Part shown: piece after piece, positions 1-64,000 of the stretch | How positions within the stretch are numbered: position 1 is the stretch's first letter | How the letters are laid out: each line of letters starts with the position of its first letter | From: Escherichia coli | GTDB lineage: Bacteria > Pseudomonadota > Gammaproteobacteria > Enterobacterales > Enterobacteriaceae | DNA length: 64,000 nucleotides | Reading direction: 5' to 3' (one strand) | Assembly (NCBI RefSeq): GCF_013315695.1 | Contig: NZ_CP054353.1 | The notes under the pieces: model-generated | The model's input: the letters and a program-made list of their open reading frames with translations, nothing else | Databases searched by the model: none | Told to the model about the DNA's origin: nothing | Program-made: the position numbers and the translations under genes

Positions 1-151
1 ACATATTTATATTGTGAGTAATTTATGTAAATAATGGCTTTTTAAATTCAGAGTGTGAATAAAATTACTCGGCGTAATCTCCGCGGGATATTCATAAAGT
101 TTTTCCTTTCCTGGCCGAAAATCTTGCATCGGTCCACAGGAAAGAGAAACC

Positions 152-1813
152 ATGTTAAAACGTATCAAAATTGTGACCAGCTTACTGCTGGTTTTGGCCG
201 TTTTTGGCCTTTTACAACTGACATCAGGCGGTCTGTTCTTTAATGCCTTAAAGAATGACAAAGAAAATTTCACTGTTTTACAAACCATTCGCCAGCAGCA
301 ATCCACGCTGAATGGCAGCTGGGTCGCGTTGTTGCAGACGCGTAACACCCTCAACCGCGCGGGTATCCGCTACATGATGGATCAGAATAATATTGGTAGC
401 GGTTCAACCGTTGCTGAGCTGATGGAGAGTGCCAGTATTTCGCTGAAACAGGCGGAAAAAAACTGGGCGGATTACGAAGCGTTGCCGCGTGACCCGCGTC
501 AGAGCACCGCCGCAGCGGCAGAGATCAAACGTAATTACGATATTTATCACAATGCGCTGGCGGAGCTGATCCAACTGTTAGGTGCAGGCAAAATCAACGA
601 GTTCTTTGATCAGCCGACCCAGGGATATCAGGACGGTTTCGAGAAGCAGTATGTGGCTTACATGGAGCAAAACGATCGGCTCTATGATATCGCCGTCAGC
701 GATAATAATGCCTCCTACAGCCAGGCGATGTGGATTCTGGTGGGCGTGATGATCGTCGTACTGGCGGTCATCTTCGCCGTCTGGTTCGGTATTAAAGCCT
801 CGCTGGTAGCGCCAATGAATCGCCTGATTGACAGCATTCGTCATATTGCAGGCGGCGATCTGGTGAAACCGATTGAGGTGGATGGCTCTAATGAGATGGG
901 GCAACTGGCAGAGAGTTTGCGCCATATGCAGGGAGAGCTGATGCGTACCGTCGGTGATGTGCGCAACGGGGCCAATGCCATTTATAGCGGTGCCAGCGAA
1001 ATCGCCACCGGCAATAACGATCTCTCTTCGCGCACCGAGCAACAGGCCGCTTCGCTGGAAGAGACGGCAGCCAGCATGGAGCAACTGACCGCAACGGTGA
1101 AACAGAACGCCGAGAATGCGCGCCAGGCCAGCCACCTGGCGTTAAGTGCTTCTGAAACGGCGCAACGTGGCGGCAAAGTGGTGGATAACGTAGTACAGAC
1201 TATGCGCGATATCTCCACCAGCTCGCAGAAAATCGCCGATATTATCAGCGTAATTGACGGCATTGCCTTCCAGACCAATATTCTGGCTTTGAACGCGGCG
1301 GTTGAAGCAGCGCGTGCGGGTGAGCAAGGGCGCGGTTTTGCGGTGGTTGCGGGAGAAGTGCGTAATCTGGCCCAGCGTAGCGCCCAGGCGGCTCGTGAAA
1401 TTAAAAGCCTGATTGAAGACTCGGTGGGGAAAGTGGATGTTGGCTCTACGCTGGTCGAAAGCGCCGGGGAAACAATGGCGGAGATTGTCAGTGCTGTGAC
1501 CCGCGTGACGGACATTATGGGCGAAATAGCTTCTGCTTCTGATGAGCAGAGCCGTGGTATCGATCAGGTTGGCTTAGCGGTCGCTGAGATGGACCGGGTA
1601 ACTCAACAGAACGCTGCGCTGGTGGAAGAATCTGCCGCCGCCGCCGCGCTGGAAGAGCAGGCCAGTCGCCTGACCGAAGCTGTGGCAGTGTTCCGGATTC
1701 AGCAACAGCAGCAACATCAGCGTGAAACATCGGCTGTGGTAAAAACCGTGACGCCAGCTGCGCCGCGTAAAATGGCCGTAGCAGATAGCGGGGAGAACTG
1801 GGAAACGTTTTAA
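152..1813 (+). CDS. tsr: Methyl-accepting chemotaxis protein I (serine chemoreceptor)
   Basis: 553-aa ORF; N-terminus [27 protein letters not shown] with TM segment, HAMP and MCP signalling domain; ATG at 152. Confidence 0.95.
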
Positions 1814-1824
1814 TCGCCATAAAA

Positions 1825-1854
1825 ATGCCCGATAAGCAAAATGTTATCGGGCAT
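1825..1854. terminator. Hairpin between convergent tsr and lgoT (likely bidirectional terminator)
   Basis: Inverted repeat atgcccgataa / ttatcgggcat read directly, located between the two convergent stop codons. Confidence 0.6.
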
Positions 1855-1861
1855 AGGGAGA

Positions 1862-3223
1862 TTAATCTTTCCGTGGGGCGTTGATCGGCTGACGAACCAG
1901 GAAGATGTACGTCAGTGCACCCGCCGCAGTGACGCAACCGCAGATGATTAGTGCCAGACGGAATGAATGGGTGGTATCAACAATAAAACCAGTAATGATC
2001 GGCGCGAAAGAGGCGCAGATGAAGCTGGCAAAGTTCTGGATACTGCCCACCGACGCCGTCATGCGAGAAGCAACTGCGACGTGGATCAAGCCCCAGCAGG
2101 ATGTTCCGGCAAAGTGAATACAAAACAGTGCCATGCCAATCAGCAGAACCGCTGTCATGGATGTTGTCGCTTGCGGTACGACCAGCGTAAAGGCGGCAGA
2201 ACAGAACATCCCGGCAATAATGCAGATCTTACGGCTTTTAATCGGAGCCATTCCCCCTTTGACCAGCCAGTCGGTAACGTAACCGTTGACCAGCATCCCG
2301 GCAGCCCCAAACAGGAAAGGGATAGCCGCCATCAATCCTGTGCTTTTTAAATCTAGGTTATAGGCTGTTTGCAGGTAACCAGGAAGCCAGGCCAGATACA
2401 GCCACGCAGTGTAGTTGATGCCACTGAATCCGAGCATCATTCCCCACATTGTGCGGTTACGGAACAGGCTGCGCCATTCGGCAAAACTGAGCGGATCTCG
2501 GCGGGCATTGACGCTACCTGCATTGAGATAAGCTTGTTCAACGGCAGTCAGTTCTACGTGCTCGCGGTTGCGATAGAGCATATACCAGCCGATGGCGAGA
2601 AAAATCCCCAGTACACCAATGGTAATAAACATCCCGCGCCAGCCCATCACCAGCATCATCGCCGCCAGAATCGGTGGGCTTACGGCAACGCCAATGGTAG
2701 AAGCTGCGTTGAAAAAGCCCATCGGGCGTCCGCGCTCTTTGATGTTGAACCAGTCGTTAATGACTTTTACACCGCATGGGTTCATCGGCGCTTCACCAAT
2801 CCCCATACCAATACGCACCAACACGAACTGCGTAAAGCTGTGCACCATGCCAGACATGGCCTGGAACAGTGACCAGAAGAACATCCCCAGTCCCAGCATC
2901 AGGCGTGGGCCTTTACGATCCAATAGTGGGCCGCAAGGAAGTTGCGCAATCCCGTAAGCGAGTGAAAACACGGAGAGCAAAGCGCCGATTTCGGTGGCAC
3001 TTAATCCCAATTCTTCACGAATCGTTAAATTTACTACCGACAGCGAACTGCGGTCGAGATAATTGATTACCGCCGCAAAAAATAATAACAACATGGCGGT
3101 GGCTTGAATGCGTTTAATTCGGGTACTGCGTTGAACTAATCCATCTGGTGGCACGGGAATATCTGCCGACGAAGATGGAGTAAATGAAGAACGCGGATCG
3201 ATGGTGATATTTTCTTTTTCCAC
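1862..3223 (-). CDS. lgoT: MFS-family L-galactonate transporter
   Basis: 453-aa ORF, multi-pass hydrophobic membrane protein with MFS-like motifs; position next to tsr as in E. coli. Confidence 0.85.
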   Translation of the reverse strand: MEKENITIDPRSSFTPSSSADIPVPPDGLVQRSTRIKRIQATAMLLLFFAAVINYLDRSSLSVVNLTIREELGLSATEIGALLSVFSLAYGIAQLPCGPLLDRKGPRLMLGLGMFFWSLFQAMSGMVHSFTQFVLVRIGMGIGEAPMNPCGVKVINDWFNIKERGRPMGFFNAASTIGVAVSPPILAAMMLVMGWRGMFITIGVLGIFLAIGWYMLYRNREHVELTAVEQAYLNAGSVNARRDPLSFAEWRSLFRNRTMWGMMLGFSGINYTAWLYLAWLPGYLQTAYNLDLKSTGLMAAIPFLFGAAGMLVNGYVTDWLVKGGMAPIKSRKICIIAGMFCSAAFTLVVPQATTSMTAVLLIGMALFCIHFAGTSCWGLIHVAVASRMTASVGSIQNFASFICASFAPIITGFIVDTTHSFRLALIICGCVTAAGALTYIFLVRQPINAPRKD

Positions 3224-3257
3224 GCCGGACTCCTATATTTATAATTTTAATTGTTTA

Positions 3258-3274
3258 CGTAATTGTGCATTACG
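3258..3274. promoter_or_regulatory. Perfect palindrome cgtaat-N5-attacg upstream of lgoT (candidate GntR-type operator)
   Basis: Read directly: cgtaattgtgcattacg, about 35-50 bp upstream of lgoT start, containing the GT..AC core typical of GntR/FadR-type sites. Confidence 0.35.
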
Positions 3275-3325
3275 CAAGGTTGACATTAACGGCAGGTTAA
3301 AGTTTTAGGACTTTACTACCGCTCA

Positions 3326-4520
<1,195 letters not shown>

Positions 4521-4649
4521 CTTGTGAGTCCATTAAAACCCGATTTAAAACATTTTTATGCGTGTGTTTTCACAAAACAGATTTTCCGTTCCGCTGCCAT
4601 TTTTCATTTTCATTGATATCTAAGGCAACAAAAAATGGAGAGCCGAATC

Positions 4650-5672
4650 ATGTCTACGATGAATGTTTTAATTTGCCAGCAGCCGAAAGAATTAGTCTGG
4701 AAACAACGCGAGATACCTATTCCGGGTGACAATGAAGCATTAATAAAAATTAAGTCTGTCGGGATTTGCGGTACCGATATTCATGCCTGGGGTGGACATC
4801 AACCATTTTTTAGTTATCCACGGGTTTTAGGCCATGAAATATGTGGGGAGATTGTTGGGCTGGGTAAAAATATTGCTGATCTTAAAAATGGTCAGCAAGT
4901 TGCTGTGATCCCTTATGTTGCCTGTCAGCAATGCCCAGCGTGTAAAAGCGGTCGTACCAATTGCTGTGAAAAAATTTCAGTCATCGGCGTGCATCAGGAT
5001 GGCGGTTTTAGTGAGTATTTGAGCGTGCCGGTGGCGAACATTTTGCCCGCAGACGGTATTGACCCGCAGGCGGCCGCATTGATTGAACCTTTCGCTATTA
5101 GCGCTCATGCGGTGCGTCGCGCAGCCATTGCTCCCGGCGAGCAGGTGCTGGTGGTCGGGGCGGGGCCAATCGGTCTGGGCGCGGCGGCAATCGCTAAAGC
5201 CGATGGCGCACAGGTGGTGGTGGCGGATACCAGTCCGGCGCGCCGTGAACATGTGGCAACGCGTCTGGAGTTGCCCGTGCTGGACCCGTCAGCCGAAGAT
5301 TTTGACGCGCAGCTGCGGGCGCAGTTTGGTGGTTCGCTGGCGCAGAAAGTGATCGACGCGACAGGTAATCAACATGCGATGAATAACACCGTGAATCTGA
5401 TTCGTCACGGCGGCACGGTGGTATTTGTCGGCCTGTTTAAAGGTGAGTTGCAGTTCTCCGATCCGGAATTCCATAAAAAAGAAACGACGATGATGGGCAG
5501 CCGCAACGCCACGCCGGAAGATTTCGCTAAAGTCGGTCGACTGATGGCGGAAGGGAAAATCACTGCTGACATGATGTTAACCCATCGCTATCCGTTCGCC
5601 ACGCTGGCAGAAACCTACGAGCGCGATGTGATTAACAATCGTGATTTGATTAAGGGTGTAATTACTTTCTGA
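4650..5672 (+). CDS. lgoD: Zn-dependent L-galactonate 5-dehydrogenase (MDR alcohol dehydrogenase family)
   Basis: ORF with GHE..CG..C zinc-ADH motifs and GxGxxG Rossmann motif; ATG at 4650 preceded by ggag; track ORF starts 15 nt earlier. Confidence 0.85.
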   Translation: MSTMNVLICQQPKELVWKQREIPIPGDNEALIKIKSVGICGTDIHAWGGHQPFFSYPRVLGHEICGEIVGLGKNIADLKNGQQVAVIPYVACQQCPACKSGRTNCCEKISVIGVHQDGGFSEYLSVPVANILPADGIDPQAAALIEPFAISAHAVRRAAIAPGEQVLVVGAGPIGLGAAAIAKADGAQVVVADTSPARREHVATRLELPVLDPSAEDFDAQLRAQFGGSLAQKVIDATGNQHAMNNTVNLIRHGGTVVFVGLFKGELQFSDPEFHKKETTMMGSRNATPEDFAKVGRLMAEGKITADMMLTHRYPFATLAETYERDVINNRDLIKGVITF

Positions 5673-5767
5673 TAAGGCGAGATTATTAAAGTTGCCATGC
5701 AGCGTCCGGGGAAGTGTTGGGCGCTGTTTTTTTGTTTCTTAATAATGTGTTGTAAGCCGTAGAAGGT

Positions 5768-5796
5768 GTGTAGGTCGCACCTTATGCGACCTACAC
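5768..5796. terminator. Perfect 12-bp stem hairpin between convergent lgoD and opgB
   Basis: gtgtaggtcgca-cctta-tgcgacctacac read directly; no strong U-tract, so could be a REP-like or RNA-stability element rather than an intrinsic terminator. Confidence 0.5.
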
Positions 5797-5808
5797 ATCA
5801 GTCAGGAA

Positions 5809-8100
5809 TTACCCTTCACGTTCTACCACTTTAATTTCCACCATGCCGATCCCGAGCTTACGCGGCGAGTGTCCGAGGATATTCCCTTCGTTGGTTGAGA
5901 CAGGTTCCGGCGGCACAATTACCAGTGTGTCGGCATCGGTTGGGTTATCGAAATGCAGTGTGGTGGTGGTCACTTCATTGCCCAGCACAAGAGTTTGTTC
6001 TTCATTGCCTACGCGTACCGGAATAGGACGGCTGGCGTTATTGCCGTATGCTTTGGCGGTAATCACCAGGTCAAATTTCTTCGGCAGCGGATGCTTGTAC
6101 TCGATTTTTACTTCATCGCCCAGCTGCGCGTTGGACCAGCGGCCCCACGACTCCGGACGGGAAATCCCGCGAAACTGTTTCACCTCTTCTGGCGCACCGG
6201 CGACGTTAAAGATGAAACTGTCGGCTTTGTAGCGAATATCGTTATCAACAATCTTCAGCGTATCGACATTGCCTTTGTAACGCGCCATGTCGATGACCGT
6301 ATCTTTAAATGCCGTTTTGCCCTTCCATGTTGTTTTGTCAACATGCTGAACAATTTGCTGACCGCCAAGCTGCCCCTGCGAGACACACCAGTCGGTGGAA
6401 AGTGCCAGTTCCGGAGCCCAGAGTTGTGCCATCTTGTAGCAACGGTCAACCCAGACGAAATTGTCGCGTGGAGCGAAATCGGCCAGCTGGAAACGCAGCG
6501 GTGCTGAGTATTCGCTTTCCGGCAGCGGTTCCACGCGTTTGTCTGAAACCCGCAACAGCAGCGGCAAACGGAAATGGCTACCCGAGAAGGCAATCATGTT
6601 TTTCTGCTGGTCGATGGTGAACTCTTTCATCTCTTTAGGGAATTTCCACAGGCGGATGATATCTGGCTTCCACGCCAATGTTTTCTCTTTGATATTGAGG
6701 AAGATTTCCGACATCGACTGCCCGGATAAACTGCTACGACCAAGTCCGAGATAGTTATCGCCACCGAGAATGTCCAGCACCGTCGCGCCGTTATCCATCG
6801 TGTTACGCTTCACTGCCAGCGTCTCTTGCTGCGGCTTGTCGCCACGAATGACAAAAAACAGGTTATTGCGATCCTGCTTATTGAGGTATTTCCACGCCGT
6901 GTTGTTCATCGCTAAATGGTCAGAAGAGACGACGATGACGGTATCTTTAAACCACGGTGACGCTTTGATTTTGTTGATAAACGTCGCGATGTTCTCCTGG
7001 CTGCAACTTACCGCGCTGAATGACTGATTAGGCTTACCGTCAAAATCATATTTTTTGCGGTTACAGGTGCGCGAGATAAAACCATCCGGGTGATGGGTAT
7101 CGACCGTCAGGGTAAACAGTGAGAATCGCTGACCTGAGCGGGAAAGCTCTTCAAACTTTTTCCACGCTTCATCGAGAACGGTATCGTCGTAGAATCCCCA
7201 GTCGTTGCGATAGTGCGGGTCGGCCACCACGCTTTTCAGCTCTTCTGAGCCGTATAAGTGGTCGAAGCCGTGCGATTTCAGGAACACATCTTTACCGGCA
7301 AAACGCAGATTCGCGCCCTGCACGAAATAGTTCTGATAACCCGAGTTTTTCAGGATATCGCCCAGACAGATGTTCTGCGGGAAGAAGCTGGAGACAGAGG
7401 CGGAGGCGTTGCCTTCAAAGGGGGCAAACAGCGGTATGCCGCACTGAGAAGCCACCATGCCCGCAATCGTGTAATCCGTTCCTGGCAGCTGCTGCGTGTG
7501 GCTGAAATCCAGGCCTTCATTTTTCAACGCGCCCAGTTCAGGCGTGAGATCCGGGAAAGCTTCGTTATCAAAATAGGTTCGCTCGAGACTTTCGCCGTAG
7601 ATATAAACCAGGTTGAGTTTCGGGTCAGGGATAGTTTTCGACGGCTCTTTATAATAAGCCGCAAAGTCCGGGTCGCCGTCGCGTGACTGGGATTTCACCA
7701 GTTCCGTTATCTGACGAAATGCCGGGCTGGCATCCACTGAACCCAGCGCCAGTAAGAGCGCCAGCAGGCTGTAACCAAAATGGTGCGGATGATGACGACG
7801 ACGGCGCAGGATCCAGCCCAGCGCACCGAACACCGCTGTCAGCCCCAGCACAATGCCGATACCCGGCAGGATGTATTTGCTGACGCCAGCACCGGTCAGG
7901 CTGTTGGTTAAGGTATAGAGAACCGCGTCGTTAATACCATCGCCAGTAAAATAGTCGCTGGCAAACAGGGTGATATTTAAAACGACAAATAGCCCCAGCA
8001 CCGTTAATGTGGCTGCAAACCACCAGGTGTTACGTCCCGCTTTCCATGCGTAAATCAGCACAGAGGCGAGAAAAAGGGCGAAAGAGAGTAGTTCTGACAA
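5809..8100 (-). CDS. opgB: Phosphoglycerol transferase I (osmoregulated periplasmic glucan biosynthesis)
   Basis: 763-aa ORF, N-terminal TM helices plus sulfatase-like domain; matches MdoB/OpgB length. Confidence 0.9.
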
Positions 8101-8353
8101 CGGGCGATCCTCACTAAACCGGGCCGTTTAGCCAACGTTTAAGCTTTTTGAGAAGCACAATGTAATGGCGTCGCCATATTGCTGCAATTCTAGTGTCAAA
8201 AAAATGCGATGTTGTTAGGAATTAGTTTATAAACAGACTTTTTTGATCGCGGTCGCTTCCCGTGTAACAGGGGGAAAACCGTCCAGGAGCAGGGAAAAGG
8301 GCAGGAGAGAGCCGCGTCAGCCGGGTAACAGCTAAAACGCGGCGTTTCGCGGT

Positions 8354-8848
8354 TCAGGAAATGAAGTTCAGCCCCTGCTTTAACACCAGATCGCAGGCTT
8401 TGGTTTTCACCTTTTCTGCCAGCGGAGTCGTTCCGATGTTATCCAGATTGAGTTGCTGACCATCTTTGGTTTTCAGCAAACCCTGAATACCGTCCAGATA
8501 GTTGGTGTCTTCTTTTTGCTCTTCACTGTTCAGGCCCAGCTTTTCCAGCACCTGATTCTTGATGTTTTCGGCATCGGTTACCGAAGCCAGCTTTTGCTTC
8601 GCGCAGTATTGCAGAATGCCTGCGGCGTTGTTCATGTTATCTGCGCTTAAGGCCTGGTTCCCGCTGCTAAGCAAGTTAGTTAATGACGCGAGCGACCAAC
8701 CGCCTTCCTGTGTCGTGCTGTTTTGGTTGCCAAGTTCGCTGGCGGCGCTGGAGAGCGCATCTTTCTAGGACGCAGCATGCACCCCGGTGGAAATTAATGC
8801 GCTGGCGGCAATGGCACAGCACAGAAGATGTTTAACAGTTTTCATCAT
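8354..8848 (-). pseudogene. yjjA: yjjA interrupted by in-frame amber codon (TAG at 8765-8767) after the signal peptide
   Basis: Minus-strand ATG at 8848 gives MMKTVKHLLCCAIAASALISTGVHAAS then TAG; reading continues in the same frame to the stop at 8354 (total 164 codons). Track shows only the distal 106-aa piece. Confidence 0.7.
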
Positions 8849-8896
8849 CATTACTCAAGGTGGAATTGTGTCGCAGTATACCGCCAGAAACGGGGA

Positions 8897-9634
8897 TTAA
8901 TACTCTTTACCTGTTACACGGCTACGGTAGCTATCCCAGTTGAAGATCACCCACAAACTGTTACCCAGGCGCATACGGTCCATCACGCGTTCGCCCAGCA
9001 ACTTGGTCATCTCTTCCATATTACTGTTGGTCAGCATCCCGGTTGGGCGTTTGGAAGAAGAGCGGCGATCGACGATCTGGTTGATGATCACTTTTTCGTA
9101 TTTCGATTCGGTCTGCACGCCGATCTCATCGATCACCAGCAGATCAACGTTGCTCAGATCGTTAAGCAGTTGTTCTTCGCTGGTACCGCTATTCCTGAAG
9201 GTATCTTTCATCGCCGACATAATATCGGCCACGGTGATGATCAATACGGATTTACCGCGTAGCAGCAGCTCATTGCAGATTGCCGCCGCCAGATGGTTTT
9301 TGCCGGTTCCTGGCTTACCAGAAAAGATGAAGCTGGCGATGTTGCCGTCAAACTCTTCGACATACTGGCGCGCTTTGCTTAACGCATTCATCTGCCCTTC
9401 ACACTCAACGCGATAGTTCTCAAAGGAGCAGTTCTGATGCAGTGGACGAATACCGGAGCGGTTAAAGGTGCGCTGCATTTTCATCGCCCGATTTTCACGT
9501 TCGAGAGCGGCGGAGCGGATCGCCCCTTGTTCTTTCTGCCAGGCCAGTAGTTCTTCACCCGTTTTAAACGCAGGTTTGATATGGGCAGGCATCATTTTTT
9601 GCAGGCGTTGCATCAGGTCGCCAACGTTTTTCAT
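8897..9634 (-). CDS. dnaC: DNA replication helicase loader DnaC
   Basis: 245-aa ORF with Walker A GKPGTGKNHLAAAI; adjacent to dnaT. Confidence 0.95.
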   Translation of the reverse strand: MKNVGDLMQRLQKMMPAHIKPAFKTGEELLAWQKEQGAIRSAALERENRAMKMQRTFNRSGIRPLHQNCSFENYRVECEGQMNALSKARQYVEEFDGNIASFIFSGKPGTGKNHLAAAICNELLLRGKSVLIITVADIMSAMKDTFRNSGTSEEQLLNDLSNVDLLVIDEIGVQTESKYEKVIINQIVDRRSSSKRPTGMLTNSNMEEMTKLLGERVMDRMRLGNSLWVIFNWDSYRSRVTGKEY

Positions 9635-9636
9635 CG

Positions 9637-10176
9637 TTACCCTCTGAATCCTGGTGGAATTTGGCTGTCAGGTTCGCTGACCGTATTCACATCTCGTTTC
9701 GGCAGTCCGCCGTTGCTGGCACGGCCGATTTGCAGGCTGCGCGCCAGTTTTTGTTGCCACTGTACATGGTGAAAGACTTTACCTTCCGCCTGCCAGTAGG
9801 CAATGAATGAGGCCAGTTCTTCGGTGGTCACCGGCTCTCTTAGCGCCACGCCCCATAGCGCCGCCAGGCGGATAAAGTCGGCATCGGGTTGCCAGTCCGG
9901 ATACATGGCGAATTTCCCCATGGGTACAGCAACGGGAGCGGCTTGCGGTTCCTGATAGAGTTGATCGTCCAGAGCGACATCGCTTCCCGGACGCGCCAGC
10001 TTTTCTTCCAGCGCCAGCAGTTCAGCCAGGCGTGCAGGCGTGACGGCATAAAACGCCGGGGCATTGTTAGCAAATACGGCAACCACACCGCCTTCAGCTT
10101 TTGCCAGAACGGTTTGGTGATCGTGTACCAGGGCGTCAATACCAACGACGTCCGGGGTCAAAACTCTGGAAGACAT
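9637..10176 (-). CDS. dnaT: Primosomal protein DnaT
   Basis: ORF ...[23 protein letters not shown]...; immediately upstream of dnaC in same orientation. Confidence 0.9.
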
Positions 10177-10283
10177 ACTGTTTCTCAAATATGGAACGAT
10201 GAACGAGAAGGGAGATAACTTTTATAGTAACACATGGAGGAGAGGAGGCTGTCTCTCATCCGTGTGCTTTAAGCGAGGCAATT

Positions 10284-10757
10284 TTATACGCGAGGGCGCT
10301 TGCGGTACAACCATAATCCAGGAATGGAAAGACCGATGGATAACGCACCAACAATCGATGAAGCTGTAAGAAAGTTGGTTAACAGGGTAATCATCAATGA
10401 CTCGCTGTAACCTAACTGGCTGATTTTTACCGCCGAAATCATTGCGGTATAAGCCGATATGCCAGGGAACATAGGGATAACGGCCGCCACGGTAAACACT
10501 TTCGGATGCGCCAGATACCAGCGCGACCATTGAATACCAATGGTGCCGACCAGCATAGAAGCCATAAAAGTTGACCACTCAATATTCAGCCCGCTGGTCA
10601 TTAAGATCATTCGTGAACCATGACCAATCGCGCCAAGCAGCGCACACCAGCGTAACGCCCGAACGGGAACGTTGAACACCATCGCAAAGCCGACCGCTGG
10701 AATGGCGGCGAGGATCATATCCTGCGCCAATGTAAACAGAAACTCGATCACACCCAT
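10284..10757 (-). CDS. yjjB: Inner-membrane protein YjjB (putative succinate exporter subunit)
   Basis: Hydrophobic ORF of about 157 aa overlapping the end of yjjP. Confidence 0.8.
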
Positions 10758-11518
10758 CCGCGTAGCCCCCAAATCGTCAGTGCCATCACCACGCCGACGC
10801 AGGTAGCCAGTGTCAGCAGACTGGCGATCGCCCAGCGTGCCAGTCCGGTATTGATGTGGCCTTTAAACATATCGGCGACGGCATTAATCAACGGAAAGCC
10901 CGGCACCAGCAGCAGAACGCTGGCGGCCATCGCGATGGTGGGGGTATTGCTGAAAGTAGGGAGTTGCAAAAGCAATCCGGAAATGGTGGTGGCGGCGAAA
11001 GCGGTAAGGCAAAAGTTGATCTGTGGATGAAGATGACGTTGTGCCAGCAGCTGGCGGATATACATCGCGGCCGTACTGGCAAAGAAGGTGATGACGGCAC
11101 CATCCCAGCCACCTTTATTGAGTTTACAGAAACAGGCGCAGGAAAGGCCAACCATTAAGGCTACCAGCCATCTTGGGTAACGTAATGGCTGAATTTGGCT
11201 AAATCGTTTCTCTACGCCTTTGTAATCCAGCAGATGATGCTCCGCCAGAATCACAATGTGCTGGACTTCAGTCACCACATGCATATTAATGCCGCGATCT
11301 TGATTTTTACGTGTCGATGTCAGGCATTGCCCATCTTTAATGGTTGTCAGCACTATGGCGTTCGAAGAGATAGAACTTTCGACGCTGTCCATCCCCAACG
11401 CCCGACCCAGTCGTGAGGAAAGCTCATCAACCAACGCGCTTTCCGCACCATGTTGCAAAAGAAATAATCCACACTGGATACAAAGCCGTGTTACGGCTCG
11501 CTGTTGCTCAGTTTGCAT
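10748..11518 (-). CDS. yjjP: Inner-membrane protein YjjP (putative succinate exporter subunit)
   Basis: Membrane ORF; start taken at [12 protein letters not shown]...; track ORF extends 21 codons further upstream. Confidence 0.8.
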
Positions 11519-12137
11519 AACTCGCCCTTTGTCATAGACGTGCTGCGTATTGTTCAGATAATGAGAATCCATTTGTATCATGAAGCACGGTTGTTTTGCG
11601 GTAGGTTAAGATCAAAATTGCGCTGATTAATCCTGGTTATCGGGAGATGCTCGGTGATAAAAAGCGAATTATCTCTCGCCGTAAACAAACTATCGCATGA
11701 ATATTATCACTATAATGAATTTGTTATTTGGCCTTTACGAGTCAGGATAATAGATAGCTGGGCGCGTTTTTTTATGTTAACAAGTTAAAACCATCAGATT
11801 TTATTGAATAAATATTGATTGTGTGATTCCCGCACTCTGCGGGAAGAGATATCATTTAATTATAAATTAAATGAATGAGATTTCTGTTTTTCATTAAGTA
11901 TTTCTAACAACTTAATGTAGATATTTTAAATGTCTCCAGGCTATTTCACCAGGTTATCATTTGATGCTAACCTTCTGACACATGCAGTGGAGTTGTTGTG
12001 CAGCAGGAGTATGCTGATATGAAAGTGAATGCTAAGGATAATTTATTCGCTTAATCTATTAATTTGCTGGAAATATTTAAGGAATGAATACCTTGAATAA
12101 ACCATCATGATTTTTAGACAGTGGATGTGGAGGAAAT

Positions 12138-12863
12138 ATGTTGCCAGGATGCTGCAAAAATGGAATTGTTATCAGTAAAATACCTGTTATGCAAGCAGGG
12201 TTAAAAGAGGTCATGAGGACTCACTTCCCTGAATATGAAATAATATCCAGCGCCTCTGCGGAGGACCTTACCTTATTACAATTACGTCGTTCCGGATTAG
12301 TCATTGCTGATTTGGCCGGTGAAAGTGAAGATCCACGTTCCGTTTGTGAGCATTATTACTCTTTAATCTCACAATATCGGGAAATTCACTGGGTTTTCAT
12401 GGTGTCACGCTCCTGGTATTCCCAGGCAGTAGAATTGCTCATGTGCCCTACGGCGACGTTATTGTCTGATGTTGAACCCATTGAGAATCTGGTCAAGACC
12501 GTACGTTCCGGCAATACGCACTCAGAGCGTATCAGCGCCATGCTGACCTCTCCGGCAATGACTGAAACTCATGATTTTAGCTATCGCTCCGTCATTCTCA
12601 CTCTTTCAGAGCGCAAGGTACTGCGGCTATTAGGTAAAGGATGGGGCATCAACCAGATAGCTTCATTGCTTAAGAAAAGTAATAAAACTATTAGCGCCCA
12701 AAAAAACAGTGCGATGCGTCGACTGGCAATTCACAGCAACGCTGAAATGTATGCATGGATAAATAGCGCGCAGGGTGCAAGAGAACTTAACTTGCCTTCT
12801 GTTTATGGAGATGCCGCAGAATGGAACACAGCCGAATTAAGAAGAGAAATGTCGCACTCATAG
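12138..12863 (+). CDS. yjjQ: LuxR-family transcriptional regulator
   Basis: 241-aa ORF with C-terminal LuxR-type HTH; AT-rich gene preceded by a long AT-rich intergenic region. Confidence 0.85.
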
Positions 12864-13498
12864 AAAAATGCGTCATGAGTCGTATCGGTATTGAGAGTTT
12901 ATTCAGAAAGTTTGCAGGTAACCCTTATAAGCTCCATACCTATACCAGTCAGGAGTCATTTCAGGATGCCATGTCGCGGATCTCGTTTGCAGCGGTCATT
13001 TTTTCTTTTTCTGCCATGAGAAGTGCGCGCAGAGAGGGATTATCCTGCCTGACTGAACTGGCGATTAAGTTTCCGCGTACCCGGCGTTTAGTTATTGCGG
13101 ATGATGATATTGAAGCTCGGCTGATTGGTTCATTATCGCCATCACCGCTGGACGGTGTATTAAGTAAAGCGTCAACGCTGGAGATTTTTCATCAGGAACT
13201 CTTTTTGTCATTAAATGGTGTACGTCAGGCGACCGATCGACTGAACAATCAGTGGTACATTAACCAAAGCCGGACGTTAAGCCCGACGGAGAGAGAAATA
13301 TTGCGCTTTATGTCGCGTGGCTACTCAATGACACAAATTGCCGAGCAGCTTAAACGCAATATCAAAACGATCCGTGCACATAAATTTAATGTGATGTCGA
13401 AACTGGGCGTCAGTTCTGATGCAGGGTTGTTGGAGGCCGCAGATATTCTGTTATGTATGCGGCATTGCGAAACAAGTAATGTGTTGCATCCTTATTAA
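12821..13498 (+). CDS. bglJ: LuxR-family regulator BglJ (partner of RcsB)
   Basis: 225-aa [23 protein letters not shown]... overlapping yjjQ 3' end; C-terminal LuxR HTH. Confidence 0.85.
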
Positions 13499-13535
13499 TC
13501 CGCATGATGCCGGGTTTACTTCCCCGGCAGTGCTT

Positions 13536-14324
13536 TCATTTCAGCGTACAATCGCCACATTGCTGCACATCCGGTAAGCGATAACGCTGGCAGCAAGTGC
13601 GGCGCACCAGCAGGCCGTCGCGTAGCACCACGGTACGCCAGAGTGGATTATCTTCACCGGTAGTAAGCGTTTTCTCAAAAAAGAGGGCATAGCGCAGCGA
13701 TTCAACCGTCGCCTCGCCGAGCAGCTGTTTCATCTCAGTCAGATACCAGTTGATCAAATAACCGGTATTGCTCCAGATAAGTTTGCCGTTAATCTCTCCC
13801 GTTGCTTCTAGTGCCTGCACAACCGGAACCAGCGCCTGGCTGATTAACGTTTCCATTCGCTGCTGCAGCGAATGTAGTGTTGCGTTTTTATCTTCACACA
13901 CATCGACCCAGAAACAGGCGGCGCGTCCGGTTTCGTGAAACTCAACGTGGACATGTTCCGGCGACACATCTAATGCTTTTTCCTGAGTCAGCAGCGCCAG
14001 CATTAATGGTGGTACCATCAGGCCGATATACCATTGCGCCCACAGTGAGATCAGCGGTTTGTTTTCGCGGATCATCAAAGGTTGGTTGCGGTAGATATGA
14101 TCGGAATAGACTGCGAGTAGAGAACTTAGCGCATTAGGTGATGACCATTGCGCCAGCGTCATGGCGTTAAGTGGGGCGGGTTCATCCAGGCGGATAAACT
14201 CCAGCAAATGTTCACGATGTTCGGCGATCGTCGCCCGCACGGCTTGTGCAAGCCCAGCATCCTGCGGCTGGAGATGCGTTCGCCAGATAACATCTTCATA
14301 GAGCGGTGCGGAACGATAGGCCAT
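13536..14324 (-). CDS. fhuF: Ferric-siderophore reductase FhuF (2Fe-2S)
   Basis: 262-aa ORF ending with C-C-x10-C-x2-C cluster motif (CCQRYRLPDVQQCGDCTL). Confidence 0.9.
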   Translation of the reverse strand: MAYRSAPLYEDVIWRTHLQPQDAGLAQAVRATIAEHREHLLEFIRLDEPAPLNAMTLAQWSSPNALSSLLAVYSDHIYRNQPLMIRENKPLISLWAQWYIGLMVPPLMLALLTQEKALDVSPEHVHVEFHETGRAACFWVDVCEDKNATLHSLQQRMETLISQALVPVVQALEATGEINGKLIWSNTGYLINWYLTEMKQLLGEATVESLRYALFFEKTLTTGEDNPLWRTVVLRDGLLVRRTCCQRYRLPDVQQCGDCTLK

Positions 14325-14407
14325 AATCGTGATAGTAATCTAAATGATAATTATTGCTAATCCTATCGATAGGTTTACCCGATAGCAAGGGATTTCTCTG
14401 GCTTGCA

Positions 14408-14448
14408 AATGATAAAAATTATCATATGATATTAGTTATCATTATCAA
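14408..14448. promoter_or_regulatory. Fur-box-like AT-rich repeats in the fhuF/yjjZ divergent intergenic region
   Basis: gataaaaattatcatatgatattagttatcattatc resembles overlapping gataat/attatc Fur hexamers; directly upstream of the yjjZ ATG. Confidence 0.6.
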
Positions 14449-14464
14449 TGAAAGAGATGAAACC

Positions 14465-14701
14465 ATGTTGCAACGTACGCTGGGCAGTGGCTGGGGAGTG
14501 TTGCTGCCGGGATTGCTGATTGCAGGGCTGATGTATGCGGATTTATCGCCGGATCAATGGCGGATTGTCATTCTGATGGGATTGGTATTGACGCCGGTGA
14601 TGCTGTATCACAAACAGTTACGGCATTACGTTTTGCTACCATCGTGCCTGGCGCTTATTGCTGGCATCATGCTGATGATAATGAATTTGAATCAGGGGTG
14701 A
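14465..14701 (+). CDS. yjjZ: Small membrane protein YjjZ
   Basis: 78-aa ORF from ATG 14465 (MLQRTLGSGWGVLLPGLLIAGLMY...); track ORF starts further upstream. Confidence 0.7.
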   Translation: MLQRTLGSGWGVLLPGLLIAGLMYADLSPDQWRIVILMGLVLTPVMLYHKQLRHYVLLPSCLALIAGIMLMIMNLNQG

Positions 14702-14739
14702 TAAAACAGTGAGGAGACAAGAAAAGAAGTAAAGATAAT

Positions 14740-14826
14740 TGGTGCGAGGGGGGGGACTTGAACCCCCACGTCCGTAAGGACACTAACACCTGAAGCTAGC
14801 GCGTCTACCAATTCCGCCACCTTCGC
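14740..14826 (-). tRNA. leuV: tRNA-Leu (CAG), tandem copy 1
   Basis: Reverse complement reads GCGAAGGTGGCGGAATTGGTAGACGCGCTAGCTTCAGGTGTTAGTGTCCTTACGGACGTGGGGGTTCAAGTCCCCCCCCTCGCACCA, 87 nt; gene-name assignment among the copies is arbitrary. Confidence 0.95.
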
Positions 14827-14860
14827 ACAGTCATCTTACTTTTTTTGATATCGCCTCGTT

Positions 14861-14947
14861 TGGTGCGAGGGGGGGGACTTGAACCCCCACGTCCGTAAGG
14901 ACACTAACACCTGAAGCTAGCGCGTCTACCAATTCCGCCACCTTCGC
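14861..14947 (-). tRNA. leuP: tRNA-Leu (CAG), tandem copy 2
   Basis: Identical 87-nt sequence and identical 34-bp spacer to copy 1. Confidence 0.95.
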
Positions 14948-14981
14948 ACAGTCATCTTACTTTTTTTGATATCGCCTCGTT

Positions 14982-15069
14982 TGGTGCGAGGGGGGGGGAC
15001 TTGAACCCCCACGTCCGTAAGGACACTAACACCTGAAGCTAGCGCCTCTACCAATTCCGCCACCTTCGC
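14982..15069 (-). tRNA. tRNA-Leu (CAG)-like, divergent tandem copy 3 (88 nt)
   Basis: Same unit but with a 9-C run instead of 8 in the T-stem/acceptor region and one D-arm substitution (GGTAGAGGCGC versus GGTAGACGCGC). Confidence 0.75.
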
Positions 15070-15097
15070 CCAGTGCGAGCAATATCAACGTGGTTTT

Positions 15098-15184
15098 TGG
15101 TGCGAGGGGGGGGACTTGAACCCCCACGTCCGTAAGGACACTAACACCTGAAGCTAGCGCGTCTACCAATTCCGCCACCTTCGC
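15098..15184 (-). tRNA. leuQ: tRNA-Leu (CAG), promoter-proximal copy 4
   Basis: Identical 87-nt tRNA-Leu sequence; 28-bp spacer to copy 3. Confidence 0.95.
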
Positions 15185-15225
15185 ATACCATCAATTCTTA
15201 AAAAGAATTGCTACCACGGAGGCGC

Positions 15226-15253
15226 ATTCTAGTGGTTTTCAGCTTTTCGTCAA
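15226..15253 (-). promoter_or_regulatory. Sigma-70 promoter of the tRNA-Leu operon with GC-rich discriminator
   Basis: Minus strand reads TTGACG-16 bp-TAGAAT followed by GCGCCTCC; an AT-rich tract lies further upstream. Confidence 0.65.
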
Positions 15254-15383
15254 TAGTTAATTATCGACAGAGGTGTAATTGCTGGAAAAATGTCCATCAG
15301 CGGATTGTGGATAATTCGTTTGTCGGTCAGATAAGGCATGTACGCCGCATCCGACACGGTATGCGGCGACATATATCAGATAC

Positions 15384-16415
15384 TCAACCTTTCTTCGCCT
15401 GGCGGGTCATAATGGCGCGATACACCTTGAAGCGCCCGGTTTGCGCAATCACTTCGTGGAAACCAAATGTCTCATCCAGCACGTCCGGGTAAGGCAGGAA
15501 GGCGTTCGCTACAATTCGCAACTCGCCGCCGCTGTTAAGATGACGCACCGCGCCGCGAATCAGCGTTTGCGCCGCATCCAGGCTGGTTTGCATCCCATCG
15601 TGGAACGGCGGGTTGGAGATTATCATATCAAAGCGACCTTTCACCTCGGAAAAGACGTTGCTGGCAAAGACTTCACCTTCAACACTGTTGGCAGCAAGTG
15701 TTGCGCGACTGGCTTCTACCGCTGGTGCAGAGACATCGCACAGAGTGAGGCGGATCTTCGGTGAATGGCGCGCAAAAGCAACGGAAAGCACTCCCGCGCC
15801 GCAGCCGACATCCAGCACTTTACCTTTCGTGTGTGGAGTTAGCGTCGAGAGCAGCAACTGACTGCCGACATCCAGACCGTCGCGGCTAAACACGCCCGGC
15901 AGTGTTTTGACCGTCAAGCCATCGACGCTGTATTCGCCCCAGAATTTATTGGCATCAAATACCGGCTGCTTTTCCAGACGACCAAAATAGAGGCCACAGC
16001 GACGGGCGCTGTCCACCTTATTCAACGGTGCATAATCGGCCAGCATCTGCTCGGCGCTGCGCACGCCGCTGCGGTTCTCGCCAACGACAAAAATATCCGT
16101 GCCCACTGGCAGCAGAGAAAGTAAATTCATCAACTGGAACTGGGCTTCCGGTTTGTTCTTCGGCCAGTAGTAAATCAGCGTATCGCAATCTGCGACATCA
16201 TTCGCCGTGGCGACCAGACTAAAACGGGCGTTATCCCCCATCTGGCGGCTTAACACCTGCCAGTGGTGGAATTGCTGGGTATGAGCACGGCTGGCCGCGG
16301 TATCTAAACGCGCGGGCAGGTCATCCTGTAAGTCTCCGGCAAACAGAATACGGCTTTGTTCGAAATCATCACTGTGACGCAGCAAGACTTCACTTGCCGG
16401 GGTAAATGCAGACAT
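15384..16415 (-). CDS. rsmC: 16S rRNA (guanine1207-N2)-methyltransferase
   Basis: 343-aa ORF with SAM-binding motif [12 protein letters not shown] and NPPFH. Confidence 0.9.
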
Positions 16416-16517
16416 GGAATGCTCCTCAATTGATACTGGCGGCGATTATAGCCATATGTTGGCGCGGTATCGACGAATTTGCTATATTTGCGCCCCTGAC
16501 AACAGGAGCGATTCGCT

Positions 16518-16931
16518 ATGACATCCCGACGAGACTGGCAGTTACAGCAACTGGGCATTACCCAGTGGTCGCTGCGTCGCCCTGGCGCGTTGCAGGGGGA
16601 GATTGCCATTGCGATCCCGCCACACGTCCGTCTGGTGATGGTGGCAAACGATCTTACCGCCCTGACCGATCCTCTGGTGAGCGATGTTCTGCGTGCGTTA
16701 ACCGTCAGCCCCGATCAAGTGCTGCAACTGACGCCAGAAAAAATCGCGATGCTGCCGCAAGGCAGCCGCTGCAACAGCTGGCGGTTGGGTACTGACGAAC
16801 CGCTATCACTGGAAGGCGCTCAGGTGGCATCACCGGCGCTCACCGAATTACGGGCAAACCCAACGGCACGCGCCGCGTTATGGCAACAAATTTGCACATA
16901 TGAACACGATTTCTTCCCTCGAATCGACTGA
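16518..16931 (+). CDS. holD: DNA polymerase III psi subunit
   Basis: 137-aa ORF MTSRRDWQLQQLGITQW...; followed by overlapping rimI. Confidence 0.9.
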   Translation: MTSRRDWQLQQLGITQWSLRRPGALQGEIAIAIPPHVRLVMVANDLTALTDPLVSDVLRALTVSPDQVLQLTPEKIAMLPQGSRCNSWRLGTDEPLSLEGAQVASPALTELRANPTARAALWQQICTYEHDFFPRID

Positions 16932-17346
16932 TTTACCAGCTGCTTTCCACATTGAACAACGCGCCCACACCTTTCCGTGGAGTGAAAAAACCTTTGCCAG
17001 CAACCAGGGCGAGCGCTATCTCAACTTTCAGTTAACGCAAAACGGCAAAATGGCGGCGTTTGCGATTACGCAAGTGGTGCTGGATGAAGCTACATTGTTC
17101 AATATTGCGGTCGATCCTGACTATCAGCGTCAGGGATTGGGAAGGGCGCTGCTGGAACATCTGATCGACGAACTGGAAAAACGCGGCGTGGCGACGCTAT
17201 GGCTGGAAGTCCGTGCCTCAAATGCTGCCGCCATTGCCCTGTACGAAAGTTTAGGCTTTAACGAGGCGACGATTCGCCGCAATTACTACCCCACCACGGA
17301 CGGTCGCGAAGACGCCATCATCATGGCGTTACCAATCAGTATGTAA
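16900..17346 (+). CDS. rimI: Ribosomal protein S18 alanine N-acetyltransferase
   Basis: 148-aa GNAT-fold ORF ([13 protein letters not shown]). Confidence 0.9.
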
Positions 17347-17360
17347 GACAAGGTGGAATA

Positions 17361-18038
17361 ATGAAGTGGGACTGGATTTTCTTTGATGCCGATGAAACGC
17401 TGTTTACCTTTGACTCATTCACCGGCCTGCAGCGGATGTTTCTTGATTACAGCGTCACCTTTACCGCTGAAGATTTTCAGGACTATCAGGCCGTTAACAA
17501 GCCACTGTGGGTGGATTATCAAAACGGCGCGATCACTTCATTACAGCTTCAGCACGGGCGGTTTGAGAGCTGGGCCGAACGGCTGAACGTCGAACCGGGT
17601 AAACTCAACGAGGCCTTTATTAATGCGATGGCGGAAATCTGTACGCCGTTGCCGGGGGCGGTTTCCCTGCTTAACGCCATTCGTGGCAACGCCAAAATCG
17701 GCATCATCACCAACGGCTTTAGCGCCTTGCAACAGGTACGTCTGGAACGCACGGGCCTGCGTGATTACTTCGATTTGCTGGTGATTTCCGAAGAAGTTGG
17801 CGTTGCCAAACCGAATAAGAAAATTTTCGATTATGCGCTGGAACAGGCGGGCAATCCTGACCGTTCACGCGTGCTGATGGTTGGTGACACTGCCGAGTCC
17901 GATATTCTCGGTGGCATCAACGCCGGGCTTGCGACCTGCTGGCTGAATGCGCACAATCGCGAGCAACCAGAAGGCATCGCGCCCACCTGGACCGTTTCTT
18001 CGTTGCACGAACTGGAGCAGCTCCTGTGTAAACACTGA
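17361..18038 (+). CDS. yjjG: HAD-family pyrimidine 5'-nucleotidase
   Basis: 225-aa ORF with N-terminal HAD motif FFDADETL. Confidence 0.85.
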
Positions 18039-18128
18039 TTGCCTCCCCCCCGTTGATGGGTAAAATAGCCGCAATTTTTCGTTTTCAACAAGCGCGGCGC
18101 GATGCCGCTTACTCAAGAAGAAAGAATT

Positions 18129-19718
18129 ATGACGTTGTCTCCTTATTTGCAAGAGGTGGCGAAGCGCCGCACTTTTGCCATTATTTCTCACCCGGACGCC
18201 GGTAAGACTACCATCACCGAGAAGGTGCTGCTGTTCGGACAGGCCATTCAGACCGCCGGTACAGTAAAAGGCCGTGGCTCTAACCAGCACGCTAAGTCGG
18301 ACTGGATGGAGATGGAAAAGCAGCGTGGGATCTCCATCACTACGTCTGTGATGCAGTTTCCGTATCACGACTGCCTGGTTAACTTGCTCGATACCCCGGG
18401 GCACGAAGACTTCTCGGAAGATACCTATCGTACCCTGACGGCGGTGGACTGCTGCCTGATGGTTATCGACGCCGCAAAAGGTGTAGAAGATCGTACCCGT
18501 AAGCTGATGGAAGTTACCCGTCTGCGCGATACGCCGATCCTCACCTTTATGAACAAACTTGACCGTGATATCCGCGACCCGATGGAACTGCTCGATGAAG
18601 TTGAGAACGAGCTGAAAATCGGCTGCGCACCGATCACCTGGCCGATTGGCTGCGGCAAGCTGTTTAAAGGCGTTTACCACCTTTATAAAGATGAAACCTA
18701 TCTCTATCAGAGCGGTAAAGGCCACACCATTCAGGAAGTCCGCATTGTTAAAGGGCTGAATAACCCGGATCTCGACGCTGCGGTTGGTGAAGATCTGGCA
18801 CAGCAGCTGCGTGACGAACTGGAGCTGGTGAAAGGCGCGTCTAATGAGTTCGACAAAGAGCTGTTCCTTGCGGGCGAAATCACCCCGGTATTCTTTGGTA
18901 CTGCGCTGGGTAACTTCGGCGTCGATCATATGCTGGATGGCCTGGTGGAGTGGGCGCCTGCGCCGATGCCGCGTCAGACCGATACCCGTACCGTAGAAGC
19001 GAGCGAAGATAAATTTACCGGCTTCGTATTTAAAATTCAGGCCAACATGGACCCGAAACATCGCGACCGCGTGGCGTTTATGCGCGTGGTATCCGGTAAA
19101 TATGAAAAAGGCATGAAGCTGCGCCAGGTGCGCACCGCGAAAGATGTAGTGATCTCCGACGCGCTGACCTTTATGGCAGGCGACCGTTCGCACGTTGAAG
19201 AAGCGTATCCGGGCGATATCCTCGGTCTGCACAATCACGGCACCATTCAGATCGGCGATACCTTTACCCAGGGTGAGATGATGAAGTTCACCGGTATTCC
19301 GAACTTCGCGCCAGAACTGTTCCGTCGTATCCGCCTGAAAGATCCGCTGAAGCAAAAACAGCTGCTCAAAGGGCTGGTACAGCTTTCCGAAGAGGGGGCG
19401 GTGCAGGTGTTCCGTCCGATCTCCAACAACGATCTGATCGTTGGCGCGGTTGGTGTGCTGCAGTTTGATGTGGTGGTAGCGCGCCTGAAGAGCGAATACA
19501 ACGTTGAAGCAGTGTATGAGTCAGTCAACGTTGCCACCGCCCGCTGGGTAGAATGTGCGGACGCGAAGAAATTCGAAGAGTTCAAGCGTAAGAACGAAAG
19601 CCAACTGGCGCTTGATGGCGGAGATAACCTCGCTTACATCGCTACCAGCATGGTCAATCTGCGCCTGGCGCAGGAACGTTATCCGGACGTTCAGTTCCAC
19701 CAGACCCGCGAGCATTAA
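18129..19718 (+). CDS. prfC: Peptide chain release factor 3 (GTPase)
   Basis: 529-aa from ATG 18129 ([29 protein letters not shown]1 motif, DTPGH). Confidence 0.95.
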
Positions 19719-20110
19719 TTCTAGCCTCCAGGGCGCGGTAGCCGCTGCGCCCTGTCAATTTCCCTTCCTTATTAGCCGCTTACGGAATGTTCTTAAAACA
19801 TTCACTTTTGCTTATGTTTTAGCTGATATCCCGAGCGGTTTCAAAATTGTGATCTATATTTAACAAAGTAATGACATTTATGACGGCGTTAAATACCGTT
19901 CAATGCGTAGATATCAGTATCTAAAGCCGTCGATTGTCATTCTACCGATATTAATAACTGATTCAGAGGCTGTAATGGTCGTTATTCATCACCCATCGCT
20001 TTTGTGATGGCGACCATTGACTTCTGTAGAGGGTGAAGTCTCTCCCTATTCAGCAATGCAACCTCGTGTTGCCAGGCTCAAATTACGAGCAAACATACAG
20101 GAATAAATCG

Positions 20111-20716
20111 ATGACTATGACAAGACTGAAGATTTCGAAAACTCTGCTGGCTGTAATGTTGACCTCTGCCGTCGCGACCGGCTCTGCCTACGCAGAAAAC
20201 AACGCGCAGACTACCAATGAAAGCGCAGGGCAAAAAGTCGATAGCTCTATGAATAAAGTCGGTAATTTCATGGATGACAGTGCCATCACCGCGAAAGTGA
20301 AGGCAGCCCTGGTGGACCATGACAACATCAAGAGCACCGATATCTCTGTCAAAACCGATCAAAAAGTCGTGACCCTGAGCGGTTTCGTTGAAAGCCAGGC
20401 TCAGGCCGAAGAGGCGGTGAAAGTGGCGAAAGGTGTTGAGGGCGTGACCTCTGTCAGCGACAAACTGCACGTTCGCGACGCTAAAGAAGGCTCTGTGAAG
20501 GGCTACGCGGGTGACACCGCCACCACCAGTGAAATCAAAGCCAAACTGCTGGCGGACGATATCGTCCCTTCCCGTCATGTGAAAGTTGAAACCACCGATG
20601 GCGTGGTCCAGCTCTCCGGTACCGTAGATTCTCAGGCACAGAGCGACCGTGCTGAAAGTATCGCCAAAGCGGTAGATGGTGTGAAAAGCGTTAAAAATGA
20701 TCTGAAAACTAAGTAA
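20111..20716 (+). CDS. osmY: Osmotically inducible periplasmic protein OsmY (two BON domains)
   Basis: 201-aa from ATG 20111, signal peptide [28 protein letters not shown]. Confidence 0.9.
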
Positions 20717-20842
20717 TTCGTCGTAATTCGACCTCCCGAACTTTGTCGGGAGGCGCGATGTGCACCACACTAAAAATATCGCATTGAGTGATTTTCACGC
20801 TCATATCAAGCGGTGACATTAACTATGGTAAAGGAGACGCTT

Positions 20843-21004
20843 ATGTTTCGTTGGGGCATCATATTTCTGGTTATCGCGTTAATCGCCGCCGCACTTGGGT
20901 TTGGTGGTCTGGCCGGTACTGCTGCAGGCGCAGCTAAAATTGTCTTTGTCGTCGGGATTATTCTGTTCCTGGTGAGTTTGTTCATGGGCCGAAAACGACC
21001 CTAG
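20843..21004 (+). CDS. ytjA: Small membrane protein YtjA (DUF1328)
   Basis: 53-aa hydrophobic [25 protein letters not shown]... preceded by aaggag. Confidence 0.75.
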
Positions 21005-21035
21005 ATTTCAGACCATTAAGAAAATTTTATCCAAA

Positions 21036-21058
21036 GCCAGTCCAGCGGACTGGCTTTT
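21036..21058 (+). terminator. Intrinsic terminator downstream of ytjA
   Basis: gccagtcc-agc-ggactggc stem followed by tttt. Confidence 0.6.
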
Positions 21059-21125
21059 GCGGTTTTAGCGAATAATAAATTGCGTTACTTTGTCATTCTT
21101 TCACAACAAAAACAGGAAGGCAGAG

Positions 21126-22199
21126 GTGGGGCAGCGAATACCTGTAACGCTTGGTAATATTGCGCCGTTGTCGCTAAGGCCGTTCCAGCCTGGACGGATT
21201 GCTCTGGTGTGCGAAGGCGGCGGACAACGTGGAATTTTCACGGCTGGCGTGCTGGATGAGTTTATGCGCGCGCAGTTTAATCCTTTCGATCTTTATCTCG
21301 GCACATCTGCCGGGGCGCAGAACCTCTCGGCGTATATCTGCAATCAGCCCGGTTACGCGCGCAAAGTCATCATGCGTTACACCACAAAACGCGAATTTTT
21401 CGATCCATTGCGCTTTGTCCGTGGAGGAAATCTTATCGATCTCGACTGGCTGGTGGAGGCCACCGCAAGCCAGATGCCGTTGCAAATGGACACCGCAGCG
21501 CGGTTATTTGACAGCGGCAAATCGTTTTATATGTGCGCCTGTCGTCAGGATGACTATGCGCCGAATTACTTTTTGCCAACTAAACAAAACTGGCTGGATG
21601 TGATTCGCGCCTCCAGTGCGATACCTGGCTTTTATCGTAGCGGAGTGTCGCTGGAAGGTATTAACTACCTGGATGGTGGGATCAGTGATGCGATCCCGGT
21701 TAAAGAGGCGGCAAGGCAGGGAGCAAAAACGTTGGTCGTCATCCGCACTGTGCCGTCACAAATGTACTACACGCCACAGTGGTTCAAACGCATGGAACGC
21801 TGGCTGGGTGACAGTAGCCTGCAGCCGCTGGTCAATCTGGTGCAGCATCATGAAACCAGCTATCGTGAGATTCAGCAATTTATTGAGAAACCACCGGGCC
21901 AGCTGCGGATATTCGAAATTTATCCGCCGAAGCCATTGCATAGTATCGCGCTCGGCAGTCGGATTCCGGCGCTGCGTGAAGACTATAAACTTGGGCGTTT
22001 ATGTGGGCGTTATTTTCTGGCAACGGTCGGTAAATTATTGACTGAAAAAGCGCCGCTGAGCCGCCATCTGGTGCCGGTGGTGACGCCGGAGTCGATCGTT
22101 ATTCCGCCTGCGCCAGTCGCCAACGATACGCTGGTTGCCGAAGTGAGCGACGCTCCGCAGGCGAACGACCCGACATTTAACAATGAGGATCTGGCTTGA
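21126..22199 (+). CDS. yjjU: Patatin-like phospholipase family protein
   Basis: GGGxRG and GTSAG patatin motifs; GTG start at 21126 after aggaagg. Confidence 0.8.
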   Translation: MGQRIPVTLGNIAPLSLRPFQPGRIALVCEGGGQRGIFTAGVLDEFMRAQFNPFDLYLGTSAGAQNLSAYICNQPGYARKVIMRYTTKREFFDPLRFVRGGNLIDLDWLVEATASQMPLQMDTAARLFDSGKSFYMCACRQDDYAPNYFLPTKQNWLDVIRASSAIPGFYRSGVSLEGINYLDGGISDAIPVKEAARQGAKTLVVIRTVPSQMYYTPQWFKRMERWLGDSSLQPLVNLVQHHETSYREIQQFIEKPPGQLRIFEIYPPKPLHSIALGSRIPALREDYKLGRLCGRYFLATVGKLLTEKAPLSRHLVPVVTPESIVIPPAPVANDTLVAEVSDAPQANDPTFNNEDLA

Positions 22200-22975
22200 T
22201 TTGCCGTTTTATCGACACCCACTGCCATTTTGATTTCCCGCCGTTTAGTGGCGATGAAGAGGCCAGCCTGCAACGCGCGGCACAAGCGGGCGTAGGCAAG
22301 ATCATTGTTCCGGCGACAGAGGCGGAAAATTTTGCCCGCGTGCAGGCGTTAGCGGAAAAATATCAACCGCTGTATGCCGCATTGGGCTTGCATCCTGGTA
22401 TGTTGGAAAAACATAGCGATGTGTCTCTTGATCAGCTACAGCAGGCGCTGGAAAGGCATCCGGCGAAGGTGGTGGCGGTGGGGGAAATCGGTCTGGATCT
22501 CTTTGGCGACGATCCGCAATTTGAGAGGCAGCAGTGGTTACTCGACGAACAACTGAAACTGGCGAAACGCTACGATCTGCCGGTGATCCTGCATTCACGA
22601 CGCACGCACGACAAACTGGCGATGCATCTTAAACGCCACGATTTACCGTGCACTGGCGTGGTTCATGGTTTTTCCGGCAGCCTGCAACAGGCCGAACGGT
22701 TTGTGCAACTGGGCTACAAAATTGGCGTAGGCGGGACTATCACCTATCCACGCGCCAGTAAAACCCGCGATGTCATCGCAAAATTACCGCTGGCATCGTT
22801 GTTGCTGGAAACCGACGCACCAGATATGCCGCTCAATGGTTTTCAGGGGCAGCCTAATCGCCCTGAACAGGCCGCCCGTGTGTTTGCCGTGCTTTGCGAG
22901 TTACGACCGGAACCGGCGGATGAGATTGCCGAAGTGTTGCTTAATAACACCTATACGTTGTTTAACGTGCCGTAG
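22196..22975 (+). CDS. yjjV: TatD-family metal-dependent hydrolase
   Basis: 259-aa ORF with HCHFDF motif; TTG start overlapping the yjjU stop. Confidence 0.8.
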   Translation: MICRFIDTHCHFDFPPFSGDEEASLQRAAQAGVGKIIVPATEAENFARVQALAEKYQPLYAALGLHPGMLEKHSDVSLDQLQQALERHPAKVVAVGEIGLDLFGDDPQFERQQWLLDEQLKLAKRYDLPVILHSRRTHDKLAMHLKRHDLPCTGVVHGFSGSLQQAERFVQLGYKIGVGGTITYPRASKTRDVIAKLPLASLLLETDAPDMPLNGFQGQPNRPEQAARVFAVLCELRPEPADEIAEVLLNNTYTLFNVP

Positions 22976-23091
22976 GCCGGACAAGGCGTTTACGCCGCAT
23001 CCGGCCGTTGGCGCACAATGCCTGATGCGACGCTTGACGCGTCTTATCATGCCTACAGGTCTGTGCCGATCCGTAGGCCACATCCGGCATG
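22976..23091. repeat. REP/BIME cluster between convergent yjjV and yjjW
   Basis: Three REP-like palindromic units (gccggacaaggcgtttacgccgcatccggc; gcctgatgcgacgcttgacgcgtcttatcatgcctac; gtaggccacatccggcatg). Confidence 0.75.
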
Positions 23092-23955
23092 TCACAAATA
23101 TAGCGCCGGAAATATTAACCGGCTCACCCCGCGCTCCCGTAACGCATCAGCCAGTTGTTCCACATCCTCCGGCGTGGCGCTCGGCCAGCTTTGCGCCTCG
23201 CCATACACGCCGTGGGCATGAAACGCGTTCAGGCGTACCGGAACATCGCCAAGTCCCTTGATTAACGCCGCCAGTTCTTCGATATGTTGCAAATAATCCA
23301 CCTGGCCAGGGATTACCAGCAAACGCAGTTCCGCCAGCTTACCGCGCTCTGCCAGCAAACAGATGCTGCGCTTGATCTGCTGATTATCGCGTCCGGTTAA
23401 TTGCTGATGACATTCGCTCCCCCACGCTTTGAGATCGAGCATTGCGCCGTCACACACCGGGAGCAATTTTTCCCAGCCGGTTTCGCTCAACATGCCGTTA
23501 CTGTCCACGAGGCAGGTGAGATGGCACAGTTGCGGATCGTTTTTGATGGCAGTAAACAGCGCCACCACAAACGGCAACTGGGTCGTGGCTTCGCCGCCGC
23601 TTACCGTTATCCCTTCAATAAACAGAACCGCTTTGCGGACATGGTTAAGCACCTCGTCCACGCTCATGGATTGCGCCATTGGCGTAGCATGTTGCGGACA
23701 CATCTTCAGGCAGGTATCACATTGCTCGCAGGCAGCCGCGCTCCACGCCACTTTGCCGTCGACAATCTGCAACGCCTGATGCGGACACTGCGGCACGCAC
23801 TCTCCGCAATCATTACAGCGCCCCATCGTCCACGGATTGTGACAGTTTTTGCAGCGCAGATTGCAGCCCTGCAAAAACAGAGCCAGACGACTGCCTGGCC
23901 CGTCAACGCAGGAGAAGGGGATAATCTTACTGACTAAAGCGCATCTGCTGTTCAT
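23092..23955 (-). CDS. yjjW: Glycyl-radical enzyme activating protein (radical SAM, PflA family)
   Basis: 287-aa ORF with CxxxCxxC ([12 protein letters not shown]) and extra Cys-rich ferredoxin-like clusters. Confidence 0.85.
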
Positions 23956-25477
23956 GGCTTATCACGCGCGGCTGGCGTTCCAGAATACGAGTGTTGCGTG
24001 CGGCTTCTTCTCCCAGCCAGGTAGTGTTGGTGCGTGAACCTTCGGCGCGATATTTTTCTAAATCCGACAAACGCACCATATAACCGGTAACGCGAACCAG
24101 ATCGTTACCGCTGACATTGGCGGTAAATTCACGCATTCCGGCTTTAAAGGCACCGAGGCAAAGCTGTACCAGCGCCTGCGGATTACGTTTGATGGTTTCG
24201 TCGAGCGTCAGAATGTCGCTGATGCCGGAATAATAATAAGCATGATGCGGGGCGACAGTTTGCAGATGGGTAATCGGATCTGGCTCATCGCCATATGGTA
24301 AACGCGCGCCCGGCGTGGTGCCGATATCGGAACTTATCCCCGACTGTGCGTGTAACATGGCGCGTTTTTGCCAGCCATATTTCACGGGGGTATTGGCGAC
24401 AAACTCCGCCAGTTGCGCGCTAATGCGATAACCCACTTCATTTGCGGCGGCCTCTTTACCGTAGCGTGCGGCAATCCCTTCTTTTTCACACAGCAAGTTA
24501 ACCGCTTCCGCCAGCCCATACATGCCAAACATCGGCACAAAACGTTCAGGGTTAATCAGCCCTTCTTTCACCAGGAAGCTATTCTCAAAGAAGTGTGATT
24601 GTTGATAGAGGAATTCACACCGCGCATCGATGATGGCGATCTGCTGTTGGCAGTAGTGCGGTAGAGTGCGCGTAAAGAAGTCCTCCAGCGATTCACTGCG
24701 CTCGGCAATGGCTTTCAGGTTTAGGCGTACCAGCGTGCTGCCACCACCCGCCAGCGGCAGTGAGTTGTAACAGCTCACAATCCCGTAGCCCCCTTTTGTG
24801 AAAATTTTATCATGCACCGGACCGTTGGCGATGTGCGGTTTGCTACATTCACAGATGTTTTTCGCCACTTCCAGCAGCAGGTCATCAGGGGTGATATCAG
24901 GATCGTAGATAAAGGTCAGGTTCGGTGAAACCTGCTTCAGCTCTGCGTCTGCACGTAATATCGCACGGGTAATGGGCGAATCAGACGGGCCGATATTGGC
25001 ATGCATAAAGGCGTCTGGCAGGGTTCTGTCGAGGTAACGCCAGAAACGTTTTATTCGAATATCGATCTCGTCTTGTGTTAGAATTCTAACATACGGTTGC
25101 AACAACGCATCCAGTTGCCCCAGGTAGACCGGCATCGATGTGACCGAAGGAACGTGGTGGTAAAGAATGGTCAGCAGAGAGAGTGCGTCATCAAGATCTT
25201 TTGCGCCTTCCAGCTCCAGCCATTCGGAACCGTTGGCCAAAAAACGGGCGTAATCGGGTAAGACATAGCGCGGTTTGTACGGCGCATGACCTTCAAACAT
25301 ATCGCAGATTACCCCCTCATCCAGCGCGCGGCGGGCTTCGGCAGGCAGCTGTGGGTAAGGCAGATTATTTTCTGCTTCCAGTGCCAGAAAATGGCGCTTC
25401 TGCTCCGGGCTAAGTACCGGGCTGGTGACAATTTGCTGGCAACGTTGTTGCAGTGCATTTTCATGAGAAGTGGGCAT
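23927..25477 (-). CDS. yjjI: Uncharacterised glycine-radical-like protein (DUF3029)
   Basis: 516-aa ORF overlapping the yjjW start; co-oriented with its predicted activase. Confidence 0.8.
24797..24812. promoter_or_regulatory. Candidate distal DeoR operator (OE-like)
   Basis: tgtgaaaattttatca, 12/16 identical to the O1 palindrome; 279 bp upstream of O1, inside yjjI coding sequence. Confidence 0.45.
25076..25091. promoter_or_regulatory. DeoR operator O1 (deoP1 region)
   Basis: Perfect 16-bp palindrome tgttagaattctaaca, exactly 599 bp upstream of the second palindrome. Confidence 0.8.
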
Positions 25478-25674
25478 CTTCTTTTCCTTTTATGCCGAAG
25501 GTGATGCGCCATTGTAAGAAGTTTCGTGATGTTCACTTTGATCCTGATACGTTTGCCACCACTGACGCATTCATTTGAAAGTGAATTATTTGAACCAGAT
25601 CGCATTACAGTGATGCAAACTTGTAAGTAGATTTCCTTAATTGTGATGTACATCGAAGTGTGTTGCGGAGTAGA

Positions 25675-25690
25675 TGTTAGAATACTAACA
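25675..25690. promoter_or_regulatory. DeoR operator O2 (deoP2 region)
   Basis: 16-bp palindrome tgttagaatactaaca about 45 bp upstream of deoC; CRP/CytR-like tgtga motif nearby at about 25642. Confidence 0.8.
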
Positions 25691-25734
25691 AACTCGCAAG
25701 GTGAATTTTATTGGCGACAAGCCAGGAGAATGAA

Positions 25735-26514
25735 ATGACTGATCTGAAAGCAAGCAGCCTGCGTGCACTGAAATTGATGGACCTGACCACCCTGAATGAC
25801 GACGACACCGACGAGAAAGTGATCGCCCTGTGTCATCAGGCCAAAACTCCGGTCGGCAATACCGCCGCTATCTGTATCTATCCTCGCTTTATCCCAATTG
25901 CTCGCAAAACGCTGAAAGAGCAGGGCACCCCGGAAATCCGTATCGCTACGGTAACTAACTTCCCACACGGTAACGATGACATCGAAATCGCGCTGGCAGA
26001 AACCCGTGCGGCAATCGCCTACGGTGCCGATGAAGTTGACGTAGTGTTCCCGTACCGTGCGCTGATGGCAGGTAACGAGCAGGTTGGTTTTGACCTGGTG
26101 AAAGCCTGTAAAGAGGCTTGCGATGCGGCGAACGTACTGCTGAAAGTGATTATTGAAACCGGCGAACTGAAAGACGAAGCGCTGATCCGTAAAGCGTCTG
26201 AAATCTCCATCAAAGCGGGTGCTGACTTCATCAAAACCTCTACCGGTAAAGTGGCTGTGAATGCGACGCCGGAAAGCGCGCGCATCATGATGGAAGTGAT
26301 CCGCGATATGGGCGTAGAAAAAACCGTTGGTTTCAAACCGGCGGGCGGCGTGCGTACTGCGGAAGATGCGCAGAAATATCTCGCCATTGCAGATGAACTG
26401 TTCGGTGCTGACTGGGCTGATGTGCGTCACTACCGCTTTGGTGCTTCCAGCTTGCTGGCAAGCCTGCTGAAAGCTCTGGGCCACGGCGACGGTAAGAGCG
26501 CCAGCAGCTACTAA
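25735..26514 (+). CDS. deoC: Deoxyribose-phosphate aldolase
   Basis: 259-aa from ATG 25735 after aggag ([26 protein letters not shown]). Confidence 0.95.
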
Positions 26515-26591
26515 GGCTTGATTTGCCGGATGATGCAGCGATGCTCATCCGGTTCCCCGATTACCTCGTCTCTTTTCCACGGGAGGTTACC

Positions 26592-27914
26592 TTGTTTCTC
26601 GCACAAGAAATTATTCGTAAAAAACGTGATGGTCATGCGCTGAGTGATGATGAAATTCGTTTCTTTATCAATGGCATTCGCGACAACACTATCTCCGAAG
26701 GGCAGATTGCCGCCCTCGCGATGACCATTTTCTTCCACGATATGACAATGCCTGAGCGTGTCTCGCTGACCATGGCGATGCGAGATTCAGGAACCGTTCT
26801 CGACTGGAAAAGCCTGCATCTGAATGGCCCGATTGTTGATAAACACTCGACCGGCGGTGTCGGCGATGTGACTTCGCTGATGTTGGGGCCGATGGTCGCT
26901 GCCTGTGGCGGCTATATTCCGATGATCTCCGGTCGCGGCCTCGGTCATACTGGCGGTACGCTCGACAAACTGGAATCCATCCCTGGCTTCGACATTTTCC
27001 CGGATGACAACCGTTTCCGCGAAATTATTAAAGACGTCGGCGTGGCGATTATCGGCCAGACCAGCTCACTGGCTCCGGCGGATAAACGTTTCTACGCGAC
27101 CCGCGATATTACCGCAACCGTGGATTCAATCCCGCTGATCACCGCCTCTATTCTGGCGAAGAAACTGGCGGAAGGTCTGGACGCGCTGGTGATGGACGTG
27201 AAAGTGGGTAGCGGCGCGTTTATGCCGACCTACGAACTCTCTGAAGCCCTTGCCGAAGCGATTGTTGGCGTGGCTAACGGCGCTGGCGTGCGCACCACCG
27301 CGCTGCTCACCGATATGAATCAGGTACTGGCCTCCAGTGCAGGTAACGCGGTTGAAGTTCGTGAAGCGGTGCAGTTCCTGACGGGTGAATATCGTAACCC
27401 GCGTCTGTTTGATGTCACGATGGCACTGTGCGTGGAGATGCTGATCTCCGGCAAACTGGCGAAAGATGACGCCGAAGCGCGCGCGAAATTACAGGCGGTG
27501 CTGGACAACGGTAAAGCGGCAGAAGTCTTTGGTCGTATGGTAGCGGCACAAAAAGGCCCGACCGACTTCGTTGAGAACTACGCGAAGTATCTGCCGACAG
27601 CGATGCTGACGAAAGCAGTCTATGCTGATACCGAAGGGTTTGTCAGTGAAATGGATACCCGCGCGCTGGGGATGGCAGTGGTTGCAATGGGCGGCGGACG
27701 CCGTCAGGCATCTGACACCATCGATTACAGCGTCGGCTTTACTGATATGGCGCGTCTGGGCGACCAGGTAGACGGTCAGCGTCCGCTGGCAGTTATCCAC
27801 GCGAAAGACGAAAACAGCTGGCAGGAAGCGGCGAAAGCGGTGAAAGCGGCAATTAAACTTGCCGATAAAGCACCGGAAAGCACACCAACTGTCTATCGCC
27901 GTATCAGCGAATAA
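26592..27914 (+). CDS. deoA: Thymidine phosphorylase
   Basis: 440-aa from TTG 26592 after gggagg ([22 protein letters not shown]...). Confidence 0.9.
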
Positions 27915-27944
27915 CGGTATACTGATCTGATCATTTAAATTTGA

Positions 27945-29189
<1,245 letters not shown>

Positions 29190-29245
29190 TGGATTTGGGC
29201 GGAGCAGTGACTCCGCCTTTAATATGTCACAAAAAGGATAAAATG

Positions 29246-29965
29246 ATGGCTACTCCACACATTAATGCAGAAATGGGCGATTTTGCTGACGTAGTTTTGA
29301 TGCCAGGTGACCCGCTGCGTGCGAAGTATATTGCTGAAACTTTCCTTGAAGATGCCCGTGAAGTGAACAACGTTCGCGGTATGCTGGGCTTCACTGGTAC
29401 TTACAAAGGCCGCAAAATTTCCGTAATGGGCCACGGTATGGGTATCCCGTCCTGCTCCATCTACACCAAAGAACTGATCACTGATTTCGGCGTGAAGAAA
29501 ATTATCCGCGTTGGTTCCTGTGGCGCTGTTCTGCCGCACGTAAAACTGCGCGACGTCGTTATCGGTATGGGTGCCTGCACCGATTCCAAAGTTAACCGCA
29601 TCCGTTTTAAAGACCATGACTTTGCCGCTATCGCTGACTTCGACATGGTGCGTAACGCGGTAGACGCGGCAAAAGCACTGGGCGTTGATGCTCGTGTTGG
29701 TAACCTGTTCTCCGCTGACCTGTTCTACTCTCCGGACGGCGAAATGTTCGACGTGATGGAAAAATACGGCATCCTCGGCGTGGAAATGGAAGCGGCTGGT
29801 ATCTACGGCGTCGCTGCAGAATTTGGCGCGAAAGCCCTGACCATCTGCACCGTGTCTGACCACATCCGCACTCACGAGCAGACCACTGCCGCTGAGCGTC
29901 AGACCACCTTCAACGACATGATCAAAATCGCGCTGGAATCCGTTCTGCTGGGCGATAAAGAGTAA
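29246..29965 (+). CDS. deoD: Purine nucleoside phosphorylase
   Basis: 239-aa from ATG 29246 ([26 protein letters not shown]). Confidence 0.95.
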
Positions 29966-29997
29966 TTGTGTTTTGCTGAAAGGCGATTGTCGTGTGA

Positions 29998-30027
29998 AGC
30001 CGGAGTGGGAGACTGCTCCGGCTTTTT
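29998..30027 (+). terminator. Intrinsic terminator of the deo operon
   Basis: agccggag...ctccggct stem followed by ttttt. Confidence 0.75.
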
Positions 30028-30095
30028 ATTATCTATTCATTTCTCTCTCCAGCTTGAATATTTTCGCTATACTTTTCAGTGAAATGTGTTAATAA

Positions 30096-30131
30096 ATCTA
30101 TTCAAGTATCTATTCACGAATCTATTCATTA
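30096..30131. repeat. Three tandem 12-bp direct repeats (atctattca+NNN) abutting the yjjJ start codon
   Basis: atctattcaagt / atctattcacga / atctattcatta read directly; a fourth copy of atctattca at 30031-30039. Confidence 0.8.
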
Positions 30132-31463
30132 ATGAGCGAATTGACCGATCTTTTATTGCAAGGGCCGCGTTCTGCCCCGGAATTGCGCCAGCGTCTGGCA
30201 ATCAGTCAGGCGACGTTCTCACGCCTTGTTGCCAGAGAAGATCGGGTGATTCGCTTTGGTAAAGCACGGGCAACGCGATATGCACTGCTGCGTCCTTATC
30301 GCGGAATTGAGCGTATTCCCGTATGGCGAGTGGATGATGCCGGAAAGGCGCATAAATTCGCCGACATTCAGTTGTGCTGGCCGCAGGGAAGTTGTCTGGT
30401 AACAGGCGCAGATGGCGACGAACGGTGGTTTGATGGTTTGCCCTGGTATTTGACCGATCTGCGACCGCAGGGGTTTTTGGGGCGCGCGTGGGGCAGGAAG
30501 TTAGCCGCGCAACTGAATCTTACTGAAGATATCCGTCTCTGGCAGGAAGAAGATGTGCTCTACGCCCTGACCGTATTTAGCGGTGAATACACCGGCGGCT
30601 GGCTGGTCGGGGAGGGGAATTATCAGCGATGGATTACTGCACAACGCCCTGCGGCAATTCCTCTGGATCAAAAACTCACCCATTACGAACAACTGGCAAG
30701 CGATGCACTGGCAGGAGAAATTGTGGGTTCTTCTGCGGGCGGTGAGCAGCCAAAATTTACCTGCTATGCACAAACGCCGTCAGGCAATAAACATGTGCTG
30801 GTTAAATTCACCGTGCCACAGCAAACCGCGGTCAGCCAACGTTGGGGCGACTTGCTTATTGCGGAATCTATTGCCGCGCAAATCCTGCGCGACGGCGGGA
30901 TCCACGCCATCGAGTCAACGGTGCTTGTAACAAGTAACAGGCAGGTATTCCTTGAAGCGGAACGATTTGACTGCAAAGGTAACGATGGTCGCTTGCCCAT
31001 TGTGTCGCTGGAGGCGGTGCAGAGTGAGTTTATCTCTTCTCCGGGATCGTGGCCGGAGGCTATGCGCCGTTTGTGTGAGCAACAACTTGTCACTCACCAG
31101 AGCGTGGCGCAAACAGAAGTGATCTGGGCGTTTGGGCGACTTATCGCCAACAGCGATATGCACGCAGGCAATTTATCATTTTATTTATCTGAACCACCAT
31201 TTGCGCTGACGCCCGTCTACGACATGCTGCCGATGGCCTATGCACCAAACAGCGCCGGAATGTTGCGTGATGCTGCCATTGAGGTGAGGTTTGATCTTAA
31301 CGTCAGTAAAAGTGCATGGTTAACGGCGATCCCGCTGGCGCAGCAGTTCTGGCAAACGGTCGCCGGAGATCCGCGTATCAGCGAGGCATTTCGCCACATT
31401 GCACAAGAAATGCCGGAAAAAATCCGGCAAATCGAAGGGAAAGTTGCCCGCATGGGCGGGTAA
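30132..31463 (+). CDS. yjjJ: HipA-like Ser/Thr kinase with N-terminal HTH (toxin-like)
   Basis: 443-aa ORF; N-terminal HTH-like segment and C-terminal HipA-like catalytic region (IANSDMHAGNLSF). Confidence 0.8.
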   Translation: MSELTDLLLQGPRSAPELRQRLAISQATFSRLVAREDRVIRFGKARATRYALLRPYRGIERIPVWRVDDAGKAHKFADIQLCWPQGSCLVTGADGDERWFDGLPWYLTDLRPQGFLGRAWGRKLAAQLNLTEDIRLWQEEDVLYALTVFSGEYTGGWLVGEGNYQRWITAQRPAAIPLDQKLTHYEQLASDALAGEIVGSSAGGEQPKFTCYAQTPSGNKHVLVKFTVPQQTAVSQRWGDLLIAESIAAQILRDGGIHAIESTVLVTSNRQVFLEAERFDCKGNDGRLPIVSLEAVQSEFISSPGSWPEAMRRLCEQQLVTHQSVAQTEVIWAFGRLIANSDMHAGNLSFYLSEPPFALTPVYDMLPMAYAPNSAGMLRDAAIEVRFDLNVSKSAWLTAIPLAQQFWQTVAGDPRISEAFRHIAQEMPEKIRQIEGKVARMGG

Positions 31464-32480
31464 CTATCGCACCGCCCCCGCTATCCATGCCGACAACTCC
31501 CGTAGCTCTTTTTCCTGTTCCGGGAAGTCAACCAGCAGCGCTTCGCACTCCTGTTGCAGCATATCCGCGCGGTACAGACAGCCTTGCAGTCGCCCGGCGA
31601 GGGCTTCCAGCGGCGCGGGGTTGAGACTGTCGGTAAACACCTGGGCGCGGGTGATATGGCCTTTTTCAACGTCGAAATGCAGTTCCACGCCGCCCCAGGT
31701 AAAGCGTTCATCCAGCAGATGCGAGAATGCCGGAGCCTGACCGAAGTTCCATTCCCAGCTACTCTGGCGGGCAAAGGTTTCGGCGAAGTTTGGCAAGTCT
31801 GGCGTTTTGTCCGGGGAGATGATTTCCGCTTCCACGCGCTCGCCATAATGGGCGAAAAAGGCCTCGGTTATGGCCTCGCAAACCTGCTCATGGGTGATCC
31901 CCGGTAGCAATTCGGTCAGATTGGTCACGCGGGAACGCACTGAGGTAATGCCTTTCGCCGCCAGTTTCTTTTTATCCGGATTGAGATAGTTTGCCAGGCG
32001 GCTAAGGTCGGAATTGAGCAGCAAAGTGCCGTGGTGGAAGCCACGATCTTTGGTTTCGCGATAGGCCGAGCCTGAGACTTTGCGATCGCCTTCGGCGGTT
32101 TTCACCACCAGATCGTTACGCCCGGAAGCTTCGGCGCTGACGCCGAGCGCGTTCAGCGCATTGAGCACAATCGACGTGGAGATGGTTTTATCGTACTCCG
32201 GCTTGCCAGCCATAAAGGTAAAACAGGTATTGCCGAGATCGTGGAACACTGCGCCGCCACCGCTACTGCGCCGCGCCAGGCGGACGTTATCTTCTTCCAT
32301 CCGCCGGGTATTACACTCTTTCCACGGGTTCTGCGCGCGACCAATCACTACCGTGTCGGCATTGCGCCAGAGAAACAGAACGCGCTGCGTAGCCGGCATC
32401 TGGCGAAAAATACACTCCTCTACCGCCAGGTTAAACCACGGGTCGTAAGAGTCAGAGATGAGCAGGCGTAATGTGGACAT
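31464..32480 (-). CDS. lplA: Lipoate-protein ligase A
   Basis: 338-aa [25 protein letters not shown]...; stop codon abuts yjjJ stop. Confidence 0.95.
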
Positions 32481-32507
32481 AACGATTTCCTTTCTTGTAG
32501 TAATGGG

Positions 32508-33152
32508 TCACTCTTTTTTCTCGCTTTCTTCCTCTTCCGGCACCGGTTTACTGGCGGTTAACAGGAAGGGCGATTGCTGCCAGCGGGTGCGTTTACCCTG
32601 TAGCAGCGTGCGGGTCAGCACTACGCCGATTGCCAGCGAGAGCAGCAACATCAGGCGTAAAATGTTAGTGGTGTTATCCACCTGTTGGGCTTCGGTGGCG
32701 AGCGTATGGGTGTCGAGCGTCAGGCGCAGATAGCCGAGCGGTCCGTTTTTACCCGCAATGGGTTCGACAATCTGCTGGTTAAAATAGCCGCCCGCTTTTT
32801 TGCCGTCGAGCGCCAGCCGGTCGCGCACGTCGACGCTTTCGCCAGAACGGGCGATAAGATCGCCTTGCTCATCATATACGCCTGCGTCGAGAATGCGGCT
32901 TTCATCCGTTAACTGATCGAGGATCGCCTGAATGCGTTTTTCATCCGGTGAGTCGGTACGCATCAGCGGTGCAACGTTTAGCGTCACCTGCCGCGCCAGG
33001 GTGCGGGCCAGTTCTTCCAGTTGCGGATTACGCTGTCGCTGGTGGTTTTGACTAAACCATGACGCCCCCTGCATCAGCGCCACTAACAAGGCAAGACAGA
33101 ACAGGACAATCACTGCCCGATGCAGCCGGAATTTCAGTTTTGTGCGAGCCAT
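32508..33152 (-). CDS. ytjB: Inner-membrane protein YtjB (Smp)
   Basis: 214-aa ORF with N-terminal TM helix; divergent from serB. Confidence 0.8.
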   Translation of the reverse strand: MARTKLKFRLHRAVIVLFCLALLVALMQGASWFSQNHQRQRNPQLEELARTLARQVTLNVAPLMRTDSPDEKRIQAILDQLTDESRILDAGVYDEQGDLIARSGESVDVRDRLALDGKKAGGYFNQQIVEPIAGKNGPLGYLRLTLDTHTLATEAQQVDNTTNILRLMLLLSLAIGVVLTRTLLQGKRTRWQQSPFLLTASKPVPEEEESEKKE

Positions 33153-33257
33153 CTTCCACCCTTTGAAAATTTGAGACTTAATGTTGCCAGAAGCAATGGA
33201 TACAAGGTAGCCTCATGCGTTATTTTCCCTGCTTCGAACGATTTTACAGGAGCCTTA

Positions 33258-34226
33258 ATGCCTAACATTACCTGGTGCGACCTGCCTGAAGATGTCTCTT
33301 TATGGCCTGGTCTGCCTCTTTCATTAAGTGGTGATGAAGTGATGCCACTGGATTACCACGCAGGTCGTAGCGGCTGGCTGCTGTATGGTCGTGGGCTGGA
33401 TAAACAACGTCTGACCCAATACCAGAGCAAACTGGGCGCGGCTATGGTGATTGTTGCCGCCTGGTGCGTGGAAGATTATCAGGTGATTCGTCTGGCAGGT
33501 TCACTCACTGCGCGGGCTACGCGCCTGGCCCATGAAGCGCAACTGGATGTCGCGCCGCTGGGGAAAATCCCACACCTGCGCACGCCGGGGTTGCTGGTGA
33601 TGGACATGGATTCCACCGCCATCCAGATTGAATGTATTGATGAAATTGCCAAACTGGCCGGAACGGGCGAGAGGGTGGCGGAGGTAACCGAACGGGCGAT
33701 GCGCGGCGAACTCGATTTTACCGCCAGCCTGCGCAGCCGCGTGGCGACGCTGAAAGGCGCTGACGCCAATATTCTGCAACAGGTGCGTGAAAATCTGCCG
33801 CTGATGCCAGGCTTAACGCAGCTGGTACTCAAGCTGGAAACGCTGGGCTGGAAAGTGGCGATTGCCTCCGGCGGCTTTACTTTCTTTGCTGAATACCTGC
33901 GCGACAAGCTGCGCCTGACAGCCGTGGTAGCCAATGAACTGGAGATCATGGACGGTAAATTTACCGGCAATGTGATCGGCGACATCGTTGACGCGCAATA
34001 TAAAGCGAAAACCCTGACCCGCCTCGCGCAGGAGTATGAAATCCCGCTGGCGCAGACCGTGGCGATTGGCGATGGAGCCAATGACCTGCCGATGATCAAA
34101 GCGGCAGGGCTGGGGATTGCCTACCATGCCAAGCCAAAAGTGAATGAAAAGACGGAAGTCACCATCCGTCACGCTGACCTGATGGGGGTATTCTGCATCC
34201 TCTCTGGCAGCCTGAATCAGAAGTAA
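33258..34226 (+). CDS. serB: Phosphoserine phosphatase
   Basis: 322-aa from ATG 33258 after aggag; HAD motif DMDST. Confidence 0.95.
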   Translation: MPNITWCDLPEDVSLWPGLPLSLSGDEVMPLDYHAGRSGWLLYGRGLDKQRLTQYQSKLGAAMVIVAAWCVEDYQVIRLAGSLTARATRLAHEAQLDVAPLGKIPHLRTPGLLVMDMDSTAIQIECIDEIAKLAGTGERVAEVTERAMRGELDFTASLRSRVATLKGADANILQQVRENLPLMPGLTQLVLKLETLGWKVAIASGGFTFFAEYLRDKLRLTAVVANELEIMDGKFTGNVIGDIVDAQYKAKTLTRLAQEYEIPLAQTVAIGDGANDLPMIKAAGLGIAYHAKPKVNEKTEVTIRHADLMGVFCILSGSLNQK

Positions 34227-34274
34227 TTGTCCGCCCGTCATCCTGCGGGCGGCACAGCATTAACGAGGTACATC

Positions 34275-35657
34275 GTGGCAAAAGCTCCAAAACGCGCCTT
34301 TGTTTGTAATGAATGCGGGGCCGATTATCCGCGCTGGCAGGGGCAGTGCAGTGCCTGTCATGCCTGGAACACCATCACCGAGGTGCGTCTTGCAGCGTCG
34401 CCAACGGTGGCGCGTAACGAGCGTCTCAGCGGCTATGCCGGTAGCGCCGGAGTGGCAAAAGTCCAGAAACTTTCCGACATCAGCCTTGAAGAGCTGCCGC
34501 GTTTTTCCACCGGATTTAAAGAGTTCGACCGCGTATTAGGCGGCGGCGTGGTGCCGGGAAGCGCCATTCTGATTGGCGGTAACCCTGGTGCGGGGAAATC
34601 CACGCTGTTGCTGCAAACGCTGTGCAAACTGGCGCAGCAGATGAAAACGCTGTATGTCACCGGCGAAGAGTCGCTGCAACAGGTGGCAATGCGCGCTCAT
34701 CGCCTTGGCCTGCCGACTGACAATCTTAATATGCTGTCGGAAACCAGCATCGAGCAGATCTGCCTGATTGCCGAAGAAGAGCAACCGAAGCTGATGGTAA
34801 TTGACTCCATCCAGGTGATGCATATGGCGGATGTACAATCATCGCCTGGCAGCGTGGCACAGGTGCGTGAAACGGCGGCTTATCTGACGCGCTTCGCCAA
34901 AACGCGCGGTGTGGCGATTGTCATGGTCGGGCACGTAACCAAAGATGGCTCGCTGGCTGGCCCTAAAGTGCTGGAACACTGTATCGACTGTTCGGTGCTT
35001 TTGGATGGTGATGCCGACTCACGTTTTCGCACCTTACGCAGCCATAAAAACCGCTTCGGCGCGGTGAATGAGCTGGGTGTCTTCGCAATGACCGAGCAGG
35101 GGCTGCGTGAAGTCAGCAACCCTTCGGCAATTTTCTTAAGTCGCGGCGATGAAGTGACCTCCGGTAGCTCAGTGATGGTAGTGTGGGAAGGAACGCGTCC
35201 GCTGCTGGTGGAGATTCAGGCGCTCGTCGATCACTCGATGATGGCGAATCCACGCCGCGTGGCAGTCGGGCTGGAGCAAAACCGTCTGGCAATCCTGCTG
35301 GCGGTGCTTCACCGTCACGGTGGTCTACAAATGGCCGATCAGGATGTGTTTGTTAACGTGGTCGGTGGCGTGAAGGTGACGGAAACCAGTGCCGATTTAG
35401 CGTTACTGCTGGCGATGGTTTCCAGCCTGCGTGACAGACCGCTACCGCAGGATCTGGTGGTGTTTGGTGAAGTCGGGCTGGCAGGGGAGATCCGCCCGGT
35501 GCCCAGCGGCCAGGAACGAATCTCAGAAGCGGCGAAACACGGTTTTCGCCGGGCAATTGTTCCGGCAGCTAACGTGCCGAAAAAAGCGCCGGAAGGGATG
35601 CAGATTTTTGGCGTTAAAAAACTCTCCGACGCGCTTAGCGTGTTCGACGACTTATAA
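34275..35657 (+). CDS. radA: DNA repair protein RadA/Sms
   Basis: 460-aa from GTG 34275; C4 zinc finger CNECGADYPRWQGQCSAC, Walker A GGNPGAGKST, Lon-like C-terminus. Confidence 0.9.
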   Translation: MAKAPKRAFVCNECGADYPRWQGQCSACHAWNTITEVRLAASPTVARNERLSGYAGSAGVAKVQKLSDISLEELPRFSTGFKEFDRVLGGGVVPGSAILIGGNPGAGKSTLLLQTLCKLAQQMKTLYVTGEESLQQVAMRAHRLGLPTDNLNMLSETSIEQICLIAEEEQPKLMVIDSIQVMHMADVQSSPGSVAQVRETAAYLTRFAKTRGVAIVMVGHVTKDGSLAGPKVLEHCIDCSVLLDGDADSRFRTLRSHKNRFGAVNELGVFAMTEQGLREVSNPSAIFLSRGDEVTSGSSVMVVWEGTRPLLVEIQALVDHSMMANPRRVAVGLEQNRLAILLAVLHRHGGLQMADQDVFVNVVGGVKVTETSADLALLLAMVSSLRDRPLPQDLVVFGEVGLAGEIRPVPSGQERISEAAKHGFRRAIVPAANVPKKAPEGMQIFGVKKLSDALSVFDDL

Positions 35658-35677
35658 TGAGAGATACGGAGGGAGAT

Positions 35678-36910
35678 ATGTCGTCATTTGATTACCTGAA
35701 AACTGCCATCAAGCAACAGGGCTGCACGCTACAGCAGGTAGCTGATGCCAGCGGTATGACCAAAGGGTATTTAAGCCAGTTACTGAATGCCAAAATTAAA
35801 AGCCCCAGCGCACAAAAGCTGGAGGCATTGCACCGTTATTTGGGACTTGAATTTCCCCGGCAGAAGAAAACGATCGGTGTCGTATTCGGTAAGTTTTACC
35901 CGCTGCATACTGGACATATCTACCTTATCCAGCGCGCCTGTAGCCAGGTTGACGAGCTGCATATCATTATGGGTTTTGACGATACCCGTGACCGCGCGTT
36001 GTTCGAAGACAGTGCCATGTCGCAGCAGCCGACCGTGCCGGATCGTCTGCGCTGGTTATTGCAAACTTTTAAATATCAGAAAAATATTCGCATTCATGCT
36101 TTCAACGAAGAGGGCATGGAGCCGTATCCGCACGGCTGGGATGTGTGGAGCAACGGTATCAAAAAGTTTATGGCTGAAAAAGGGATCCAGCCGGATCTGA
36201 TCTACACCTCGGAAGAAGCCGATGCGCCACAGTATATGGAACATCTGGGGATCGAGACGGTGCTGGTCGATCCGAAACGTACCTTTATGAGTATCAGCGG
36301 TGCGCAGATCCGCGAAAACCCGTTCCGCTACTGGGAATATATTCCTACCGAAGTGAAGCCGTTTTTTGTGCGTACCGTGGCGATCCTTGGCGGCGAGTCG
36401 AGCGGTAAATCCACCCTGGTAAACAAACTTGCCAATATCTTCAACACCACCAGTGCGTGGGAATATGGCCGCGATTATGTCTTTTCACACCTCGGTGGTG
36501 ATGAGATCGCATTGCAGTATTCCGACTACGATAAAATCGCGTTGGGCCACGCACAATACATTGATTTTGCAGTGAAATATGCCAATAAAGTGGCGTTTAT
36601 TGACACCGATTTTGTCACTACCCAGGCGTTCTGCAAAAAGTACGAAGGGCGTGAGCATCCGTTCGTGCAGGCGCTGATTGATGAATACCGTTTTGATCTG
36701 GTGATCCTGCTGGAGAACAACACGCCGTGGGTGGCGGATGGTTTACGCAGCCTCGGCAGTTCGGTGGATCGCAAAGAGTTCCAGAACTTGCTGGTGGAGA
36801 TGCTGGAAGAGAACAATATCGAATTTGTGCGGGTTGAAGAGGACGATTATGACAGCCGTTTCCTGCGCTGCGTGGAGCTGGTGCGGGAGATGATGGGGGA
36901 GCAAAGATAA
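35678..36910 (+). CDS. nadR: Trifunctional NAD regulator NadR (HTH / NMN adenylyltransferase / ribosylnicotinamide kinase)
   Basis: 410-aa from ATG 35678 after ggaggg; GGESSGKST P-loop. Confidence 0.95.
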   Translation: MSSFDYLKTAIKQQGCTLQQVADASGMTKGYLSQLLNAKIKSPSAQKLEALHRYLGLEFPRQKKTIGVVFGKFYPLHTGHIYLIQRACSQVDELHIIMGFDDTRDRALFEDSAMSQQPTVPDRLRWLLQTFKYQKNIRIHAFNEEGMEPYPHGWDVWSNGIKKFMAEKGIQPDLIYTSEEADAPQYMEHLGIETVLVDPKRTFMSISGAQIRENPFRYWEYIPTEVKPFFVRTVAILGGESSGKSTLVNKLANIFNTTSAWEYGRDYVFSHLGGDEIALQYSDYDKIALGHAQYIDFAVKYANKVAFIDTDFVTTQAFCKKYEGREHPFVQALIDEYRFDLVILLENNTPWVADGLRSLGSSVDRKEFQNLLVEMLEENNIEFVRVEEDDYDSRFLRCVELVREMMGEQR

Positions 36911-36943
36911 CCGTGACGAAACGGCTCAAAGGCGAGGTATAAA

Positions 36944-37228
36944 ATGAGTTTTTTTGATGAGTTGAAAACCTCTCTGGAAGAGGCTGTCGAGATTAAACAA
37001 GGTTTAAAAGAACCTGCACGGGTGACCCGCTACGAAATTGCGGATGTTAAAGCTATTCGTGAGCAACTCAACGTTTCTCAAAGTGAGATGGCAAAAGCTC
37101 TGGGAACCAGTGTAGATACCATTAAAAGCTGGGAATCGAAGCGAAGAAATCCTACGGGATTGGCTGCAAAAGTACTTGCCACAATTAAAGAAAATCTTGC
37201 CTTTTTCCGGGAACTTGCCTCCCATTAA
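36944..37228 (+). CDS. Small XRE-family HTH protein (YiaG/COG2944-like, antitoxin-like), no adjacent toxin
   Basis: 94-aa ORF with SD gaggt 5 nt upstream; HTH signature LNVSQSEMAKALGTSVDTIKSWESKRRNP; first 60 nt about 38 percent GC versus GC-rich flanks. Confidence 0.6.
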   Translation: MSFFDELKTSLEEAVEIKQGLKEPARVTRYEIADVKAIREQLNVSQSEMAKALGTSVDTIKSWESKRRNPTGLAAKVLATIKENLAFFRELASH

Positions 37229-37241
37229 TCATTTAACTATT

Positions 37242-37274
37242 ACCGGATGCGATGCTGGCGCGCCGCACCCGGCA
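37242..37274. repeat. REP-like palindromic unit
   Basis: accggatgcgatgctggcgcgccgcacccggca between the HTH ORF and the ettA stop. Confidence 0.55.
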
Positions 37275-37283
37275 TTTTACGCA

Positions 37284-38951
37284 TTACTTCGCAATACGCT
37301 TGTACTTGATACGCTTCGGCTCCAGCGCGTCTGCGCCCAGCGTGCGTTTTTTGTACTCTTCGTACTCGGTAAAGTTACCTTCGAAGAACTCAACTTTACC
37401 TTCATCCTGGTAATCCAGGATGTGCGTGGCGATACGGTCGAGGAACCAACGGTCGTGCGAGATAACCATCGCGCAGCCCGGGAACTCCAGCAGGGCGTTT
37501 TCCAGCGCGCGCAGGGTTTCGATATCCAGGTCGTTGGTTGGTTCGTCGAGCAGCAGCATGTTGCCGCCAACTTGCAGCAGCTTCGCCAGATGCAGACGAC
37601 CGCGCTCACCGCCGGAGAGTTCGCCAACGCGTTTACCCTGATCAACCCCTTTAAAGTTAAAGCGGCCAACGTAGGCGCGGCTTGGCATCTCGGTGTTGCC
37701 GATCTTCATGATATCCAGCCCGCCGGAAACTTCTTCCCAAACGGTTTTGCTGTTATCCATTGAGTCACGGAACTGATCAACCGATGCCAGTTTCACCGTT
37801 TCACCCAAAGTGATGGTGCCGCTGTCCGGCTGTTCCTGACCAGAGATCATACGGAACAGGGTCGATTTACCCGCACCGTTCGGACCGATGATCCCGACGA
37901 TCGCCCCTTTCGGGATCGAGAAACTCAGGTCATCAATCAGCAGACGATCGCCATAGGATTTACGCAGGTTGCTGACTTCCAGCACTTTATCGCCAAGACG
38001 CGGTCCAGGTGGAATAAACAGTTCGTTGGTTTCGTTACGTTTCTGATATTCGGTGCTGTTCAGCTCTTCAAAACGCGCCAGACGTGCTTTACCTTTCGAC
38101 TGGCGGCCTTTAGTTCCCTGACGTACCCACTCCAGCTCTTTCTCAATCGACTTACGACGCGCAGCTTCTTGTGAAGCTTCCTGCGCCAGACGTTGATCTT
38201 TCTGCTCCAGCCAGGAGGAGTAGTTACCTTCCCACGGAATACCTTCACCGCGGTCCAGTTCGAGGATCCAGCCTGCAACGTTATCAAGGAAGTAACGGTC
38301 GTGGGTAATCGCCACAACGGTGCCTTCGAAGTCGTGCAGGAAGCGTTCCAGCCAGGCCACGGATTCGGCATCCAGGTGGTTGGTCGGTTCGTCGAGCAGC
38401 AGCATGTCTGGTTTTTCCAGCAGCAGGCGGCACAACGCCACGCGACGACGCTCACCACCGGAGAGGTTAGCGATTTTCGCGTCCCAGTCCGGCAGACGCA
38501 GCGCATCCGCCGCACGCTCCAGCTGAACGTTCAGGTTGTGACCGTCGTGAGCCTGAATGATCTCTTCCAGACGGCCTTGTTCAGCGGCCAGCTTGTCAAA
38601 ATCGGCATCCGGATCGGCGTACAGCGCATACACTTCATCCAGGCGTTTCAGGGCGTTAACCACTTCAGAAACCGCTTCTTCAATGGACTCACGCACGGTG
38701 TGTTCCGGGTTCAGCTGCGGTTCCTGCGGCAGATAACCAATCTTGATATCCGGTTGCGGACGCGCTTCGCCTTCGATGTCTTTATCAATGCCCGCCATAA
38801 TGCGCAGCAGGGTGGACTTACCCGCGCCGTTCAGACCCAGGACACCAATTTTTGCCCCAGGGAAGAAACTCAGAGAGATGTTTTTCAAAATATGACGTTT
38901 CGGCGGAACAACTTTGCCGACACGATGCATGGTATAAACGAATTGAGCCAC
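37284..38951 (-). CDS. ettA: Energy-dependent translational throttle ABC-F protein
   Basis: 555-aa ORF with two ABC cassettes (GLNGAGKSTL, GPNGAGKSTL). Confidence 0.95.
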   Translation of the reverse strand: MAQFVYTMHRVGKVVPPKRHILKNISLSFFPGAKIGVLGLNGAGKSTLLRIMAGIDKDIEGEARPQPDIKIGYLPQEPQLNPEHTVRESIEEAVSEVVNALKRLDEVYALYADPDADFDKLAAEQGRLEEIIQAHDGHNLNVQLERAADALRLPDWDAKIANLSGGERRRVALCRLLLEKPDMLLLDEPTNHLDAESVAWLERFLHDFEGTVVAITHDRYFLDNVAGWILELDRGEGIPWEGNYSSWLEQKDQRLAQEASQEAARRKSIEKELEWVRQGTKGRQSKGKARLARFEELNSTEYQKRNETNELFIPPGPRLGDKVLEVSNLRKSYGDRLLIDDLSFSIPKGAIVGIIGPNGAGKSTLFRMISGQEQPDSGTITLGETVKLASVDQFRDSMDNSKTVWEEVSGGLDIMKIGNTEMPSRAYVGRFNFKGVDQGKRVGELSGGERGRLHLAKLLQVGGNMLLLDEPTNDLDIETLRALENALLEFPGCAMVISHDRWFLDRIATHILDYQDEGKVEFFEGNFTEYEEYKKRTLGADALEPKRIKYKRIAK

Positions 38952-39161
38952 GTTGGACTTCGCCTCTATGTTTATCGTGATGATGAGTTTTCAAAGGCGA
39001 AGTGTAGCCTGTTTCCTTATCTAATCCCAGCCGGTCGATCACCCTCGCAGTAAAAGTAAAAAAGTGTCCGTAACGTGGCGTAAACGGCAATGACTGGTTA
39101 GCATAAATCTATTACGTGGCATGACGCTGCATTGATGTATTTACACTTAGAGGATGCGCTT

Positions 39162-41099
39162 GTGGAAAAAGCCAAACACGTTACCTGGCGGCTGTTGGCT
39201 GCCGGTGTCTGTCTGCTGACGGTCAGCAGCGTGGCGCGAGCCGACTCACTGGATGAGCAGCGTAGTCGTTACGCGCAAATCAAGCAGGCCTGGGATAATC
39301 GACAAATGGATGTGGTCGAACAAATGATGCCTGGACTGAAAGATTATCCGCTTTATCCCTACCTGGAATACCGTCAGATCACCGATGACCTGATGAATCA
39401 ACCGGCGGTGACGGTCACTAACTTTGTTCGCGCTAACCCCACGCTTCCTCCCGCTCGCACGCTGCAATCTCGTTTCGTCAATGAACTGGCGCGGCGTGAA
39501 GACTGGCGTGGCTTGTTAGCCTTTAGCCCGGAAAAACCCGGAACTACCGAAGCGCAATGTAATTACTACTATGCGAAATGGAACACCGGGCAGAGTGAAG
39601 AAGCCTGGCAAGGGGCGAAAGAGCTGTGGCTAACCGGCAAGAGCCAGCCTAACGCCTGTGACAAGTTATTTAGCGTCTGGCGTGCGTCAGGTAAACAAGA
39701 TCCGCTGGCGTATTTAGAGCGTATCCGTCTGGCGATGAAAGCGGGTAACACCGGCCTGGTAACAGTGCTGGCAGGGCAGATGCCTGCCGATTACCAGACT
39801 ATCGCTTCGGCAATCATTTCACTGGCGAACAACCCTAATACGGTACTGACCTTCGCGCGTACAACCGGCGCGACCGATTTTACCCGTCAAATGGCGGCGG
39901 TGGCGTTTGCCAGCGTGGCGCGGCAGGATGCTGAAAATGCACGGCTGATGATTCCATCGCTTGCTCAGGCACAGCAGCTTAATGAAGATCAGATTCAGGA
40001 ACTGCGCGATATCGTCGCCTGGCGTTTGATGGGCAACGATGTCACCGACGAGCAGGCGAAATGGCGCGATGACGCCATTATGCGCTCGCAATCCACCTCG
40101 TTGATTGAACGCCGAGTGCGGATGGCGCTTGGCACTGGCGATCGGCGTGGACTGAATACCTGGCTGGCGCGTTTGCCGATGGAAGCGAAAGAGAAAGATG
40201 AATGGCGTTACTGGCAGGCCGATTTATTGCTGGAACGCGGACGTGAAGCTGAAGCGAAAGAGATTCTGCATCAACTCATGCAACAGCGTGGTTTCTACCC
40301 GATGGTTGCAGCACAGCGCATCGGCGAAGAGTATGAGCTGAAGATTGATAAAGCGCCGCAGAATGTTGACAGCACCCTGACTCAGGGGCCGGAGATGGCG
40401 CGCGTGCGCGAGTTGATGTACTGGAATCTCGATAACACCGCGCGTAGCGAGTGGGCCAATCTGGTGAAGAGCAAGTCAAAAACAGAGCAGGCACAGCTGG
40501 CACGGTATGCTTTCAACAACCAATGGTGGGATCTCAGCGTTCAGGCGACGATCGCCGGGAAGCTTTGGGATCATCTGGAAGAGCGATTCCCGCTGGCCTA
40601 CAACGATCTTTTCAAACGTTACACCAGTGGGAAGGAGATCCCGCAAAGCTATGCGATGGCGATTGCCCGTCAGGAGAGTGCCTGGAATCCGAAAGTGAAA
40701 TCACCGGTAGGGGCCAGCGGCCTGATGCAGATTATGCCTGGTACCGCGACCCATACGGTGAAGATGTTCTCTATTCCCGGTTATAGCAGCCCAGGGCAAT
40801 TGCTGAATCCGGAAACGAACATCAACATTGGCACCAGTTACCTGCAATATGTTTATCAGCAGTTTGGCAATAACCGTATTTTCTCCTCAGCAGCTTATAA
40901 CGCCGGACCAGGGCGGGTGCGAACCTGGCTTGGCAACAGCGCAGGGCGTATCGACGCAGTGGCATTTGTCGAGAGTATTCCATTCTCCGAGACGCGCGGT
41001 TATGTGAAGAACGTGCTGGCTTATGACGCTTACTACCGCTATTTCATGGGGGATAAACCGACATTGATGAGCGCCACGGAATGGGGACGTCGTTACTGA
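39162..41099 (+). CDS. slt: Soluble lytic murein transglycosylase Slt70
   Basis: 645-aa from GTG 39162; signal peptide; C-terminal lysozyme-like ES..GLMQIMP motif. Confidence 0.9.
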   Translation: MEKAKHVTWRLLAAGVCLLTVSSVARADSLDEQRSRYAQIKQAWDNRQMDVVEQMMPGLKDYPLYPYLEYRQITDDLMNQPAVTVTNFVRANPTLPPARTLQSRFVNELARREDWRGLLAFSPEKPGTTEAQCNYYYAKWNTGQSEEAWQGAKELWLTGKSQPNACDKLFSVWRASGKQDPLAYLERIRLAMKAGNTGLVTVLAGQMPADYQTIASAIISLANNPNTVLTFARTTGATDFTRQMAAVAFASVARQDAENARLMIPSLAQAQQLNEDQIQELRDIVAWRLMGNDVTDEQAKWRDDAIMRSQSTSLIERRVRMALGTGDRRGLNTWLARLPMEAKEKDEWRYWQADLLLERGREAEAKEILHQLMQQRGFYPMVAAQRIGEEYELKIDKAPQNVDSTLTQGPEMARVRELMYWNLDNTARSEWANLVKSKSKTEQAQLARYAFNNQWWDLSVQATIAGKLWDHLEERFPLAYNDLFKRYTSGKEIPQSYAMAIARQESAWNPKVKSPVGASGLMQIMPGTATHTVKMFSIPGYSSPGQLLNPETNINIGTSYLQYVYQQFGNNRIFSSAAYNAGPGRVRTWLGNSAGRIDAVAFVESIPFSETRGYVKNVLAYDAYYRYFMGDKPTLMSATEWGRRY

Positions 41100-41123
41100 T
41101 CCGCACGTTTATGATATGCTATC

Positions 41124-41141
41124 GTACTCTTTAGCGAGTAC
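41124..41141. promoter_or_regulatory. TrpR operator (trpR autoregulation)
   Basis: gtactctttagcgagtac palindrome about 50 bp upstream of trpR start, matching the GTACT...AGTAC operator pattern. Confidence 0.75.
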
Positions 41142-41173
41142 AACCGGGGGAGGCATTTTGCTTCCCCCGCTAA

Positions 41174-42036
<863 letters not shown>

Positions 42037-42075
42037 TCAGAAAATTAACGTTACAGCAGTATACGGAAAAAAAGC

Positions 42076-42723
42076 ATGTTACAGGTATACCTAGTCCGCC
42101 ACGGTGAAACGCAGTGGAACGCCGAGCGACGTATTCAGGGCCAGTCTGACAGCCCGCTGACTGCCAAAGGTGAGCAACAGGCGATGCAGGTGGCGACCCG
42201 TGCCAAAGAGCTTGGCATTACGCATATCATCAGTAGCGATTTAGGACGCACCCGCCGCACGGCGGAAATCATCGCCCAGGCCTGCGGCTGCGATATTCTC
42301 CTTGATCCTCGTCTGCGTGAATTAAATATGGGTGTACTGGAAACAAGAAATATCGATTCACTCACCGAAGAAGAAGAAAACTGGCGTCGCCAGCTGGTCA
42401 ATGGCACTGTCGACGGACGTATTCCTGAAGGCGAGTCTATGCAGGAGCTCAGCGATCGTGTCAATGCGGCACTGGAATCTTGTCGGGAATTACCGCAGGG
42501 AAGCCGACCGCTGCTGGTGAGCCACGGTATTGCACTGGGATGCCTGGTGAGTACGATTCTCGGATTACCAGCATGGGCAGAGCGTCGCTTACGTCTGCGT
42601 AACTGTTCTATTTCGCGCGTGGATTATCAGGAAAGCCTGTGGCTGGCGTCTGGCTGGGTCGTTGAAACCGCAGGGGACATCTCGCATCTGGACGCCCCTG
42701 CATTAGATGAGCTGCAGCGTTAA
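42076..42723 (+). CDS. ytjC: Histidine-phosphatase family protein (GpmB-like)
   Basis: 215-aa ORF with RHGETQWN catalytic motif. Confidence 0.9.
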   Translation: MLQVYLVRHGETQWNAERRIQGQSDSPLTAKGEQQAMQVATRAKELGITHIISSDLGRTRRTAEIIAQACGCDILLDPRLRELNMGVLETRNIDSLTEEEENWRRQLVNGTVDGRIPEGESMQELSDRVNAALESCRELPQGSRPLLVSHGIALGCLVSTILGLPAWAERRLRLRNCSISRVDYQESLWLASGWVVETAGDISHLDAPALDELQR

Positions 42724-43589
42724 CGACGGATCGGAATCAGCAGTTCACAGCGTAGATTAATTGGGCGATCTCCCGCTTTGGCATCTTCTGCCGGGTAGTA
42801 TCGCTCAATATCCTGACCTTTACGGCGCGTCAGGTTGAGCATTGGCATGCACGTTCCGTATACCGTCAGGATAAACTCCTGCACGCCGGTTCCCAGACCT
42901 TCATAGGTAAACATCACATATTCGCCGCCCTGCAGCATCACCGGATGCCCCGTCAGTACATAGCCATCTGCCTGATCCTGGGCTAACGCGGTGGTATAGA
43001 ATACCTCTTGTTCGTCGTCTTTATCCTGACTCGGACGCGTTTCATTCAGGCCGTAGAGCACCGGCGGAATGGTCGGCGCGTTGCCGAGAAAATCGTGCCA
43101 GAACTGATAACGCATTTCATGGCGGAAATCAGAGATTTGCTCCAGCGAACAGGAGTAGCTCTGGGTAACACCAATCAGCGGCGTATCTTCCAGGGTGACA
43201 AATTTGTGCTCTGGCATAGTGAATTCACCCAGGCGTAGCGGCGGGCGAATACCAAAGGCGCTCCATTCAGGAGAACGGCGGTAAAGTGCAGGAGTCTGGG
43301 CAAACTGCTTCTTGAATGCGCGGGTAAATGTCTGTTGAGAGTCGAAGCGGTATTGCAGCGCGATGTCCAGAATCGGACGCGCAGTCAGGCGTAGTGCGAC
43401 CGCCGATTTCGACAAACGACGAGCACGAATATACGCGCCAATAGCATGGCCAGTGACATCTTTAAACATTCTCTGTAAGTGCCACTTGGAATAACCTGCT
43501 TTCGCCGCTACATTGTCGAGCGACAGGGGCTGATCCAGATGACCTTCCAGCCAGATTAAAAGGTCGCGAATAATGCCGGCCTGATCCAT
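42720..43589 (-). CDS. rob: AraC/XylS-family right-origin-binding protein
   Basis: 289-aa ORF with N-terminal AraC-type HTH and C-terminal GyrI-like domain. Confidence 0.9.
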   Translation of the reverse strand: MDQAGIIRDLLIWLEGHLDQPLSLDNVAAKAGYSKWHLQRMFKDVTGHAIGAYIRARRLSKSAVALRLTARPILDIALQYRFDSQQTFTRAFKKQFAQTPALYRRSPEWSAFGIRPPLRLGEFTMPEHKFVTLEDTPLIGVTQSYSCSLEQISDFRHEMRYQFWHDFLGNAPTIPPVLYGLNETRPSQDKDDEQEVFYTTALAQDQADGYVLTGHPVMLQGGEYVMFTYEGLGTGVQEFILTVYGTCMPMLNLTRRKGQDIERYYPAEDAKAGDRPINLRCELLIPIRR

Positions 43590-43799
43590 AAAATATCCTC
43601 ATCCTTTCAACAACGAGCACCTGACATCAGGTAATTGGATAATAGCATTTTTTGCTGTTTTAGCATTCAGTGTTTTTTTCTTAGTCGAGTATGTTTTAGG
43701 GCTTGACGGAAATAAAAGTATTGAGATTTTGTTCTTAATCAATATGTTATTTACCGTGACGAACTAATTGCTCGTGTAATAGATAAAAATGGTAACAAT

Positions 43800-44273
43800 A
43801 TGAAATACAAGCATTTGATCCTGTCTTTAAGCCTGATAATGCTGGGGCCATTGGCTCATGCAGAAGAGATTGGTTCGGTCGACACCGTATTTAAAATGAT
43901 CGGCCCGGATCACAAAATTGTTGTGGAAGCCTTTGATGATCCCGATGTGAAAAATGTCACCTGTTATGTGAGCCGGGCGAAAACCGGTGGTATTAAAGGG
44001 GGATTGGGTCTGGCGGAAGATACCTCCGATGCGGCCATTTCTTGTCAGCAAGTCGGGCCGATTGAACTGTCGGATCGTATTAAAAACGGCAAAGCTCAGG
44101 GCGAGGTAGTATTCAAAAAACGCACGTCCCTGGTCTTTAAGTCGTTACAGGTCGTGCGCTTTTATGATGCCAAACGCAACGCGCTCGCTTATCTGGCTTA
44201 CTCCGACAAAGTTGTAGAAGGTTCGCCGAAAAACGCGATTAGCGCGGTTCCTGTCATGCCGTGGCGGCAATAA
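43800..44273 (+). CDS. creA: Periplasmic protein CreA
   Basis: 157-aa ORF with signal peptide, first gene of creABCD. Confidence 0.85.
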
Positions 44274-44285
44274 CAGAGGCGATTT

Positions 44286-44975
44286 ATGCAACGGGAAACG
44301 GTCTGGTTAGTAGAAGACGAGCAAGGGATAGCCGATACTCTGGTCTACATGTTGCAACAGGAAGGTTTTGACGTCGAGGTCTTTGAGCGAGGCTTGCCAG
44401 TGCTGGATAAAGCTCGCCAGCAGGTTCCCGATGTCATGATTCTCGATGTTGGTTTGCCTGATATCAGCGGCTTTGAATTGTGCCGCCAGTTACTGGCGCT
44501 CCATCCGGCGTTACCTGTACTGTTCCTGACGGCCCGAAGTGAAGAGGTCGATCGCCTGCTTGGGCTGGAAATTGGCGCTGACGACTATGTGGCTAAACCG
44601 TTTTCACCCCGCGAAGTGTGCGCCAGGGTGCGCACCTTACTGCGTCGGGTGAAGAAGTTCTCGACGCCGTCTCCCGTCATCCGTATTGGTCATTTTGAAT
44701 TGAATGAACCCGCGGCGCAGATCAGCTGGTTTGACACGCCATTAACGCTGACGCGGTATGAGTTTTTATTGCTGAAGACGTTACTCAAGTCGCCAGGCCG
44801 CGTCTGGTCCCGCCAGCAACTGATGGATAGCGTGTGGGAAGATGCGCAGGACACCTACGATCGCACCGTCGATACCCACATTAAAACGCTGCGTGCCAAG
44901 CTGCGCGCCATCAACCCCGATCTTTCACCGATTAATACTCATCGCGGCATGGGATATAGCCTGAGGGGCCTGTAA
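44286..44975 (+). CDS. creB: Two-component response regulator CreB
   Basis: 229-aa OmpR-family response regulator. Confidence 0.9.
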   Translation: MQRETVWLVEDEQGIADTLVYMLQQEGFDVEVFERGLPVLDKARQQVPDVMILDVGLPDISGFELCRQLLALHPALPVLFLTARSEEVDRLLGLEIGADDYVAKPFSPREVCARVRTLLRRVKKFSTPSPVIRIGHFELNEPAAQISWFDTPLTLTRYEFLLLKTLLKSPGRVWSRQQLMDSVWEDAQDTYDRTVDTHIKTLRAKLRAINPDLSPINTHRGMGYSLRGL

Positions 44976-46399
44976 TGCGTATCGGCATGCGGTTGTTGCT
45001 GGGCTATTTTTTACTGGTGGCGGTGGCAGCCTGGTTCGTACTGGCCATTTTTGTCAAAGAAGTTAAACCGGGCGTGCGAAGAGCAACGGAGGGGACGTTG
45101 ATCGACACCGCAACGTTGCTGGCGGAGCTGGCGCGTCCCGATTTGCTCTCTGGGGACCCAACGCATGGGCAACTGGCGCAGGCGTTTAATCAGCTACAAC
45201 ATCGCCCGTTTCGCGCCAATATCGGTGGCATTAACAAAGTGCGAAACGAATATCATGTCTATATGACCGATGCGCAGGGCAAAGTATTGTTCGATTCGGC
45301 AAATAAAGCCGTTGGACAGGATTATTCGCGCTGGAATGACGTCTGGCTAACGTTGCGTGGTCAGTATGGTGCGCGCAGCACGTTGCAAAATCCTGCCGAT
45401 CCCGAAAGTTCTGTGATGTATGTTGCCGCACCGATTATGGACGGCTCGCGGCTTATTGGCGTTTTGAGCGTAGGCAAACCGAACGCGGCGATGGCTCCGG
45501 TCATTAAGCGTAGCGAGCGGCGAATTTTATGGGCCAGCGCCATTTTGTTGGGGATTGCACTGGTGATTGGCGCAGGCATGGTTTGGTGGATCAACCGCTC
45601 TATTGCCCGGCTCACTCGCTATGCTGATTCCGTCACTGACAATAAGCCCGTTCCTCTCCCCGATCTCGGTAGTAGCGAGTTGCGTAAACTCGCGCAGGCG
45701 CTGGAAAGTATGCGCGTGAAGCTGGAAGGGAAAAACTATATTGAGCAGTATGTTTACGCATTAACTCATGAGCTAAAAAGCCCACTGGCGGCGATTCGTG
45801 GCGCGGCGGAAATTTTACGCGAAGGTCCGCCGCCGGAAGTGGTGGCTCGTTTTACTGACAACATTCTGACGCAAAATGCGCGTATGCAGGCATTGGTAGA
45901 AACGTTACTACGCCAGGCAAGACTGGAGAATCGTCAGGAAGTCGTTCTGACTGCTGTTGATGTGGCGGCATTATTCCGCCGCGTCAGCGAAGCGCGCACC
46001 GTGCAGTTGGCAGAAAAAAAAATCACTCTGCATGTTACGCCCACCGAGGTTAACGTTGCTGCTGAACCGGCGTTACTGGAGCAGGCGCTGGGAAATTTAC
46101 TGGATAACGCCATCGATTTTACCCCCGAGAGCGGTTGCATCACGCTAAGCGCCGAAGTGGATCAGGAACACGTCACGCTTAAGGTGCTGGATACCGGTAG
46201 TGGTATTCCTGACTACGCGCTTTCACGTATTTTTGAACGCTTTTACTCTTTGCCTCGTGCAAATGGGCAAAAAAGCAGCGGTCTGGGGTTGGCGTTCGTC
46301 AGTGAGGTCGCCCGTTTGTTTAACGGCGAAGTCACGCTGCGCAACGTGCAGGAAGGTGGCGTGCTGGCCTCGCTTCGACTTCACCGTCACTTCACATAG
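44975..46399 (+). CDS. creC: Sensor histidine kinase CreC
   Basis: 474-aa ORF with TM segments and H-box (ALTHELKSPLAAIRGAAE); start overlaps creB stop (taATG). Confidence 0.9.
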   Translation: MRIGMRLLLGYFLLVAVAAWFVLAIFVKEVKPGVRRATEGTLIDTATLLAELARPDLLSGDPTHGQLAQAFNQLQHRPFRANIGGINKVRNEYHVYMTDAQGKVLFDSANKAVGQDYSRWNDVWLTLRGQYGARSTLQNPADPESSVMYVAAPIMDGSRLIGVLSVGKPNAAMAPVIKRSERRILWASAILLGIALVIGAGMVWWINRSIARLTRYADSVTDNKPVPLPDLGSSELRKLAQALESMRVKLEGKNYIEQYVYALTHELKSPLAAIRGAAEILREGPPPEVVARFTDNILTQNARMQALVETLLRQARLENRQEVVLTAVDVAALFRRVSEARTVQLAEKKITLHVTPTEVNVAAEPALLEQALGNLLDNAIDFTPESGCITLSAEVDQEHVTLKVLDTGSGIPDYALSRIFERFYSLPRANGQKSSGLGLAFVSEVARLFNGEVTLRNVQEGGVLASLRLHRHFT

Positions 46400-46456
46400 C
46401 TTCAAATTCTTCCCACATAGCCTTCGTATCCTGCTGCCATTGCAAAGGAGAAGACT

Positions 46457-47809
46457 ATGTTGAAATCCCCCCTGTTCTGGAAAATGACCACCCTGTTTGG
46501 TGCAGTATTGCTGTTGTTGATTCCGATAATGCTGATTCGGCAGGTGATTGTCGAACGTGCTGATTACCGTAGCGATGTGGAAGATGCGATTCGCCAAAGT
46601 ACCAGCGGGCCGCAAAAACTCGTTGGGCCGCTCATCGCTATTCCTGTGACCGAGCTTTATACGGTGCAGGAAGAGGATAAAACCGTGGAGCGGAAACGAA
46701 GTTTTATCCATTTTTGGTTACCTGAGTCATTGATGGTTGATGGCAATCAGAACGTGGAAGAACGCAAGATAGGGATTTATACCGGTCAGGTCTGGCACAG
46801 TGATTTAACGCTAAAAGCCGATTTCGATGTTTCGCGTCTTAGCGAACTCAACGCGCCAAATATCACCTTAGGCAAGCCATTTATTGTGATTAGCGTCGGG
46901 GATGCGCGTGGTATTGGTGTGGTGAAAGCGCCTGAAGTTAACGGAACGGCGCTGACCATTGAACCCGGCACCGGGTTAGAGCAAGGCGGGCAGGGCGTAC
47001 ATATCCCTTTACCCGAAGGGGACTGGCGAAAGCAGAACCTGAAGCTGGATATGGCACTGAATTTAAGCGGTACCGGCGATCTTTCTGTGGTGCCTGCTGG
47101 GCGTAATAGCGAAATGACCTTAACCAGCAACTGGCCGCATCCCAGTTTTTTAGGTGATTTTCTACCAGCCAAACGGGAAGTTAGCGAGTCAGGTTTTCAG
47201 GCGCACTGGCAAAGCAGCTGGTTTGCTAATAATCTCGGTGAGCGTTTTGCTTCAGGCAATGATACCGGTTGGGAAAACTTCCCGGCGTTTAGCGTCGCAG
47301 TAACGACGCCAGCCGATCAATACCAATTAACTGACCGGGCGACTAAGTACGCCATTCTGCTGATTGCGCTGACTTTTATGGCGTTCTTTGTTTTTGAAAC
47401 GCTCACCGCGCAACGTTTACACCCAATGCAATATTTGCTGGTGGGGCTTTCATTGGTGATGTTTTATTTGCTCTTGCTGGCGCTTTCTGAACATGCCGGT
47501 TTTACCGTGGCATGGATAATCGCCAGTCTGATTGGGGCGTTAATGAACGGTATTTATTTGCAGGCGGTATTGAAAGGTTGGCGCAACAGCATGTTGTTTA
47601 CCCTCGCGCTGTTGTTGCTGGATGGTGTGATGTGGGGACTGCTCAACTCTGCCGATAGCGCGCTGTTGTTGGGAACCAGTGTGCTGGTGGTGGCGCTGGC
47701 CGGCATGATGTTTGTGACCCGTAATATCGACTGGTATGCGTTTTCACTGCCGAAAATGAAAGCCAGTAAAGAAGTTACAACGGACGATGAGTTACGTATC
47801 TGGAAATAA
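46457..47809 (+). CDS. creD: Inner-membrane protein CreD
   Basis: 450-aa multi-TM ORF. Confidence 0.9.
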   Translation: MLKSPLFWKMTTLFGAVLLLLIPIMLIRQVIVERADYRSDVEDAIRQSTSGPQKLVGPLIAIPVTELYTVQEEDKTVERKRSFIHFWLPESLMVDGNQNVEERKIGIYTGQVWHSDLTLKADFDVSRLSELNAPNITLGKPFIVISVGDARGIGVVKAPEVNGTALTIEPGTGLEQGGQGVHIPLPEGDWRKQNLKLDMALNLSGTGDLSVVPAGRNSEMTLTSNWPHPSFLGDFLPAKREVSESGFQAHWQSSWFANNLGERFASGNDTGWENFPAFSVAVTTPADQYQLTDRATKYAILLIALTFMAFFVFETLTAQRLHPMQYLLVGLSLVMFYLLLLALSEHAGFTVAWIIASLIGALMNGIYLQAVLKGWRNSMLFTLALLLLDGVMWGLLNSADSALLLGTSVLVVALAGMMFVTRNIDWYAFSLPKMKASKEVTTDDELRIWK

Positions 47810-47820
47810 GGTTGAAAAAT

Positions 47821-47850
47821 AAAAACGGCGCTAAAAAGCGCCGTTTTTTT
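47821..47850. terminator. Bidirectional intrinsic terminator between creD and arcA
   Basis: aaaaacggcgctaaaaagcgccgttttttt: hairpin flanked by A-run and T-run. Confidence 0.8.
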
Positions 47851-47868
47851 TGACGGTGGTAAAGCCGA

Positions 47869-48585
47869 TTAATCTTCCAGATCACCGCAGAAGCGATAAC
47901 CTTCACCGTGAATGGTGGCGATGATTTCCGGCGTATCCGGCGTAGATTCGAAATGTTTACGAATACGGCGGATCGTCACGTCTACAGTACGGTCGTGCGG
48001 TTTCAGCTCACGGCCGGTCATTTTCTTCAGCAGTTCAGCACGGGACTGAATTTTGCCTGGGTTTTCACAGAAGTGAAGCATGGCGCGGAACTCGCTGCGC
48101 GGCAGCTTGTACTGCTCGCCATCAGGGCCGATCAACGAACGGCTGTTGATGTCCAGTTCCCAACCATTGAACTTGTAGCTTTCAACGCTACGACGTTCTT
48201 CGCTGACAGTACCCAGATTCATGGTACGGGACAGCAGGTTGCGTGCACGAATCGTCAGTTCACGCGGGTTGAACGGTTTGGTGATGTAGTCATCTGCACC
48301 GATTTCGAGGCCGAGAATTTTATCGACTTCGTTGTCACGGCCAGTCAGGAACATCAACGCAACATTCGCCTGCTCGCGCAGTTCACGCGCTAACAGAAGA
48401 CCGTTCTTACCCGGCAGATTGATATCCATGATCACCAGGTTGATGTCATATTCAGAGAGGATCTGATGCATTTCCGCGCCATCTGTCGCTTCGAAAACAT
48501 CATAGCCTTCCGCTTCGAAAATACTTTTCAACGTGTTGCGTGTTACCAACTCGTCTTCAACGATAAGAATGTGCGGGGTCTGCAT
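47869..48585 (-). CDS. arcA: Aerobic respiration control response regulator ArcA
   Basis: 238-aa [31 protein letters not shown]... Confidence 0.95.
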
Positions 48586-48680
48586 GTTTGCTACCTAAAT
48601 TGCCAACTAAATCGAAACAGGAAGTACAAAAGTCCCTGACCTGCCTGATGCATGCTGCAAATTAACATGATCGGCGTAAC

Positions 48681-48821
48681 ATGACTAAAGTACGTAATTG
48701 CGTTCTTGATGCACTTTCCATCAACGTCAACAACATCATTAGCTTGGTCGTGGGTACTTTCCCTCAGGACCCGACAGTGTCAAAAACGGCTGTCATCCTA
48801 ACCATTTTAACAGCAACATAA
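48681..48821 (+). CDS. yjjY: Small protein YjjY
   Basis: 46-aa ORF MTKVRNCVLDALSINVNNIISLVVGTFPQDPTVSKTAVILTILTAT, below the 60-aa cutoff of the ORF track. Confidence 0.5.
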   Translation: MTKVRNCVLDALSINVNNIISLVVGTFPQDPTVSKTAVILTILTAT

Positions 48822-49220
48822 CAGGCTAAGAGGGGCCGGACACCCAATAAAACTACGCTTCGTTGACATATATCAAGTTCAATTGTAGCACGTTAACAGT
48901 TTGATGAAATCATCGTATCTAAATGCTAGCTTTCGTCACATTATTTTAATAATCCAACTAGTTGCATCATACAACTAATAAACGTGGTGAATCCAATTGT
49001 CGAGATTTATTTTTTATAAAATTATCCTAAGTAAACAGAAGGATATGTAGCATTTTTTAACAATTAAACCGTTAGTACAGTAAGGAAATAGTTTAGCCTT
49101 TTTTAAGCTAAGTAAAGGGCTTTTTCTGCGACTTACGTTAAGAATTTGTAAATTCGCACCGCGTAATAAGTTGACAGTGATCACCCGGTTCGCGGTTATT
49201 TGATCAAGAAGAGTGGCAAT

Positions 49221-49907
49221 ATGCGTATAACGATTATTCTGGTCGCACCCGCCAGAGCAGAAAATATTGGGGCAGCGGCGCGGGCAATGAAAACGATGGG
49301 GTTTAGCGATCTGCGGATTGTCGATAGTCAGGCACACCTGGAGCCAGCCACCCACTGGGTCGCACATGGATCTGGTGATATTATTGATAATATTAAAGTT
49401 TTCCCGACACTGGCTGAATCGTTACACGATGTCGATTTCACTGTCGCCACCACTGCGCGCAGTCGGGCGAAATATCATTACTACGCCACGCCAGTTGAAC
49501 TGGTGCCGCTGTTAGAGGAAAAATCTTCATGGATGAGCCATGCCGCGCTGGTGTTTGGTCGCGAAGATTCCGGGTTGACTAACGAAGAGTTAGCGTTGGC
49601 TGACGTTCTTACTGGTGTGCCGATGGTGGCAGATTATCCTTCGCTCAATCTTGGGCAGGCGGTGATGGTCTATTGCTATCAATTAGCAACATTAATACAA
49701 CAACCGGCGAAAAGTGACACAACGGCAGACCAACATCAACTGCAAGCTTTACGCGAACGAGCCATGGCATTGCTGACGACTCTGGCAGTGGCAGATGACA
49801 TAAAACTGGTCGACTGGTTACAACAACGCCTGGGGCTTTTAGAGCACCGAGACACGGCAATGTTGCACCGTTTGCTGCATGATATTGAAAAAAATATCAC
49901 CAAATAA
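49221..49907 (+). CDS. lasT: SpoU/TrmH-family tRNA/rRNA methyltransferase
   Basis: 228-aa from ATG 49221 (MRITIILVAPARAENIGAAARAMKTMGF). Confidence 0.85.
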   Translation: MRITIILVAPARAENIGAAARAMKTMGFSDLRIVDSQAHLEPATHWVAHGSGDIIDNIKVFPTLAESLHDVDFTVATTARSRAKYHYYATPVELVPLLEEKSSWMSHAALVFGREDSGLTNEELALADVLTGVPMVADYPSLNLGQAVMVYCYQLATLIQQPAKSDTTADQHQLQALRERAMALLTTLAVADDIKLVDWLQQRLGLLEHRDTAMLHRLLHDIEKNITK

Positions 49908-50117
49908 AAAACGCCTTAGTAAGTATTTTTCAGCTTTTCATTCTGACTGCAACGGGCAATATGTCTCTGTGTGGATTAAAAAAAGAGTGTCTGATAGCAG
50001 CTTCTGAACTGGTTACCTGCCGTGAGTAAATTAAAATTTTATTGACTTAGGTCACTAAATACTTTAACCAATATAGGCATAGCGCACAGACAGATAAAAA
50101 TTACAGAGTACACAACA

Positions 50118-50186
<69 letters not shown>

Positions 50187-50204
50187 CGCGTACAGGAAAC
50201 ACAG

Positions 50205-50240
50205 AAAAAAGCCCGCACCTGACAGTGCGGGCTTTTTTTT
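50205..50240 (+). terminator. thr attenuator (rho-independent terminator)
   Basis: aaaaaagcccgcacctgacagtgcgggc followed by an 8-T run. Confidence 0.9.
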
Positions 50241-50266
50241 CGACCAAAGGTAACGAGGTAACAACC

Positions 50267-52729
50267 ATGCGAGTGTTGAAGTTCGGCGGTACATCAGTGG
50301 CAAATGCAGAACGTTTTCTGCGTGTTGCCGATATTCTGGAAAGCAATGCCAGGCAGGGGCAGGTGGCCACCGTCCTCTCTGCCCCCGCCAAAATCACCAA
50401 CCACCTGGTGGCGATGATTGAAAAAACCATTAGCGGCCAGGATGCTTTACCCAATATCAGCGATGCCGAACGTATTTTTGCCGAACTTCTGACGGGACTC
50501 GCCGCTGCCCAACCGGGATTCCCGCTGGCGCAACTGAAAACTTTCGTCGACCAGGAATTTGCCCAAATAAAACATGTCCTGCATGGCATTAGTTTGTTGG
50601 GGCAGTGCCCGGATAGCATCAACGCTGCGCTGATTTGCCGTGGCGAGAAAATGTCGATCGCCATTATGGCCGGCGTGTTAGAAGCGCGTGGTCACAACGT
50701 TACCGTTATCGATCCGGTCGAAAAACTGCTGGCTGTGGGGCATTACCTCGAATCTACCGTCGATATTGCTGAGTCCACCCGCCGTATTGCGGCAAGTCGT
50801 ATTCCGGCTGATCACATGGTGCTGATGGCAGGTTTCACCGCCGGTAATGAAAAAGGCGAACTGGTGGTGCTTGGACGCAACGGTTCCGACTACTCCGCGG
50901 CGGTGCTGGCTGCCTGTTTACGCGCCGATTGTTGCGAGATTTGGACGGACGTTGACGGGGTCTATACCTGCGACCCGCGTCAGGTGCCCGATGCGAGGTT
51001 GTTGAAGTCGATGTCCTACCAGGAAGCGATGGAGCTTTCCTACTTCGGCGCTAAAGTTCTTCACCCCCGCACCATTACCCCCATCGCCCAGTTCCAGATC
51101 CCTTGCCTGATTAAAAATACCGGAAATCCTCAAGCACCAGGTACGCTCATTGGTGCCAGTCGTGATGAAGACGAATTACCGGTCAAGGGCATTTCCAATC
51201 TGAATAACATGGCAATGTTCAGCGTTTCCGGCCCGGGGATGAAAGGAATGGTCGGCATGGCGGCGCGCGTCTTTGCTGCAATGTCACGCGCCCGTATTTC
51301 CGTGGTGCTGATTACGCAATCATCTTCCGAATACAGTATCAGTTTCTGCGTTCCGCAAAGCGACTGTGTGCGAGCTGAACGGGCAATGCAGGAAGAGTTC
51401 TACCTGGAACTGAAAGAAGGCTTACTGGAGCCGCTGGCGGTGACGGAACGGCTGGCCATTATCTCGGTGGTAGGTGATGGTATGCGCACCTTGCGTGGGA
51501 TCTCGGCGAAATTCTTTGCCGCGCTGGCCCGCGCCAATATCAACATTGTCGCCATTGCTCAGGGATCTTCTGAACGCTCAATCTCTGTCGTGGTAAATAA
51601 CGATGATGCGACCACTGGCGTGCGCGTTACTCATCAGATGCTGTTCAATACCGATCAGGTTATCGAAGTGTTTGTGATTGGCGTCGGTGGCGTTGGCGGT
51701 GCGCTGCTGGAGCAACTGAAGCGTCAACAAAGCTGGCTGAAGAATAAACATATCGACTTACGTGTCTGCGGCGTTGCCAACTCGAAGGCTCTGCTTACCA
51801 ATGTGCATGGCCTAAACCTGGAAAACTGGCAGGAAGAACTGGCTCAAGCCAAAGAGCCGTTTAATCTCGGGCGCTTAATTCGCCTCGTGAAAGAATATCA
51901 TCTGCTGAACCCGGTCATTGTTGACTGCACTTCCAGCCAGGCAGTGGCGGATCAGTATGCCGACTTCCTGCGCGAAGGTTTCCACGTCGTCACGCCGAAC
52001 AAAAAGGCTAACACCTCGTCGATGGATTACTACCATCTGTTGCGTCATGCGGCGGAAAAATCGCGGCGTAAATTCCTCTATGACACCAACGTTGGGGCTG
52101 GATTACCGGTTATTGAGAACCTGCAAAATCTGCTCAATGCTGGTGATGAATTGATGAAGTTCTCCGGCATTCTTTCAGGTTCGCTTTCTTATATCTTCGG
52201 CAAGTTAGACGAAGGCATGAGTTTCTCCGAGGCGACCACACTGGCGCGGGAAATGGGTTATACCGAACCGGACCCGCGAGATGATCTTTCTGGTATGGAT
52301 GTGGCGCGTAAGCTATTGATTCTCGCTCGTGAAACGGGACGTGAACTGGAGCTGGCGGATATTGAAATTGAACCTGTGCTGCCCGCAGAGTTTAACGCCG
52401 AGGGTGATGTCGCCGCTTTTATGGCGAATCTGTCACAGCTCGACGATCTCTTTGCCGCGCGTGTGGCGAAGGCCCGTGATGAAGGAAAAGTTTTGCGCTA
52501 TGTTGGCAATATTGATGAAGATGGCGTCTGCCGCGTGAAGATTGCCGAAGTGGATGGTAATGATCCGCTGTTCAAAGTGAAAAATGGCGAAAACGCCCTG
52601 GCCTTCTATAGCCACTATTATCAGCCGCTGCCGTTGGTACTGCGCGGATATGGTGCGGGCAATGACGTTACAGCTGCCGGTGTCTTTGCTGATCTGCTAC
52701 GTACCCTCTCATGGAAGTTAGGAGTCTGA
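50267..52729 (+). CDS. thrA: Bifunctional aspartokinase I / homoserine dehydrogenase I
   Basis: 820-aa from ATG 50267 ([17 protein letters not shown]). Confidence 0.97.
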
Positions 52730-52730
52730 C

Positions 52731-53663
52731 ATGGTTAAAGTTTATGCCCCGGCTTCCAGTGCCAATATGAGCGTCGGGTTTGATGTGCTCGGGGCGGCGG
52801 TGACACCTGTTGATGGTGCATTGCTCGGAGATGTAGTCACGGTTGAGGCGGCAGAGACATTCAGTCTCAACAACCTCGGACGCTTTGCCGATAAGCTGCC
52901 GTCAGAACCACGGGAAAATATCGTTTATCAGTGCTGGGAGCGTTTTTGCCAGGAACTGGGTAAGCAAATTCCAGTGGCGATGACCCTGGAAAAGAATATG
53001 CCGATCGGTTCGGGCTTAGGCTCCAGTGCCTGTTCGGTGGTCGCGGCGCTGATGGCGATGAATGAACACTGCGGCAAGCCGCTTAATGCCACTCGTTTGC
53101 TGGCTTTGATGGGCGAGCTGGAAGGCCGTATCTCCGGCAGCATTCATTACGACAACGTGGCACCGTGTTTTCTCGGTGGTATGCAGTTGATGATCGAAGA
53201 AAACGACATCATCAGCCAGCAAGTGCCAGGGTTTGATGAGTGGCTGTGGGTGCTGGCGTATCCGGGGATTAAAGTCTCGACGGCAGAAGCCCGGGCTATT
53301 TTACCGGCGCAGTATCGCCGCCAGGATTGCATTGCGCACGGGCGACATCTGGCAGGCTTCATTCACGCCTGTTATTCCCGTCAGCCTGAGCTTGCCGCGA
53401 AGCTGATGAAAGATGTTATCGCTGAACCCTACCGTGAACGGTTATTGCCTGGCTTTCGGCAGGCGCGGCAGGCGGTTGCGGAAATCGGCGCGGTAGCGAG
53501 CGGTATCTCCGGCTCCGGCCCGACTTTGTTCGCTCTGTGTGACAAGCCGGATACCGCCCAGCGCGTTGCCGACTGGTTGGGTAAGAACTACCTGCAAAAT
53601 CAGGAAGGTTTTGTTCATATTTGCCGGCTGGATACGGCGGGCGCACGAGTACTGGAAAACTAA
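52731..53663 (+). CDS. thrB: Homoserine kinase
   Basis: 310-aa [28 protein letters not shown] kinase. Confidence 0.97.
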
Positions 53664-54950
53664 ATGAAACTCTACAATCTGAAAGATCACAATGAGCAGG
53701 TCAGCTTTGCGCAAGCCGTAACCCAGGGGTTGGGCAAAAATCAGGGGCTGTTTTTCCCGCACGACCTGCCGGAATTCAGCCTGACTGAAATTGATGAGAT
53801 GCTGAAGCTGGATTTTGTCACCCGCAGTGCGAAGATCCTCTCGGCGTTTATTGGTGATGAAATCCCGCAGGAAATCCTGGAAGAGCGCGTACGCGCGGCG
53901 TTTGCCTTCCCGGCTCCGGTCGCCAATGTTGAAAGCGATGTCGGTTGTCTGGAATTGTTCCACGGGCCAACGCTGGCATTTAAAGATTTCGGCGGTCGCT
54001 TTATGGCACAAATGCTGACCCATATTGCGGGCGATAAGCCAGTGACCATTCTGACCGCGACATCCGGTGATACCGGAGCGGCAGTGGCTCATGCTTTCTA
54101 CGGTTTACCGAATGTGAAAGTGGTTATCCTCTATCCACGAGGCAAAATCAGTCCACTGCAAGAAAAACTGTTCTGTACATTGGGCGGCAATATCGAAACT
54201 GTTGCCATCGACGGCGATTTCGATGCCTGTCAGGCGCTGGTGAAGCAGGCGTTTGATGATGAAGAACTGAAAGTAGCGCTGGGGCTAAACTCTGCTAACT
54301 CCATTAACATCAGCCGTTTGCTGGCGCAGATTTGCTACTACTTTGAAGCTGTTGCGCAGCTGCCGCAGGAAGCGCGCAACCAGCTGGTTGTCTCGGTGCC
54401 GAGCGGTAACTTCGGCGATTTGACTGCGGGCCTGCTGGCGAAATCTCTTGGCCTGCCGGTGAAGCGTTTTATCGCTGCCACTAACGTGAACGATACCGTG
54501 CCGCGTTTCCTGCACGACGGGCAGTGGTCACCCAAAGCGACTCAGGCGACGTTATCCAACGCGATGGACGTGAGTCAACCGAACAACTGGCCGCGTGTGG
54601 AAGAGTTGTTCCGCCGCAAAATCTGGCAACTGAAAGAGCTGGGTTATGCAGCCGTAGATGATGAAACCACGCAACAGACAATGCGTGAGTTAAAAGAACT
54701 GGGCTATACCTCGGAGCCGCACGCTGCCGTAGCTTATCGTGCGCTGCGTGACCAGTTGAATCCAGGCGAATATGGTTTGTTCCTCGGCACCGCGCATCCG
54801 GCGAAATTTAAAGAGAGCGTGGAAGCGATTCTCGGTGAAACGTTGGATCTGCCAAAAGAGCTGGCAGAACGTGCTGATTTACCCTTGCTTTCGCATAACC
54901 TGCCCGCCGATTTTGCTGCGTTGCGTAAATTGATGATGAATCATCAGTAA
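53664..54950 (+). CDS. thrC: Threonine synthase
   Basis: 428-aa ORF MKLYNLKDHNEQVSFAQAVTQGLG. Confidence 0.97.
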   Translation: MKLYNLKDHNEQVSFAQAVTQGLGKNQGLFFPHDLPEFSLTEIDEMLKLDFVTRSAKILSAFIGDEIPQEILEERVRAAFAFPAPVANVESDVGCLELFHGPTLAFKDFGGRFMAQMLTHIAGDKPVTILTATSGDTGAAVAHAFYGLPNVKVVILYPRGKISPLQEKLFCTLGGNIETVAIDGDFDACQALVKQAFDDEELKVALGLNSANSINISRLLAQICYYFEAVAQLPQEARNQLVVSVPSGNFGDLTAGLLAKSLGLPVKRFIAATNVNDTVPRFLHDGQWSPKATQATLSNAMDVSQPNNWPRVEELFRRKIWQLKELGYAAVDDETTQQTMRELKELGYTSEPHAAVAYRALRDQLNPGEYGLFLGTAHPAKFKESVEAILGETLDLPKELAERADLPLLSHNLPADFAALRKLMMNHQ

Positions 54951-54971
54951 CATCTATTCATTATCTCAATC

Positions 54972-55006
54972 AGGCCGGGTTTGCTTTTATGCAGCCCGGC
55001 TTTTTT
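54972..55006 (+). terminator. thr operon terminator
   Basis: aggccgggtttgcttttatgcagcccggc followed by tttttt. Confidence 0.8.
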
Positions 55007-55163
55007 ATGAAGAAAATATGGAGAAAAACGACAGGGAAAAAGGAGAAATTCTCAATAAATGCGGTAACTTAGAGATTAGGATTGCGGAGAATAACAACTG
55101 CCGTTCTCATCGCGTAATCTCCGGATATCGACCCATAACGGGCAATGATAAAAGGAGTAACCT

Positions 55164-55460
55164 GTGAAAAAGATGCAATCTATCGTAGTCGCACTTTCCC
55201 TGGTTCTGGTCGCTCCCATGGCAGCGCAGGCTGCGGAAATTACGCTAGTCCCGTCAGTAAAATTACAGATAGGCGATCGTGATAATCGTGGCTATTACTG
55301 GGATGGCGGTCACTGGCGCGACCACGGCTGGTGGAAACAACATTATGAATGGCGAGGCAATCGCTGGCACCCACATGGACCGCCGCCATCGCCGCGCCAT
55401 AACAAGCACAATGATCATCGTGGCGATCATCGTCCGGGGCCTGACAAACATCATCGCTAA
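55164..55460 (+). CDS. yaaX: His/Trp-rich secreted small protein YaaX (DUF2502)
   Basis: 98-aa ORF with signal peptide [23 protein letters not shown]; GTG start. Confidence 0.8.
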
Positions 55461-55499
55461 ATATCAATGCCGGATTGCCATCCGGCATTGACTACAAAC

Positions 55500-56276
55500 T
55501 TAACGCTGCTCGTAGCGTTTAAACACCAGTTCGCCATTGCTGGAGGAAGCTTCATCAAAGAAGTAACCTTCGCTATTAAAACCAGTCAGTTGCTCTGGTT
55601 TGGTCAGCCGATTTTCAATAATGAAACGACTCATCAGACCGCGTGCTTTCTTAGCGTAGAAGCTGATGATCTTAAATTTGCCGTTCTTCTCATCGAGGAA
55701 CACTGGCTTGATAATCTCGGCATTCAATTTCTTCGGCTTCACCGATTTAAAATACTCATCTGACGCCAGATTAATCACCACATTATCGCCTTGTGCTGCG
55801 AGCGCCTCGTTCAGCTTGTTGGTGATGATATCTCCCCAGAATTGATACAGATCTTTCCCTCGGGCATTCTCAAGACGGATCCCCATTTCCAGACGATAAG
55901 GCTGCATTAAATCGAGCGGGCGCAGTACGCCATACAAGCCGGAAAGCATTCGCAAATGCTGTTGGGCAAAATCGAAATCGTCTTCGCTGAAGGTTTCGGC
56001 CTGCAAGCCGGTGTAGACATCACCTTTAAATGCCAGAATCGCCTGGCGGGCATTCTCCGGCGTGAAATCTGGCTGCCAGTCATGAAAGCGAGCGGCGTTG
56101 ATACCCGCCAGTTTGTCGCTGATGCGCATCAGGGAGCTAATCTGCGGGGGCGTCAGTTTCCGCGCTTCATGGATCAGCTGCTGGGAGTTGTCTAACAGCT
56201 CCGGCAGCGTATAGCGCGTGGTGGTCAACGGGCTTTGGTAATCAAGCGTTTTCGCAGGTGAAATAAGAATCAGCAT
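55500..56276 (-). CDS. yaaA: Peroxide stress resistance protein YaaA (DUF328)
   Basis: 258-aa [20 protein letters not shown]... Confidence 0.9.
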
Positions 56277-56345
56277 ATCCAGTCCTTGCAGGAAATTTAT
56301 GCCGACTTTAGCAAAAAAAGAGAATGAGTTGATCGATAGTTGTGA

Positions 56346-57782
56346 TTACTCCTGCGAAACGTCATCCCACGCGTCTGGAGAAAGCTGGCGACCGATCTCC
56401 GGATAACGCAACGGATCAAACACCGGGCGCACGCCGAGTTTACGCTGGCGTAGATAATCACTGGCAATGGTATGAACCACAGGCGAGAGCAGTAATATGG
56501 CGGTCAAATTGGTAATAGCCATGCAGGCCATTATGATATCTGCCAGTTGCCACATCAGCGGAAGACTTAGCAAGGTACCGCCGATGACCGTTGCGAAGGT
56601 GCAGATCCGCAGACACCAGATCGCTTTAGGGTTGTTCAGGCGTAAGAAGAAGAGATTGTTTTCGGCATAAATGTAGTTGGCAACGATGGAGCTGAAGGCA
56701 AACAGAATAACCACGAGGGTAACAAACTCCGCACCCCAGGAACCCATTAACACCCGCATCGCCTTCTGGATAAGCTGAATACCTTCCAGCGGCATGTAGG
56801 TTGTGCCGTTACCCGCCAGTAATATCAGCATGGCGCTTGCCGTACAGATGACCAGGGTGTCGATAAAAATGCCAATCATCTGGACAATTCCTTGCGCTGC
56901 CGGATGCGGAGGCCAGGACGCCGCTGCCGCTGCCGCTGCCGCGTTTGGCGTCGACCCCATTCCTGCCTCATTGGAAAACATACTGCGCTGAAAACCGTTA
57001 GTAATCGCCTGGCTTAAGGTATATCCCGCCGCGCCGCCTGCCGCTTCCTGCCAGCCAAAAGCACTCTCAAAAATAGACCAAATGACGTGGGGAAGTTGCC
57101 CGATATTCATTACGCAAATTACCAGGCTGGTCAGTACCCAGATTATCGCCATCAACGGGACAAACCCCTGCATGAGCCGGGCGACGCCATGAAGACCGCG
57201 AGTGATTGCCAGCAGAGCAAAGACAGCGAGAATAATGCCTGTCACCAGCGGAGGAAAATCAAAAGAAAAACTCAGGGCGCGGGCAACGGCGTTCGCCTGA
57301 ACTCCGCTGAAAATTATGCCGTAAGCGATGAGCAAAAAGAGGGCGAACAGAACGCCCATCCAGCGCATCCCCAGCCCGCGCGCCATATACCATGCCGGTC
57401 CGCCACGAAACTGCCCATTAACGTCACGTTCTTTATAAAGTTGTGCAAGGGAACATTCGGTAAACGAGGTCGCCATGCCGATAAACGCGGCAACCCACAT
57501 CCAGAAGACGGCACCTGGTCCACCGGCGGTAATAGCCAGCGCAACGCCAGCCAGGTTGCCGCTACCCACGCGCGCCGCAAGACTGGTACACAATGACTGA
57601 AATGAGGTTAAACCGCCTGGCTGTGGATGAATGCTATTTTTAAGACTTTTGCCAAACTGGCGGATGTAGCGAAACTGCACAAATCCGGTGCGAAAAGTGA
57701 ACCAACAACCTGCGCCGAAGAGCAGGTAAATCATTACCGATCCCCAAAGGACGCTGTTAATAAAGGAGAAAAAATCTGGCAT
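56346..57782 (-). CDS. yaaJ: Alanine/glycine:cation symporter family transporter
   Basis: 478-aa multi-TM ORF containing a poly-Ala stretch. Confidence 0.9.
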   Translation of the reverse strand: MPDFFSFINSVLWGSVMIYLLFGAGCWFTFRTGFVQFRYIRQFGKSLKNSIHPQPGGLTSFQSLCTSLAARVGSGNLAGVALAITAGGPGAVFWMWVAAFIGMATSFTECSLAQLYKERDVNGQFRGGPAWYMARGLGMRWMGVLFALFLLIAYGIIFSGVQANAVARALSFSFDFPPLVTGIILAVFALLAITRGLHGVARLMQGFVPLMAIIWVLTSLVICVMNIGQLPHVIWSIFESAFGWQEAAGGAAGYTLSQAITNGFQRSMFSNEAGMGSTPNAAAAAAAASWPPHPAAQGIVQMIGIFIDTLVICTASAMLILLAGNGTTYMPLEGIQLIQKAMRVLMGSWGAEFVTLVVILFAFSSIVANYIYAENNLFFLRLNNPKAIWCLRICTFATVIGGTLLSLPLMWQLADIIMACMAITNLTAILLLSPVVHTIASDYLRQRKLGVRPVFDPLRYPEIGRQLSPDAWDDVSQE

Positions 57783-58060
57783 GCATATCCCTCTTATTGC
57801 CGGTCGCGATGACTTTCCTGTGTAAACGTTACCAATTGTTTAAGAAGTATATACGCTACGAGGTACTTGATAACTTCTGCGTAGCATACATGAGGTTTTG
57901 TATAAAAATGGCGGGCGATATCAACGCAGTGTCAGAAATCCGAAACAGTCTCGCCTGGCGATAACCGTCTTGTCGGCGGTTGCGCTGACGTTGCGTCGTG
58001 ATATCATCAGGGCAGACCGGTTACATCCCCCTAACAAGCTGTTTAAAGAGAAATACTATC

Positions 58061-59014
58061 ATGACGGACAAATTGACCTCCCTTCGTCAGTACACCACCG
58101 TAGTGGCCGACACTGGGGACATCGCGGCAATGAAGCTGTATCAACCGCAGGATGCCACAACCAACCCTTCTCTCATTCTTAACGCAGCGCAGATTCCGGA
58201 ATACCGTAAGTTGATTGATGATGCTGTCGCCTGGGCGAAACAGCAGAGCAACGATCGCGCGCAGCAGATCGTGGACGCGACCGACAAACTGGCAGTAAAT
58301 ATTGGTCTGGAAATCCTGAAACTGGTTCCGGGCCGTATCTCAACTGAAGTTGATGCGCGTCTTTCCTATGACACCGAAGCGTCAATTGCGAAAGCAAAAC
58401 GCCTGATCAAACTCTACAACGATGCAGGTATTAGCAACGATCGTATTCTGATCAAACTGGCTTCTACCTGGCAGGGTATCCGTGCTGCAGAACAGCTGGA
58501 AAAAGAAGGTATCAACTGTAACCTGACCCTGCTGTTCTCTTTCGCTCAGGCTCGTGCTTGTGCGGAAGCAGGCGTGTTCCTGATCTCGCCATTTGTTGGC
58601 CGTATTCTTGACTGGTACAAAGCGAATACTGATAAGAAAGAGTACGCTCCGGCAGAAGATCCGGGCGTGGTTTCTGTATCTGAAATCTACCAGTACTACA
58701 AAGAGCACGGTTATGAAACCGTGGTGATGGGCGCAAGCTTCCGTAACATCGGCGAAATTCTGGAACTGGCAGGCTGCGACCGTCTGACCATCGCACCGGC
58801 ACTGCTGAAAGAGCTGGCGGAGAGCGAAGGGGCTATCGAACGTAAACTGTCTTACACCGGCGAAGTGAAAGCGCGTCCGGCGCGTATCACTGAGTCCGAG
58901 TTCCTGTGGCAGCACAACCAGGATCCAATGGCAGTAGATAAACTGGCGGAAGGTATCCGTAAGTTTGCTGTTGACCAGGAAAAACTGGAAAAAATGATCG
59001 GCGATCTGCTGTAA
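58061..59014 (+). CDS. talB: Transaldolase B
   Basis: 317-aa from ATG 58061 ([24 protein letters not shown]). Confidence 0.97.
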
Positions 59015-59022
59015 TCATTCTT

Positions 59023-59048
59023 AGCGTGACCGGGAAGTCGGTCACGCT
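59023..59048 (+). terminator. Hairpin downstream of talB
   Basis: agcgtgaccgg-gaagt-cggtcacgct; weak U-tract. Confidence 0.5.
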
Positions 59049-59128
59049 ACCTCTTCTGAAGCCTGTCTGTCACTCCCTTCGCAGTGTATCATTCTGTTTA
59101 ACGAGACTGTTTAAACGGAAAAATCTTG

Positions 59129-59716
59129 ATGAATACTTTACGTATTGGCTTAGTTTCCATCTCTGATCGCGCATCCAGCGGCGTTTATCAGGATAAAGGC
59201 ATCCCTGCGCTGGAAGAATGGCTGACATCGGCGCTAACCACGCCGTTTGAACTGGAAACCCGCTTAATCCCCGATGAGCAGGCGATCATCGAGCAAACGT
59301 TGTGTGAGCTGGTGGATGAAATGAGTTGCCATCTGGTGCTCACCACGGGCGGAACTGGCCCGGCGCGTCGTGACGTAACGCCCGATGCGACGCTGGCAGT
59401 AGCGGACCGCGAGATGCCAGGCTTTGGTGAACAGATGCGCCAGATCAGCCTGCATTTTGTACCAACTGCGATCCTTTCGCGTCAGGTGGGTGTGATTCGC
59501 AAACAGGCGCTGATCCTTAACTTACCCGGTCAGCCGAAGTCGATTAAAGAGACGCTGGAAGGTGTAAAGGACGCTGAGGGTAACGTTGTGGTGCACGGTA
59601 TTTTTGCCAGCGTACCGTACTGCATTCAGTTGCTGGAAGGGCCATACGTTGAAACGGCACCGGAAGTGGTTGCTGCATTCAGACCGAAGAGTGCAAGACG
59701 CGAAGTTAGCGAATAA
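59129..59716 (+). CDS. mog: Molybdopterin adenylyltransferase
   Basis: 195-aa from ATG 59129 (MNTLRIGLVSISDRAS). Confidence 0.95.
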   Translation: MNTLRIGLVSISDRASSGVYQDKGIPALEEWLTSALTTPFELETRLIPDEQAIIEQTLCELVDEMSCHLVLTTGGTGPARRDVTPDATLAVADREMPGFGEQMRQISLHFVPTAILSRQVGVIRKQALILNLPGQPKSIKETLEGVKDAEGNVVVHGIFASVPYCIQLLEGPYVETAPEVVAAFRPKSARREVSE

Positions 59717-59736
59717 AAAAATCCCCCCGGGCGGGG

Positions 59737-61162
59737 TAATGCCAGTCAGTTAAGCAACTGACTGGCTCTTTTTCGGGGCTGTGGGGTATTTCCAGGGCCT
59801 CTCCTTTACCACTCTCGGGAAGGCCCTTTCCCTTCTTGTCGGTAATTTCACAAGTTGTCCCATACTTGCAAGATCGCGCATCAGCTCCGGTATACGTCCC
59901 GGTGAAGCGCCCTGCAATGTCATCAGCATTCTCATCACCATTCCGCATGATTCTGAGAAACTCAGTTGATTCGGCCAGTAACCTTTCAGATGTTCCGCCA
60001 TTTTAATCATCTGATATCTCACCAGATTATAAGCCAGTAAGACACCCCACAGCTCTTGCTCCACAAGCTCCGGTTTTTTACTTCTCAGCGTCAGCCTGCT
60101 CAGTTGCATCGTCTGTTTTATCTCCCTGTATCCCAGTTCGATTTCCCAGCGATGACTGTACAGATCCGCCATTTCTCCTCCGGGGAAGCGCATGGCGTCC
60201 GTCATCGACGTCAGCAGATGGCAGACTTTTCCTTTGCGCGTCACGGTCAGCAGGCGGGCTGTCACTTCATTTCCCAGTCCCGGCCACTTTTTTCGTGCCT
60301 GCGGGCTGGTTTTCAGCTTCACCAGATGATCGCCTTTACCCAGTTTTCTGATCTCTTCATATTGCGCTCCCTTTCTGAGAGGTATCATCCAGTGGCGGTG
60401 TTCTCCCGCCAGGCTCCAGGCATTTAACAGTCCCAGTGAGTAATAACCTTTATCCATTAACGTCAGAGTGTTATCGCCGGTTTGTTCTATAAGTTGCTCA
60501 GCAAGCTCATTTTCGCTGTTCTTCATCGTGCCGAAGGCTGCAGCCGTCAGCAGATGGCTGGTCAGTTCCATCTGGCAGACCATTTTGACCTGCGGGTAGA
60601 GCGCCGGGTTCCCGGCATGTGTCTGGCGGGGGAAGGCTGCATCGTTCTCTGGTGTATCCGGTGTGCGCCAGAACACACCATCGATGGCCAGCAGGGTCAG
60701 GCCGCACCAGTGCGGATGCGGCGTGGCGTTATGCCAGAGCTGCGCTGTTTTCGTGAACACGCGGCGGACAGCCTCACTTCCCAGGCGCTGGCGGGCCTGA
60801 ATAACGGCACTGGGGGCAACGAAGGGGCGATTGCCCGGCAGCATGATGTCCAGGCGATTCACAATCTGGTGAAGAGGTTCTTTACGCTCAAGCGCCATGC
60901 CAACAATACACCAGACCATCATTTCGAGGGGAAGACGGCGCTTGCGTAGCGTTACAGTACCTGATTCGGCAAGGCAACGAGAGATGAGTTCGGGGTCGAG
61001 GTAATCCCCCAGAGAAGTCAGTGGGTTACGCAGAGAATCGTAACGGGATACCAGATCAAGAGCCTGTCCAATGTGCATAAAAAAATCCGGAAACAAGTGA
61101 GCGTTTCCGGATTCTTACACAGCCACTGGATCGGTCAACTGATCCTTAACTGATCGGCATTA
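59737..61162 (-). mobile_element. IS4 insertion sequence, complete (1426 bp), flanked by 12-bp direct repeats
   Basis: 18-bp terminal inverted repeats taatgccagtcagttaag / cttaactgatcggcatta; identical 12-mer ccccgggcgggg at 59725-59736 and 61163-61174. Confidence 0.9.
59750..61078 (-). CDS. insG: IS4 transposase (DDE, IS4 family)
   Basis: 442-aa from [16 protein letters not shown]...; contains HRWEIE...YREIK motif of IS4-family transposases. Confidence 0.9.
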
Positions 61163-61188
61163 CCCCGGGCGGGGGGATCTCAAAACAA

Positions 61189-61755
61189 TTAGTGCGATTC
61201 ATCAATCGGCAGAACGGTGCGACCAAACTGCTCGTTCAGCACTTCACCCATCGCCAGATAGATTGCGCTGGCACCGCAGATCAGACCAATCCAGCCGGCA
61301 AAGTGGATGATCGCGGCATTACCGACAATGTTACCGATCGCCAGCAGGGCAAACAGCACGGTCAGGCTAAAGAAAACGAATTGCAGAACGCGTGCGCCTT
61401 TCAGCGTGCCGAAGAACATAAACAGCGTAAATACGCCCCACAGACCCAGGTAGACACCAAGGAACTGTGCATTTGGCGCATCGGTCAGACCCAGTTTCGG
61501 CATCAGCAGAATCGCAACCAGCGTCAGCCAGAAAGAACCGTAAGAGGTGAATGCGGTTAAACCGAAAGTGTTGCCTTTTTTGTACTCCAGCAGACCAGCA
61601 AAAATTTGCGCGATGCCGCCGTAGAAAATGCCCATTGCAAGAATAATACCGTCAAGAGCGAAATAACCCACGTTGTGCAGGTTAAGCAGAATGGTGGTCA
61701 TGCCGAAGCCCATCAAGCCCAGCGGTGCCGGATTAGCCAACTTAGTGTTGCCCAT
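61189..61755 (-). CDS. satP: Succinate-acetate/proton symporter
   Basis: 188-aa 6-TM ORF MGNTKLANPAPLGLMGFGMTTILLNL (GPR1/FUN34/YaaH family). Confidence 0.95.
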   Translation of the reverse strand: MGNTKLANPAPLGLMGFGMTTILLNLHNVGYFALDGIILAMGIFYGGIAQIFAGLLEYKKGNTFGLTAFTSYGSFWLTLVAILLMPKLGLTDAPNAQFLGVYLGLWGVFTLFMFFGTLKGARVLQFVFFSLTVLFALLAIGNIVGNAAIIHFAGWIGLICGASAIYLAMGEVLNEQFGRTVLPIDESH

Positions 61756-61903
61756 AATTCCTCAAAAATCATCATCGAATGAATGGTGAAATAATTTCCC
61801 TGAATAACTGTAGTGTTTTCAGGGCGCGGCATAATAATCAGCCAGTGGGGCAGTGTCTACGATCTTTTGAAGGGAAAATGAAAATTTTCCCCGGTTTCCG
61901 GTA

Positions 61904-62617
61904 TCAGACCTGAGTGGCACTAACCATCCGGCGCAGGCAGGCGATTTGCAGTACGGCTGGAATCGTCACGCGATAGGCGCTGCCGCTGACCGCTTTAACC
62001 CCATTTAGTGCCGCGCCTACAGGGCCTCCCAGCCCCGCGCCGCGAAGCAAACCATGCCCAAGTACGCTCATTGCTGCGTGGGTGCGTAAAATGCGGGTCA
62101 ATTGGCTGGAAAGCAAATGCGACACGCCTTTTGCCAATAATTTGTCTTTCATCAGCAGCGGCAGCAGCTCTTCCAGCTCATTCACCCTGGCATCGACCGC
62201 GTGCAGAAACTCCTGCTTATGTTCCTCGTCCATTTTCTTCCAGGTATTACGCAGAAATTGTTCCAGTAACTGTTGCTCAATTTCAAACGTAGACATCTCT
62301 TTGTCGGCTTTCAGCTTCAATCGTTTTGAAACATCGAGCAAAATGGCCCGATACAATTTACCGTGTCCGCGCAGTTTGTTGGCGATACTATCGCCACCAA
62401 AATGTTGTAATTCTCCGGCAATCAGCTGCCAGTTGCGGCGGTGTTGCTCGGGATGTCCTTCCATCGATTTAAACAGTTCGTTGCGCATCAGTACGCTGGA
62501 GAGGCGAGTTTTGCCTTTTTCATTATGAGTGAGCAGCCGGGCGAAATTTGCCAATTGTTCCTCACTACAATGCTGGAGAAAATCCAGATCTGAATCATTC
62601 AGGTAATTAACATTCAT
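61904..62617 (-). CDS. yaaW: UPF0174 protein YaaW
   Basis: 237-aa ORF. Confidence 0.85.
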   Translation of the reverse strand: MNVNYLNDSDLDFLQHCSEEQLANFARLLTHNEKGKTRLSSVLMRNELFKSMEGHPEQHRRNWQLIAGELQHFGGDSIANKLRGHGKLYRAILLDVSKRLKLKADKEMSTFEIEQQLLEQFLRNTWKKMDEEHKQEFLHAVDARVNELEELLPLLMKDKLLAKGVSHLLSSQLTRILRTHAAMSVLGHGLLRGAGLGGPVGAALNGVKAVSGSAYRVTIPAVLQIACLRRMVSATQV

Positions 62618-62642
62618 TTTTTGTGGCTTCTATATTCTGGCG

Positions 62643-63047
62643 TTAGTCGTCGCCGATAATTTTCAGCGTGGCCATATCCGATGAGTTCACCGTATGACCG
62701 GAAAAGGTGATTTTTGAGACGCAGCGTTTATTGTTGTTATCGCTGTTAATGTTGATCCAGTCAGTGGTTTGCCCTTCTTTTATTTCTGAAGGAATATTCA
62801 GACTCTGACTGGCGCTACGGGCGGCTTTGAAATAAACCGATGCACCACTTAACTGTAAATCGCCATGGTCGGCAGTGAGTTGAATACGTTTAACAATGCG
62901 ACAAACAGGAAGTTTCAGCGCCAGATCGTTGGTTTCGTTACGCGGCATCGCAATGACGCCGAGGATTTTATGGTTGTTTGCCTGCGCCGTGCAGCACAGC
63001 AGCAGGCTAATCGCCAGGCTGGCGGAAAGCGTAAAAACGGATTTCAT
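62643..63047 (-). CDS. yaaI: Periplasmic DUF2541 protein YaaI
   Basis: 134-aa ORF with signal peptide [23 protein letters not shown]. Confidence 0.85.
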
Positions 63048-63422
63048 AAGTATTCTCTTAGTGGGGAGAGGTAGGGGATGAATACCCGCTAGTTTACTGC
63101 TGATAAAGAGAAGATTCAGGTACGTAATATTTTCTTTTTATTACAATTTTTCTATGAATGTCTTGGCTGTCATTCATTCTCTATATGAATAAAATTGCTG
63201 TCAGTTTCATGTCTTGTCCTGCCATATCGCGAAATTTCTGCGCAAAAGCACAAAAAATTTTTGCATCTCCCCCTTGATGACGTGGGTTACGACCCCATTT
63301 AGTAGTCAACCGCAGTGAGTGAGTCTGCAAAAAAATGAAATTGGGCAGTTGAAACCAGACGTTTCGCCCCTATTACAGACTCACAACCACATGATGACCG
63401 AATATATAGTGGAGACGTTTAG

Positions 63423-64000
63423 ATGGGTAAAATAATTGGTATCGACCTGGGTACTACCAACTCTTGTGTAGCGATTATGGATGGCACCACTCCTCGTGTA
63501 CTGGAGAACGCCGAAGGCGATCGCACCACGCCTTCTATCATTGCCTATACCCAGGATGGTGAAACTCTGGTTGGTCAGCCGGCTAAACGTCAGGCAGTGA
63601 CGAACCCGCAAAACACCCTGTTTGCGATTAAACGCCTGATTGGCCGCCGCTTCCAGGACGAAGAAGTACAGCGTGATGTTTCCATCATGCCGTTCAAAAT
63701 TATTGCTGCTGATAACGGCGACGCATGGGTCGAAGTTAAAGGCCAGAAAATGGCACCGCCGCAGATCTCTGCTGAAGTGCTGAAAAAAATGAAGAAAACC
63801 GCTGAAGATTACCTGGGTGAACCGGTAACTGAAGCTGTTATCACCGTACCGGCATACTTTAACGATGCTCAGCGTCAGGCAACCAAAGACGCAGGCCGTA
63901 TCGCTGGTCTGGAAGTAAAACGTATCATCAACGAACCGACCGCAGCTGCGCTGGCTTACGGTCTGGACAAAGGTACTGGCAACCGTACTATCGCGGTTTA
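63423..64000 (+). CDS. dnaK: Molecular chaperone DnaK (Hsp70), 5' part only; runs off window end
   Basis: [43 protein letters not shown]...; truncated by window boundary. Confidence 0.97.

What the first reader, a model, noticed from the sequence alone, without database searches (positions are those of the whole stretch)
8354..8848. yjjA carries an in-frame amber codon immediately after its signal peptide
Reading the minus strand from ATG 8848 gives a signal peptide (MMKTVKHLLCCAIAASALISTGVHA-AS) and then TAG at 8765-8767, after which the same frame continues open to 8354, giving a 164-codon gene equal to the expected YjjA length. A single TGG to TAG change (Trp to amber) would explain it. 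The gene is either a recent pseudogene or expressed only in a suppressor background.
Basis: seen in the sequence. Interest (0 to 1): 0.45.

Follow-up and report, generated by a model that had tools for sequence, protein, structure and literature searches.

The report
yjjA amber pseudogene at Dcm hotspot
A small E. coli gene of unknown function (yjjA) is knocked out in this one clone by a single-base change to a stop codon; this is an ordinary, already-annotated pseudogene, and the change sits exactly at a methylated cytosine that is a classical mutation hotspot.

Summary
On the minus strand, 8848..8354 is E. coli yjjA (164 codons, last gene of the dnaT-dnaC-yjjA operon), with TAG at 8767..8765 (codon 28) just after a plausible signal peptide. 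The ancestral codon is TGG. The TGG version of the surrounding 61-mer is exact in 4,871 of about 5,417 complete E. coli genomes. The TAG version is exact in one, strain MSB1_4I, where RefSeq already marks yjjA as a pseudogene ("internal stop"). Three non-identical assemblies of this clone share the TAG, and nothing else in the gene has decayed, so it is a real and young null allele. The mutated base (window 8766, + strand CCAGG to CTAGG) is the Dcm-methylated inner cytosine of a CCWGG site. yjjA has only two such sites. Their amber products (W28am, Q65am) recur on at least 3 and at least 6 unrelated backgrounds in public assemblies. No other nonsense position was seen. The clone has intact dcm and vsr. 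supE and supF suppressors are absent. The synonymous products of the same two sites are far commoner (24 and 10 genomes against 1 and 0), which suggests the amber alleles are selected against. Verdict: an ordinary pseudogene made by a textbook mechanism; low interest.

The parts
8354..8848 (-). yjjA pseudogene (DUF2501 protein, 164 codons; last gene of the dnaT-dnaC-yjjA operon)
   Evidence: Translation. PGAP annotation of the identical sequence in MSB1_4I as yjjA, pseudo, 'internal stop'. Operon structure from PMC2500167.
8765..8767 (-). In-frame amber codon TAG (codon 28), ancestral TGG (Trp)
   Evidence: The middle base at 8766 is T on the + strand here and C in AF3.
8765..8769 (.). Decayed Dcm site: + strand CTAGG, ancestral CCAGG (coding strand CCTGG->CCTAG). 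The changed base 8766 is the inner, methylated cytosine.
   Evidence: Motif enumeration and + strand context CGCATCTTTCTAGGACGCAGC.
8653..8657 (-). Second and only other Dcm site of yjjA (coding strand CCAGG, codons 64-65). It is intact here. Its deamination product Q65 CAG->TAG is the other recurrent amber allele in public assemblies.
8774..8848 (-). Predicted signal-peptide coding part (codons 1-25, MMKTVKHLLCCAIAASALISTGVHA). The only product left is a 27-residue peptide.
   Evidence: Sequence inspection; no predictor was run.
8363..8599 (-). DUF2501 domain coding part (residues 84-162), entirely downstream of the stop
   Evidence: Pfam PF10696, E = 4e-31 on the repaired protein.
8354..8635 (-). 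Residual 93-codon ORF from Met72 that gene callers report when the 5' part is disrupted. It has no signal peptide, so it is not a functional substitute.
   Evidence: Exact product on record on 616 contigs.
8897..9634 (-). dnaC, intact upstream operon gene. The nonsense codon lies in the last gene of the operon, so no co-transcribed gene downstream can suffer polarity.

Best explanation
yjjA in this clone is a genuine, young loss-of-function allele. A single G:C->A:T transition turned Trp28 (TGG) into amber (TAG). Translation stops three codons after the predicted signal-peptidase site, and none of the DUF2501 domain is made. The transition hit the inner cytosine of a CCAGG/CCTGG Dcm site on the non-coding strand. 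Shown: the base change, its motif position, its clonal restriction, its recurrence elsewhere, and the presence of dcm and vsr. Inferred: that this particular event arose by hydrolytic deamination of 5-methylcytosine to thymine which escaped Vsr very-short-patch repair. Also inferred: that the allele is neutral to mildly deleterious, not adaptive, and that only trace near-cognate read-through of UAG could yield full-length protein.
For: TGG is the ancestral codon, and the TAG is the only difference from SC516 over 801 bp. The TAG 61-mer is exact in 1 of 5,416 complete genomes and the TGG 61-mer in 4,871. PGAP marks the gene as a pseudogene with 'internal stop'. Three distinct assemblies share the TAG. 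The window differs from MSB1_4I by a 2,178-bp IS-adjacent deletion, 6 SNPs and a 6-bp indel, and from GCA_900448625.1 by a 1-bp indel. yjjA has exactly two CCWGG sites, and each gives one synonymous and one amber product on deamination. W28am occurs on 3 backgrounds that are 93-111 differences apart over 5.7 kb. One of them (L012) differs from CFT073 only at this base over 1,401 bp. Q65am occurs on at least 6 backgrounds. In the lesion-agnostic sample (the 93-aa look-up), all 5 independent nonsense events fall on these 2 of 24 possible upstream nonsense substitutions, or 2 of 7 transitions. That gives P about 4e-6 and 2e-3 respectively. dcm and vsr are intact in MSB1_4I. CCWGG is an established hotspot for G:C->A:T at the methylated base and is countered by Vsr (PMC13250602, PMC2715241, PMC3527292).
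Against: A single historical mutation cannot be assigned to deamination with certainty; a replication error at the same base would look identical. No reads were available, and Dcm motifs are also where nanopore consensus errors concentrate (PMC6591954). The sequencing technologies of the three assemblies could not be verified with these tools. Some of the 616 contigs carrying the truncated product are clearly error-ridden assemblies (L014, L015), so the raw counts are inflated.
Confidence: 0.82

Rival explanations
1. The TAG is a sequencing or assembly artefact. Nanopore basecallers systematically miscall Dcm-methylated CCWGG motifs, and an unpolished error could create exactly this substitution.
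For: About 70% of ONT consensus errors with default models lay in CCAGG/CCTGG (PMC6591954). The site is such a motif. The read technology of the source is unknown.
Against: The window has 184 CCWGG sites. None of the 174 covered by the MSB1_4I comparison differs, and 8766 is the only methylated-position difference from AF3 over 66 sites, so there is no systematic Dcm error. Three non-identical assemblies carry the TAG. Only 1 of 5,416 complete genomes, many of them nanopore-based, shows it, so the site is not error-prone in general. The same change occurs in a 2013 Broad short-read-era assembly, KTE188 (L012).
Confidence: 0.05
2. The gene is still expressed because the strain carries an amber suppressor tRNA.
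For: Nothing positive. TAG followed by A is a context known, from general knowledge, to be comparatively well suppressed.
Against: The window has no CUA-anticodon tRNA, only four tRNA-Leu(CAG) genes. glnV and glnX in MSB1_4I have CUG. The supF allele is exact in 0 of 5,425 genomes. The supE allele is exact in 155 genomes, and all 12 listed are K-12 laboratory derivatives. The same amber recurs in unrelated wild backgrounds, which a hotspot explains without any suppressor.
Confidence: 0.02
3. Loss of yjjA is adaptive in some niches, and the recurrence reflects positive selection for null alleles and not only mutation bias.
For: At least 9 independent amber origins, plus frameshift alleles in otherwise clean assemblies (L010, L013).
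Against: Every nonsense event sits at the two Dcm sites and none at the other 22 upstream nonsense substitutions. Amber alleles are much rarer than the synonymous products of the same motifs: 1 and 0 genomes against 24 and 10. yjjA is retained in 5,421 of 5,426 genomes. All of this points to purifying selection.
Confidence: 0.08
4. The TAG is a programmed recoding site (for example pyrrolysine-type read-through).
For: None.
Against: Orthologues have TGG, not TAG, in 4,871 genomes. E. coli has no known Pyl machinery (general knowledge).
Confidence: 0.005

Closest known systems
lacI amber hotspots at CCAGG sites (Coulondre, Miller, Farabaugh and Gilbert 1978; cited from general knowledge) and the 5-methylcytosine / Vsr very-short-patch repair system (Lieb 1991; Lieb and Bhagwat 1996, listed among the references of PMC2715241)
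   Same: The change is a G:C->A:T transition at the inner, Dcm-methylated cytosine of CCWGG and creates an amber codon. The same substitution recurs independently. The host carries dcm and vsr.
   Different: It was seen in natural isolates and public assemblies, not in a laboratory mutant screen. The W28 case arises from the cytosine on the non-coding strand (TGG->TAG), whereas the lacI cases are CAG->TAG. The Q65 allele is the exact lacI-type case.
Ordinary strain-specific nonsense pseudogenes flagged 'internal stop' by NCBI PGAP
   Same: A single in-frame stop in an otherwise intact, conserved gene. It is already annotated this way in NZ_LR898874.1 (JMX41_RS22185).
   Different: Nothing material. 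The only addition here is the hotspot context and the evidence of recurrence.
Nanopore Dcm-motif consensus errors (Wick et al. 2019, PMC6591954)
   Same: Same motif and the same kind of apparent substitution.
   Different: Such artefacts come in large numbers across many CCWGG sites of one assembly. Here 1 of 184 sites is affected, and independent assemblies agree.

Membership tests
Nonsense-mutation pseudogene | Intact full-length orthologue is the norm in the species | tested here: met
   yjjA is covered at 80% or more in 5,421 of 5,426 genomes. The TGG 61-mer is exact in 4,871.
Nonsense-mutation pseudogene | A single in-frame stop truncates the product before its functional domain, with no alternative start restoring it | tested here: met
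   The stop is at codon 28 and DUF2501 spans residues 84-162. The first downstream in-frame starts (TTG at 8674, ATG at 8635) lack the signal peptide.
Nonsense-mutation pseudogene | The base call is real (read support) | not testable with these tools
   No reads were available. Indirect support: three non-identical assemblies agree, and there is no excess of Dcm-site differences.
Dcm 5-methylcytosine deamination hotspot mutation | C->T (G->A) transition at the second C of CCWGG | tested here: met
   + strand CCAGG->CTAGG at 8766.
Dcm 5-methylcytosine deamination hotspot mutation | Host encodes Dcm methyltransferase (and Vsr) | tested here: met
   dcm (JMX41_RS15445) and vsr (JMX41_RS15440) are intact in sibling genome MSB1_4I. 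Actual methylation of this site was not measured.
Dcm 5-methylcytosine deamination hotspot mutation | The same substitution recurs independently more often than other equivalent substitutions | tested here: met
   W28am is on 3 backgrounds and Q65am on at least 6. In the lesion-agnostic sample, 5 of 5 nonsense events fall at 2 of 24 possible substitutions.
Dcm 5-methylcytosine deamination hotspot mutation | The rate depends on dcm and rises without vsr | not testable with these tools
   This needs mutation-rate measurements in dcm and vsr mutants.
Amber-suppressed gene in a suppressor strain | A tRNA with CUA anticodon in the genome | tested here: not met
   None in the window. glnV and glnX are CUG in MSB1_4I. 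The supF allele is absent from all genomes. serU, leuX, tyrU and trpT were not examined.
Programmed stop-codon recoding | The stop codon is conserved at the position in orthologues | tested here: not met
   The TAG 61-mer is in 1 genome and the TGG 61-mer in 4,871.

The most novel reading that the evidence does not exclude
The two Dcm sites of yjjA act as built-in mutational 'fuses'. They make this conserved periplasmic protein unusually easy to lose, and its loss is advantageous in some host-associated clones. Under this reading, recurrent W28am and Q65am alleles would be adaptive contingency events and not just mutational noise.
Probability: 0.05. Interest if true: 0.4.

Novelty: already known. 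Interest (0 to 1): 0.14.

Why it matters
It matters little for biology at large. One clone of E. coli has lost a non-essential periplasmic protein of unknown function, and the public annotation already says so. There are two modest points of value. First, it is a clean natural example of the classical Dcm hotspot making amber codons. It comes with an internal control, because the synonymous products of the same motifs are more than 30 times commoner, which suggests yjjA is kept by selection even though its function is unknown. Second, it is a practical warning: an apparent substitution at CCWGG is also where nanopore consensus errors concentrate, so such 'pseudogenes' should be checked against reads before being believed.

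Tried and rejected
- Exact-product look-up of the 106-aa ORF from TTG 8674 found nothing. Gene callers use Met72 instead.
- I first assumed the window was the MSB1_4I record. This was rejected: the window has 2,178 bp that the record lacks, plus 6 SNPs and a 6-bp indel. It is not exactly GCA_900448625.1 either, because of a 1-bp indel.
- The promoter/terminator scan of 8000-10400 gave nothing useful on the minus strand near yjjA, so the operon structure is taken from the literature.
- The PDB sequence search found no relative of YjjA (best E = 0.087). The DUF2501 and yjjA literature gives expression data only, so the function that is lost remains unknown.
- A literature search for strain MSB1_4I found nothing relevant, so its sequencing method is unverified.
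- The first coordinate guess for dcm in MSB1_4I landed in csg-flg-fab and revealed a large inversion relative to K-12. The second guess found dcm and vsr.
- Recoding and phase-variation readings were rejected. The TAG is not conserved, and reversion (A->G) would not be at a hotspot.
- The metagenome and GTDB scans, structure prediction and the large protein searches were not used, because they would not change the verdict.

Full report
**What is there**

Reading window 8848..8354 on the minus strand gives a 495-nt frame. Its translation is MMKTVKHLLCCAIAASALISTGVHAAS*KDALSS...LNFIS*, with one internal TAG at 8767..8765, codon 28. The flanking genes are opgB (5809-8100), dnaC (8897-9634) and dnaT, all on the minus strand. 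So this is E. coli yjjA, the last gene of the dnaT-dnaC-yjjA operon (PMC2500167). The repaired protein carries Pfam DUF2501 at residues 84-162 (E = 4e-31), entirely downstream of the stop. The N-terminus looks like a Sec signal peptide with a VHA|A cleavage site. That is by inspection only, since no predictor was available. What can be made is therefore a 27-residue peptide. The next in-frame starts (TTG 8674, ATG 8635) would give a protein without an export signal.

**Which genome, and what is the ancestral codon**

An 801-bp query around the gene matches 5,421 of 5,426 complete E. coli genomes at 80% coverage or more. It matches one at 100%: strain MSB1_4I (NZ_LR898874.1; human rectal swab, Australia). 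Many others match at 99.9%.

- A 61-mer centred on the TAG is exact in only that one genome out of 5,416.
- The same 61-mer with TGG is exact in 4,871.
- Strain SC516 differs from the window over the gene by this single base, and SC516 and EDL933 both have TGG.

**Is the base call real?**

The window is not the MSB1_4I record:

- It contains 2,178 bp (1147-3324: the tsr 3' end plus lgoT) that MSB1_4I has lost next to an ISKpn26 element.
- It also differs by 6 SNPs and a 6-bp indel in the second half.
- It is identical over 18.6 kb to GCA_900448625.1 except for a 1-bp G-run indel at 14497.

So three non-identical assemblies of one clone share the TAG. The closest genome with TGG is isolate AF3 (OZ547117.1; UK blood culture). 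It differs by two bases in the 5.7 kb around yjjA, one of which is 8766. The gene shows no second lesion. The allele is thus real with high probability, confined to one clone, and young.

**Why this codon**

On the + strand the site reads CTAGG at 8765-8769, and the ancestral sequence is CCAGG. The changed base, 8766, is the inner cytosine of a CCWGG motif, the position methylated by Dcm. yjjA has exactly two CCWGG sites:

| Site | Deamination on one strand | Deamination on the other strand |
|---|---|---|
| Codons 27-28 (CCTGG) | S27 TCC->TCT (synonymous) | W28 TGG->TAG (amber) |
| Codons 64-65 (CCAGG) | Q65 CAG->TAG (amber) | Q65 CAG->CAA (synonymous) |

CCWGG is an established hotspot for G:C->A:T at the methylated base, because 5-methylcytosine deaminates to thymine. 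The resulting T:G mismatch is repaired, incompletely, by Vsr very-short-patch repair (PMC13250602, PMC2715241, PMC3527292). The classical demonstration is the set of lacI amber hotspots (Coulondre et al. 1978, cited from general knowledge). The sibling genome MSB1_4I has intact dcm and vsr.

**Recurrence elsewhere**

Gene callers report a 93-residue ORF from Met72 when the 5' part of yjjA is broken. That exact product is on record on 616 contigs. I read the loci on the longest contigs:

- **W28am** (the same G83A) is present on three backgrounds that are 93-111 differences apart over 5.7 kb. These are the window clone, a metagenome scaffold (L009), and KTE188 (L012). L012 differs from CFT073 by this base alone over 1,401 bp.
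- **Q65am** (C193T) is present in L008 and L011. A look-up of its 64-residue N-terminal fragment found further carriers, for at least six backgrounds in all.
- **Remaining lesions** were frameshifts, two of them in obviously error-ridden assemblies (L014, L015).

In the lesion-agnostic sample, all five independent nonsense events fall on 2 of the 24 possible nonsense substitutions upstream of Met72, or 2 of 7 transitions. That gives P of about 4e-6 and 2e-3 respectively. This is the signature of a mutational hotspot. Selection for loss would be expected to produce more varied lesions.

**Internal control for selection**

The synonymous products of the same two motifs are found in 24 genomes (C81T) and 10 genomes (G195A). 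The amber products are found in 1 and 0. These genomes are not phylogenetically independent, so this is suggestive only. Still, the asymmetry fits purifying selection on yjjA, as does retention of the gene in virtually all genomes. The amber allele in this clone is most likely neutral to mildly deleterious and transient.

**Rival explanations**

- **Nanopore artefact.** ONT consensus errors concentrate in CCAGG/CCTGG (PMC6591954), so this had to be considered. It is unlikely, though not excluded without reads:
  - The window has 184 CCWGG sites. None of the 174 covered by the MSB1_4I comparison differs, and 8766 is the only methylated-position difference from AF3.
  - Three assemblies agree on the TAG.
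  - The TAG is seen in only 1 of 5,416 complete genomes, many of which are nanopore-based.
  - The same change is present in a 2013 Broad assembly.
- **Suppressor background.** This is essentially excluded for the classical suppressors; serU, leuX, tyrU and trpT were not examined.
  - The window holds only four tRNA-Leu(CAG) genes.
  - MSB1_4I has CUG in glnV and glnX.
  - The supF allele is exact in none of 5,425 genomes.
  - The supE allele is exact in 155 genomes, and all 12 listed are K-12 laboratory strains.
- **Adaptive loss.** This is disfavoured by the restriction of nonsense events to the two hotspots and by their rarity relative to the synonymous products.
- **Programmed recoding.** This is excluded because the TAG is not conserved.

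**Consequences**

Because yjjA is the last gene of its operon, the stop should not affect dnaT or dnaC. opgB lies 253 bp downstream, beyond the operon as described in PMC2500167. What is lost is an exported DUF2501 protein of unknown function. No solved structure is related to it, and the literature offers only expression and proteomic detection.

**Verdict**

The feature is an ordinary nonsense pseudogene that the public annotation already records, produced by a textbook mechanism. The Dcm-hotspot context, its recurrence in unrelated lineages, and the synonymous-versus-amber asymmetry are tidy additions, not surprises. Interest is low.

Noticed in passing
window 14740-15184: Four tandem tRNA-Leu(CAG) genes. 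MSB1_4I also has four, but the closest TGG-bearing relative AF3 has only two, and K-12 has three from memory. This is copy-number change in the leuQPV-type array, presumably by unequal recombination.
   Followed up: partly
window ~3325-4575 (IS), with 1147-3324 beside it: An IS5-like ISKpn26 sits between lgoT and lgoD. It replaces about 1,035 bp that hold the GntR/FCD regulator lgoR in other E. coli (L020). In MSB1_4I a further 2,178 bp next to the IS (tsr 3' end plus lgoT) is deleted, leaving a truncated tsr.
   Followed up: partly
window 59750-61096 (-): The IS4 transposase is intact in the window. It carries W130stop (TGG->TAG, not at a Dcm site) and R338K in MSB1_4I, where PGAP marks it 'internal stop'.
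   Followed up: partly
window 56577-57461 (yaaJ): Three of the seven differences between the window and MSB1_4I fall in the single gene yaaJ: A108T, a two-codon Ala-Ala indel at 56937-56942, and one synonymous change. That is an unusual concentration. The direction of change was not determined.
   Followed up: no
window 14497: A one-base G-run length difference (GGGG here and in MSB1_4I, GGGGG in GCA_900448625.1) changes the called length of yjjZ (DUF1435) from 78 to 84 residues in that assembly. It is probably a homopolymer error there.
   Followed up: no
MSB1_4I chromosome, L027 (2.08-2.13 Mb) and L028 (3.09-3.14 Mb) against L004/L006 (4.39-4.45 Mb): Gene order runs forward relative to K-12 around csg-flg-fab and dcm, but reversed around thr-dnaK-yjjA. 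This implies a large inversion spanning the terminus region in this assembly relative to K-12.
   Followed up: no
E. coli genome collection: The supE (tRNA-Gln CUA) allele is exact in 155 of 5,423 complete genomes, and the 12 listed are all K-12 laboratory derivatives. The supF allele is exact in none.
   Followed up: partly

Follow-up and report, generated by a model that had tools for sequence, protein, structure and literature searches.

The window, by which we mean the whole 64-kb stretch of Escherichia coli DNA that was analyzed, carries yjjP and the yjjQ-bglJ pair in divergent orientation on either side of an AT-rich spacer. These genes are annotated at their window coordinates by a RefSeq record of an E. 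coli chromosome with 100% identity, which bears out the positions and the yjjQ and bglJ identities given in the first-pass annotation. yjjP (10748 to 11518, minus strand) codes for a ThrE-family exporter subunit (Pfam ThrE, E = 3e-69). yjjQ (12138 to 12863, plus strand) encodes a LuxR/FixJ-type transcription factor of 241 amino acids and is preceded by a ribosome-binding site, GGAGGA, at 12129 to 12134. bglJ (12821 to 13498, plus strand) encodes a LuxR/FixJ-type activator of 225 amino acids, and its first 43 nt lie within the 3' end of yjjQ. The overlapping start is supported because conservation across genera begins at residues 8 to 10, upstream of the internal Met19.

With the shorter yjjP of the RefSeq annotation, the intergenic regulatory region spans 11519 to 12137 and measures 619 bp at 34.6% GC; if the longer yjjP open reading frame starting at 11581 is taken, the spacer is 556 bp. 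Stratmann and colleagues reportedly gave a length of ∼555 bp in 2008, which fits the longer reading frame. No annotated feature falls within the spacer, which 5,410 of 5,423 E. coli genomes carry uninterrupted; it is broken in roughly 13 to 19 genomes. According to published work, H-NS binds this silencer region, which holds both of the predicted divergent promoters.

The YjjQ and BglJ proteins

Both proteins carry a C-terminal GerE helix-turn-helix (PF00196, cut-off 23.5 bits), detected at residues 153 to 206 of YjjQ (E = 6.6e-8, 32.5 bits) and at residues 152 to 203 of BglJ (E = 1.2e-12, 47.7 bits). They share this domain with FixJ/NarL (LuxR C-terminal) regulators, notably RcsB and proteins that assist it such as RcsA, and the best relatives among solved structures in the PDB were the RcsB DNA-binding domain for YjjQ and RcsB for BglJ. 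In a possible departure from the FixJ/NarL family, the N-terminal halves of YjjQ and BglJ matched no Pfam receiver model (Response_reg). Residues 12 to 210 of YjjQ aligned weakly to full-length NarL (E = 0.0045). BglJ works as a heteromer with RcsB (PMC3950696). An origin of the pair by tandem duplication was considered and found unsupported, as YjjQ and BglJ align only over 53 residues of the helix-turn-helix (40% identity); any duplication would therefore be too old to show.

Base composition and codon usage

The first-pass annotation had described the spacer and the two genes as markedly AT-rich compared with the flanking core genes, and this was confirmed. The GC content of the interval 11519 to 13498 is 41.8%, against 52.0% for the window. 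In a sliding-window profile, no other 1,980-bp segment fell lower (mean, 52.1%; SD, 2.7), and the interval does not stand at the genome average. The spacer is the most AT-rich part, followed by bglJ (44.8% GC) and yjjQ (45.0%), and the neighboring genes stand at 51.3% (yjjP), 50.9% (yjjB), 53.0% (fhuF), and 56.7% (dnaT). Among the 51 open reading frames of at least 150 amino acids in the window, yjjQ and bglJ ranked lowest for GC content, for GC3 (0.442 and 0.465; mean, 0.586; SD, 0.047), and for codon adaptation index calculated with hand-entered weights (CAI, 0.215 and 0.198; mean, 0.353), and a measure internal to the window rated their codon usage as the least typical. GC1 was depressed as well, indicating that the amino acid composition of both proteins is also AT-shifted.

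Such a profile could mark the segment as a horizontally acquired islet, that is, xenogeneic DNA silenced by H-NS because it is foreign, as the first-pass annotation had proposed. The bottom ranking of both genes in GC, GC3, CAI, and codon typicality and the depressed GC1 agree with that proposal, as does the shape of the GC profile, which climbs back at gene boundaries on both sides, namely, at the start of yjjP to the left and at the stop codon of bglJ to the right. We nevertheless consider an imported islet unlikely, on the evidence of distribution and substitution patterns given below.

H-NS silencing and elements of the spacer

The E. coli K-12 yjjP/yjjQ-bglJ region is the same locus, with like genes, gene order, overlap, and spacer. 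What has been published on repression by H-NS, antagonism by LeuO, and the function of BglJ-RcsB applies directly here. The evidence for H-NS binding and derepression comes from K-12, to whose spacer type that of the window strain is about 96% identical. The region is thus an already well-studied control region in which silencing by H-NS is established biology, as the first-pass annotation had supposed and as experiments on the same operon document (PMC5025477, PMC3950696, and PMC3946193). Repression of yjjQ-bglJ by H-NS and activation by LeuO are attributed to Stratmann et al. 2008 in the passages of PMC5025477 and PMC3950696 that summarize that work; the operon is silent under laboratory conditions (PMC5025477) and "would otherwise be expressed" in an hns stpA mutant (PMC3950696). 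A genomic SELEX study flagged the spacer, listed as yjjP<HNS>yjjQ, as containing an H-NS binding site (Table 1 of PMC3946193), and yjjP is tied to H-NS control by that source and by the wording of the title of Stratmann 2008.

In the circuit as published, H-NS binds the 619-bp, 34.6%-GC spacer, keeps yjjQ-bglJ off under laboratory conditions, and also represses the divergent yjjP. The LysR-type regulator LeuO, itself repressed by H-NS, counteracts this, and BglJ, once made, pairs with RcsB and switches on bgl, leuO, and some ten further loci. H-NS binding sites at yjjP/yjjQ-bglJ were reportedly mapped by Stratmann, Madhusudan, and Schnetz in 2008 (J Bacteriol 190:926).

The region had also been described as full of A/T tracts likely to nucleate H-NS binding. 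In the spacer, 156 nt fall within A/T-only stretches of 6 or more bases, compared with a window mean of 38 nt (top 0.4%), so the tracts are indeed dense. Mononucleotide shuffles of the spacer, however, gave 131 ± 20 nt in such tracts (p about 0.1); the tracts therefore follow from composition alone, and enrichment beyond composition was rejected. Homopolymeric A4/T4 runs were ordinary in number (9, against a mean of 6). The longest A/T-only tract, ATTTAATTATAAATTAAAT (11854 to 11872, 19 nt), overlaps the -10 hexamer of the predicted yjjP promoter. A search of the spacer for TCGATAAATT-like sequence, which we take to be the high-affinity nucleation motif of H-NS, yielded no site with one mismatch or fewer and two sites with two mismatches, the latter at about chance density. 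Since H-NS can bind without this motif, the lack of a match is compatible with the H-NS-silenced status of the operon, but with no near-motif site and a tract density explained by composition, sequence alone pinpoints no nucleation site. The dense tracts thus stood, and their nucleation of H-NS in the spacer is plausible, but they are no denser than composition predicts.

A consensus scan predicted a σ70 promoter for yjjQ-bglJ at 12014 to 12042 on the plus strand (CTGATA-17-GATAAT, -10 hexamer at 12037 to 12042), identical to the promoter predicted in PMC3946193. Its GGATAA core is invariant in 10 spacers from Escherichia, Salmonella, and Citrobacter. Scans of 11300 to 13700 for σ70 promoters and intrinsic terminators returned background counts (7 against 5.2 expected and 3 against 2.5, respectively), and of the consensus-scan sites, only the one matching the published prediction was retained. 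The predicted yjjP promoter, whose sequence is given in PMC3946193, lies at 11866 to 11894 on the minus strand (ATGAAA-17-TTTAAT) and matches once in the whole window.

Within the otherwise fast-diverging spacer, a conserved block, TAGATATTTTAAATGT, is located at 11918 to 11933. Most of its positions are invariant across the 10 spacers from three genera, and within E. coli it is fully invariant, which makes it a candidate site for protein binding or nucleation. A GC-rich perfect hairpin, TTCCCGCA-CTC-TGCGGGAA, lies at 11827 to 11845, midway along the AT-rich spacer (RNA fold, -12.5 kcal/mol; z = -3.3). It is perfect in the source strain and in O157:H7, whereas a K-12-type strain, an isolate from chicken, and the other Escherichia species have degraded versions. 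Being polymorphic within E. coli and absent as such from the other Escherichia species, it was rejected as a conserved structured element. An Rfam scan of 10000 to 16000 at a permissive E-value found no RNA family in the spacer; its only matches were tRNA genes and a subthreshold naRNA4 match outside the region. The window comes from a clinical-type strain distinct from K-12, and over the stretch it is identical to a UK blood-culture isolate.

Distribution, synteny, and substitution patterns

The locus belongs to the core genome of E. coli, being found in 5,424 of the 5,426 complete genomes. For a wider view, we used the 80 best YjjP matches, all from core Enterobacteriaceae, and found yjjQ and bglJ divergent to yjjP in 75 of these 80 species-level loci, representing at least 17 genera. 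The other five comprised four loci with truncated flanks and one with bglJ only, so that position and orientation beside yjjP were the same in all 75 assessable species. In every one of these, the GC content of the pair was below that of the flanks (mean difference, -0.090 for yjjQ and -0.074 for bglJ); the mean GC3 deficit was -0.19 for yjjQ and -0.145 for bglJ, and the deficit relative to the flanks was never smaller than -0.036.

Some features of the surroundings would suit an imported islet. A tRNA-Leu array follows about 1.2 kb downstream, adjacent gene content differs among genera (some carry, and others lack, genes for a PTS EIIC and a YbaK-like protein, or for an FAD monooxygenase and an AraC regulator), and YjjQ and BglJ diverge much faster than their neighbors, with mean identities of 63% and 53% compared with 87 to 92%. 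Yet fhuF and yjjZ sit between the pair and the tRNA genes, no integrase or transposase is annotated between dnaC and rsmC, and no repeats bracketing the AT-rich segment were found. Apparent matches to plasmid-borne yjjQ were discarded, being only mislabeled chromosome-sized records (15 of 17 nonmobilizable) and distant LuxR paralogues, which leaves no true plasmid copies.

The divergence of the pair also follows that of its flanks: identity to E. coli tracked flank identity with Spearman coefficients of 0.71 (yjjQ) and 0.61 (bglJ). Within Escherichia, dN/dS was 0.04 to 0.08 for yjjQ and bglJ, compared with 0.01 to 0.10 for the flanks (up to 0.22 for dnaT), and by this measure the pair is under purifying selection. 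A yjjQ value of 0.32 in one locus (L003) was set aside, since the match to this copy contains an in-frame stop and the alignment was corrupted.

Parsimony over 18 sister pairs counted 441 synonymous AT-to-GC (W>S) changes in yjjQ-bglJ and 447 GC-to-AT (S>W) changes. AT-to-GC changes are thus not in excess, and the balance indicates that no amelioration is under way. The equilibrium GC3 of the pair was 0.484 (bootstrap, 0.445 to 0.524) against a current GC3 of 0.487, although the flanks show an S>W excess, which means that the absolute equilibrium values are biased and only the contrast between pair and flanks is robust. As judged from these substitution patterns, the pair is shown here to be at a stable low-GC compositional equilibrium.

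Near-universal presence in E. coli, synteny in 75 species, balanced substitutions, and the absence of mobility genes leave the horizontally acquired signature of the first-pass annotation unsupported as something recent or islet-like. Recent acquisition of yjjQ-bglJ appears effectively excluded by these genome comparisons, and an acquisition that predates the radiation of the sampled Enterobacteriaceae is possible.

Discussion

We conclude that the AT-richness of the yjjP/yjjQ-bglJ control region has very probably been maintained for a long time under H-NS control and does not reflect an unameliorated import. AT-richness would then be a long-kept property of the locus that holds yjjQ-bglJ under H-NS control. 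The only new point of our analysis, and a modest one, is that this AT-richness has been conserved and stands at equilibrium; the rest is known and ordinary. The composition could be selected for H-NS control, or it could persist because an operon that is permanently silent is spared whatever raises GC3 elsewhere.

The latter possibility amounts to AT-richness as a passive by-product: a permanently silent, very weakly expressed operon under little codon or GC selection would be held by AT-biased mutation at a lower GC equilibrium, and H-NS binding would be a consequence as much as a cause. Silence of the pair under laboratory conditions (PMC5025477) and its CAI values, the lowest in the window, are in line with this account. 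So are the substitution rates per site, since W>S changes occur in the pair at the rate of the flanks (0.068 compared with 0.069) and S>W changes at a higher one (0.072 compared with 0.059), a pattern that resembles weaker retention of G and C and not a special push toward A and T. However, yjjB and yjjP, also of low CAI (about 0.24), keep GC3 values of 0.57 and 0.56, and creB has a CAI of 0.23 yet a GC3 of 0.63. The depression of first codon positions in yjjQ and bglJ is also at odds with a by-product, as are the occurrence of the deficit in all 75 species, even in hosts with a flank GC3 of 0.80, and the noncoding spacer, which at 34.6% GC is far more AT-rich than the equilibrium GC3 of either gene class. 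On balance, we are doubtful of the by-product account as the explanation. It and long maintenance under H-NS control are not mutually exclusive.

We suggest only tentatively that the low GC of yjjQ-bglJ and the spacer may be a conserved and selected regulatory trait, by which a core regulator operon found throughout the family would stay "foreign-looking" for H-NS until LeuO or another counter-silencer acts. The universal deficit in the 75 species, the steady-state composition, and the strong purifying selection make such a trait compatible with the data but leave it unproven. If selection does maintain it, composition would belong to the way the operon is regulated instead of being left over from an import.

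Such long maintenance under H-NS control would set the locus apart from classical cases of xenogeneic silencing, such as the Salmonella pathogenicity islands, with which it shares a low GC content relative to the host, binding of H-NS, and a dedicated counter-silencer, here LeuO. Unlike such islands, yjjQ-bglJ lacks a patchy distribution, mobility genes, bracketing repeats, and signs of amelioration; it goes back to the ancestor of the sampled Enterobacteriaceae and is stable in composition. The locus can therefore serve as a calibration case for genome scans, in which low GC and H-NS silencing alone do not equal recent horizontal transfer. Because the mean GC3 deficit of 0.15 to 0.19 has been kept, unameliorated, in every species examined, composition-based island callers will wrongly flag yjjQ-bglJ as foreign.

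Close parallels are the bgl operon and leuO, "cryptic" loci of the same circuit that likewise have AT-rich regulatory DNA and are silenced by H-NS under laboratory conditions. LeuO, BglJ-RcsB, or both together lift their silencing, as do IS insertions (PMC2646131 and PMC5025477). Some E. coli phylogroups have an eroded bgl operon or have lost it, and its horizontal acquisition has been suggested (PMC2646131); in contrast, yjjQ-bglJ occurs in nearly all E. coli and keeps its synteny throughout the family. As already published, BglJ-RcsB and LeuO together form a silenced switch that reaches bgl, leuO, and envelope- and motility-related genes; the BglJ-RcsB regulon comprises bgl, leuO, and about ten other loci (PMC3950696), and YjjQ is reported to repress flagellar synthesis (PMC8516962). 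In the mouse gut, IS elements inserted into the yjjP/yjjQ spacer were likewise favored by selection and proved adaptive (PMC5094792).

Layout and composition of the yjjQ-bglJ locus

The window is E. coli chromosome. Its stretch at 10500-14500 has 100% identity to the isolate AF3 chromosome (NZ_OZ547117.1), and matches to it occur in 5,424 of 5,426 complete E. coli genomes, most of them with 95-99% identity. In the annotation of the AF3 record, dnaC, dnaT, yjjB, and yjjP lie on the minus strand, followed by yjjQ and bglJ on the plus strand and then by fhuF, yjjZ, tRNA-Leu genes, and rsmC. A 619-bp spacer (11519-12137) separates yjjP (10748-11518, minus strand) from yjjQ (12138-12863, plus strand), which overlaps bglJ (12821-13498, plus strand) by 43 nt; the coordinates and gene names of the first-pass annotation agree exactly with this layout. 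An alternative, longer yjjP open reading frame (ORF) extends to 11581 and would shorten the spacer to 556 bp. H-NS reportedly binds the centre of the AT-rich spacer, put at ∼555 bp.

The first-pass annotation had described an AT-rich islet here, and both a GC plot and a comparison of codon adaptation index (CAI) came out as it had predicted. Positions 11519-13498 have a GC content of 41.8%, compared to 52.0% for the window, and form the lowest-GC 1,980-bp window of the 64 kb (mean of all such windows, 52.1%; SD, 2.7). GC falls to 34.6% in the spacer, with 200-bp windows down to 29%, is 45.0% in yjjQ and 44.8% in bglJ compared to 50.2-57.2% in the six neighbouring genes, and climbs back where yjjP begins and where bglJ ends. 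Of the 51 ORFs that are 150 aa or longer, yjjQ and bglJ are lowest in GC and in GC3 (0.442 and 0.465, respectively; mean, 0.586; SD, 0.047), and their GC1 is also low. They likewise have the lowest CAI (0.215 and 0.198, respectively; mean, 0.353), calculated with Sharp-Li weights, and a likelihood measure internal to the window ranks their codon usage as least typical. The description of the spacer as full of A/T tracts holds in that A/T-only runs of at least 6 nt span 156 nt of it (top 0.4% of the window), the longest being a 19-nt run at 11854-11872, but it does not hold beyond composition: shuffled spacers yield 131 ± 20 nt of such runs, and the tracts are thus the chance yield of 35%-GC sequence. 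Homopolymer runs of A or T occur in ordinary number.

An ancestral locus of the sampled Enterobacteriaceae

We surveyed 100,044 species genomes with YjjP as the anchor, taking one locus per species with 10-kb flanks, and analyzed the best 80 YjjP-matched loci. These represent at least 17 named genera, including Escherichia, Salmonella, Citrobacter, Enterobacter, Klebsiella, Raoultella, Kluyvera, Kosakonia, Leclercia, Lelliottia, and Phytobacter. Both yjjQ and bglJ were found divergent to yjjP in 75 of the 80 loci; of the remaining five, four are missing the upstream flank and the fifth has bglJ with no detectable yjjQ. In all 75 loci both genes are AT-richer than the flanking genes, with mean differences of −0.090 (yjjQ) and −0.074 (bglJ) in GC and of −0.19 and −0.145, respectively, in GC3. 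The difference from the flanks was never smaller than −0.036, even at a flank GC3 of 0.80, and the spacer, where short (370-710 bp), has 30-44% GC.

Protein identity to E. coli follows that of the flanks (Spearman, 0.71 and 0.61 for YjjQ and BglJ, respectively), but the two proteins diverge faster, with mean identities of 63% for YjjQ and 53% for BglJ compared to 87-92% for the flanks. In comparisons within Escherichia, yjjQ has a dN/dS of 0.07 and bglJ one of 0.04-0.08, inside the range of most flanking genes (0.01-0.10; dnaT reaches 0.22); one corrupted value was left out. The annotation holds no mobility genes between dnaC and rsmC, and no repeats bracketing the segment were found. Plasmid-borne copies were considered and rejected, the 17 matches in the plasmid database being "plasmids" of 0.37-4.9 Mb or distant paralogues.

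An import drifting to host composition should give an excess of AT-to-GC changes. From codon alignments of eight genes in up to 81 taxa, we took 18 sister pairs that were mutually nearest, added an outgroup to each, and polarized synonymous third-position changes by parsimony. Across these sister pairs, yjjQ and bglJ together showed no AT-to-GC excess (441 AT-to-GC versus 447 GC-to-AT; P = 0.87), whereas the flanks had 899 AT-to-GC versus 1,548 GC-to-AT changes (Fisher P = 2e-11 for the contrast in direction). Equilibrium GC3 was 0.484 for the pair (bootstrap, 0.445-0.524; current GC3 at those sites, 0.487) and 0.541 for the flanks (current, 0.670), values not to be over-read in absolute terms, since parsimony is biased and the flanks show a GC-to-AT excess.

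The proposal that this DNA was horizontally acquired is therefore unsupported, given the conserved synteny, the flank-tracking divergence, the lack of mobility genes and repeats in the segment, and the absence of amelioration. The locus was already present in the ancestor of the sampled Enterobacteriaceae, has been inherited vertically and maintained by selection, and is stable in composition; it may have been acquired before they radiated. Its lasting AT-richness may be kept up by selection for silencing, or may follow passively from the operon being permanently silent.

Silencing and fine structure of the spacer

Silencing of the yjjQ-bglJ operon by H-NS, which the first-pass annotation had put forward, is known biology already published for this exact operon (PMC5025477, PMC3950696, PMC3946193). 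H-NS repression is dominant and keeps the locus off (PMC5025477), and LeuO is the sole known activator (PMC3950696); both papers cite Stratmann, Madhusudan, and Schnetz (2008, J Bacteriol 190:926), whose title concerns H-NS and LeuO regulation of yjjQ-bglJ and divergent yjjP. Table 1 of PMC3946193 lists the spacer as yjjP < HNS > yjjQ at 99.15 min, "HNS" denoting in its legend spacers that include H-NS binding sites. According to this literature, H-NS silences the divergent AT-rich promoter region and LeuO counters it. While E. coli was adapting to the gut of mice, IS insertions in this spacer were recurrently selected (PMC5094792). Among 5,423 E. coli genomes, 13 have no intact spacer, taken as a single match over at least 80% of its length, and matching places exceed records by 19. 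These counts suggest that the silencer region is on rare occasions hit by natural insertions or deletions, which could derepress yjjQ-bglJ or yjjP, like the laboratory and mouse-gut IS insertions.

The yjjP promoter predicted in PMC3946193 (ATGAAA-17-TTTAAT) has a single occurrence in the window (11866-11894, minus strand), and the yjjQ-bglJ promoter predicted there (CTGATA-17-GATAAT) lies at 12014-12042, the same site that a consensus scan returned. Across Escherichia, Salmonella, and Citrobacter, the spacer centre is poorly conserved; conserved are the yjjP-proximal end, the ribosome-binding site, one block (TAGATATTTTAAATGT, 11918-11933), and, in the predicted −10 hexamer of yjjQ, its GGATAA core. 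E. coli strains hardly vary in the promoter-proximal right half (∼11848-12137), and polymorphism clusters at ∼11640-11850. Positions 11827-11845 form a perfect GC hairpin with a good predicted fold; we set it aside as a lineage polymorphism, degraded in K-12-type strains and missing from other Escherichia species.

YjjQ, BglJ, and their neighbourhood

Both proteins carry a C-terminal LuxR/GerE helix-turn-helix (HTH), and their closest solved structure is RcsB, which fits the published BglJ-RcsB heteromer; their resemblance to each other is limited to 53 HTH residues. BglJ is conserved across genera from residue 8-10 onward, a point upstream of the internal Met19, and this supports the annotated overlapping bglJ start. 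Decay of yjjQ is occasional: in Escherichia locus L003 of the survey, yjjQ (3623-4342) has an in-frame stop, Enterobacter sp. Bisph1 (locus L034) has bglJ and no detectable yjjQ, and the yjjQ of the K-12-type strain ER1709 (locus L084, 719-818) carries the annotation "frameshifted". These are candidate pseudogenizations or sequencing errors.

In most other genera, a PTS EIIC gene and a gene for a YbaK-like tRNA-editing domain (tRNA_edit) lie between bglJ and fhuF; Salmonella has the YbaK-like gene only, and Escherichia has neither, with a gap of ∼44 bp. In Klebsiella, Raoultella, Kluyvera, and the C. amalonaticus group, an FAD-binding monooxygenase gene and an AraC regulator gene lie between yjjP and yjjQ. 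Examples of such variable cargo are found in surveyed loci L058 (3873-6012 and 7641-9723) and L010 (7395-7919). The surroundings are thus plastic and the pair itself is persistent.

Other features of the window

The fhuF-yjjZ intergenic region contains overlapping AT-rich palindromes (14358-14448; e.g., TTGCAAATGATAAAAATTATCATATGA / TCATATGATATTAGTTATCATTATCAA), putative Fur boxes that resemble the GATAATGATAATCATTATC consensus and would presumably serve the iron-regulated fhuF promoter. A tandem array of four tRNA-Leu(CAG) genes at 116- to 121-bp spacing follows at 14740-15184 (minus strand); the AF3 record annotates only two there, with rsmC shifted by exactly 237 bp, or two units. K-12 has three genes (leuQPV) in this array. 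The difference reflects either copy-number variation or assembly collapse.

An IS5-like ISKpn26-family transposase gene lies between lgoT and lgoD (3394-4374, plus strand), adjoined by a stretch of ∼40% GC (4350-4900). No lgoR is annotated between lgoT and lgoD in the matching record, and this is the position that lgoR (yjjM) occupies in K-12; the IS may have replaced or disrupted this L-galactonate regulator gene. The matching record also annotates an IS4-family transposase between mog and satP (59750-61078, minus strand). Second in AT-richness within the window is the arcA-yjjY-yjtD intergenic region (∼48586-49220; 500-bp GC down to 0.36). In the mouse-gut evolution study with insertions in the yjjP-yjjQ spacer, IS elements also recurrently hit the arcA regulatory region and yjjY (PMC5094792).

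What the first reader, a model, noticed from the sequence alone, without database searches (positions are those of the whole stretch)
14740..15184. Four tandem tRNA-Leu(CAG) copies, one of them divergent
The operon contains four units; my recollection is that K-12 has three (leuQ, leuP, leuV). Copies 1, 2 and 4 are identical 87-mers; copies 1-3 are spaced exactly 121 bp apart, suggesting a unit duplication. Copy 3 has an extra C in the T-stem/acceptor run (9 versus 8) and a C to G change in the D arm, so it may be a compromised tRNA, or a homopolymer error. Copy-number change in a major tRNA-Leu operon could affect CUG decoding capacity.
Basis: partly seen in the sequence, partly recalled or inferred. 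Interest (0 to 1): 0.45.

Follow-up and report, generated by a model that had tools for sequence, protein, structure and literature searches.

The report
Extra leucine tRNA gene copy
This E. coli strain carries four instead of the usual three tandem genes for its main leucine tRNA, a rare but recurrent and ordinary repeat-number variant, and the odd third copy is at least partly a probable sequencing error.

Summary
Window 14740-15184 (minus strand) holds four tRNA-Leu(CAG) genes: three identical 87-mers and one 88-mer. The window is 100% identical to E. coli MSB1_4I (NZ_LR898874.1), and the locus is the leuQPV operon between rsmC and yjjZ. K-12 has three genes there.

The fourth gene is an exact 121-bp tandem duplication (tRNA plus 34-bp spacer). 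Among 5,426 complete E. coli genomes, 10 have four copies and 36 have two. The four-copy genomes carry different flanking alleles and different crossover products. This is recurrent unequal recombination between repeats, a known process. The strain's nearest relative (AF3, 13 SNPs over 64 kb) has two copies.

The divergent copy sits at the leuP position.
- **9-C run:** it recurs in at least 24 other assemblies and clusters by sequencing project. It appears in all three copies of one genome and in an alternative K-12 MG1655 assembly. It is probably a homopolymer miscall.
- **C-to-G change (standard position 23):** it breaks the G12-C23 D-stem pair and was found in no other sequence searched. 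It is either a private mutation or a consensus error; only the reads can decide.

Either way, three canonical copies remain. Interest is low.

The parts
15226..15253 (-). Predicted sigma-70 promoter of the operon: TTGACG, 16-nt spacer, TAGAAT, then a GC-rich stretch (GCGCCTCC)
   Evidence: Consensus scan, 10 of 12 matches; sequence read. The only strong promoter-like site upstream of the array. Function not tested here.
15098..15184 (-). First gene of the operon (leuQ position), canonical 87-nt tRNA-Leu(CAG)
   Evidence: (48.5 bits); identical to K-12 leuQ.
15070..15097 (-). 28-nt spacer 1 (AAAACCACGTTGATATTGCTCGCACTGG), same as the K-12 leuQ-leuP spacer
14982..15069 (-). Second gene (leuP position), divergent 88-nt copy. 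It has C24G (standard C23G; + strand 15046), a 9-C run (+ strand G-run 14990-14998), and lacks the usual leuP C48T (+ strand 15022).
   Evidence: (33.2 bits; G12-G23 flagged as a non-pair; 1-nt insertion in the T arm).
14948..14981 (-). 34-nt spacer 2 (AACGAGGCGATATCAAAAAAAGTAAGATGACTGT), first occurrence in transcript order
   Evidence: same as the K-12 leuP-leuV spacer.
14861..14947 (-). Third gene, canonical 87-nt tRNA-Leu(CAG). It lies in one of the two exact 121-bp units; which unit is the extra one cannot be told.
14827..14860 (-). 34-nt spacer 2, second identical occurrence (mark of the duplication)
14740..14826 (-). Fourth and last gene (leuV position), canonical 87-nt tRNA-Leu(CAG)
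14739..14980 (.). Two exact tandem 121-bp units (tRNA plus spacer 2); three-copy genomes have one unit fewer
   Evidence: two copies at 100%; alignment to CFT073 and K-12 shows a 121-bp gap.
14680..14739 (-). Region downstream of the last tRNA. It has no intrinsic terminator hairpin; termination is reported as Rho-dependent in K-12.
   Evidence: No terminator-like site on this strand; PMC2190699.

Best explanation
This is the leuQPV operon of E. coli, one promoter driving tandem genes for the major leucine tRNA that reads CUG. In strain MSB1_4I it has gained a fourth gene through a 121-bp tandem duplication of one tRNA-plus-spacer unit. The duplication arose by unequal homologous recombination between the near-identical 87-nt tRNA repeats at the leuP and leuV positions. 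The same process, run the other way, deletes a unit. The locus therefore behaves as a small, reversible copy-number polymorphism (2, 3 or 4 genes), with three as the strongly predominant state. The divergent copy at the leuP position is not a special feature of the duplication. Its extra C is most likely a homopolymer miscall. Its C-to-G change is a private change of this one record; if real, it weakens the 3-bp D stem and makes that copy a poor or dead tRNA. The strain then still has three canonical genes in the operon, the usual functional number. Shown here: the anatomy, synteny, population frequencies, independent origins, and recurrence of 9-C calls. Inferred: the recombination mechanism, the artefact status of the 9-C run, and the functional effect of C23G.
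For: - **Identity and synteny:** the window matches NZ_LR898874.1 at 100%, and the array lies between rsmC and yjjZ/fhuF, as leuQPV does in K-12.
- **Exact duplication:** there are two identical 121-bp units, and spacer 2 occurs twice.
- **Census of 5,426 complete genomes:** spacer2-tRNA-spacer2 occurs in 9 genomes and spacer1-tRNA-spacer1 in 1 natural strain, giving 10 with four copies. Leader-tRNA-spacer2 occurs in 22 and spacer1-tRNA-downstream flank in 14, giving 36 with two copies.
- **Independent origins:** the nine spacer-2-type four-copy genomes carry seven different FhuF proteins. They show three different patterns at position 48 of the inner copies (T,C; C,C; T,T). This fits independent crossovers on either side of that site.
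- **Nearest relative:** AF3 differs by 13 SNPs and one 6-bp indel over 64 kb, yet has two canonical copies. Relative to the window it has a 237-bp deletion covering the variant copy.
- **9-C as an artefact class:** an exact 9-C plus spacer 2 occurs in at least 24 other genomes among the 60 rows listed, 12 of them from one Panama project. Strain J3 has 9 C in all three copies. An alternative K-12 MG1655 assembly has 9 C in leuV where the reference has 8. Among four-copy assemblies, 9 C occurs only in inner copies.
- **C23G is outside natural variation:** it has 0 other hits in 5,426 E. coli genomes, 0 in metagenome contigs and 0 in species-representative genomes. With that base left free, 164 matches from diverse bacteria gave C 163 times, T once and G never.
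- **Model score:** the covariance-model score falls from 48.5 to 33.2 bits.
Against: - No reads were available, so neither the copy number nor the two variants in copy 3 are independently verified.
- The window is otherwise clean against AF3, with no single-base indel in about 63.5 kb. The 9-C run cannot therefore be put down to a generally noisy assembly.
- Two changes in one 88-nt gene are unexpected for real neutral mutation, given a divergence of 2 in 10,000 from the nearest relative (expected about 0.02 substitutions). They are equally unexplained as random consensus errors in a polished genome.
- G24 lies only 24 nt from the unique spacer 1, where short-read polishing should work. This slightly favours it being real.
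- The recombination mechanism is inferred from its products, not observed.
Confidence: 0.8

Rival explanations
1. Compensatory duplication. The gene at the leuP position was truly crippled (C23G and/or +1 C), and the duplication of the leuV unit was selected because it restored three working genes. The sister isolate AF3 dealt with the same defect by deleting the bad copy.
For: There are three canonical copies plus one defective copy in the window. AF3's 237-bp deletion removes exactly spacer 1, the variant copy, spacer 2 and one tRNA length, as a leuQ x third-copy crossover in a four-copy ancestor would. The operon is matured by RNase P alone (PMC2190699), so a misfolded inner tRNA could also hinder release of its upstream neighbour (inference). 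Loss of a tRNA gene is known to be compensated by duplication in Pseudomonas (PMC7661048).
Against: Other four-copy genomes have no defective copy beyond 9-C calls, so duplication occurs without such a trigger. Thirty-six genomes live with two copies, which argues for weak selection on one copy. The 9-C run is a recurrent artefact. There is no read support for G24.
Confidence: 0.1
2. The four-copy array is itself an assembly error, and the true genome has three or two units.
For: Tandem repeats are error-prone. The nearest relative has two copies. Assemblies of the same K-12 strain disagree inside this array. The variant copy carries suspicious changes.
Against: The array is under 450 bp, so single long reads should span it (general knowledge; the sequencing platform of this assembly was not found). 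Eight other assemblies from different laboratories show the same four-copy architecture. The two 121-bp units are exact. The rest of the window shows no indel noise. The K-12 disagreement concerns bases, not unit number.
Confidence: 0.07
3. Copy 3 is a real, functional variant tRNA with altered properties, for example different modification, stability or synthetase kinetics, maintained by selection.
For: It still passes the Rfam tRNA threshold (33.2 against 29). ARAGORN calls it, and PGAP annotates it as tRNA-Leu with no pseudogene flag in the table. It keeps the anticodon CAG, A73 and the encoded CCA.
Against: G at this position is absent from 164 homologous genes of diverse bacteria and from all other E. 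coli genomes searched. It creates a G-G mismatch in a 3-bp stem with no compensating change at position 12. The tolerated variants seen in the middle gene elsewhere are all G-C to G-U transitions: C48T, C26T and C24T.
Confidence: 0.03

Closest known systems
leuQPV (leuQ-leuP-leuV) tRNA-Leu1 operon of E. coli K-12
   Same: Same chromosomal site (between rsmC and yjjZ/fhuF), same promoter hexamers, same two spacers and same canonical 87-nt tRNA sequence. There is no intrinsic terminator, in line with the Rho-dependent termination and RNase P-only processing reported for K-12 (PMC2190699).
   Different: Four genes instead of three, through one extra tRNA-plus-spacer-2 unit. The gene at the leuP position lacks the K-12 C48T mark and carries C24G and a 9-C run.
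Four-copy leuQPV variants in other complete E. coli genomes (RIVM_C036204, UTAK-13, AF10, AF14, 873.10, ECOCN22, E100341, EC7072022BGR)
   Same: Identical architecture: Q, spacer 1, tRNA, spacer 2, tRNA, spacer 2, V. Three of the nine spacer-2-type four-copy genomes, this one included, show 9-C calls in inner copies only.
   Different: Different flanking alleles and different states at position 48 of the inner copies. None has G at position 24.
Gain and loss of tRNA genes by within-genome duplication and deletion
   Same: Copy-number change of a tRNA gene by recombination between direct repeats, which is reversible and recurrent. Withers et al. 2006 (RNA 12:933) could not be read here. It is listed in PMC7661048 among phylogenetic studies of tRNA gene loss, gain and anticodon switching. 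That it concerns E. coli tRNA gene duplication and deletion is known here only from its title and my recollection.
   Different: The Pseudomonas laboratory cases (PMC7661048, PMC10954465) involve very large duplications, one of about 192 kb. Here the unit is 121 bp, inside one operon.

Membership tests
Bacterial class II tRNA-Leu(CAG) gene (Rfam RF00005 tRNA) | Cloverleaf match above the curated threshold, with anticodon CAG and a long variable arm | tested here: met
   All four copies: ARAGORN Leu(cag); 48.5, 48.5, 48.5 and 33.2 bits against a gathering score of 29.
Bacterial class II tRNA-Leu(CAG) gene (Rfam RF00005 tRNA) | Intact D stem (G10-C25, C11-G24, G12-C23) | tested here: not met
   Met for copies 1, 2 and 4. 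Not met for copy 3: C23G gives a G12-G23 mismatch, flagged in the cmscan NC line. G is never seen at this site in 164 homologues.
Bacterial class II tRNA-Leu(CAG) gene (Rfam RF00005 tRNA) | 5-bp T stem with 7-nt loop, stacked directly on a 7-bp acceptor stem | tested here: inconclusive
   Copy 3 has one extra C, which must sit as an 8-nt T loop or as a bulge at the 65/66 junction. The base may be a sequencing error.
Bacterial class II tRNA-Leu(CAG) gene (Rfam RF00005 tRNA) | Discriminator A73 and encoded CCA end | tested here: met
   All four copies end in ...TCGC-A-CCA.
Bacterial class II tRNA-Leu(CAG) gene (Rfam RF00005 tRNA) | Processed by RNase P and charged by leucyl-tRNA synthetase | not testable with these tools
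   Needs tRNA sequencing, northern blots or in vitro assays.
E. coli leuQPV operon | Position between rsmC and yjjZ/fhuF, transcribed away from rsmC | tested here: met
   RefSeq annotation of the source record and of K-12.
E. coli leuQPV operon | Single upstream sigma-70 promoter and no intrinsic terminator | tested here: met
   TTGACG-16-TAGAAT at 15253..15226, and no terminator-like hairpin after the last gene. These are consensus matches only; activity was not tested.
E. coli leuQPV operon | Three genes in the order Q, spacer 1, P, spacer 2, V | tested here: not met
   Four genes, with spacer 2 and a tRNA repeated. This state is shared by 10 of 5,426 genomes.
Tandem duplication by unequal homologous recombination | Exact head-to-tail repeat whose ends lie in pre-existing direct repeats, with no novel junction sequence | tested here: met
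   Two exact 121-bp units; every subsequence also exists in three-copy genomes.
Tandem duplication by unequal homologous recombination | Reciprocal deletion products and recurrent independent events in the population | tested here: met
   36 two-copy genomes of both possible junction types. Four-copy genomes carry seven FhuF proteins and three crossover patterns.
Tandem duplication by unequal homologous recombination | Dependence on RecA or on replication slippage | not testable with these tools
   Needs genetics.

The most novel reading that the evidence does not exclude
The copy at the leuP position is truly defective, and the extra unit is a selected repair of tRNA-Leu(CAG) dosage. This operon is cut apart only by RNase P, so a misfolded inner tRNA could also trap the upstream leuQ in an unprocessed precursor. 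That would make the defect worse than the loss of one gene. One descendant (MSB1_4I) would then have compensated by duplicating the leuV unit, and another (AF3) by deleting the bad copy. This would be a natural, clone-level example of tRNA gene-set repair.
Probability: 0.07. Interest if true: 0.45.

Novelty: already known. Interest (0 to 1): 0.12.

Why it matters
It matters little for biology. Gain and loss of units in tandem tRNA arrays by recombination between repeats is an established process, and this strain keeps three canonical genes. There are two practical points.

First, the census gives a baseline for this locus in complete E. coli genomes: about 0.2% have four copies, about 0.7% have two, and the rest are taken to have three. 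Two near-identical clinical isolates differ by two units, so the change is fast relative to point mutation.

Second, the 8-C run in tRNA-Leu(CAG) is a recurrent site of +1 miscalls in deposited 'complete' genomes. These include an assembly of K-12 MG1655 and whole projects. Single-base variants inside this array should not be interpreted without reads.

Tried and rejected
- **Short megablast queries:** queries across the C-run returned 'No match' even to the source genome, probably because the low-complexity filter left no 28-base seed. I replaced them with a blastn search.
- **Identity bands:** these are distorted by the tool joining overlapping pieces. I used the E-value of an exact 84/84 piece (1e-34) instead, so the count of 9-C genomes is a lower bound from the 60 rows listed.
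- **Minimum-free-energy folding:** it is uninformative here. Even the canonical tRNA does not fold into the cloverleaf as its MFE structure, and z-scores are weak. The cloverleaf energy comparison (-33.2 against -30.5 kcal/mol) is only indicative, because the model structure includes the natural A5-C68 mismatch.
- **Literature:** searches for the strain name and accession found nothing on how MSB1_4I was sequenced. Withers et al. 2006 is not held.
- **Natural G variant:** I considered that G at position 24 might occur naturally in other bacteria. This was rejected by the collection scans.
- **Single ancestral four-copy lineage:** I considered that the four-copy state might mark one lineage. 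This was rejected by the diversity of flanks and crossover patterns.

Full report
**What is there.**
ARAGORN finds four tRNA-Leu(CAG) genes on the minus strand at 14740-14826, 14861-14947, 14982-15069 and 15098-15184, and no other tRNA in the window. The Rfam tRNA model scores three of them at 48.5 bits and the one at 14982-15069 at 33.2 bits; the gathering score is 29. Three genes are identical 87-mers. The fourth is 88 nt. It has nine C instead of eight at the T-stem/acceptor junction, and G instead of C at tRNA position 24, which is standard position 23. In the model alignment the G creates a G12-G23 non-pair in the D stem, and the extra C appears as a one-base insertion in the T arm.

**Which locus it is.**
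The window is 100% identical to the chromosome of E. coli MSB1_4I, a rectal-swab isolate from Australia (NZ_LR898874.1). The array lies between rsmC and yjjZ/fhuF. In K-12 MG1655 the same site holds leuQ, leuP and leuV.

In transcript order the K-12 operon reads leuQ, a 28-nt spacer, leuP, a 34-nt spacer, leuV. K-12 leuP differs from the other two genes by C48T in the variable arm.

The window reads Q, spacer 1, variant copy, spacer 2, canonical copy, spacer 2, canonical copy. The added material is therefore one exact 121-bp unit of tRNA plus spacer 2.

A promoter-like site, TTGACG-16-TAGAAT, lies upstream of the first gene at 15253..15226. No hairpin terminator follows the last gene. That fits published work on K-12: the operon is terminated in a Rho-dependent way and is cut into tRNAs by RNase P alone, without RNase E (PMC2190699).

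**How common the four-copy state is.**
A tandem duplication creates no new junction. I therefore searched 5,426 complete E. coli genomes with short composite queries that only a changed array can match over 80% of their length.

| Arrangement | Meaning | Genomes |
|---|---|---|
| spacer 2 - tRNA - spacer 2 | four copies | 9 (includes this strain) |
| spacer 1 - tRNA - spacer 1 | four copies | 1 natural strain |
| leader - tRNA - spacer 2 | two copies | 22 |
| spacer 1 - tRNA - downstream flank | two copies | 14 |

About 0.2% of genomes thus have four copies and about 0.7% have two. The rest are taken to have three; a one-copy form and five or more copies were not searched for separately.

I fetched all nine four-copy loci of the spacer 2 type. 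They carry seven different FhuF proteins. The two inner copies show three different patterns at position 48: T,C; C,C; and T,T. That is what independent unequal crossovers between the leuP and leuV repeats would give, with exchange points on either side of position 48. The mechanism is inferred from these products.

Three tandem copies are also seen in Yersinia, Citrobacter, Enterobacter, Klebsiella and E. albertii, and five in an Aeromonas.

**The nearest relative.**
A UK blood isolate, AF3 (NZ_OZ547117.1), differs from the window by 13 substitutions and one 6-bp indel over 64 kb. There is no single-base indel outside the array. AF3 has only two tRNA-Leu genes here, both canonical. Relative to the window it has a 237-bp deletion that removes the variant copy.

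Within one clone the array therefore differs by two units. Unit number changes fast compared with point mutation. It also means no independent genome confirms the variant copy.

**The 9-C run.**
An exact match to the 9-C end followed by spacer 2 occurs in at least 24 other genomes among the 60 rows listed, and these cluster by project. Twelve come from one Panama river and wastewater study, and there are pairs from three other series.
- In the Panama strain J3, all three genes have nine C. That is not credible for the cell's major leucine tRNA.
- An alternative assembly of K-12 MG1655 (CP025268.1) has nine C in leuV and lacks the leuP C48T mark. The reference has eight C and the mark.
- Among the four-copy assemblies, 9-C calls occur in 4 of 18 inner copies and in none of 18 outer copies.

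I conclude that the extra C is probably a homopolymer miscall in a repeat that is hard to polish. The caveat is that the rest of this window is free of such errors.

**The C-to-G change.**
This change is found in no other E. coli genome of the 5,426. It is also absent from 241 million metagenome records and from representative genomes of 100,044 species.

The base was C 163 times, T once (E. albertii leuP) and G never.

The variants the middle gene tolerates elsewhere are C48T, C26T in UTAK-13 and C24T in E. albertii. All turn a G-C pair into G-U. C-to-G instead gives a mismatch in a stem of only three pairs, with no compensating change.

If real, it should weaken the fold. It would probably also weaken recognition by LeuRS, which (from my general knowledge of tRNA-Leu identity, not tested here) depends on the tertiary structure of the D arm. 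It is not a recurrent error type, and it lies close to the unique spacer 1. I cannot tell a private mutation from a random consensus error, and I put the two at roughly even odds.

Two changes in 88 nt are unexpected either way. From the divergence to AF3, the expected number of real substitutions in 88 nt is about 0.02 (inference).

**Consequence.**
Whatever the status of copy 3, three canonical genes remain under the one promoter. That is the usual number, and natural strains live with two to four. The suggested effect on CUG decoding is therefore small at most.

A more interesting reading is that the duplication compensates for a truly defective inner gene, whose misfolding could also hinder RNase P release of the upstream leuQ. 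The evidence does not exclude this, but nothing specific supports it. Other four-copy strains have no such defect.

**Verdict.**
This is a rare, recurrent, recombination-driven copy-number variant of a well-known tRNA operon, already annotated as four tRNA-Leu genes in RefSeq. Its odd copy is at least partly a probable sequencing artefact.

Noticed in passing
L012/L013 (NZ_OZ547117.1, isolate AF3), equivalent to window 14859-15095: The nearest relative of the window strain (13 SNPs over 64 kb) has only two tRNA-Leu genes at this locus, both canonical. One clone therefore spans two and four copies.
   Followed up: yes
L138 (NZ_CP025268.1, K-12 MG1655 alternative assembly) 406-492 and 527-614: This K-12 MG1655 assembly has leuP without the C48T mark and leuV with a 9-C run, unlike the reference NC_000913.3. 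Assemblies of one strain thus disagree inside this array.
   Followed up: partly
L135 (NZ_CP195984.1, strain J3) 5837-6162; rows H103-H109 and H133-H137: Twelve genomes from one Panama river and wastewater project carry the 9-C run at leuP. In J3 all three copies have it, which points to a systematic homopolymer error in that data set.
   Followed up: partly
L040 (E. albertii NBRC 107761) 12791-12877; L005 (UTAK-13) 1434-1520: The middle gene of the operon collects mild G-C to G-U changes in different lineages: C48T in the K-12, CFT073 and most other arrays read here, C24T plus C48T in E. albertii, and C26T plus C48T in UTAK-13. The outer genes stay invariant.
   Followed up: partly
identity bands; L139 (ETEC H10407) 406-492: About 410 of 5,429 records appear to have C rather than T at position 48 of the leuP-position gene. 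This was checked in H10407, AF10, AF14 and CP025268. It suggests gene conversion among the copies, polishing artefacts, or both.
   Followed up: partly
window 15325-15364 (+): Weak Rfam match to naRNA4/CssrE (23.7 bits, far below the gathering score of 59.5) between the leu promoter and rsmC. It is probably a REP-type palindromic element.
   Followed up: no
window 56920-56925: A 6-bp stretch (GCCGCT) is present in the window and absent in AF3. By coordinate transfer it lies in yaaJ (alanine/glycine:cation symporter). It is the only indel outside the tRNA array.
   Followed up: no
window about 3390-4380 and about 59750-61100 (from AF3 annotation, colinear with the window): There is an IS5-like ISKpn26-family element between lgoT and lgoD, and an IS4 element between mog and satP. 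One of the 13 SNPs against AF3 (60829) falls inside the IS4 copy.
   Followed up: no
L106 (Aeromonas lacus AE122) minus strand, pattern matches starting at 2411-2968: Five tandem genes carry the same D-arm and anticodon-arm sequence, showing that this tRNA array reaches higher copy numbers in other genera.
   Followed up: no
rows H227-H229: The laboratory strains Rosetta2-DE3, XL10-Gold and BL21-RIPL gave joined two-piece matches to the spacer1-tRNA-spacer1 query at a different chromosomal place, one next to a DNA-packaging gene. The cause was not examined.
   Followed up: no

What the first reader, a model, noticed from the sequence alone, without database searches (positions are those of the whole stretch)
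15185..15300. Stringent-type promoter driving the tRNA-Leu array
On the minus strand, TTGACG-16 bp-TAGAAT is followed by the GC-rich discriminator GCGCCTCC and preceded by an AT-rich tract, the classical architecture of growth-rate and ppGpp-regulated stable-RNA promoters. A short palindrome (caattctttttaagaattg) lies between the promoter and the first tRNA.
Basis: partly seen in the sequence, partly recalled or inferred. Interest (0 to 1): 0.2.

Follow-up and report, generated by a model that had tools for sequence, protein, structure and literature searches.

The report
Known leuV (leuQPV) tRNA-Leu operon promoter
This is the well-studied, Fis-activated and starvation-sensitive promoter of the E. 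coli leucine-tRNA operon leuQ-leuP-leuV, so it is ordinary, although the small palindrome after it turns out to be an RNA hairpin conserved by compensating mutations across enteric bacteria.

Summary
On the minus strand, TTGACG (15253-15248), a 16-bp spacer, TAGAAT (15231-15226) and GCGCCTCC (15225-15218) precede a 33-nt leader and four tRNA-Leu(CAG) genes.

The locus is the E. coli leuQ-leuP-leuV ("leuV") operon, between rsmC and yjjZ. From -83 to the first tRNA it is identical to K-12, where this promoter is a published model of Fis-activated, growth-rate- and stringently controlled stable-RNA transcription.

New here: in 102 Enterobacterales species the following blocks are invariant or nearly so:
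- a T-tract at -73..-70, the centre of the Fis site;
- an A/T block at -45..-37;
- the -35 hexamer and the 16-bp spacer length;
- AAAA at -22..-19;
- the -10 hexamer, the discriminator and +1 GTGGT.

The leader palindrome changes sequence between genera but stays a hairpin. All 8 pairs show compensatory changes, and G·U outnumbers A·C 48 to 9. It is therefore a selected RNA structure, and its function is not established.

Side notes:
- The array has four copies here, against three in K-12 and one in another strain.
- The second copy carries two lesions.

Interest is low.

The parts
15281..15295 (-). Fis site I, GGACATTTTTCCAGC, centred at -71 relative to the start site
   Evidence: The sequence has G at position 1, C at position 15 and an A/T centre. 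The T-tract at -73..-70 is 92-99% conserved in 102 Enterobacterales species, G at -78 in 62% and C at -64 in 58%. [quoted passage not shown] The '-71' centre of Ross et al. 1999 is recalled from its abstract; that paper is not held.
15254..15262 (-). Conserved A/T block AATTAACTA at -45..-37, resembling a proximal UP-element subsite
   Evidence: The consensus is AAWTAACTR. Positions -45 and -42 are invariant, and -44 and -41 are conserved in at least 94% of 102 species. A role as an alpha-CTD contact is inferred and was not tested.
15248..15253 (-). -35 hexamer TTGACG
   Evidence: TTGAC is invariant and G at -31 is 94% conserved in 102 species, although the search pattern did not require a -35 element.
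15232..15247 (-). 16-bp spacer AAAAGCTGAAAACCAC, with conserved AAAA at -22..-19 (15239-15236) and C at -15 (15232)
   Evidence: The spacer is 16 bp in all 102 species. AAAA is 99-100% conserved and C at -15 is 100% conserved. The upstream half of the spacer is variable.
15226..15231 (-). -10 hexamer TAGAAT
   Evidence: The search pattern forced T, A and T. The other three positions were free and are 87-100% conserved.
15218..15225 (-). GC-rich discriminator GCGCCTCC, 8 bp between the -10 hexamer and the start site
   Evidence: It is 7/8 G+C and 7/8 identical to the rrnB P1 discriminator GCGCCACC. Six of its 8 positions are invariant in 102 species; -3 is 95% and -8 is 79% conserved.
15217..15217 (-). 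Transcription start, G (+1), followed by TGGT
   Evidence: PMC2965240 defines the leuV 5' leader as +1 to +33, which places +1 at 15184+33. GTGGT at +1..+5 is 98-100% conserved. My recollection of the Ross 1999 abstract is that GTP and UTP are the first two nucleotides. The start was not mapped in this strain.
15185..15217 (-). 33-nt 5' leader of the primary transcript, removed by RNase P
   Evidence: A leader probe detects the unprocessed QPV, QP and pQ precursors only in the rnpA49 mutant (PMC2190699). Leader length is 26-50 nt, with a mode of 33, across species.
15192..15210 (-). Leader RNA hairpin at +8..+26: CAAUUCUU-UUU-AAGAAUUG
   Evidence: The whole 33-nt leader (15185-15217), whose minimum-energy fold contains this hairpin, folds at -6.9 kcal/mol. 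A hairpin is present in all 102 orthologous leaders, 82 of them unique, with different sequences. In the model-based alignment, 86% of cells are paired against 31-49% when the partners are slid, 8 of 8 pairs show double changes, and there are 79 double-change cells against 28 +/- 9 in shuffles. G·U outnumbers A·C 48 to 9, and the sense strand is more stable than the antisense in 75 of 82 leaders.
15098..15184 (-). tRNA-Leu(CAG) copy 1, the leuQ equivalent
   Evidence: ARAGORN; Rfam tRNA model 48.5 bits.
14982..15069 (-). tRNA-Leu(CAG) copy 2, a variant of 88 nt with a C-to-G change in the D-arm and 9 C's instead of 8
   Evidence: The Rfam score drops to 33.2 bits. The exact sequence was found only in strain MSB1_4I among complete E. 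coli genomes.
14861..14947 (-). tRNA-Leu(CAG) copy 3
   Evidence: It is flanked on both sides by the same 34-nt spacer, which indicates duplication of a 121-bp unit.
14740..14826 (-). tRNA-Leu(CAG) copy 4, the leuV equivalent
14640..14739 (-). C-rich, G-poor stretch downstream of the array, with no terminator hairpin; the presumed Rho-dependent termination zone, antisense to the 3' end of yjjZ
   Evidence: There are 27 C and 13 G in these 100 nt. No minus-strand intrinsic terminator is predicted here. PMC2190699 describes a Rho-dependent terminator after leuV.

Best explanation
The segment 15185-15300 (minus strand) is the sigma-70 promoter and leader of the E. coli leuQ-leuP-leuV tRNA-Leu(CAG) operon, known in the literature as the leuV promoter.

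Proposed mechanism:
1. RNA polymerase binds a near-consensus -35 hexamer (TTGACG) and a -10 hexamer (TAGAAT) separated by a suboptimal 16-bp spacer.
2. The GC-rich 8-bp discriminator GCGCCTCC makes the open complex short-lived. Initiation at G15217 therefore depends on the initiating NTP concentration and is inhibited by ppGpp/DksA, which gives stringent and growth-rate control.
3. Fis bound at a site centred at -71 activates transcription. A short A/T block at -45..-37 probably adds an alpha-CTD contact.
4. The transcript begins with a 33-nt leader whose nucleotides +8..+26 form an RNA hairpin. It continues through four tRNA genes (three in K-12) and ends by Rho-dependent termination.
5. RNase P alone separates the tRNAs and removes the leader.

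Shown here: the sequence elements, identity to K-12, deep conservation of every promoter module, and covariation in the hairpin.

Taken from the literature on the identical K-12 sequence: Fis activation, stringent and growth-rate control, leader length, RNase P processing and Rho-dependent termination.

Inferred: the role of the -45..-37 block and any function of the hairpin. My best guess for the hairpin is that it keeps the leader folded on itself. That would stop the leader mispairing with the nascent tRNA, make it a poor RNase E substrate, and leave a single-stranded linker of about 7 nt in front of the RNase P site.
For: Identity of the locus:
- Megablast finds it in 5425 of 5426 complete E. 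coli genomes, annotated rsmC | tRNA-Leu | yjjZ.
- The window is 100% identical to K-12 from -83 to the tRNA.
- The core promoter and leader are invariant in six diverse strains, apart from one strain with two changes.

Architecture:
- Searches show the elements.
- The combined pattern is unique in the window, against 0.02 expected.
- It aligns without gaps to rrnB P1, with the same spacer length and C at -15, and discriminators GCGCCTCC and GCGCCACC.

Conservation:
- 102 of 102 enterobacterial first-in-array sites keep TTGAC(G)-16-TA(G)AAT-(G)CGCC(T)CC-GTGGT, the T-tract of the Fis site and the -45..-37 block.
- 84 of the 102 have rsmC directly upstream. About 10 more have it roughly 2.2 kb upstream.

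Literature:
- leuV 5' region -112..+33, with -35, -10 and a Fis element (PMC2965240).
- Fis site about 70 nt upstream of the start site, Fis-mediated duplex destabilisation, and strong single-strandedness of the leuQ start-site region in vivo (PMC9122604).
- Citations of Pokholok 1999, Ross 1999 and Rowley 1993.
- RNase P-only processing, an intact leader in precursors, and a Rho-dependent terminator (PMC2190699).

Hairpin.
Against: - No transcription start mapping, ppGpp response or Fis binding was measured for this strain.
- The primary papers on leuV regulation are not in the held library. The stringent-control claim therefore rests on titles, secondary citations and my recollection.
- Searches of two Cappable-seq supplements for the expected K-12 start coordinates found nothing, possibly because the stored files are truncated.
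- The upstream A/T block is much weaker than the rrnB P1 UP element.
- The conservation sample was conditioned on T, A and T of the -10 hexamer and on a gap of 36-48 nt between the -10 hexamer and the tRNA. The scan also stopped at 120 rows.
- The sequences are related by descent, so the shuffle statistics overstate significance.
- The hairpin alignment was fitted to the model structure.
Confidence: 0.93

Rival explanations
1. The tRNA array is transcribed mainly by read-through from the upstream rsmC gene, which has a promoter-like site at 16473. On this reading the TTGACG/TAGAAT match is incidental.
For: rsmC lies on the same strand and ends 199 bp upstream. No intrinsic terminator is predicted between rsmC and the tRNAs, only a REP-like element.
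Against: Every promoter module is conserved at single-base resolution in 102 species, while the flanking sequence from -58 to -46 and upstream of -80 is free to vary. The K-12 literature uses -112..+33 as a self-sufficient strong promoter. In about 10 genera another gene lies between rsmC and the array, yet the promoter is retained.
Confidence: 0.04
2. The palindrome at 15192-15210 works at the DNA level. It would be an operator for a dimeric regulator, or a cruciform that modulates the supercoiling-sensitive promoter.
For: In E. coli the inverted repeat is perfect, 8+8 bp, and lies immediately downstream of the start site. That is a typical operator position. The promoter is known to respond to superhelical destabilisation.
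Against: The arm sequences differ between genera while pairing is kept, so no conserved recognition sequence exists. Non-Watson-Crick positions are G·U 48 against A·C 9, and the sense RNA is more stable than the antisense in 75 of 82 leaders. That asymmetry is expected only for an RNA structure on the transcribed sense strand.
Confidence: 0.04
3. The leader hairpin is part of an rrn-like antitermination signal (boxB hairpin plus boxA) that protects the untranslated tRNA transcript from Rho.
For: By eye, the E. coli loop region TTCTTTTTAAGAA resembles the boxA consensus TGCTCTTTAACAA at 10 of 13 positions. The operon is untranslated and ends at a Rho-dependent terminator.
Against: The boxA-like similarity is absent in Citrobacter, Enterobacter, Serratia, Pantoea and others, whose hairpins have unrelated sequences. 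Only the pairing is conserved, not the sequence.
Confidence: 0.04
4. The palindrome is a chance inverted repeat with no function.
For: About 6 perfect 8-bp hairpins are expected per shuffled 64-kb window. The E. coli leader fold z-score is only -2.3, and 7 of 200 shuffles fold as well.
Against: A hairpin of 5-12 bp is found at the same place in 81 of 82 unique leaders from 102 species (the exception, Pluralibacter gergoviae L055, folds no better than its shuffles). There are compensatory changes at all 8 pairs, and pairing is 86% against 31-49% in the slid controls.
Confidence: 0.03

Closest known systems
E. coli K-12 leuQ-leuP-leuV ('leuV') promoter (Duester 1981; Bauer 1988; Ross 1999; Pokholok 1999; Opel 2004)
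   Same: The sequence is identical from -83 to the first tRNA. The genomic context is the same, rsmC | tRNA-Leu | yjjZ. The 33-nt leader is the same.
   Different: The window has four tRNA-Leu(CAG) genes instead of three, because a 121-bp tRNA-plus-spacer unit is duplicated. Its second copy is mutated. It lacks an insertion of about 72 bp that K-12 carries between rsmC and position -84.
rrnB P1, the archetypal stringent and growth-rate-regulated rRNA promoter
   Same: Both have a 16-bp spacer, C at -15, a -10 hexamer of the form TA(G/T)AAT, 8 bp between the -10 hexamer and +1, and 7/8 identical discriminators (GCGCCTCC and GCGCCACC). Both are activated by Fis from a site near -71, which rests on my own knowledge.
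   Different: The leuV promoter has a better -35 (TTGACG against TTGTCA) and a weaker -10 (TAGAAT against TATAAT). It starts with G rather than A. It has only a short proximal A/T block instead of the full -60..-40 UP element. It drives a tRNA array rather than an rRNA operon.
Other Fis-dependent stringent tRNA promoters (tyrT, argX/pArgX, thrU(tufB))
   Same: These are stable-RNA promoters with G+C-rich discriminators. They are inhibited during the stringent response and have upstream activating sequences (PMC5137449; otherwise my own knowledge).
   Different: They are different operons with different sequences. pArgX shows an atypical, DksA-activated behaviour, so the details of regulation cannot be transferred between tRNA promoters without testing.
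5'-terminal stem-loops that stabilise bacterial transcripts against RNase E (for example the ompA 5' UTR hairpin), and structured pre-tRNA leaders
   Same: Each is a hairpin close to the 5' end of a primary transcript. leuQPV precursors keep an intact leader and are very stable when RNase P is inactive, whereas the valV-valW leader is cut by RNase E.
   Different: The leader is normally removed within seconds by RNase P, so a stabilising role would matter only briefly. No experiment links this hairpin to stability. The comparison rests on my own knowledge of ompA and is an analogy only.

Membership tests
E. coli leuQPV (leuV) operon promoter | Located between rsmC and yjjZ, directly upstream of a tandem tRNA-Leu(CAG) array | tested here: met
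   ORFs and annotation of identical or near-identical genomes; four tRNA-Leu(CAG) genes.
E. coli leuQPV (leuV) operon promoter | Sequence identity with the characterised K-12 promoter fragment (-112..+33) | tested here: met
   100% identity from -83 to +33 and into the tRNA. Upstream of -84 the strains differ by an insertion or deletion of about 72 bp.
E. coli leuQPV (leuV) operon promoter | Three tRNA-Leu1 genes (leuQ, leuP, leuV) | tested here: not met
   The window has four copies. Copy number varies within E. coli: one in strain 136, three in K-12 and CFT073, four here. This is copy-number variation of the same operon, not a different locus.
Stringent / growth-rate-regulated stable-RNA promoter (rrnB P1 class) | Sigma-70 hexamers with a suboptimal 16-bp spacer | tested here: met
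   TTGACG-16-TAGAAT; the spacer is 16 bp in 102 of 102 species.
Stringent / growth-rate-regulated stable-RNA promoter (rrnB P1 class) | G+C-rich discriminator between the -10 hexamer and +1 | tested here: met
   GCGCCTCC is 7/8 G+C and 7/8 identical to rrnB P1. It is nearly invariant across Enterobacterales.
Stringent / growth-rate-regulated stable-RNA promoter (rrnB P1 class) | Start site 8 nt downstream of the -10 hexamer; short-lived, iNTP-dependent open complex | not testable with these tools
   The start at G15217 follows from the published 33-nt leader. The kinetic properties are recalled from the Ross 1999 abstract, which is not held.
Stringent / growth-rate-regulated stable-RNA promoter (rrnB P1 class) | Transcription inhibited by ppGpp/DksA on amino-acid starvation and scaled with growth rate | not testable with these tools
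   Only the titles and citations of Pokholok 1999 and Rowley 1993 were seen. The claim is inferred for this strain from sequence identity.
Stringent / growth-rate-regulated stable-RNA promoter (rrnB P1 class) | Upstream activation by Fis and/or a UP element | tested here: inconclusive
   A Fis-consensus-like 15-mer centred at -71 has a T-tract that is 92-99% conserved. Secondary literature reports a Fis site about 70 nt upstream. Binding was not measured. The UP-like block is short.
Rfam RNA families (for the leader hairpin) | Match to a curated covariance model | tested here: not met
   Only tRNA (RF00005) matches, plus a sub-threshold naRNA4/REP hit upstream. Nothing covers 15185-15217.

The most novel reading that the evidence does not exclude
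The leader palindrome is a selected RNA hairpin of the leuQPV primary transcript, maintained by compensatory substitutions throughout the Enterobacterales. It sits 4-9 nt (typically 7) upstream of the RNase P cleavage site. It would have an as yet undescribed role in pre-tRNA biogenesis. Candidate roles are insulating the leader from the folding tRNA, shielding it from RNase E so that the operon follows its unusual RNase P-only pathway, or helping promoter escape. I found no description of it in the papers I could read.
Probability: 0.4. Interest if true: 0.3.

Novelty: already known. Interest (0 to 1): 0.12.

Why it matters
The promoter itself adds nothing new. It is a textbook-grade model for Fis activation, supercoiling transmission and stringent control of tRNA synthesis, and it is already used in expression vectors.

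Two by-products are modestly useful:
- A single-base phylogenetic footprint of the promoter across about 100 enterobacterial species. It independently recovers the Fis site centre, the -35 and -10 hexamers, the discriminator and the initial transcribed sequence. It also flags two conserved blocks that I did not find discussed in the papers I could read: AAAA at -22..-19 and AAWTAACTR at -45..-37.
- Evidence that the leader hairpin is under selection as an RNA structure. This could bear on the open question of why this operon is processed by RNase P alone.

Tried and rejected
1. Reading the primary leuV papers (Ross 1999, Pokholok 1999, Duester 1981) and Sanchez-Vazquez 2019. None is held, so regulation rests on secondary citations and recollection.

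2. Looking for the K-12 start-site coordinates (4606434 and 4604457) or leuQ in the Cappable-seq and SMRT-Cappable-seq supplements. Nothing was found. The stored files are small and probably truncated, so this is uninformative.

3. Rfam search of the region. There is no family for the leader.

4. The MAFFT alignment of leaders (A3). It misplaced the 3' arms of divergent genera, so I rebuilt the alignment with a covariance model (R1 and A4).

5. The boxA/boxB antitermination idea. The resemblance holds in E. coli only and is not conserved, so I rejected it.

6. The DNA operator or cruciform reading of the palindrome. I rejected it because of the G·U against A·C asymmetry and the sense against antisense stability difference.

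7. The matches from MAGs labelled Betaproteobacteria, Burkholderiales, Nitrosomonas and Nitrospinales in the genome scan. Their upstream regions are unrelated, and I excluded them as non-orthologous.

8. The identity-band counts. They could not be read as copy-number frequencies, so I used only the ranked rows.

9. An alternative overlapping promoter-like site, TTTCCA-17-GATAAT at 15288-15260 (9/12). It overlaps the Fis site and its hexamers are not conserved as such, so I treated it as a chance match.

Full report
**Observation.**
- TTGACG at 15253-15248.
- A 16-bp spacer, AAAAGCTGAAAACCAC.
- TAGAAT at 15231-15226.
- GCGCCTCC at 15225-15218.
- A 33-nt stretch, GTGGTAGCAATTCTTTTTAAGAATTGATGGTAT.
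- The first of four tRNA-Leu(CAG) genes, at 15184-15098, 15069-14982, 14947-14861 and 14826-14740.

The palindrome CAATTCTT-TTT-AAGAATTG lies at 15210-15192. The generic promoter scan lists the site at 10/12.

Neither part is beyond chance on its own.
- A 10/12 match is not rare: the window holds 6 such sites, against 7.6 +/- 2.7 in shuffles.
- The combined -35/-10/discriminator pattern is unique in the window, against 0.02 expected.
- About 6 perfect 8-bp hairpins are expected per shuffled window, and the leader fold z-score is -2.3.

What makes both features real is their context and conservation.

**Identity.** The 851-bp region matches 5425 of 5426 complete E. coli genomes, annotated rsmC | tRNA-Leu | yjjZ. 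The 116-bp finding itself matches 5424 of 5426 genomes at 93-100% identity. In K-12 MG1655 the genes are leuQ, leuP and leuV. The window is 100% identical to K-12 from -83 through the leader and into the tRNA. Upstream of that, K-12 carries an extra insertion of about 72 bp.

Among six diverse strains, all variation lies upstream of about -47. The exception is one strain with a spacer G-to-A change and an extra T in the hairpin loop. An exact match to the whole region, including a mutated second tRNA copy, exists only in strain MSB1_4I.

**What is known about it.** The primary papers are not in the held library, so I rely on secondary sources.
[quoted passage not shown] It keeps +1..+33 as the natural processing sequence. 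This places +1 at G15217, 8 nt after the -10 hexamer.
- PMC9122604 reports a Fis site about 70 nt upstream of the leuQ start site. It summarises Opel 2004, in which Fis binding transmits superhelical destabilisation to the promoter. It also finds the leuQ start-site region to be one of only two E. coli sites hit by both AID and APOBEC3A, which marks it as strongly single-stranded in vivo. PMC1468432 and PMC3035224 say the same about Fis.
- From my own memory of the Ross 1999 abstract: Fis binds a site centred at -71, RNA polymerase forms an unusual heparin-sensitive complex, and GTP and UTP are the first two nucleotides.

The window fits the last point. No minus-strand terminator is predicted after the final tRNA, and the next 100 nt hold 27 C against 13 G.

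**Architecture compared with rrnB P1.** I fetched K-12 rrnB P1 and aligned it. The two promoters align without gaps.
- Both have a 16-bp spacer and C at -15.
- The -10 hexamers are TAGAAT and TATAAT.
- The discriminators are GCGCCTCC and GCGCCACC.
- Both have 8 bp between the -10 hexamer and +1.
- leuV has the better -35 (TTGACG against TTGTCA) and only a short A/T block where rrnB P1 has its full UP element.

**Phylogenetic footprint.** One scan of the species-representative genome collection used the first 23 nt of the tRNA plus TANNNT placed 36-48 nt upstream. Only T, A and T of the -10 hexamer were forced.

After removing internal array copies, leuT copies that follow hisR, and unrelated MAGs labelled Betaproteobacteria, Burkholderiales, Nitrosomonas or Nitrospinales, 102 Enterobacterales species remained. 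All 102 have the same promoter. In 84 of them an RsmC homologue of 65-98% identity ends a median of about 170 nt upstream. In about 10 more it lies roughly 2.2 kb upstream.

The ungapped profile anchored on +1 shows these conserved blocks:
- T-tract at -73..-70, 92-99% conserved. This is exactly the centre of the 15-mer GGACATTTTTCCAGC (15295-15281), which has the Fis-consensus G and C at its ends.
- AAWTAACTR at -45..-37.
- TTGACG at -36..-31.
- AAAA at -22..-19.
- C at -15.
- TAGAAT.
- GCGCCTCC.
- GTGGT at +1..+5.

The spacer is always 16 bp. Positions -58..-46, -30..-23 and everything upstream of -80 are free to vary. An Aeromonas locus keeps the core promoter (TTGACG-16-TAGAAT-GCCCCTCC) but has only an 8-nt leader.

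**The palindrome is a conserved RNA hairpin.** The leader sequence differs between genera, yet a hairpin persists.
- E. coli: GCAATTCTT/AAGAATTG.
- Citrobacter: ACGATACT/AGTATCGA.
- Serratia: GCGTTAC/GTAACGT.
- Brenneria: CATCGCG/CGCGATG.
- Sodalis: CAGGC/GCCTG.

All 102 leaders, 82 of them unique, fold into a hairpin. The mean free energy is -9.4 kcal/mol and the mean z-score is -2.8. A stricter search for a contiguous stem of at least 5 bp found one in 81 of the 82 unique leaders; the exception is Pluralibacter gergoviae (L055), whose leader folds no better than its shuffles.

MAFFT misaligned the 3' arms of divergent genera. I therefore built a covariance model and realigned 78 matches. On that alignment:
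- 86% of cells are paired, against 31-49% when the partners are slid by 1-3 columns.
- All 8 pairs show changes on both sides.
- There are 79 double-change cells, against 28 +/- 9 in shuffles (0 of 500 shuffles reach the observed value).

Non-Watson-Crick stem cells are G·U 48 times and A·C 9 times. The sense RNA is more stable than the antisense in 75 of 82 leaders. This points to an RNA-level structure rather than a DNA operator or cruciform.

Stems are 5-12 bp and loops mostly 3-7 nt. The hairpin ends 4-9 nt (mode 7, usually AUGGUAU) before the RNase P site. Rfam has no family for it, and I found no discussion of it in the processing papers I could read.

Caveats:
- The sequences are related by descent.
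- The alignment was fitted to the model.
- The model's E-values are rough.

The function is not established. My best guess is that the hairpin keeps the leader from mispairing with the nascent tRNA and from RNase E attack. This is consistent with the intact leader seen in rnpA49 precursors, in contrast to the valV-valW leader, which RNase E cuts.

**Rivals.**
- Read-through from rsmC as the main source is unlikely, given the base-by-base conservation of a complete promoter and its retention where another gene separates rsmC from the array.
- A DNA-level role for the palindrome is contradicted.
- An rrn-like boxA/boxB signal is contradicted by the lack of sequence conservation.
- Chance is contradicted.

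**Verdict.** The feature is the already characterised leuV (leuQPV) promoter, so novelty is 'already known' and interest is low (0.12). The residual novelty lies in the covarying leader hairpin and the two conserved spacer and upstream blocks.

Noticed in passing
window 14740-15184 (minus strand): The array has four tRNA-Leu(CAG) genes, against three in K-12 and CFT073 and one in E. coli strain 136. The spacers are 28, 34 and 34 nt, so a 121-bp tRNA-plus-spacer unit has been duplicated. Only about 9 of the complete E. coli genomes listed show a single-piece match to two consecutive 34-nt-spacer units.
   Followed up: partly
window 14982-15069 (minus strand): The second tRNA copy is 88 nt. It has a C-to-G change in the D-arm (TAGAGGCGC) and a run of 9 C's instead of 8. 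Its Rfam tRNA score falls from 48.5 to 33.2 bits. The exact sequence was seen only in strain MSB1_4I. It could be a decaying redundant copy or a homopolymer or assembly error.
   Followed up: partly
window 15320-15370, and K-12 locus L003: A REP-like palindromic element (GCCGCATACCGTGTCGGATGCGGCG) lies between the rsmC stop codon and the promoter, and gives a weak sub-threshold naRNA4 match. K-12 carries an additional insertion of about 72 bp here, ending at -84.
   Followed up: partly
window 16445-16473 (minus strand): A promoter-like site, TCGATA-17-TATAAT (10/12), is followed by a GC-rich discriminator (CGCCGCCA). It lies just upstream of the rsmC start (16415), in the divergent holD-rsmC intergenic region. 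It may be the rsmC promoter.
   Followed up: no
window about 61830-61859 (minus strand): This is the third site in the window that combines a 10/12 sigma-70 match (TAGACA-17-TATTAT) with an all-G+C discriminator (GCCGCGCC). The window has three such sites, against 0.47 expected.
   Followed up: no
window 15236-15239 and 15232 (minus strand); loci L007-L126: AAAA at -22..-19 and C at -15 in the promoter spacer are 99-100% conserved across 102 Enterobacterales species, while the rest of the spacer varies. rrnB P1 has a similar (T)AA(C)..C.C pattern. No explanation was tested.
   Followed up: no
locus L033 (Aeromonas sp. RU39B), around position 1274: The core promoter is the same (TTGACG-16-TAGAAT-GCCCCTCC), but the leader is only 8 nt and has no hairpin. 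The hairpin therefore appears to be specific to the Enterobacterales.
   Followed up: no
window 14465-14701 (plus strand) against 14640-14739 (minus strand): yjjZ (DUF1435) converges on the tRNA array, and its stop codon is 38 nt from the last tRNA. Rho-dependent termination of the array must therefore occur antisense to the 3' end of yjjZ.
   Followed up: no
window 11827-11874, 13854-13874, 21034-21056, 47823-47846, 55466-55489, 59742-59765 and others: The window holds about 20 distinct perfect inverted repeats of at least 8 bp with loops of 3-8 nt, against about 6 in shuffles. They are probably terminators and REP elements. None was examined.
   Followed up: no

Follow-up and report, generated by a model that had tools for sequence, protein, structure and literature searches.

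Glycyl radical enzymes have repeatedly been found to catalyse difficult and medically relevant gut reactions, among them trimethylamine formation from choline and the degradation of hydroxyproline and isethionate. E. coli K-12 carries a conserved, regulated and oxygen-sensitive radical enzyme whose reaction is undefined, YjjI, encoded together with the radical-SAM protein YjjW, and the question that this locus raises is which substrate the pair acts upon and by what chemistry. The initial annotation, made from a stretch of E. coli DNA of 64,000 nucleotides (the window), regarded substrate and reaction as unassigned, and our searches are in agreement with this. In openly accessible full text, as opposed to subscription-only papers, we found no biochemical assignment of yjjI or yjjW, only papers on expression, ChIP and computational prediction; a search of the PDB with the YjjI sequence gave a chance match only (E 1.1) and no solved structure; and the June 2026 release of NCBIfam types both TIGR04040 and TIGR04041 as 'hypoth_equivalog'. 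The pair is an already-catalogued orphan. Our best reading, to which we give a probability of roughly 45%, is that YjjI is an FNR-activated minimal glycyl radical enzyme with a ribosyl substrate derived from nucleosides, on which it carries out a redox-neutral radical elimination.

The yjjI-yjjW locus

The two genes, which carry the same names in RefSeq, had been described as a 516-residue reading frame running by a short overlap into its neighbour and divergent from deo, and the coordinates agree on each point (Table 1). The overlap amounts to 29 nt and is out of frame, and deoC starts at 25735 on the plus strand, opposite to yjjI-yjjW. Translational coupling of the two genes is likely from this arrangement of the reading frames, and overlaps of the same type (4-11 nt) also occur in the distant homologues L081, L085 and L089. 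The locus was found by megablast in 5423 of 5426 complete E. coli genomes, and yjjI-yjjW is intact at 95% identity or above in 5422 of the 5426. This is the E. coli yjjI-yjjW operon, and its reading frames, motifs and operators are real and conserved rather than the product of chance. A scan of positions 22000-27000 against Rfam returned only a REP-derived naRNA4 element, which lies outside the genes, and a consensus scan found no terminator downstream of yjjW.

Table 1. Features of the yjjI-yjjW locus and the adjoining deo regulatory region, in window coordinates
Feature	Position	Strand	Description
yjjW	23092..23955	minus	ORF, ATG start, 287 aa; radical-SAM activating enzyme for glycyl radical enzyme
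Two CxxCxxCxxxC motifs	23698..23817	minus	YjjW codons 47-86; auxiliary ferredoxin-like clusters
Radical-SAM [4Fe-4S] motif CNLRCKNC	23842..23865	minus	YjjW codons 31-38, C31-x3-C35-x2-C38; Pfam Radical_SAM and Fer4_12
yjjI	23927..25477	minus	ORF, ATG start, 516 aa; minimal glycyl radical enzyme, YjjI family
yjjI end/yjjW start overlap	23927..23955	minus	29 nt, out of frame
RVTGY glycyl-radical motif	24080..24094	minus	yjjI codons 462-466; regular-expression match
Gly465 codon	24083-24085	minus	Predicted radical site of YjjI
Cys finger loop tip, S-C-Y-N	24764..24775	minus	yjjI codons 235-238; Cys236 is the predicted thiyl-radical residue
Candidate third DeoR operator (OE)	24797-24812		12 of 16 bases; yjjI codons 222-227
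DeoR operator O1, TGTTAGAATTCTAACA	25076-25091		0 mismatches; perfect 16-bp palindrome within yjjI codons 129-134
Candidate -10 hexamer TACAAT, yjjI promoter	25511-25516	minus	Putative, as read from the sequence
FNR-like site TTGATCCTGATACG	25538-25551		3 mismatches to TTGAT-N4-ATCAA; candidate class II FNR site for yjjI
CRP-like, also FNR-like site	25589-25604		Fits upstream CRP site of deoP2; alternative FNR target
CRP site of deoP2, TGTGATGTACATCGAA	25642-25657		Motif match
DeoR operator O2 at deoP2	25675-25690		TGTTAGAATTCTAACA with 1 mismatch; yjjI-deoC intergenic

YjjI and YjjW as a glycyl radical enzyme and its activase

That YjjI and YjjW form a glycyl radical enzyme and activase pair we regard as very highly probable, and the enzyme class of YjjI itself as near certain. 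YjjI matches TIGR04040 over its full length (787.8 bits against a cut-off of 498.3) and Pfam PF11230, formerly DUF3029, over residues 22-504 (E 2.6e-220). The initial annotation had staked its view of the protein on a conserved C-terminal glycine-radical motif, and this motif is present and invariant: RVTGY aligns with RVSGY of pyruvate formate-lyase (PFL), Gly465 falling opposite G734. In an alignment of 23 sequences (A1), whose homologues span 34-90% identity, R462 and G465 are invariant, as are S235, C236 and N238 of the finger loop, with C236 the sole conserved cysteine. Including R462-x-x-G465 and S235-C236-x-N238, about 30 residues are invariant across the family, among which E62, H159, E305, H376 and D384 are further acid/base candidates. 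In the alignment made with the family profile the loop lies against C418-C419 of PFL such that C236 faces C419. Structure prediction had been suggested as a means of placing the glycine loop and the active-site cysteine; the AlphaFold model (pLDDT 92) has a predicted beta-hairpin at residues 231-241 that carries C236, the RVTGY motif being placed by sequence, and the predicted fold is the ten-stranded alpha/beta barrel common to ribonucleotide reductases and glycyl radical enzymes. YjjI is the smallest known type of glycyl radical enzyme.

YjjW matches TIGR04041 over its full length (398.9 bits, cut-off 250.2), together with the Pfam Radical_SAM and Fer4 dicluster domains. Its DGPGxR motif near the N-terminus (VDGPGSR, residues 17-23), its CxxxCxxC motif and its two ferredoxin-type motifs, C47-x2-C-x2-C-x3-C57 and C76-x2-C-x2-C-x3-C86 (Pfam Fer4_9 and Fer4_7, residues 46-90), are those of glycyl-radical-enzyme activases with auxiliary clusters, and they bear out its earlier description as a dedicated activase with additional ferredoxin-like cysteines. 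The ferredoxin-type insert is absent from some members of the YjjW family. The closest solved relative in a PDB search is the PFL-activating enzyme (E 4.6e-18), and the best models from outside the family, both scoring below their cut-offs, are the hydroxyproline dehydratase activase and the generic activase TIGR02494. Across bacteria an activase gene lies no more than two genes from yjjI in 122 of 170 loci.

These data bear on the notion that the pair is a decaying or non-catalytic relic, which would fit with the lack of any phenotype or activity in the literature searched and with some Pasteurellaceae-like loci that keep yjjI without an adjacent activase. Given that all but four of the 5426 E. 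coli genomes carry intact copies at 95% identity or above, that some 30 residues are invariant across 34-90% identity, that the gene is regulated and that the YjjI protein has been seen in proteomics data, we consider decay to be scarcely credible.

Relationship to known radical enzymes

The closest likeness is to class III ribonucleotide reductase, NrdD. The top 20 Foldseek matches to the YjjI model are all class III ribonucleotide reductases, and the YjjI profile shows homology over most of the barrel, with hhalign giving 89% probability (E 2.4e-6) against E. coli NrdD. Both have a Cys finger loop and, towards the C-terminus, a glycyl-radical loop, and the likeness extends to a radical-SAM activase next door, anaerobic expression and nucleoside gene neighbours. 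Judging from the predicted structure, the YjjI family would be the closest known structural relative of the anaerobic ribonucleotide reductase among non-reductase glycyl radical enzymes, a closeness that bears on the evolution of the superfamily. There are also differences. YjjI is about 200 residues shorter and lacks the N-terminal ATP-cone/allosteric region, the hhalign alignment beginning at NrdD residue 120; it lacks the C-terminal zinc-binding cysteines of NrdD, having no Cys beyond residue 440; and the second catalytic cysteine of NrdD, C175, falls in a gap beside invariant R70-Y71. The register here is moderately reliable, being shifted by several residues around the Cys loop, and the absence of a C175 equivalent is only moderately secure. 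The match to Pfam NRDD is a partial stretch at E 0.4 and no NCBIfam NrdD model was reported for YjjI; the two-cluster ferredoxin insert of YjjW is absent from NrdG.

If the likeness to NrdD were to extend to function, YjjI might be a true reductase of the ribonucleotide-reductase type that uses formate as reductant and takes nucleosides or pentose phosphates, rather than nucleoside triphosphates, as substrates. It could, for instance, convert a ribose moiety to deoxyribose, which would then induce and feed the Deo pathway. The nearest structural neighbours and the NrdD-homologous profile would accord with this, as would FNR control, through which expression would coincide with formate production, and the position of yjjI, divergent from deoC and within the DeoR loop described below, the inducer of DeoR being deoxyribose 5-phosphate. 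Known class III chemistry needs a second cysteine, however, and YjjI has a single conserved one, with the C175 position in a gap and no C-terminal zinc cysteines, and we therefore judge a reductase to be improbable. With one conserved cysteine and no reducing cysteine or zinc site, a redox-neutral elimination would be likelier than a reduction.

A second set of likenesses is to pyruvate formate-lyase and its activase (PflB/PflA), and comprises the RVxGY motif, a Cys loop that aligns residue for residue, and the kinship of YjjW with the PFL-activating enzyme. The Haemophilus orthologue was formerly annotated as a 'pflB homologue', which implied that YjjI might be a PFL-like 2-keto-acid lyase. 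Such a function would be consistent with the low-scoring matches of the family profile to the Cys-loop region of PFL (E about 0.003) and with the faint precomputed Pfam PFL-like matches in some homologues; the weak PFL and NrdD matches of the family profile in the PDB (E 0.003-0.02) served here for the loop alignment only. In YjjI, however, the adjacent Cys418-Cys419 of PFL is replaced by Ser235-Cys236, the protein is about 240 residues shorter than PflB, the Pfam PFL-like and Gly_radical models give no match to the E. coli sequence, and the fold is nearer to NrdD, such that we give a lyase of this kind almost no weight.

The third comparison is with the eliminase-type glycyl radical enzymes, by which we mean the glycerol and propanediol dehydratases, choline TMA-lyase CutC, isethionate sulfite-lyase IslA and hydroxyproline dehydratase, together with E. 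coli PflD and YbiW. These have a single catalytic cysteine and activases with two auxiliary ferredoxin-like clusters, as has YjjW, and by analogy a redox-neutral 1,2-elimination may be the most plausible chemistry for YjjI, speculative as this is. The analogy is incomplete, since these enzymes are of 760-870 residues compared with 516 and carry a Cys-x-Glu loop, with a general-base Glu two residues past the Cys, where YjjI has invariant Cys236-Tyr237-Asn238. To our knowledge, no eliminase-type glycyl radical enzyme acts on nucleosides.

Anaerobic expression and FNR

yjjI has been listed as a directly FNR-activated gene on the basis of ChIP-seq and expression data, a second data set again classed it as FNR-activated, and in Yersinia intermedia it is upregulated 4.3-fold anaerobically. 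The published FNR ChIP-seq peak for yjjI corresponds to about window position 25570 (converted between genome versions using the sigma-54 site as anchor), and lies between the two candidate sites at 25538-25551 and 25589-25604, each of which has three mismatches. The centre of the first would lie around 40 bp upstream of the transcription start suggested by the candidate -10 hexamer; a consensus promoter scan called no convincing yjjI promoter. No FNR site with two or fewer mismatches occurs in the yjjI-proximal half of the intergenic region, and the only intergenic match of that quality (25643-25656) belongs to the CRP site of deoP2. For ETEC, a CRP peak has been reported by ChIP-seq at yjjI/deoC, and its motif is nearly identical to that of this site.

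Expression data have also led to the prediction that YjjI acts in nitrate, nitrite or nitric-oxide metabolism. In a multi-species biclustering analysis yjjI fell into a group with nar genes and with FNR and NarL-like motifs, its co-expression with narG being seen in E. coli and Salmonella, and a single-cell study placed it in an anaerobic-respiration gene set. This is evidence from co-expression only, and FNR control in common accounts for the grouping, which led us to reject the prediction; among 170 loci, no nitrogen-oxide genes are conserved beside yjjI. We know of no glycyl radical enzyme that acts on inorganic nitrogen species, and a role in nitrogen metabolism appears very improbable. 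The co-expression with narG does suggest a physiological context different from that of our best reading.

DeoR operators within and beside yjjI

The initial annotation had also placed DeoR operators within the 5' coding region of yjjI, and O1, without a mismatch, is found there. The operator TGTTAGAATTCTAACA has two matches in the whole window, compared with 0.21 expected by chance, the second being O2, and the two are spaced 599 bp apart. O1 marks the deoP1 promoter region, and deoP1 reads antisense to yjjI. The candidate third operator lies 279 bp from O1, centre to centre, the published distance for OE being 278 bp. O1 is kept at the same yjjI codon position in Citrobacter, Salmonella, Lelliottia, Kluyvera, Hafnia and Edwardsiella, and is found in yjjI only where deo adjoins, being absent where the neighbour is not deo. 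The locus thereby offers a clean natural case in which an operator and promoter (DeoR O1 and deoP1) are retained within the reading frame of a divergent gene in several genera.

From this geometry, the yjjI promoter and the first 386 nt of the gene would lie inside the DeoR O1-O2 loop, opposite deoP1, and because of this position expression of yjjI in E. coli probably responds to the supply of deoxynucleosides in addition to anaerobic conditions. The adjacency to deo in the Enterobacteriaceae could also be a historical accident of promoter overlap.

Gene neighbourhoods across bacteria

Family homologues occur in at least 593 species, the best 80 of which were examined, and the neighbourhood sample comprised 170 loci. 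In several differently arranged lineages the pair lies next to or inside genes for nucleoside uptake and catabolism, an observation which is new here, and the link is not universal. In the Enterobacteriaceae, Hafnia and Edwardsiella, deoCABD is divergent from yjjI; in Gilliamella the genes run on one strand as deoD-nupG-add-cpdB-cdd-pdp-ushA-yjjI-yjjW (curated models above their cut-offs); nupC adjoins yjjW in Kluyvera and Edwardsiella; the order in Actinobacillus is yjjI-yjjW-nupC; and ten metagenomic loci have yjjI-yjjW-nupC-deoD. L089 and L098 have genes of RihC-like, ribokinase-like and DeoD type on the upstream side. Of the genes within four positions of yjjI, 20% are nucleoside genes, compared with 4.5% farther off, and the link is seen in 10 of 30 clusters at 75% identity and 33 of 95 at 90%, the loci being phylogenetically related rather than independent events. 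An independent network study had earlier placed YjjI in a deoxyribonucleoside-degradation module. The family has two sequence branches, and as these have the invariant residues in common, a gene context from one or the other is informative about a single reaction.

In L097, L152 and L163, yjjI-yjjW is inserted within a Bmp-type ABC transporter operon, and L165 and L169 have the same Bmp-yjjI-ABC order with no yjjW labelled by ORF calling. They fall short of proving a nucleoside substrate, as the closest curated model, whose cut-off the transporter misses by far, is that of a 'putative B6' transporter.

These neighbourhoods may instead reflect genome history and a regulatory region shared with deo, with YjjI a genuine glycyl radical enzyme acting on something unrelated to nucleosides; small diols, sugar phosphates and glycerophospho-compounds would be examples, together with other anaerobic metabolites. 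Were this the case, sequence clusters lacking nearby nucleoside genes would be expected, and they make up two thirds of the total; no such gene was found near yjjI in the Vibrionaceae, Shewanella, Rhodobacteraceae, Providencia, Erysipelotrichaceae, Fonticella or an actinobacterial-looking group. The ligand of the Bmp transporter is uncertain, the neighbours in L085 are instead an MFS transporter, a glycerophosphodiester phosphodiesterase and a HAD phosphatase, and in L095 and L096 an iron alcohol dehydrogenase gene is convergent; the distant contexts L081-L084, L086, L092 and L094-L096 are otherwise uninformative. However, the nucleoside link is found repeatedly, in gene orders unrelated to one another and in the two sequence branches alike, and the cases include compact operons on one strand, with nupC-deoD in some and an ABC importer in others, so that shared ancestry of one arrangement is not an easy explanation, and the nearest fold is that of a nucleotide-binding enzyme. 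A substrate unrelated to nucleosides is thus possible, if unlikely.

A proposed reaction for YjjI

If our best reading is correct, yjjI-yjjW would be a two-gene, translationally coupled and FNR-activated anaerobic operon, the products of which would act in the following way, as pieced together from conserved motifs and the established chemistry of glycyl radical enzymes. Reduced YjjW would split S-adenosylmethionine at the [4Fe-4S] cluster of its CxxxCxxC motif, and the 5'-deoxyadenosyl radical would take a hydrogen atom from Gly465 of YjjI. The resulting stable glycyl radical would transiently oxidise Cys236 on the facing finger loop, whose thiyl radical would in turn take a hydrogen atom from the substrate. 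From the gene neighbourhoods and the fold, this substrate may be a nucleoside, or a pentose or pentose phosphate freed from nucleosides by Deo-type enzymes, and we consider the chances of a nucleoside-derived substrate to be about even. The chemistry could then be a radical 1,2-elimination on the ribosyl moiety with loss of water, phosphate or base. A similar elimination is found in the first half-reaction of ribonucleotide reductases and in eliminase-type glycyl radical enzymes. As it is based on missing reductase features and analogy only, we put forward elimination by YjjI tentatively, with less conviction than the nature of the substrate.

A bolder version, and one that we find doubtful, would have YjjI as a bare barrel, like that of a ribonucleotide reductase, which acts on free nucleosides or the pentose phosphates derived from them rather than on nucleoside triphosphates. 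It might catalyse a radical 2'-dehydration or the elimination of base or phosphate or, less probably, a formate-driven deoxygenation, and its product could feed the divergent Deo pathway and induce it via deoxyribose 5-phosphate. Were this so, YjjI would add an anaerobic step, hitherto overlooked, to the catabolism or salvage of nucleosides, and would be a living intermediate between the ribonucleotide reductases and the PFL-type glycyl radical enzymes. For the substrate search, the analysis narrows the field to a short list, namely nucleosides and the phosphates of ribose and deoxyribose, with formate either present or absent.

The yjjI-yjjW pair and the class of YjjI

As an object, the yjjI-yjjW pair is already catalogued: RefSeq annotates the 2386-bp stretch of this E. 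coli chromosome as yjjI and yjjW, and 5423 of the 5426 complete E. coli genomes have it at ≥95% identity. Three of 5426 places matching the pair were plasmid-borne rather than chromosomal. The reading frames are exactly those proposed in the initial annotation, with a short overlap that proves to be 29 nt and out of frame, and the start of deoC on the other strand confirms the divergent arrangement with deo. No intrinsic terminator was found 3' of yjjW, and a REP-derived element occupies the junction beyond it. Our full-text literature searches, with subscription-only papers outside their reach, yielded no enzymology for YjjI or YjjW, in keeping with the earlier statement that substrate and reaction are unreported. 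The present analysis renders the question of YjjI function more directly testable.

Features of the yjjI-yjjW locus in the window
Feature	Position	Strand	Detail
yjjI	23927-25477	minus	516 aa
yjjW	23092-23955	minus	287 aa
deoC start	25735	opposite to yjjI	
DeoR operator O1, TGTTAGAATTCTAACA	25076-25091		perfect palindrome, yjjI codons 129-134
DeoR operator O2	25675-25690		palindrome copy, one mismatch, adjoins deoC
Candidate third DeoR operator	24797-24812		inside yjjI, 279 bp further in, 12/16 bases
Candidate FNR-like site 1	25538-25551		~40 bp upstream of start site inferred from TACAAT hexamer
Candidate FNR-like site 2	25590-25603		coincides with deoP2 CRP site
Sigma-54 promoter-like element, CTGGCTCTGTTTTTGCA	23870-23885	minus	within yjjW codons 24-29, sense orientation
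REP-derived element	22975-23053		convergent yjjV (tatD-like)/yjjW junction; Rfam naRNA4, 71.2 bits, above gathering score

Sequence and predicted structure together identify YjjI as a predicted glycyl radical enzyme that has its own activase, YjjW, and is under FNR control. Both proteins score well above the cut-offs of their family models, YjjI with TIGR04040 'YjjI family glycine radical enzyme' (787.8 bits, cut-off 498) and YjjW with TIGR04041 'YjjW family activase' (398.9 bits, cut-off 250), each of which is typed as a hypothetical equivalog. YjjI also matches PF11230 (formerly DUF3029), and belongs to a small family (539 representative clusters, only ~25 of them full length, in a library-wide HMMER search). 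YjjW matches Radical_SAM and a ferredoxin dicluster domain; its residues 31-38 read CNLRCKNC, with VDGPGSR ahead of them, and it has two CxxCxxCxxxC motifs (residues 47-57 and 76-86), which bears out its earlier description as a radical-SAM activase with CxxxCxxC and ferredoxin-like clusters. The glycine-radical motif on which that reading of the pair depended is likewise present, R462-x-x-G465 being invariant among 23 family members of 34-90% identity. In the same alignment S235-C236-x-N238 is invariant and C236 is the sole conserved cysteine; the family profile aligns 'GIVSCYNSL' with PFL 'AIACCVSPM', setting C236 opposite PFL C419, and RVTGY opposite PFL RVSGY.

The AlphaFold model of YjjI is confident (pLDDT 92, pTM 0.91), and Foldseek places 1-20 are all class III reductases; hhalign aligns residues 17-362 with E. 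coli NrdD at 89% probability. The NRDD, PFL-like and Gly_radical Pfam models gave no match to YjjI, and no PDB entry for it was found by sequence or by fold. YjjI nevertheless shows every sequence and fold feature of the glycyl radical enzyme superfamily, while falling outside NrdD, PFL and the Cys-x-Glu eliminases. Unlike NrdD, it has no ATP-cone, no cysteines past residue 440 able to form a zinc site and, by hhalign, no apparent counterpart of NrdD C175; with its NrdD-like fold it is therefore essentially a bare catalytic barrel. Where PFL has Cys-Cys, YjjI has Ser-Cys, and its Cys-Tyr-Asn differs from the eliminase Cys-x-Glu.

By analogy with glycyl-radical-enzyme chemistry, YjjW would reductively cleave SAM and take a hydrogen from YjjI Gly465, the radical would be passed on to Cys236, and Cys236 would then take a hydrogen from the substrate. 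Speculatively, as an enzyme with one conserved cysteine and none of the reductase machinery, YjjI would more likely catalyse a redox-neutral 1,2-elimination on a ribosyl unit than a reduction.

Two forms of YjjW exist, one with the two-cluster ferredoxin insert (E. coli and loci L085, L086, L089 and L094) and one of 250-262 aa without it (Pasteurellaceae, L081, L095, L097), as seen on comparing L093 10547-11335, L097 10520-11287, L081 9557-10309 and L095 10523-11305 with E. coli yjjW; members of a single family can thus do without the auxiliary clusters. In YjjI alignments A1 and A3, the position preceding invariant His159 (Met158 in E. coli) gives an invariant Phe-Cys-His in the Pasteurellaceae/Firmicutes branch, Phe-Met-His in enterobacteria, and Val, Ala or Thr elsewhere; the Cys is thus a lineage-specific second cysteine adjoining a catalytic-looking histidine. 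A 574-aa database protein (P0004) from a 2.9-kb contig joins PF11230 to a DeoC-type aldolase domain (PF01791); given the divergent orientation of yjjI and deoC, this fusion probably arose in assembly or gene calling.

Gene neighbourhoods and a possible substrate

We compared 170 usable yjjI loci from three sources: species-representative genomes (80 loci, the best 80 of at least 593 species matched), exact-protein look-ups (17) and a metagenome scan with a second YjjI sequence branch (80). Neighbours were labelled from seed proteins, themselves verified with curated models. The activase lies within two genes of yjjI in 122 loci, and nucleoside uptake and catabolism form the only other recurring theme, in arrangements that differ in build. 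These comprise divergent deoCABD in Enterobacteriaceae, Hafnia and Edwardsiella; a same-strand run deoD-nupG-add-cpdB-cdd-pdp-ushA-yjjI-yjjW in Gilliamella; nupC adjoining yjjW in Kluyvera and Edwardsiella; yjjI-yjjW-nupC in Actinobacillus; and yjjI-yjjW-nupC-deoD in ten Pasteurellaceae-like metagenomic loci. Ribonucleoside hydrolase, ribokinase-like and DeoD-type genes stand directly upstream in L089 and L098. In L097, L152 and L163 the pair separates the binding-protein gene of a Bmp-type ABC importer, whose ligand may be a nucleoside, from its ATPase/permease genes; L165 and L169 share this arrangement with no yjjW labelled.

Nucleoside-related genes make up 20% of those within four positions of yjjI and 4.5% of those further out, and 10 of 30 clusters at 75% identity show the link; all these counts are phylogenetically non-independent. 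Among the 170 loci, those of Vibrionaceae, Shewanella, Rhodobacteraceae, Providencia, Erysipelotrichaceae and others show no such link. The main rival reading is a substrate unrelated to nucleosides. The catalytic invariants are common to both sequence branches, making one reaction type likely throughout the family, and the many invariant residues of polar or basic character (R70, Y71, H159, N186, R251, E305, H376, Q378, D384 and R392) would suit a nucleoside or pentose-phosphate ligand. From gene context and fold, we give about even odds to a nucleoside or nucleoside-derived pentose or pentose phosphate as substrate. The fuller proposal, in which a ribonucleotide-reductase-like YjjI would use nucleosides or pentose phosphates and supply the Deo pathway, is tentative, with a probability of roughly 0.3.

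A Pasteurellaceae-like metagenomic group (L110-L127, L131, L133, L155, L172) keeps an intact 515-aa yjjI between yczE and recQ (e.g. L113 7116-8663) with no adjoining yjjW, nupC or deoD; sister loci, in which pgk-fba likewise lie upstream, have yjjI-yjjW-nupC-deoD. Either another activase serves YjjI there or the system is being lost. Directly upstream of yjjI in L089 (3806-5341), L090 and L098, following the DeoD-type phosphorylase, is a sulfatase/phosphoesterase-family gene (arylsulfatase-like, below cut-off), a hint that the substrate of this lineage may be esterified with sulfate or phosphate. At L091 1264-2805 (GCA_024449855.1) the yjjI homologue, translated with the standard bacterial code, differs from the recorded protein, an alternative genetic code being one guess; a BPD_transp_2-type ABC permease gene of Bmp-operon type lies directly upstream and no activase downstream.

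Anaerobic control and overlap with deo regulation

yjjI has been listed among directly FNR-activated operons, a study of the HU regulon also classes it as FNR-activated, and in Yersinia intermedia it is induced 4.3-fold anaerobically. The published FNR peak converts to window ~25570, between the two imperfect FNR-like sites. YjjI has been detected as protein; a nitrogen-metabolism role has been predicted purely from narG co-expression, and a network study of 2009 assigned it to a module of nucleotide transport and deoxyribonucleoside degradation.

The DeoR operator sequence that the initial annotation saw in the 5' coding region of yjjI is there as a perfect palindrome, 599 bp from the copy beside deoC (two matches in the window, 0.21 expected). 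The weaker match deeper in yjjI fits the third operator described for deo. Citrobacter, Salmonella, Lelliottia, Leclercia, Kluyvera, Hafnia and Edwardsiella carry the intragenic operator at the equivalent yjjI codons, so that it, and hence deoP1, has been kept within coding sequence in several genera; it is missing from Proteus, Providencia, Gilliamella and Aliivibrio, in which yjjI does not neighbour deo. By inference, the yjjI promoter and first 386 nt would lie within the DeoR O1-O2 loop, facing antisense transcription from deoP1.

The sigma-54 promoter-like element in yjjW corresponds to IS57, an intragenic site reported from sigma-54 ChIP-seq. A CRP ChIP-seq study in ETEC reported, besides the deoP2 site, a second peak inside yjjI (window ~24900-25100), which may belong to the embedded deoP1 region.
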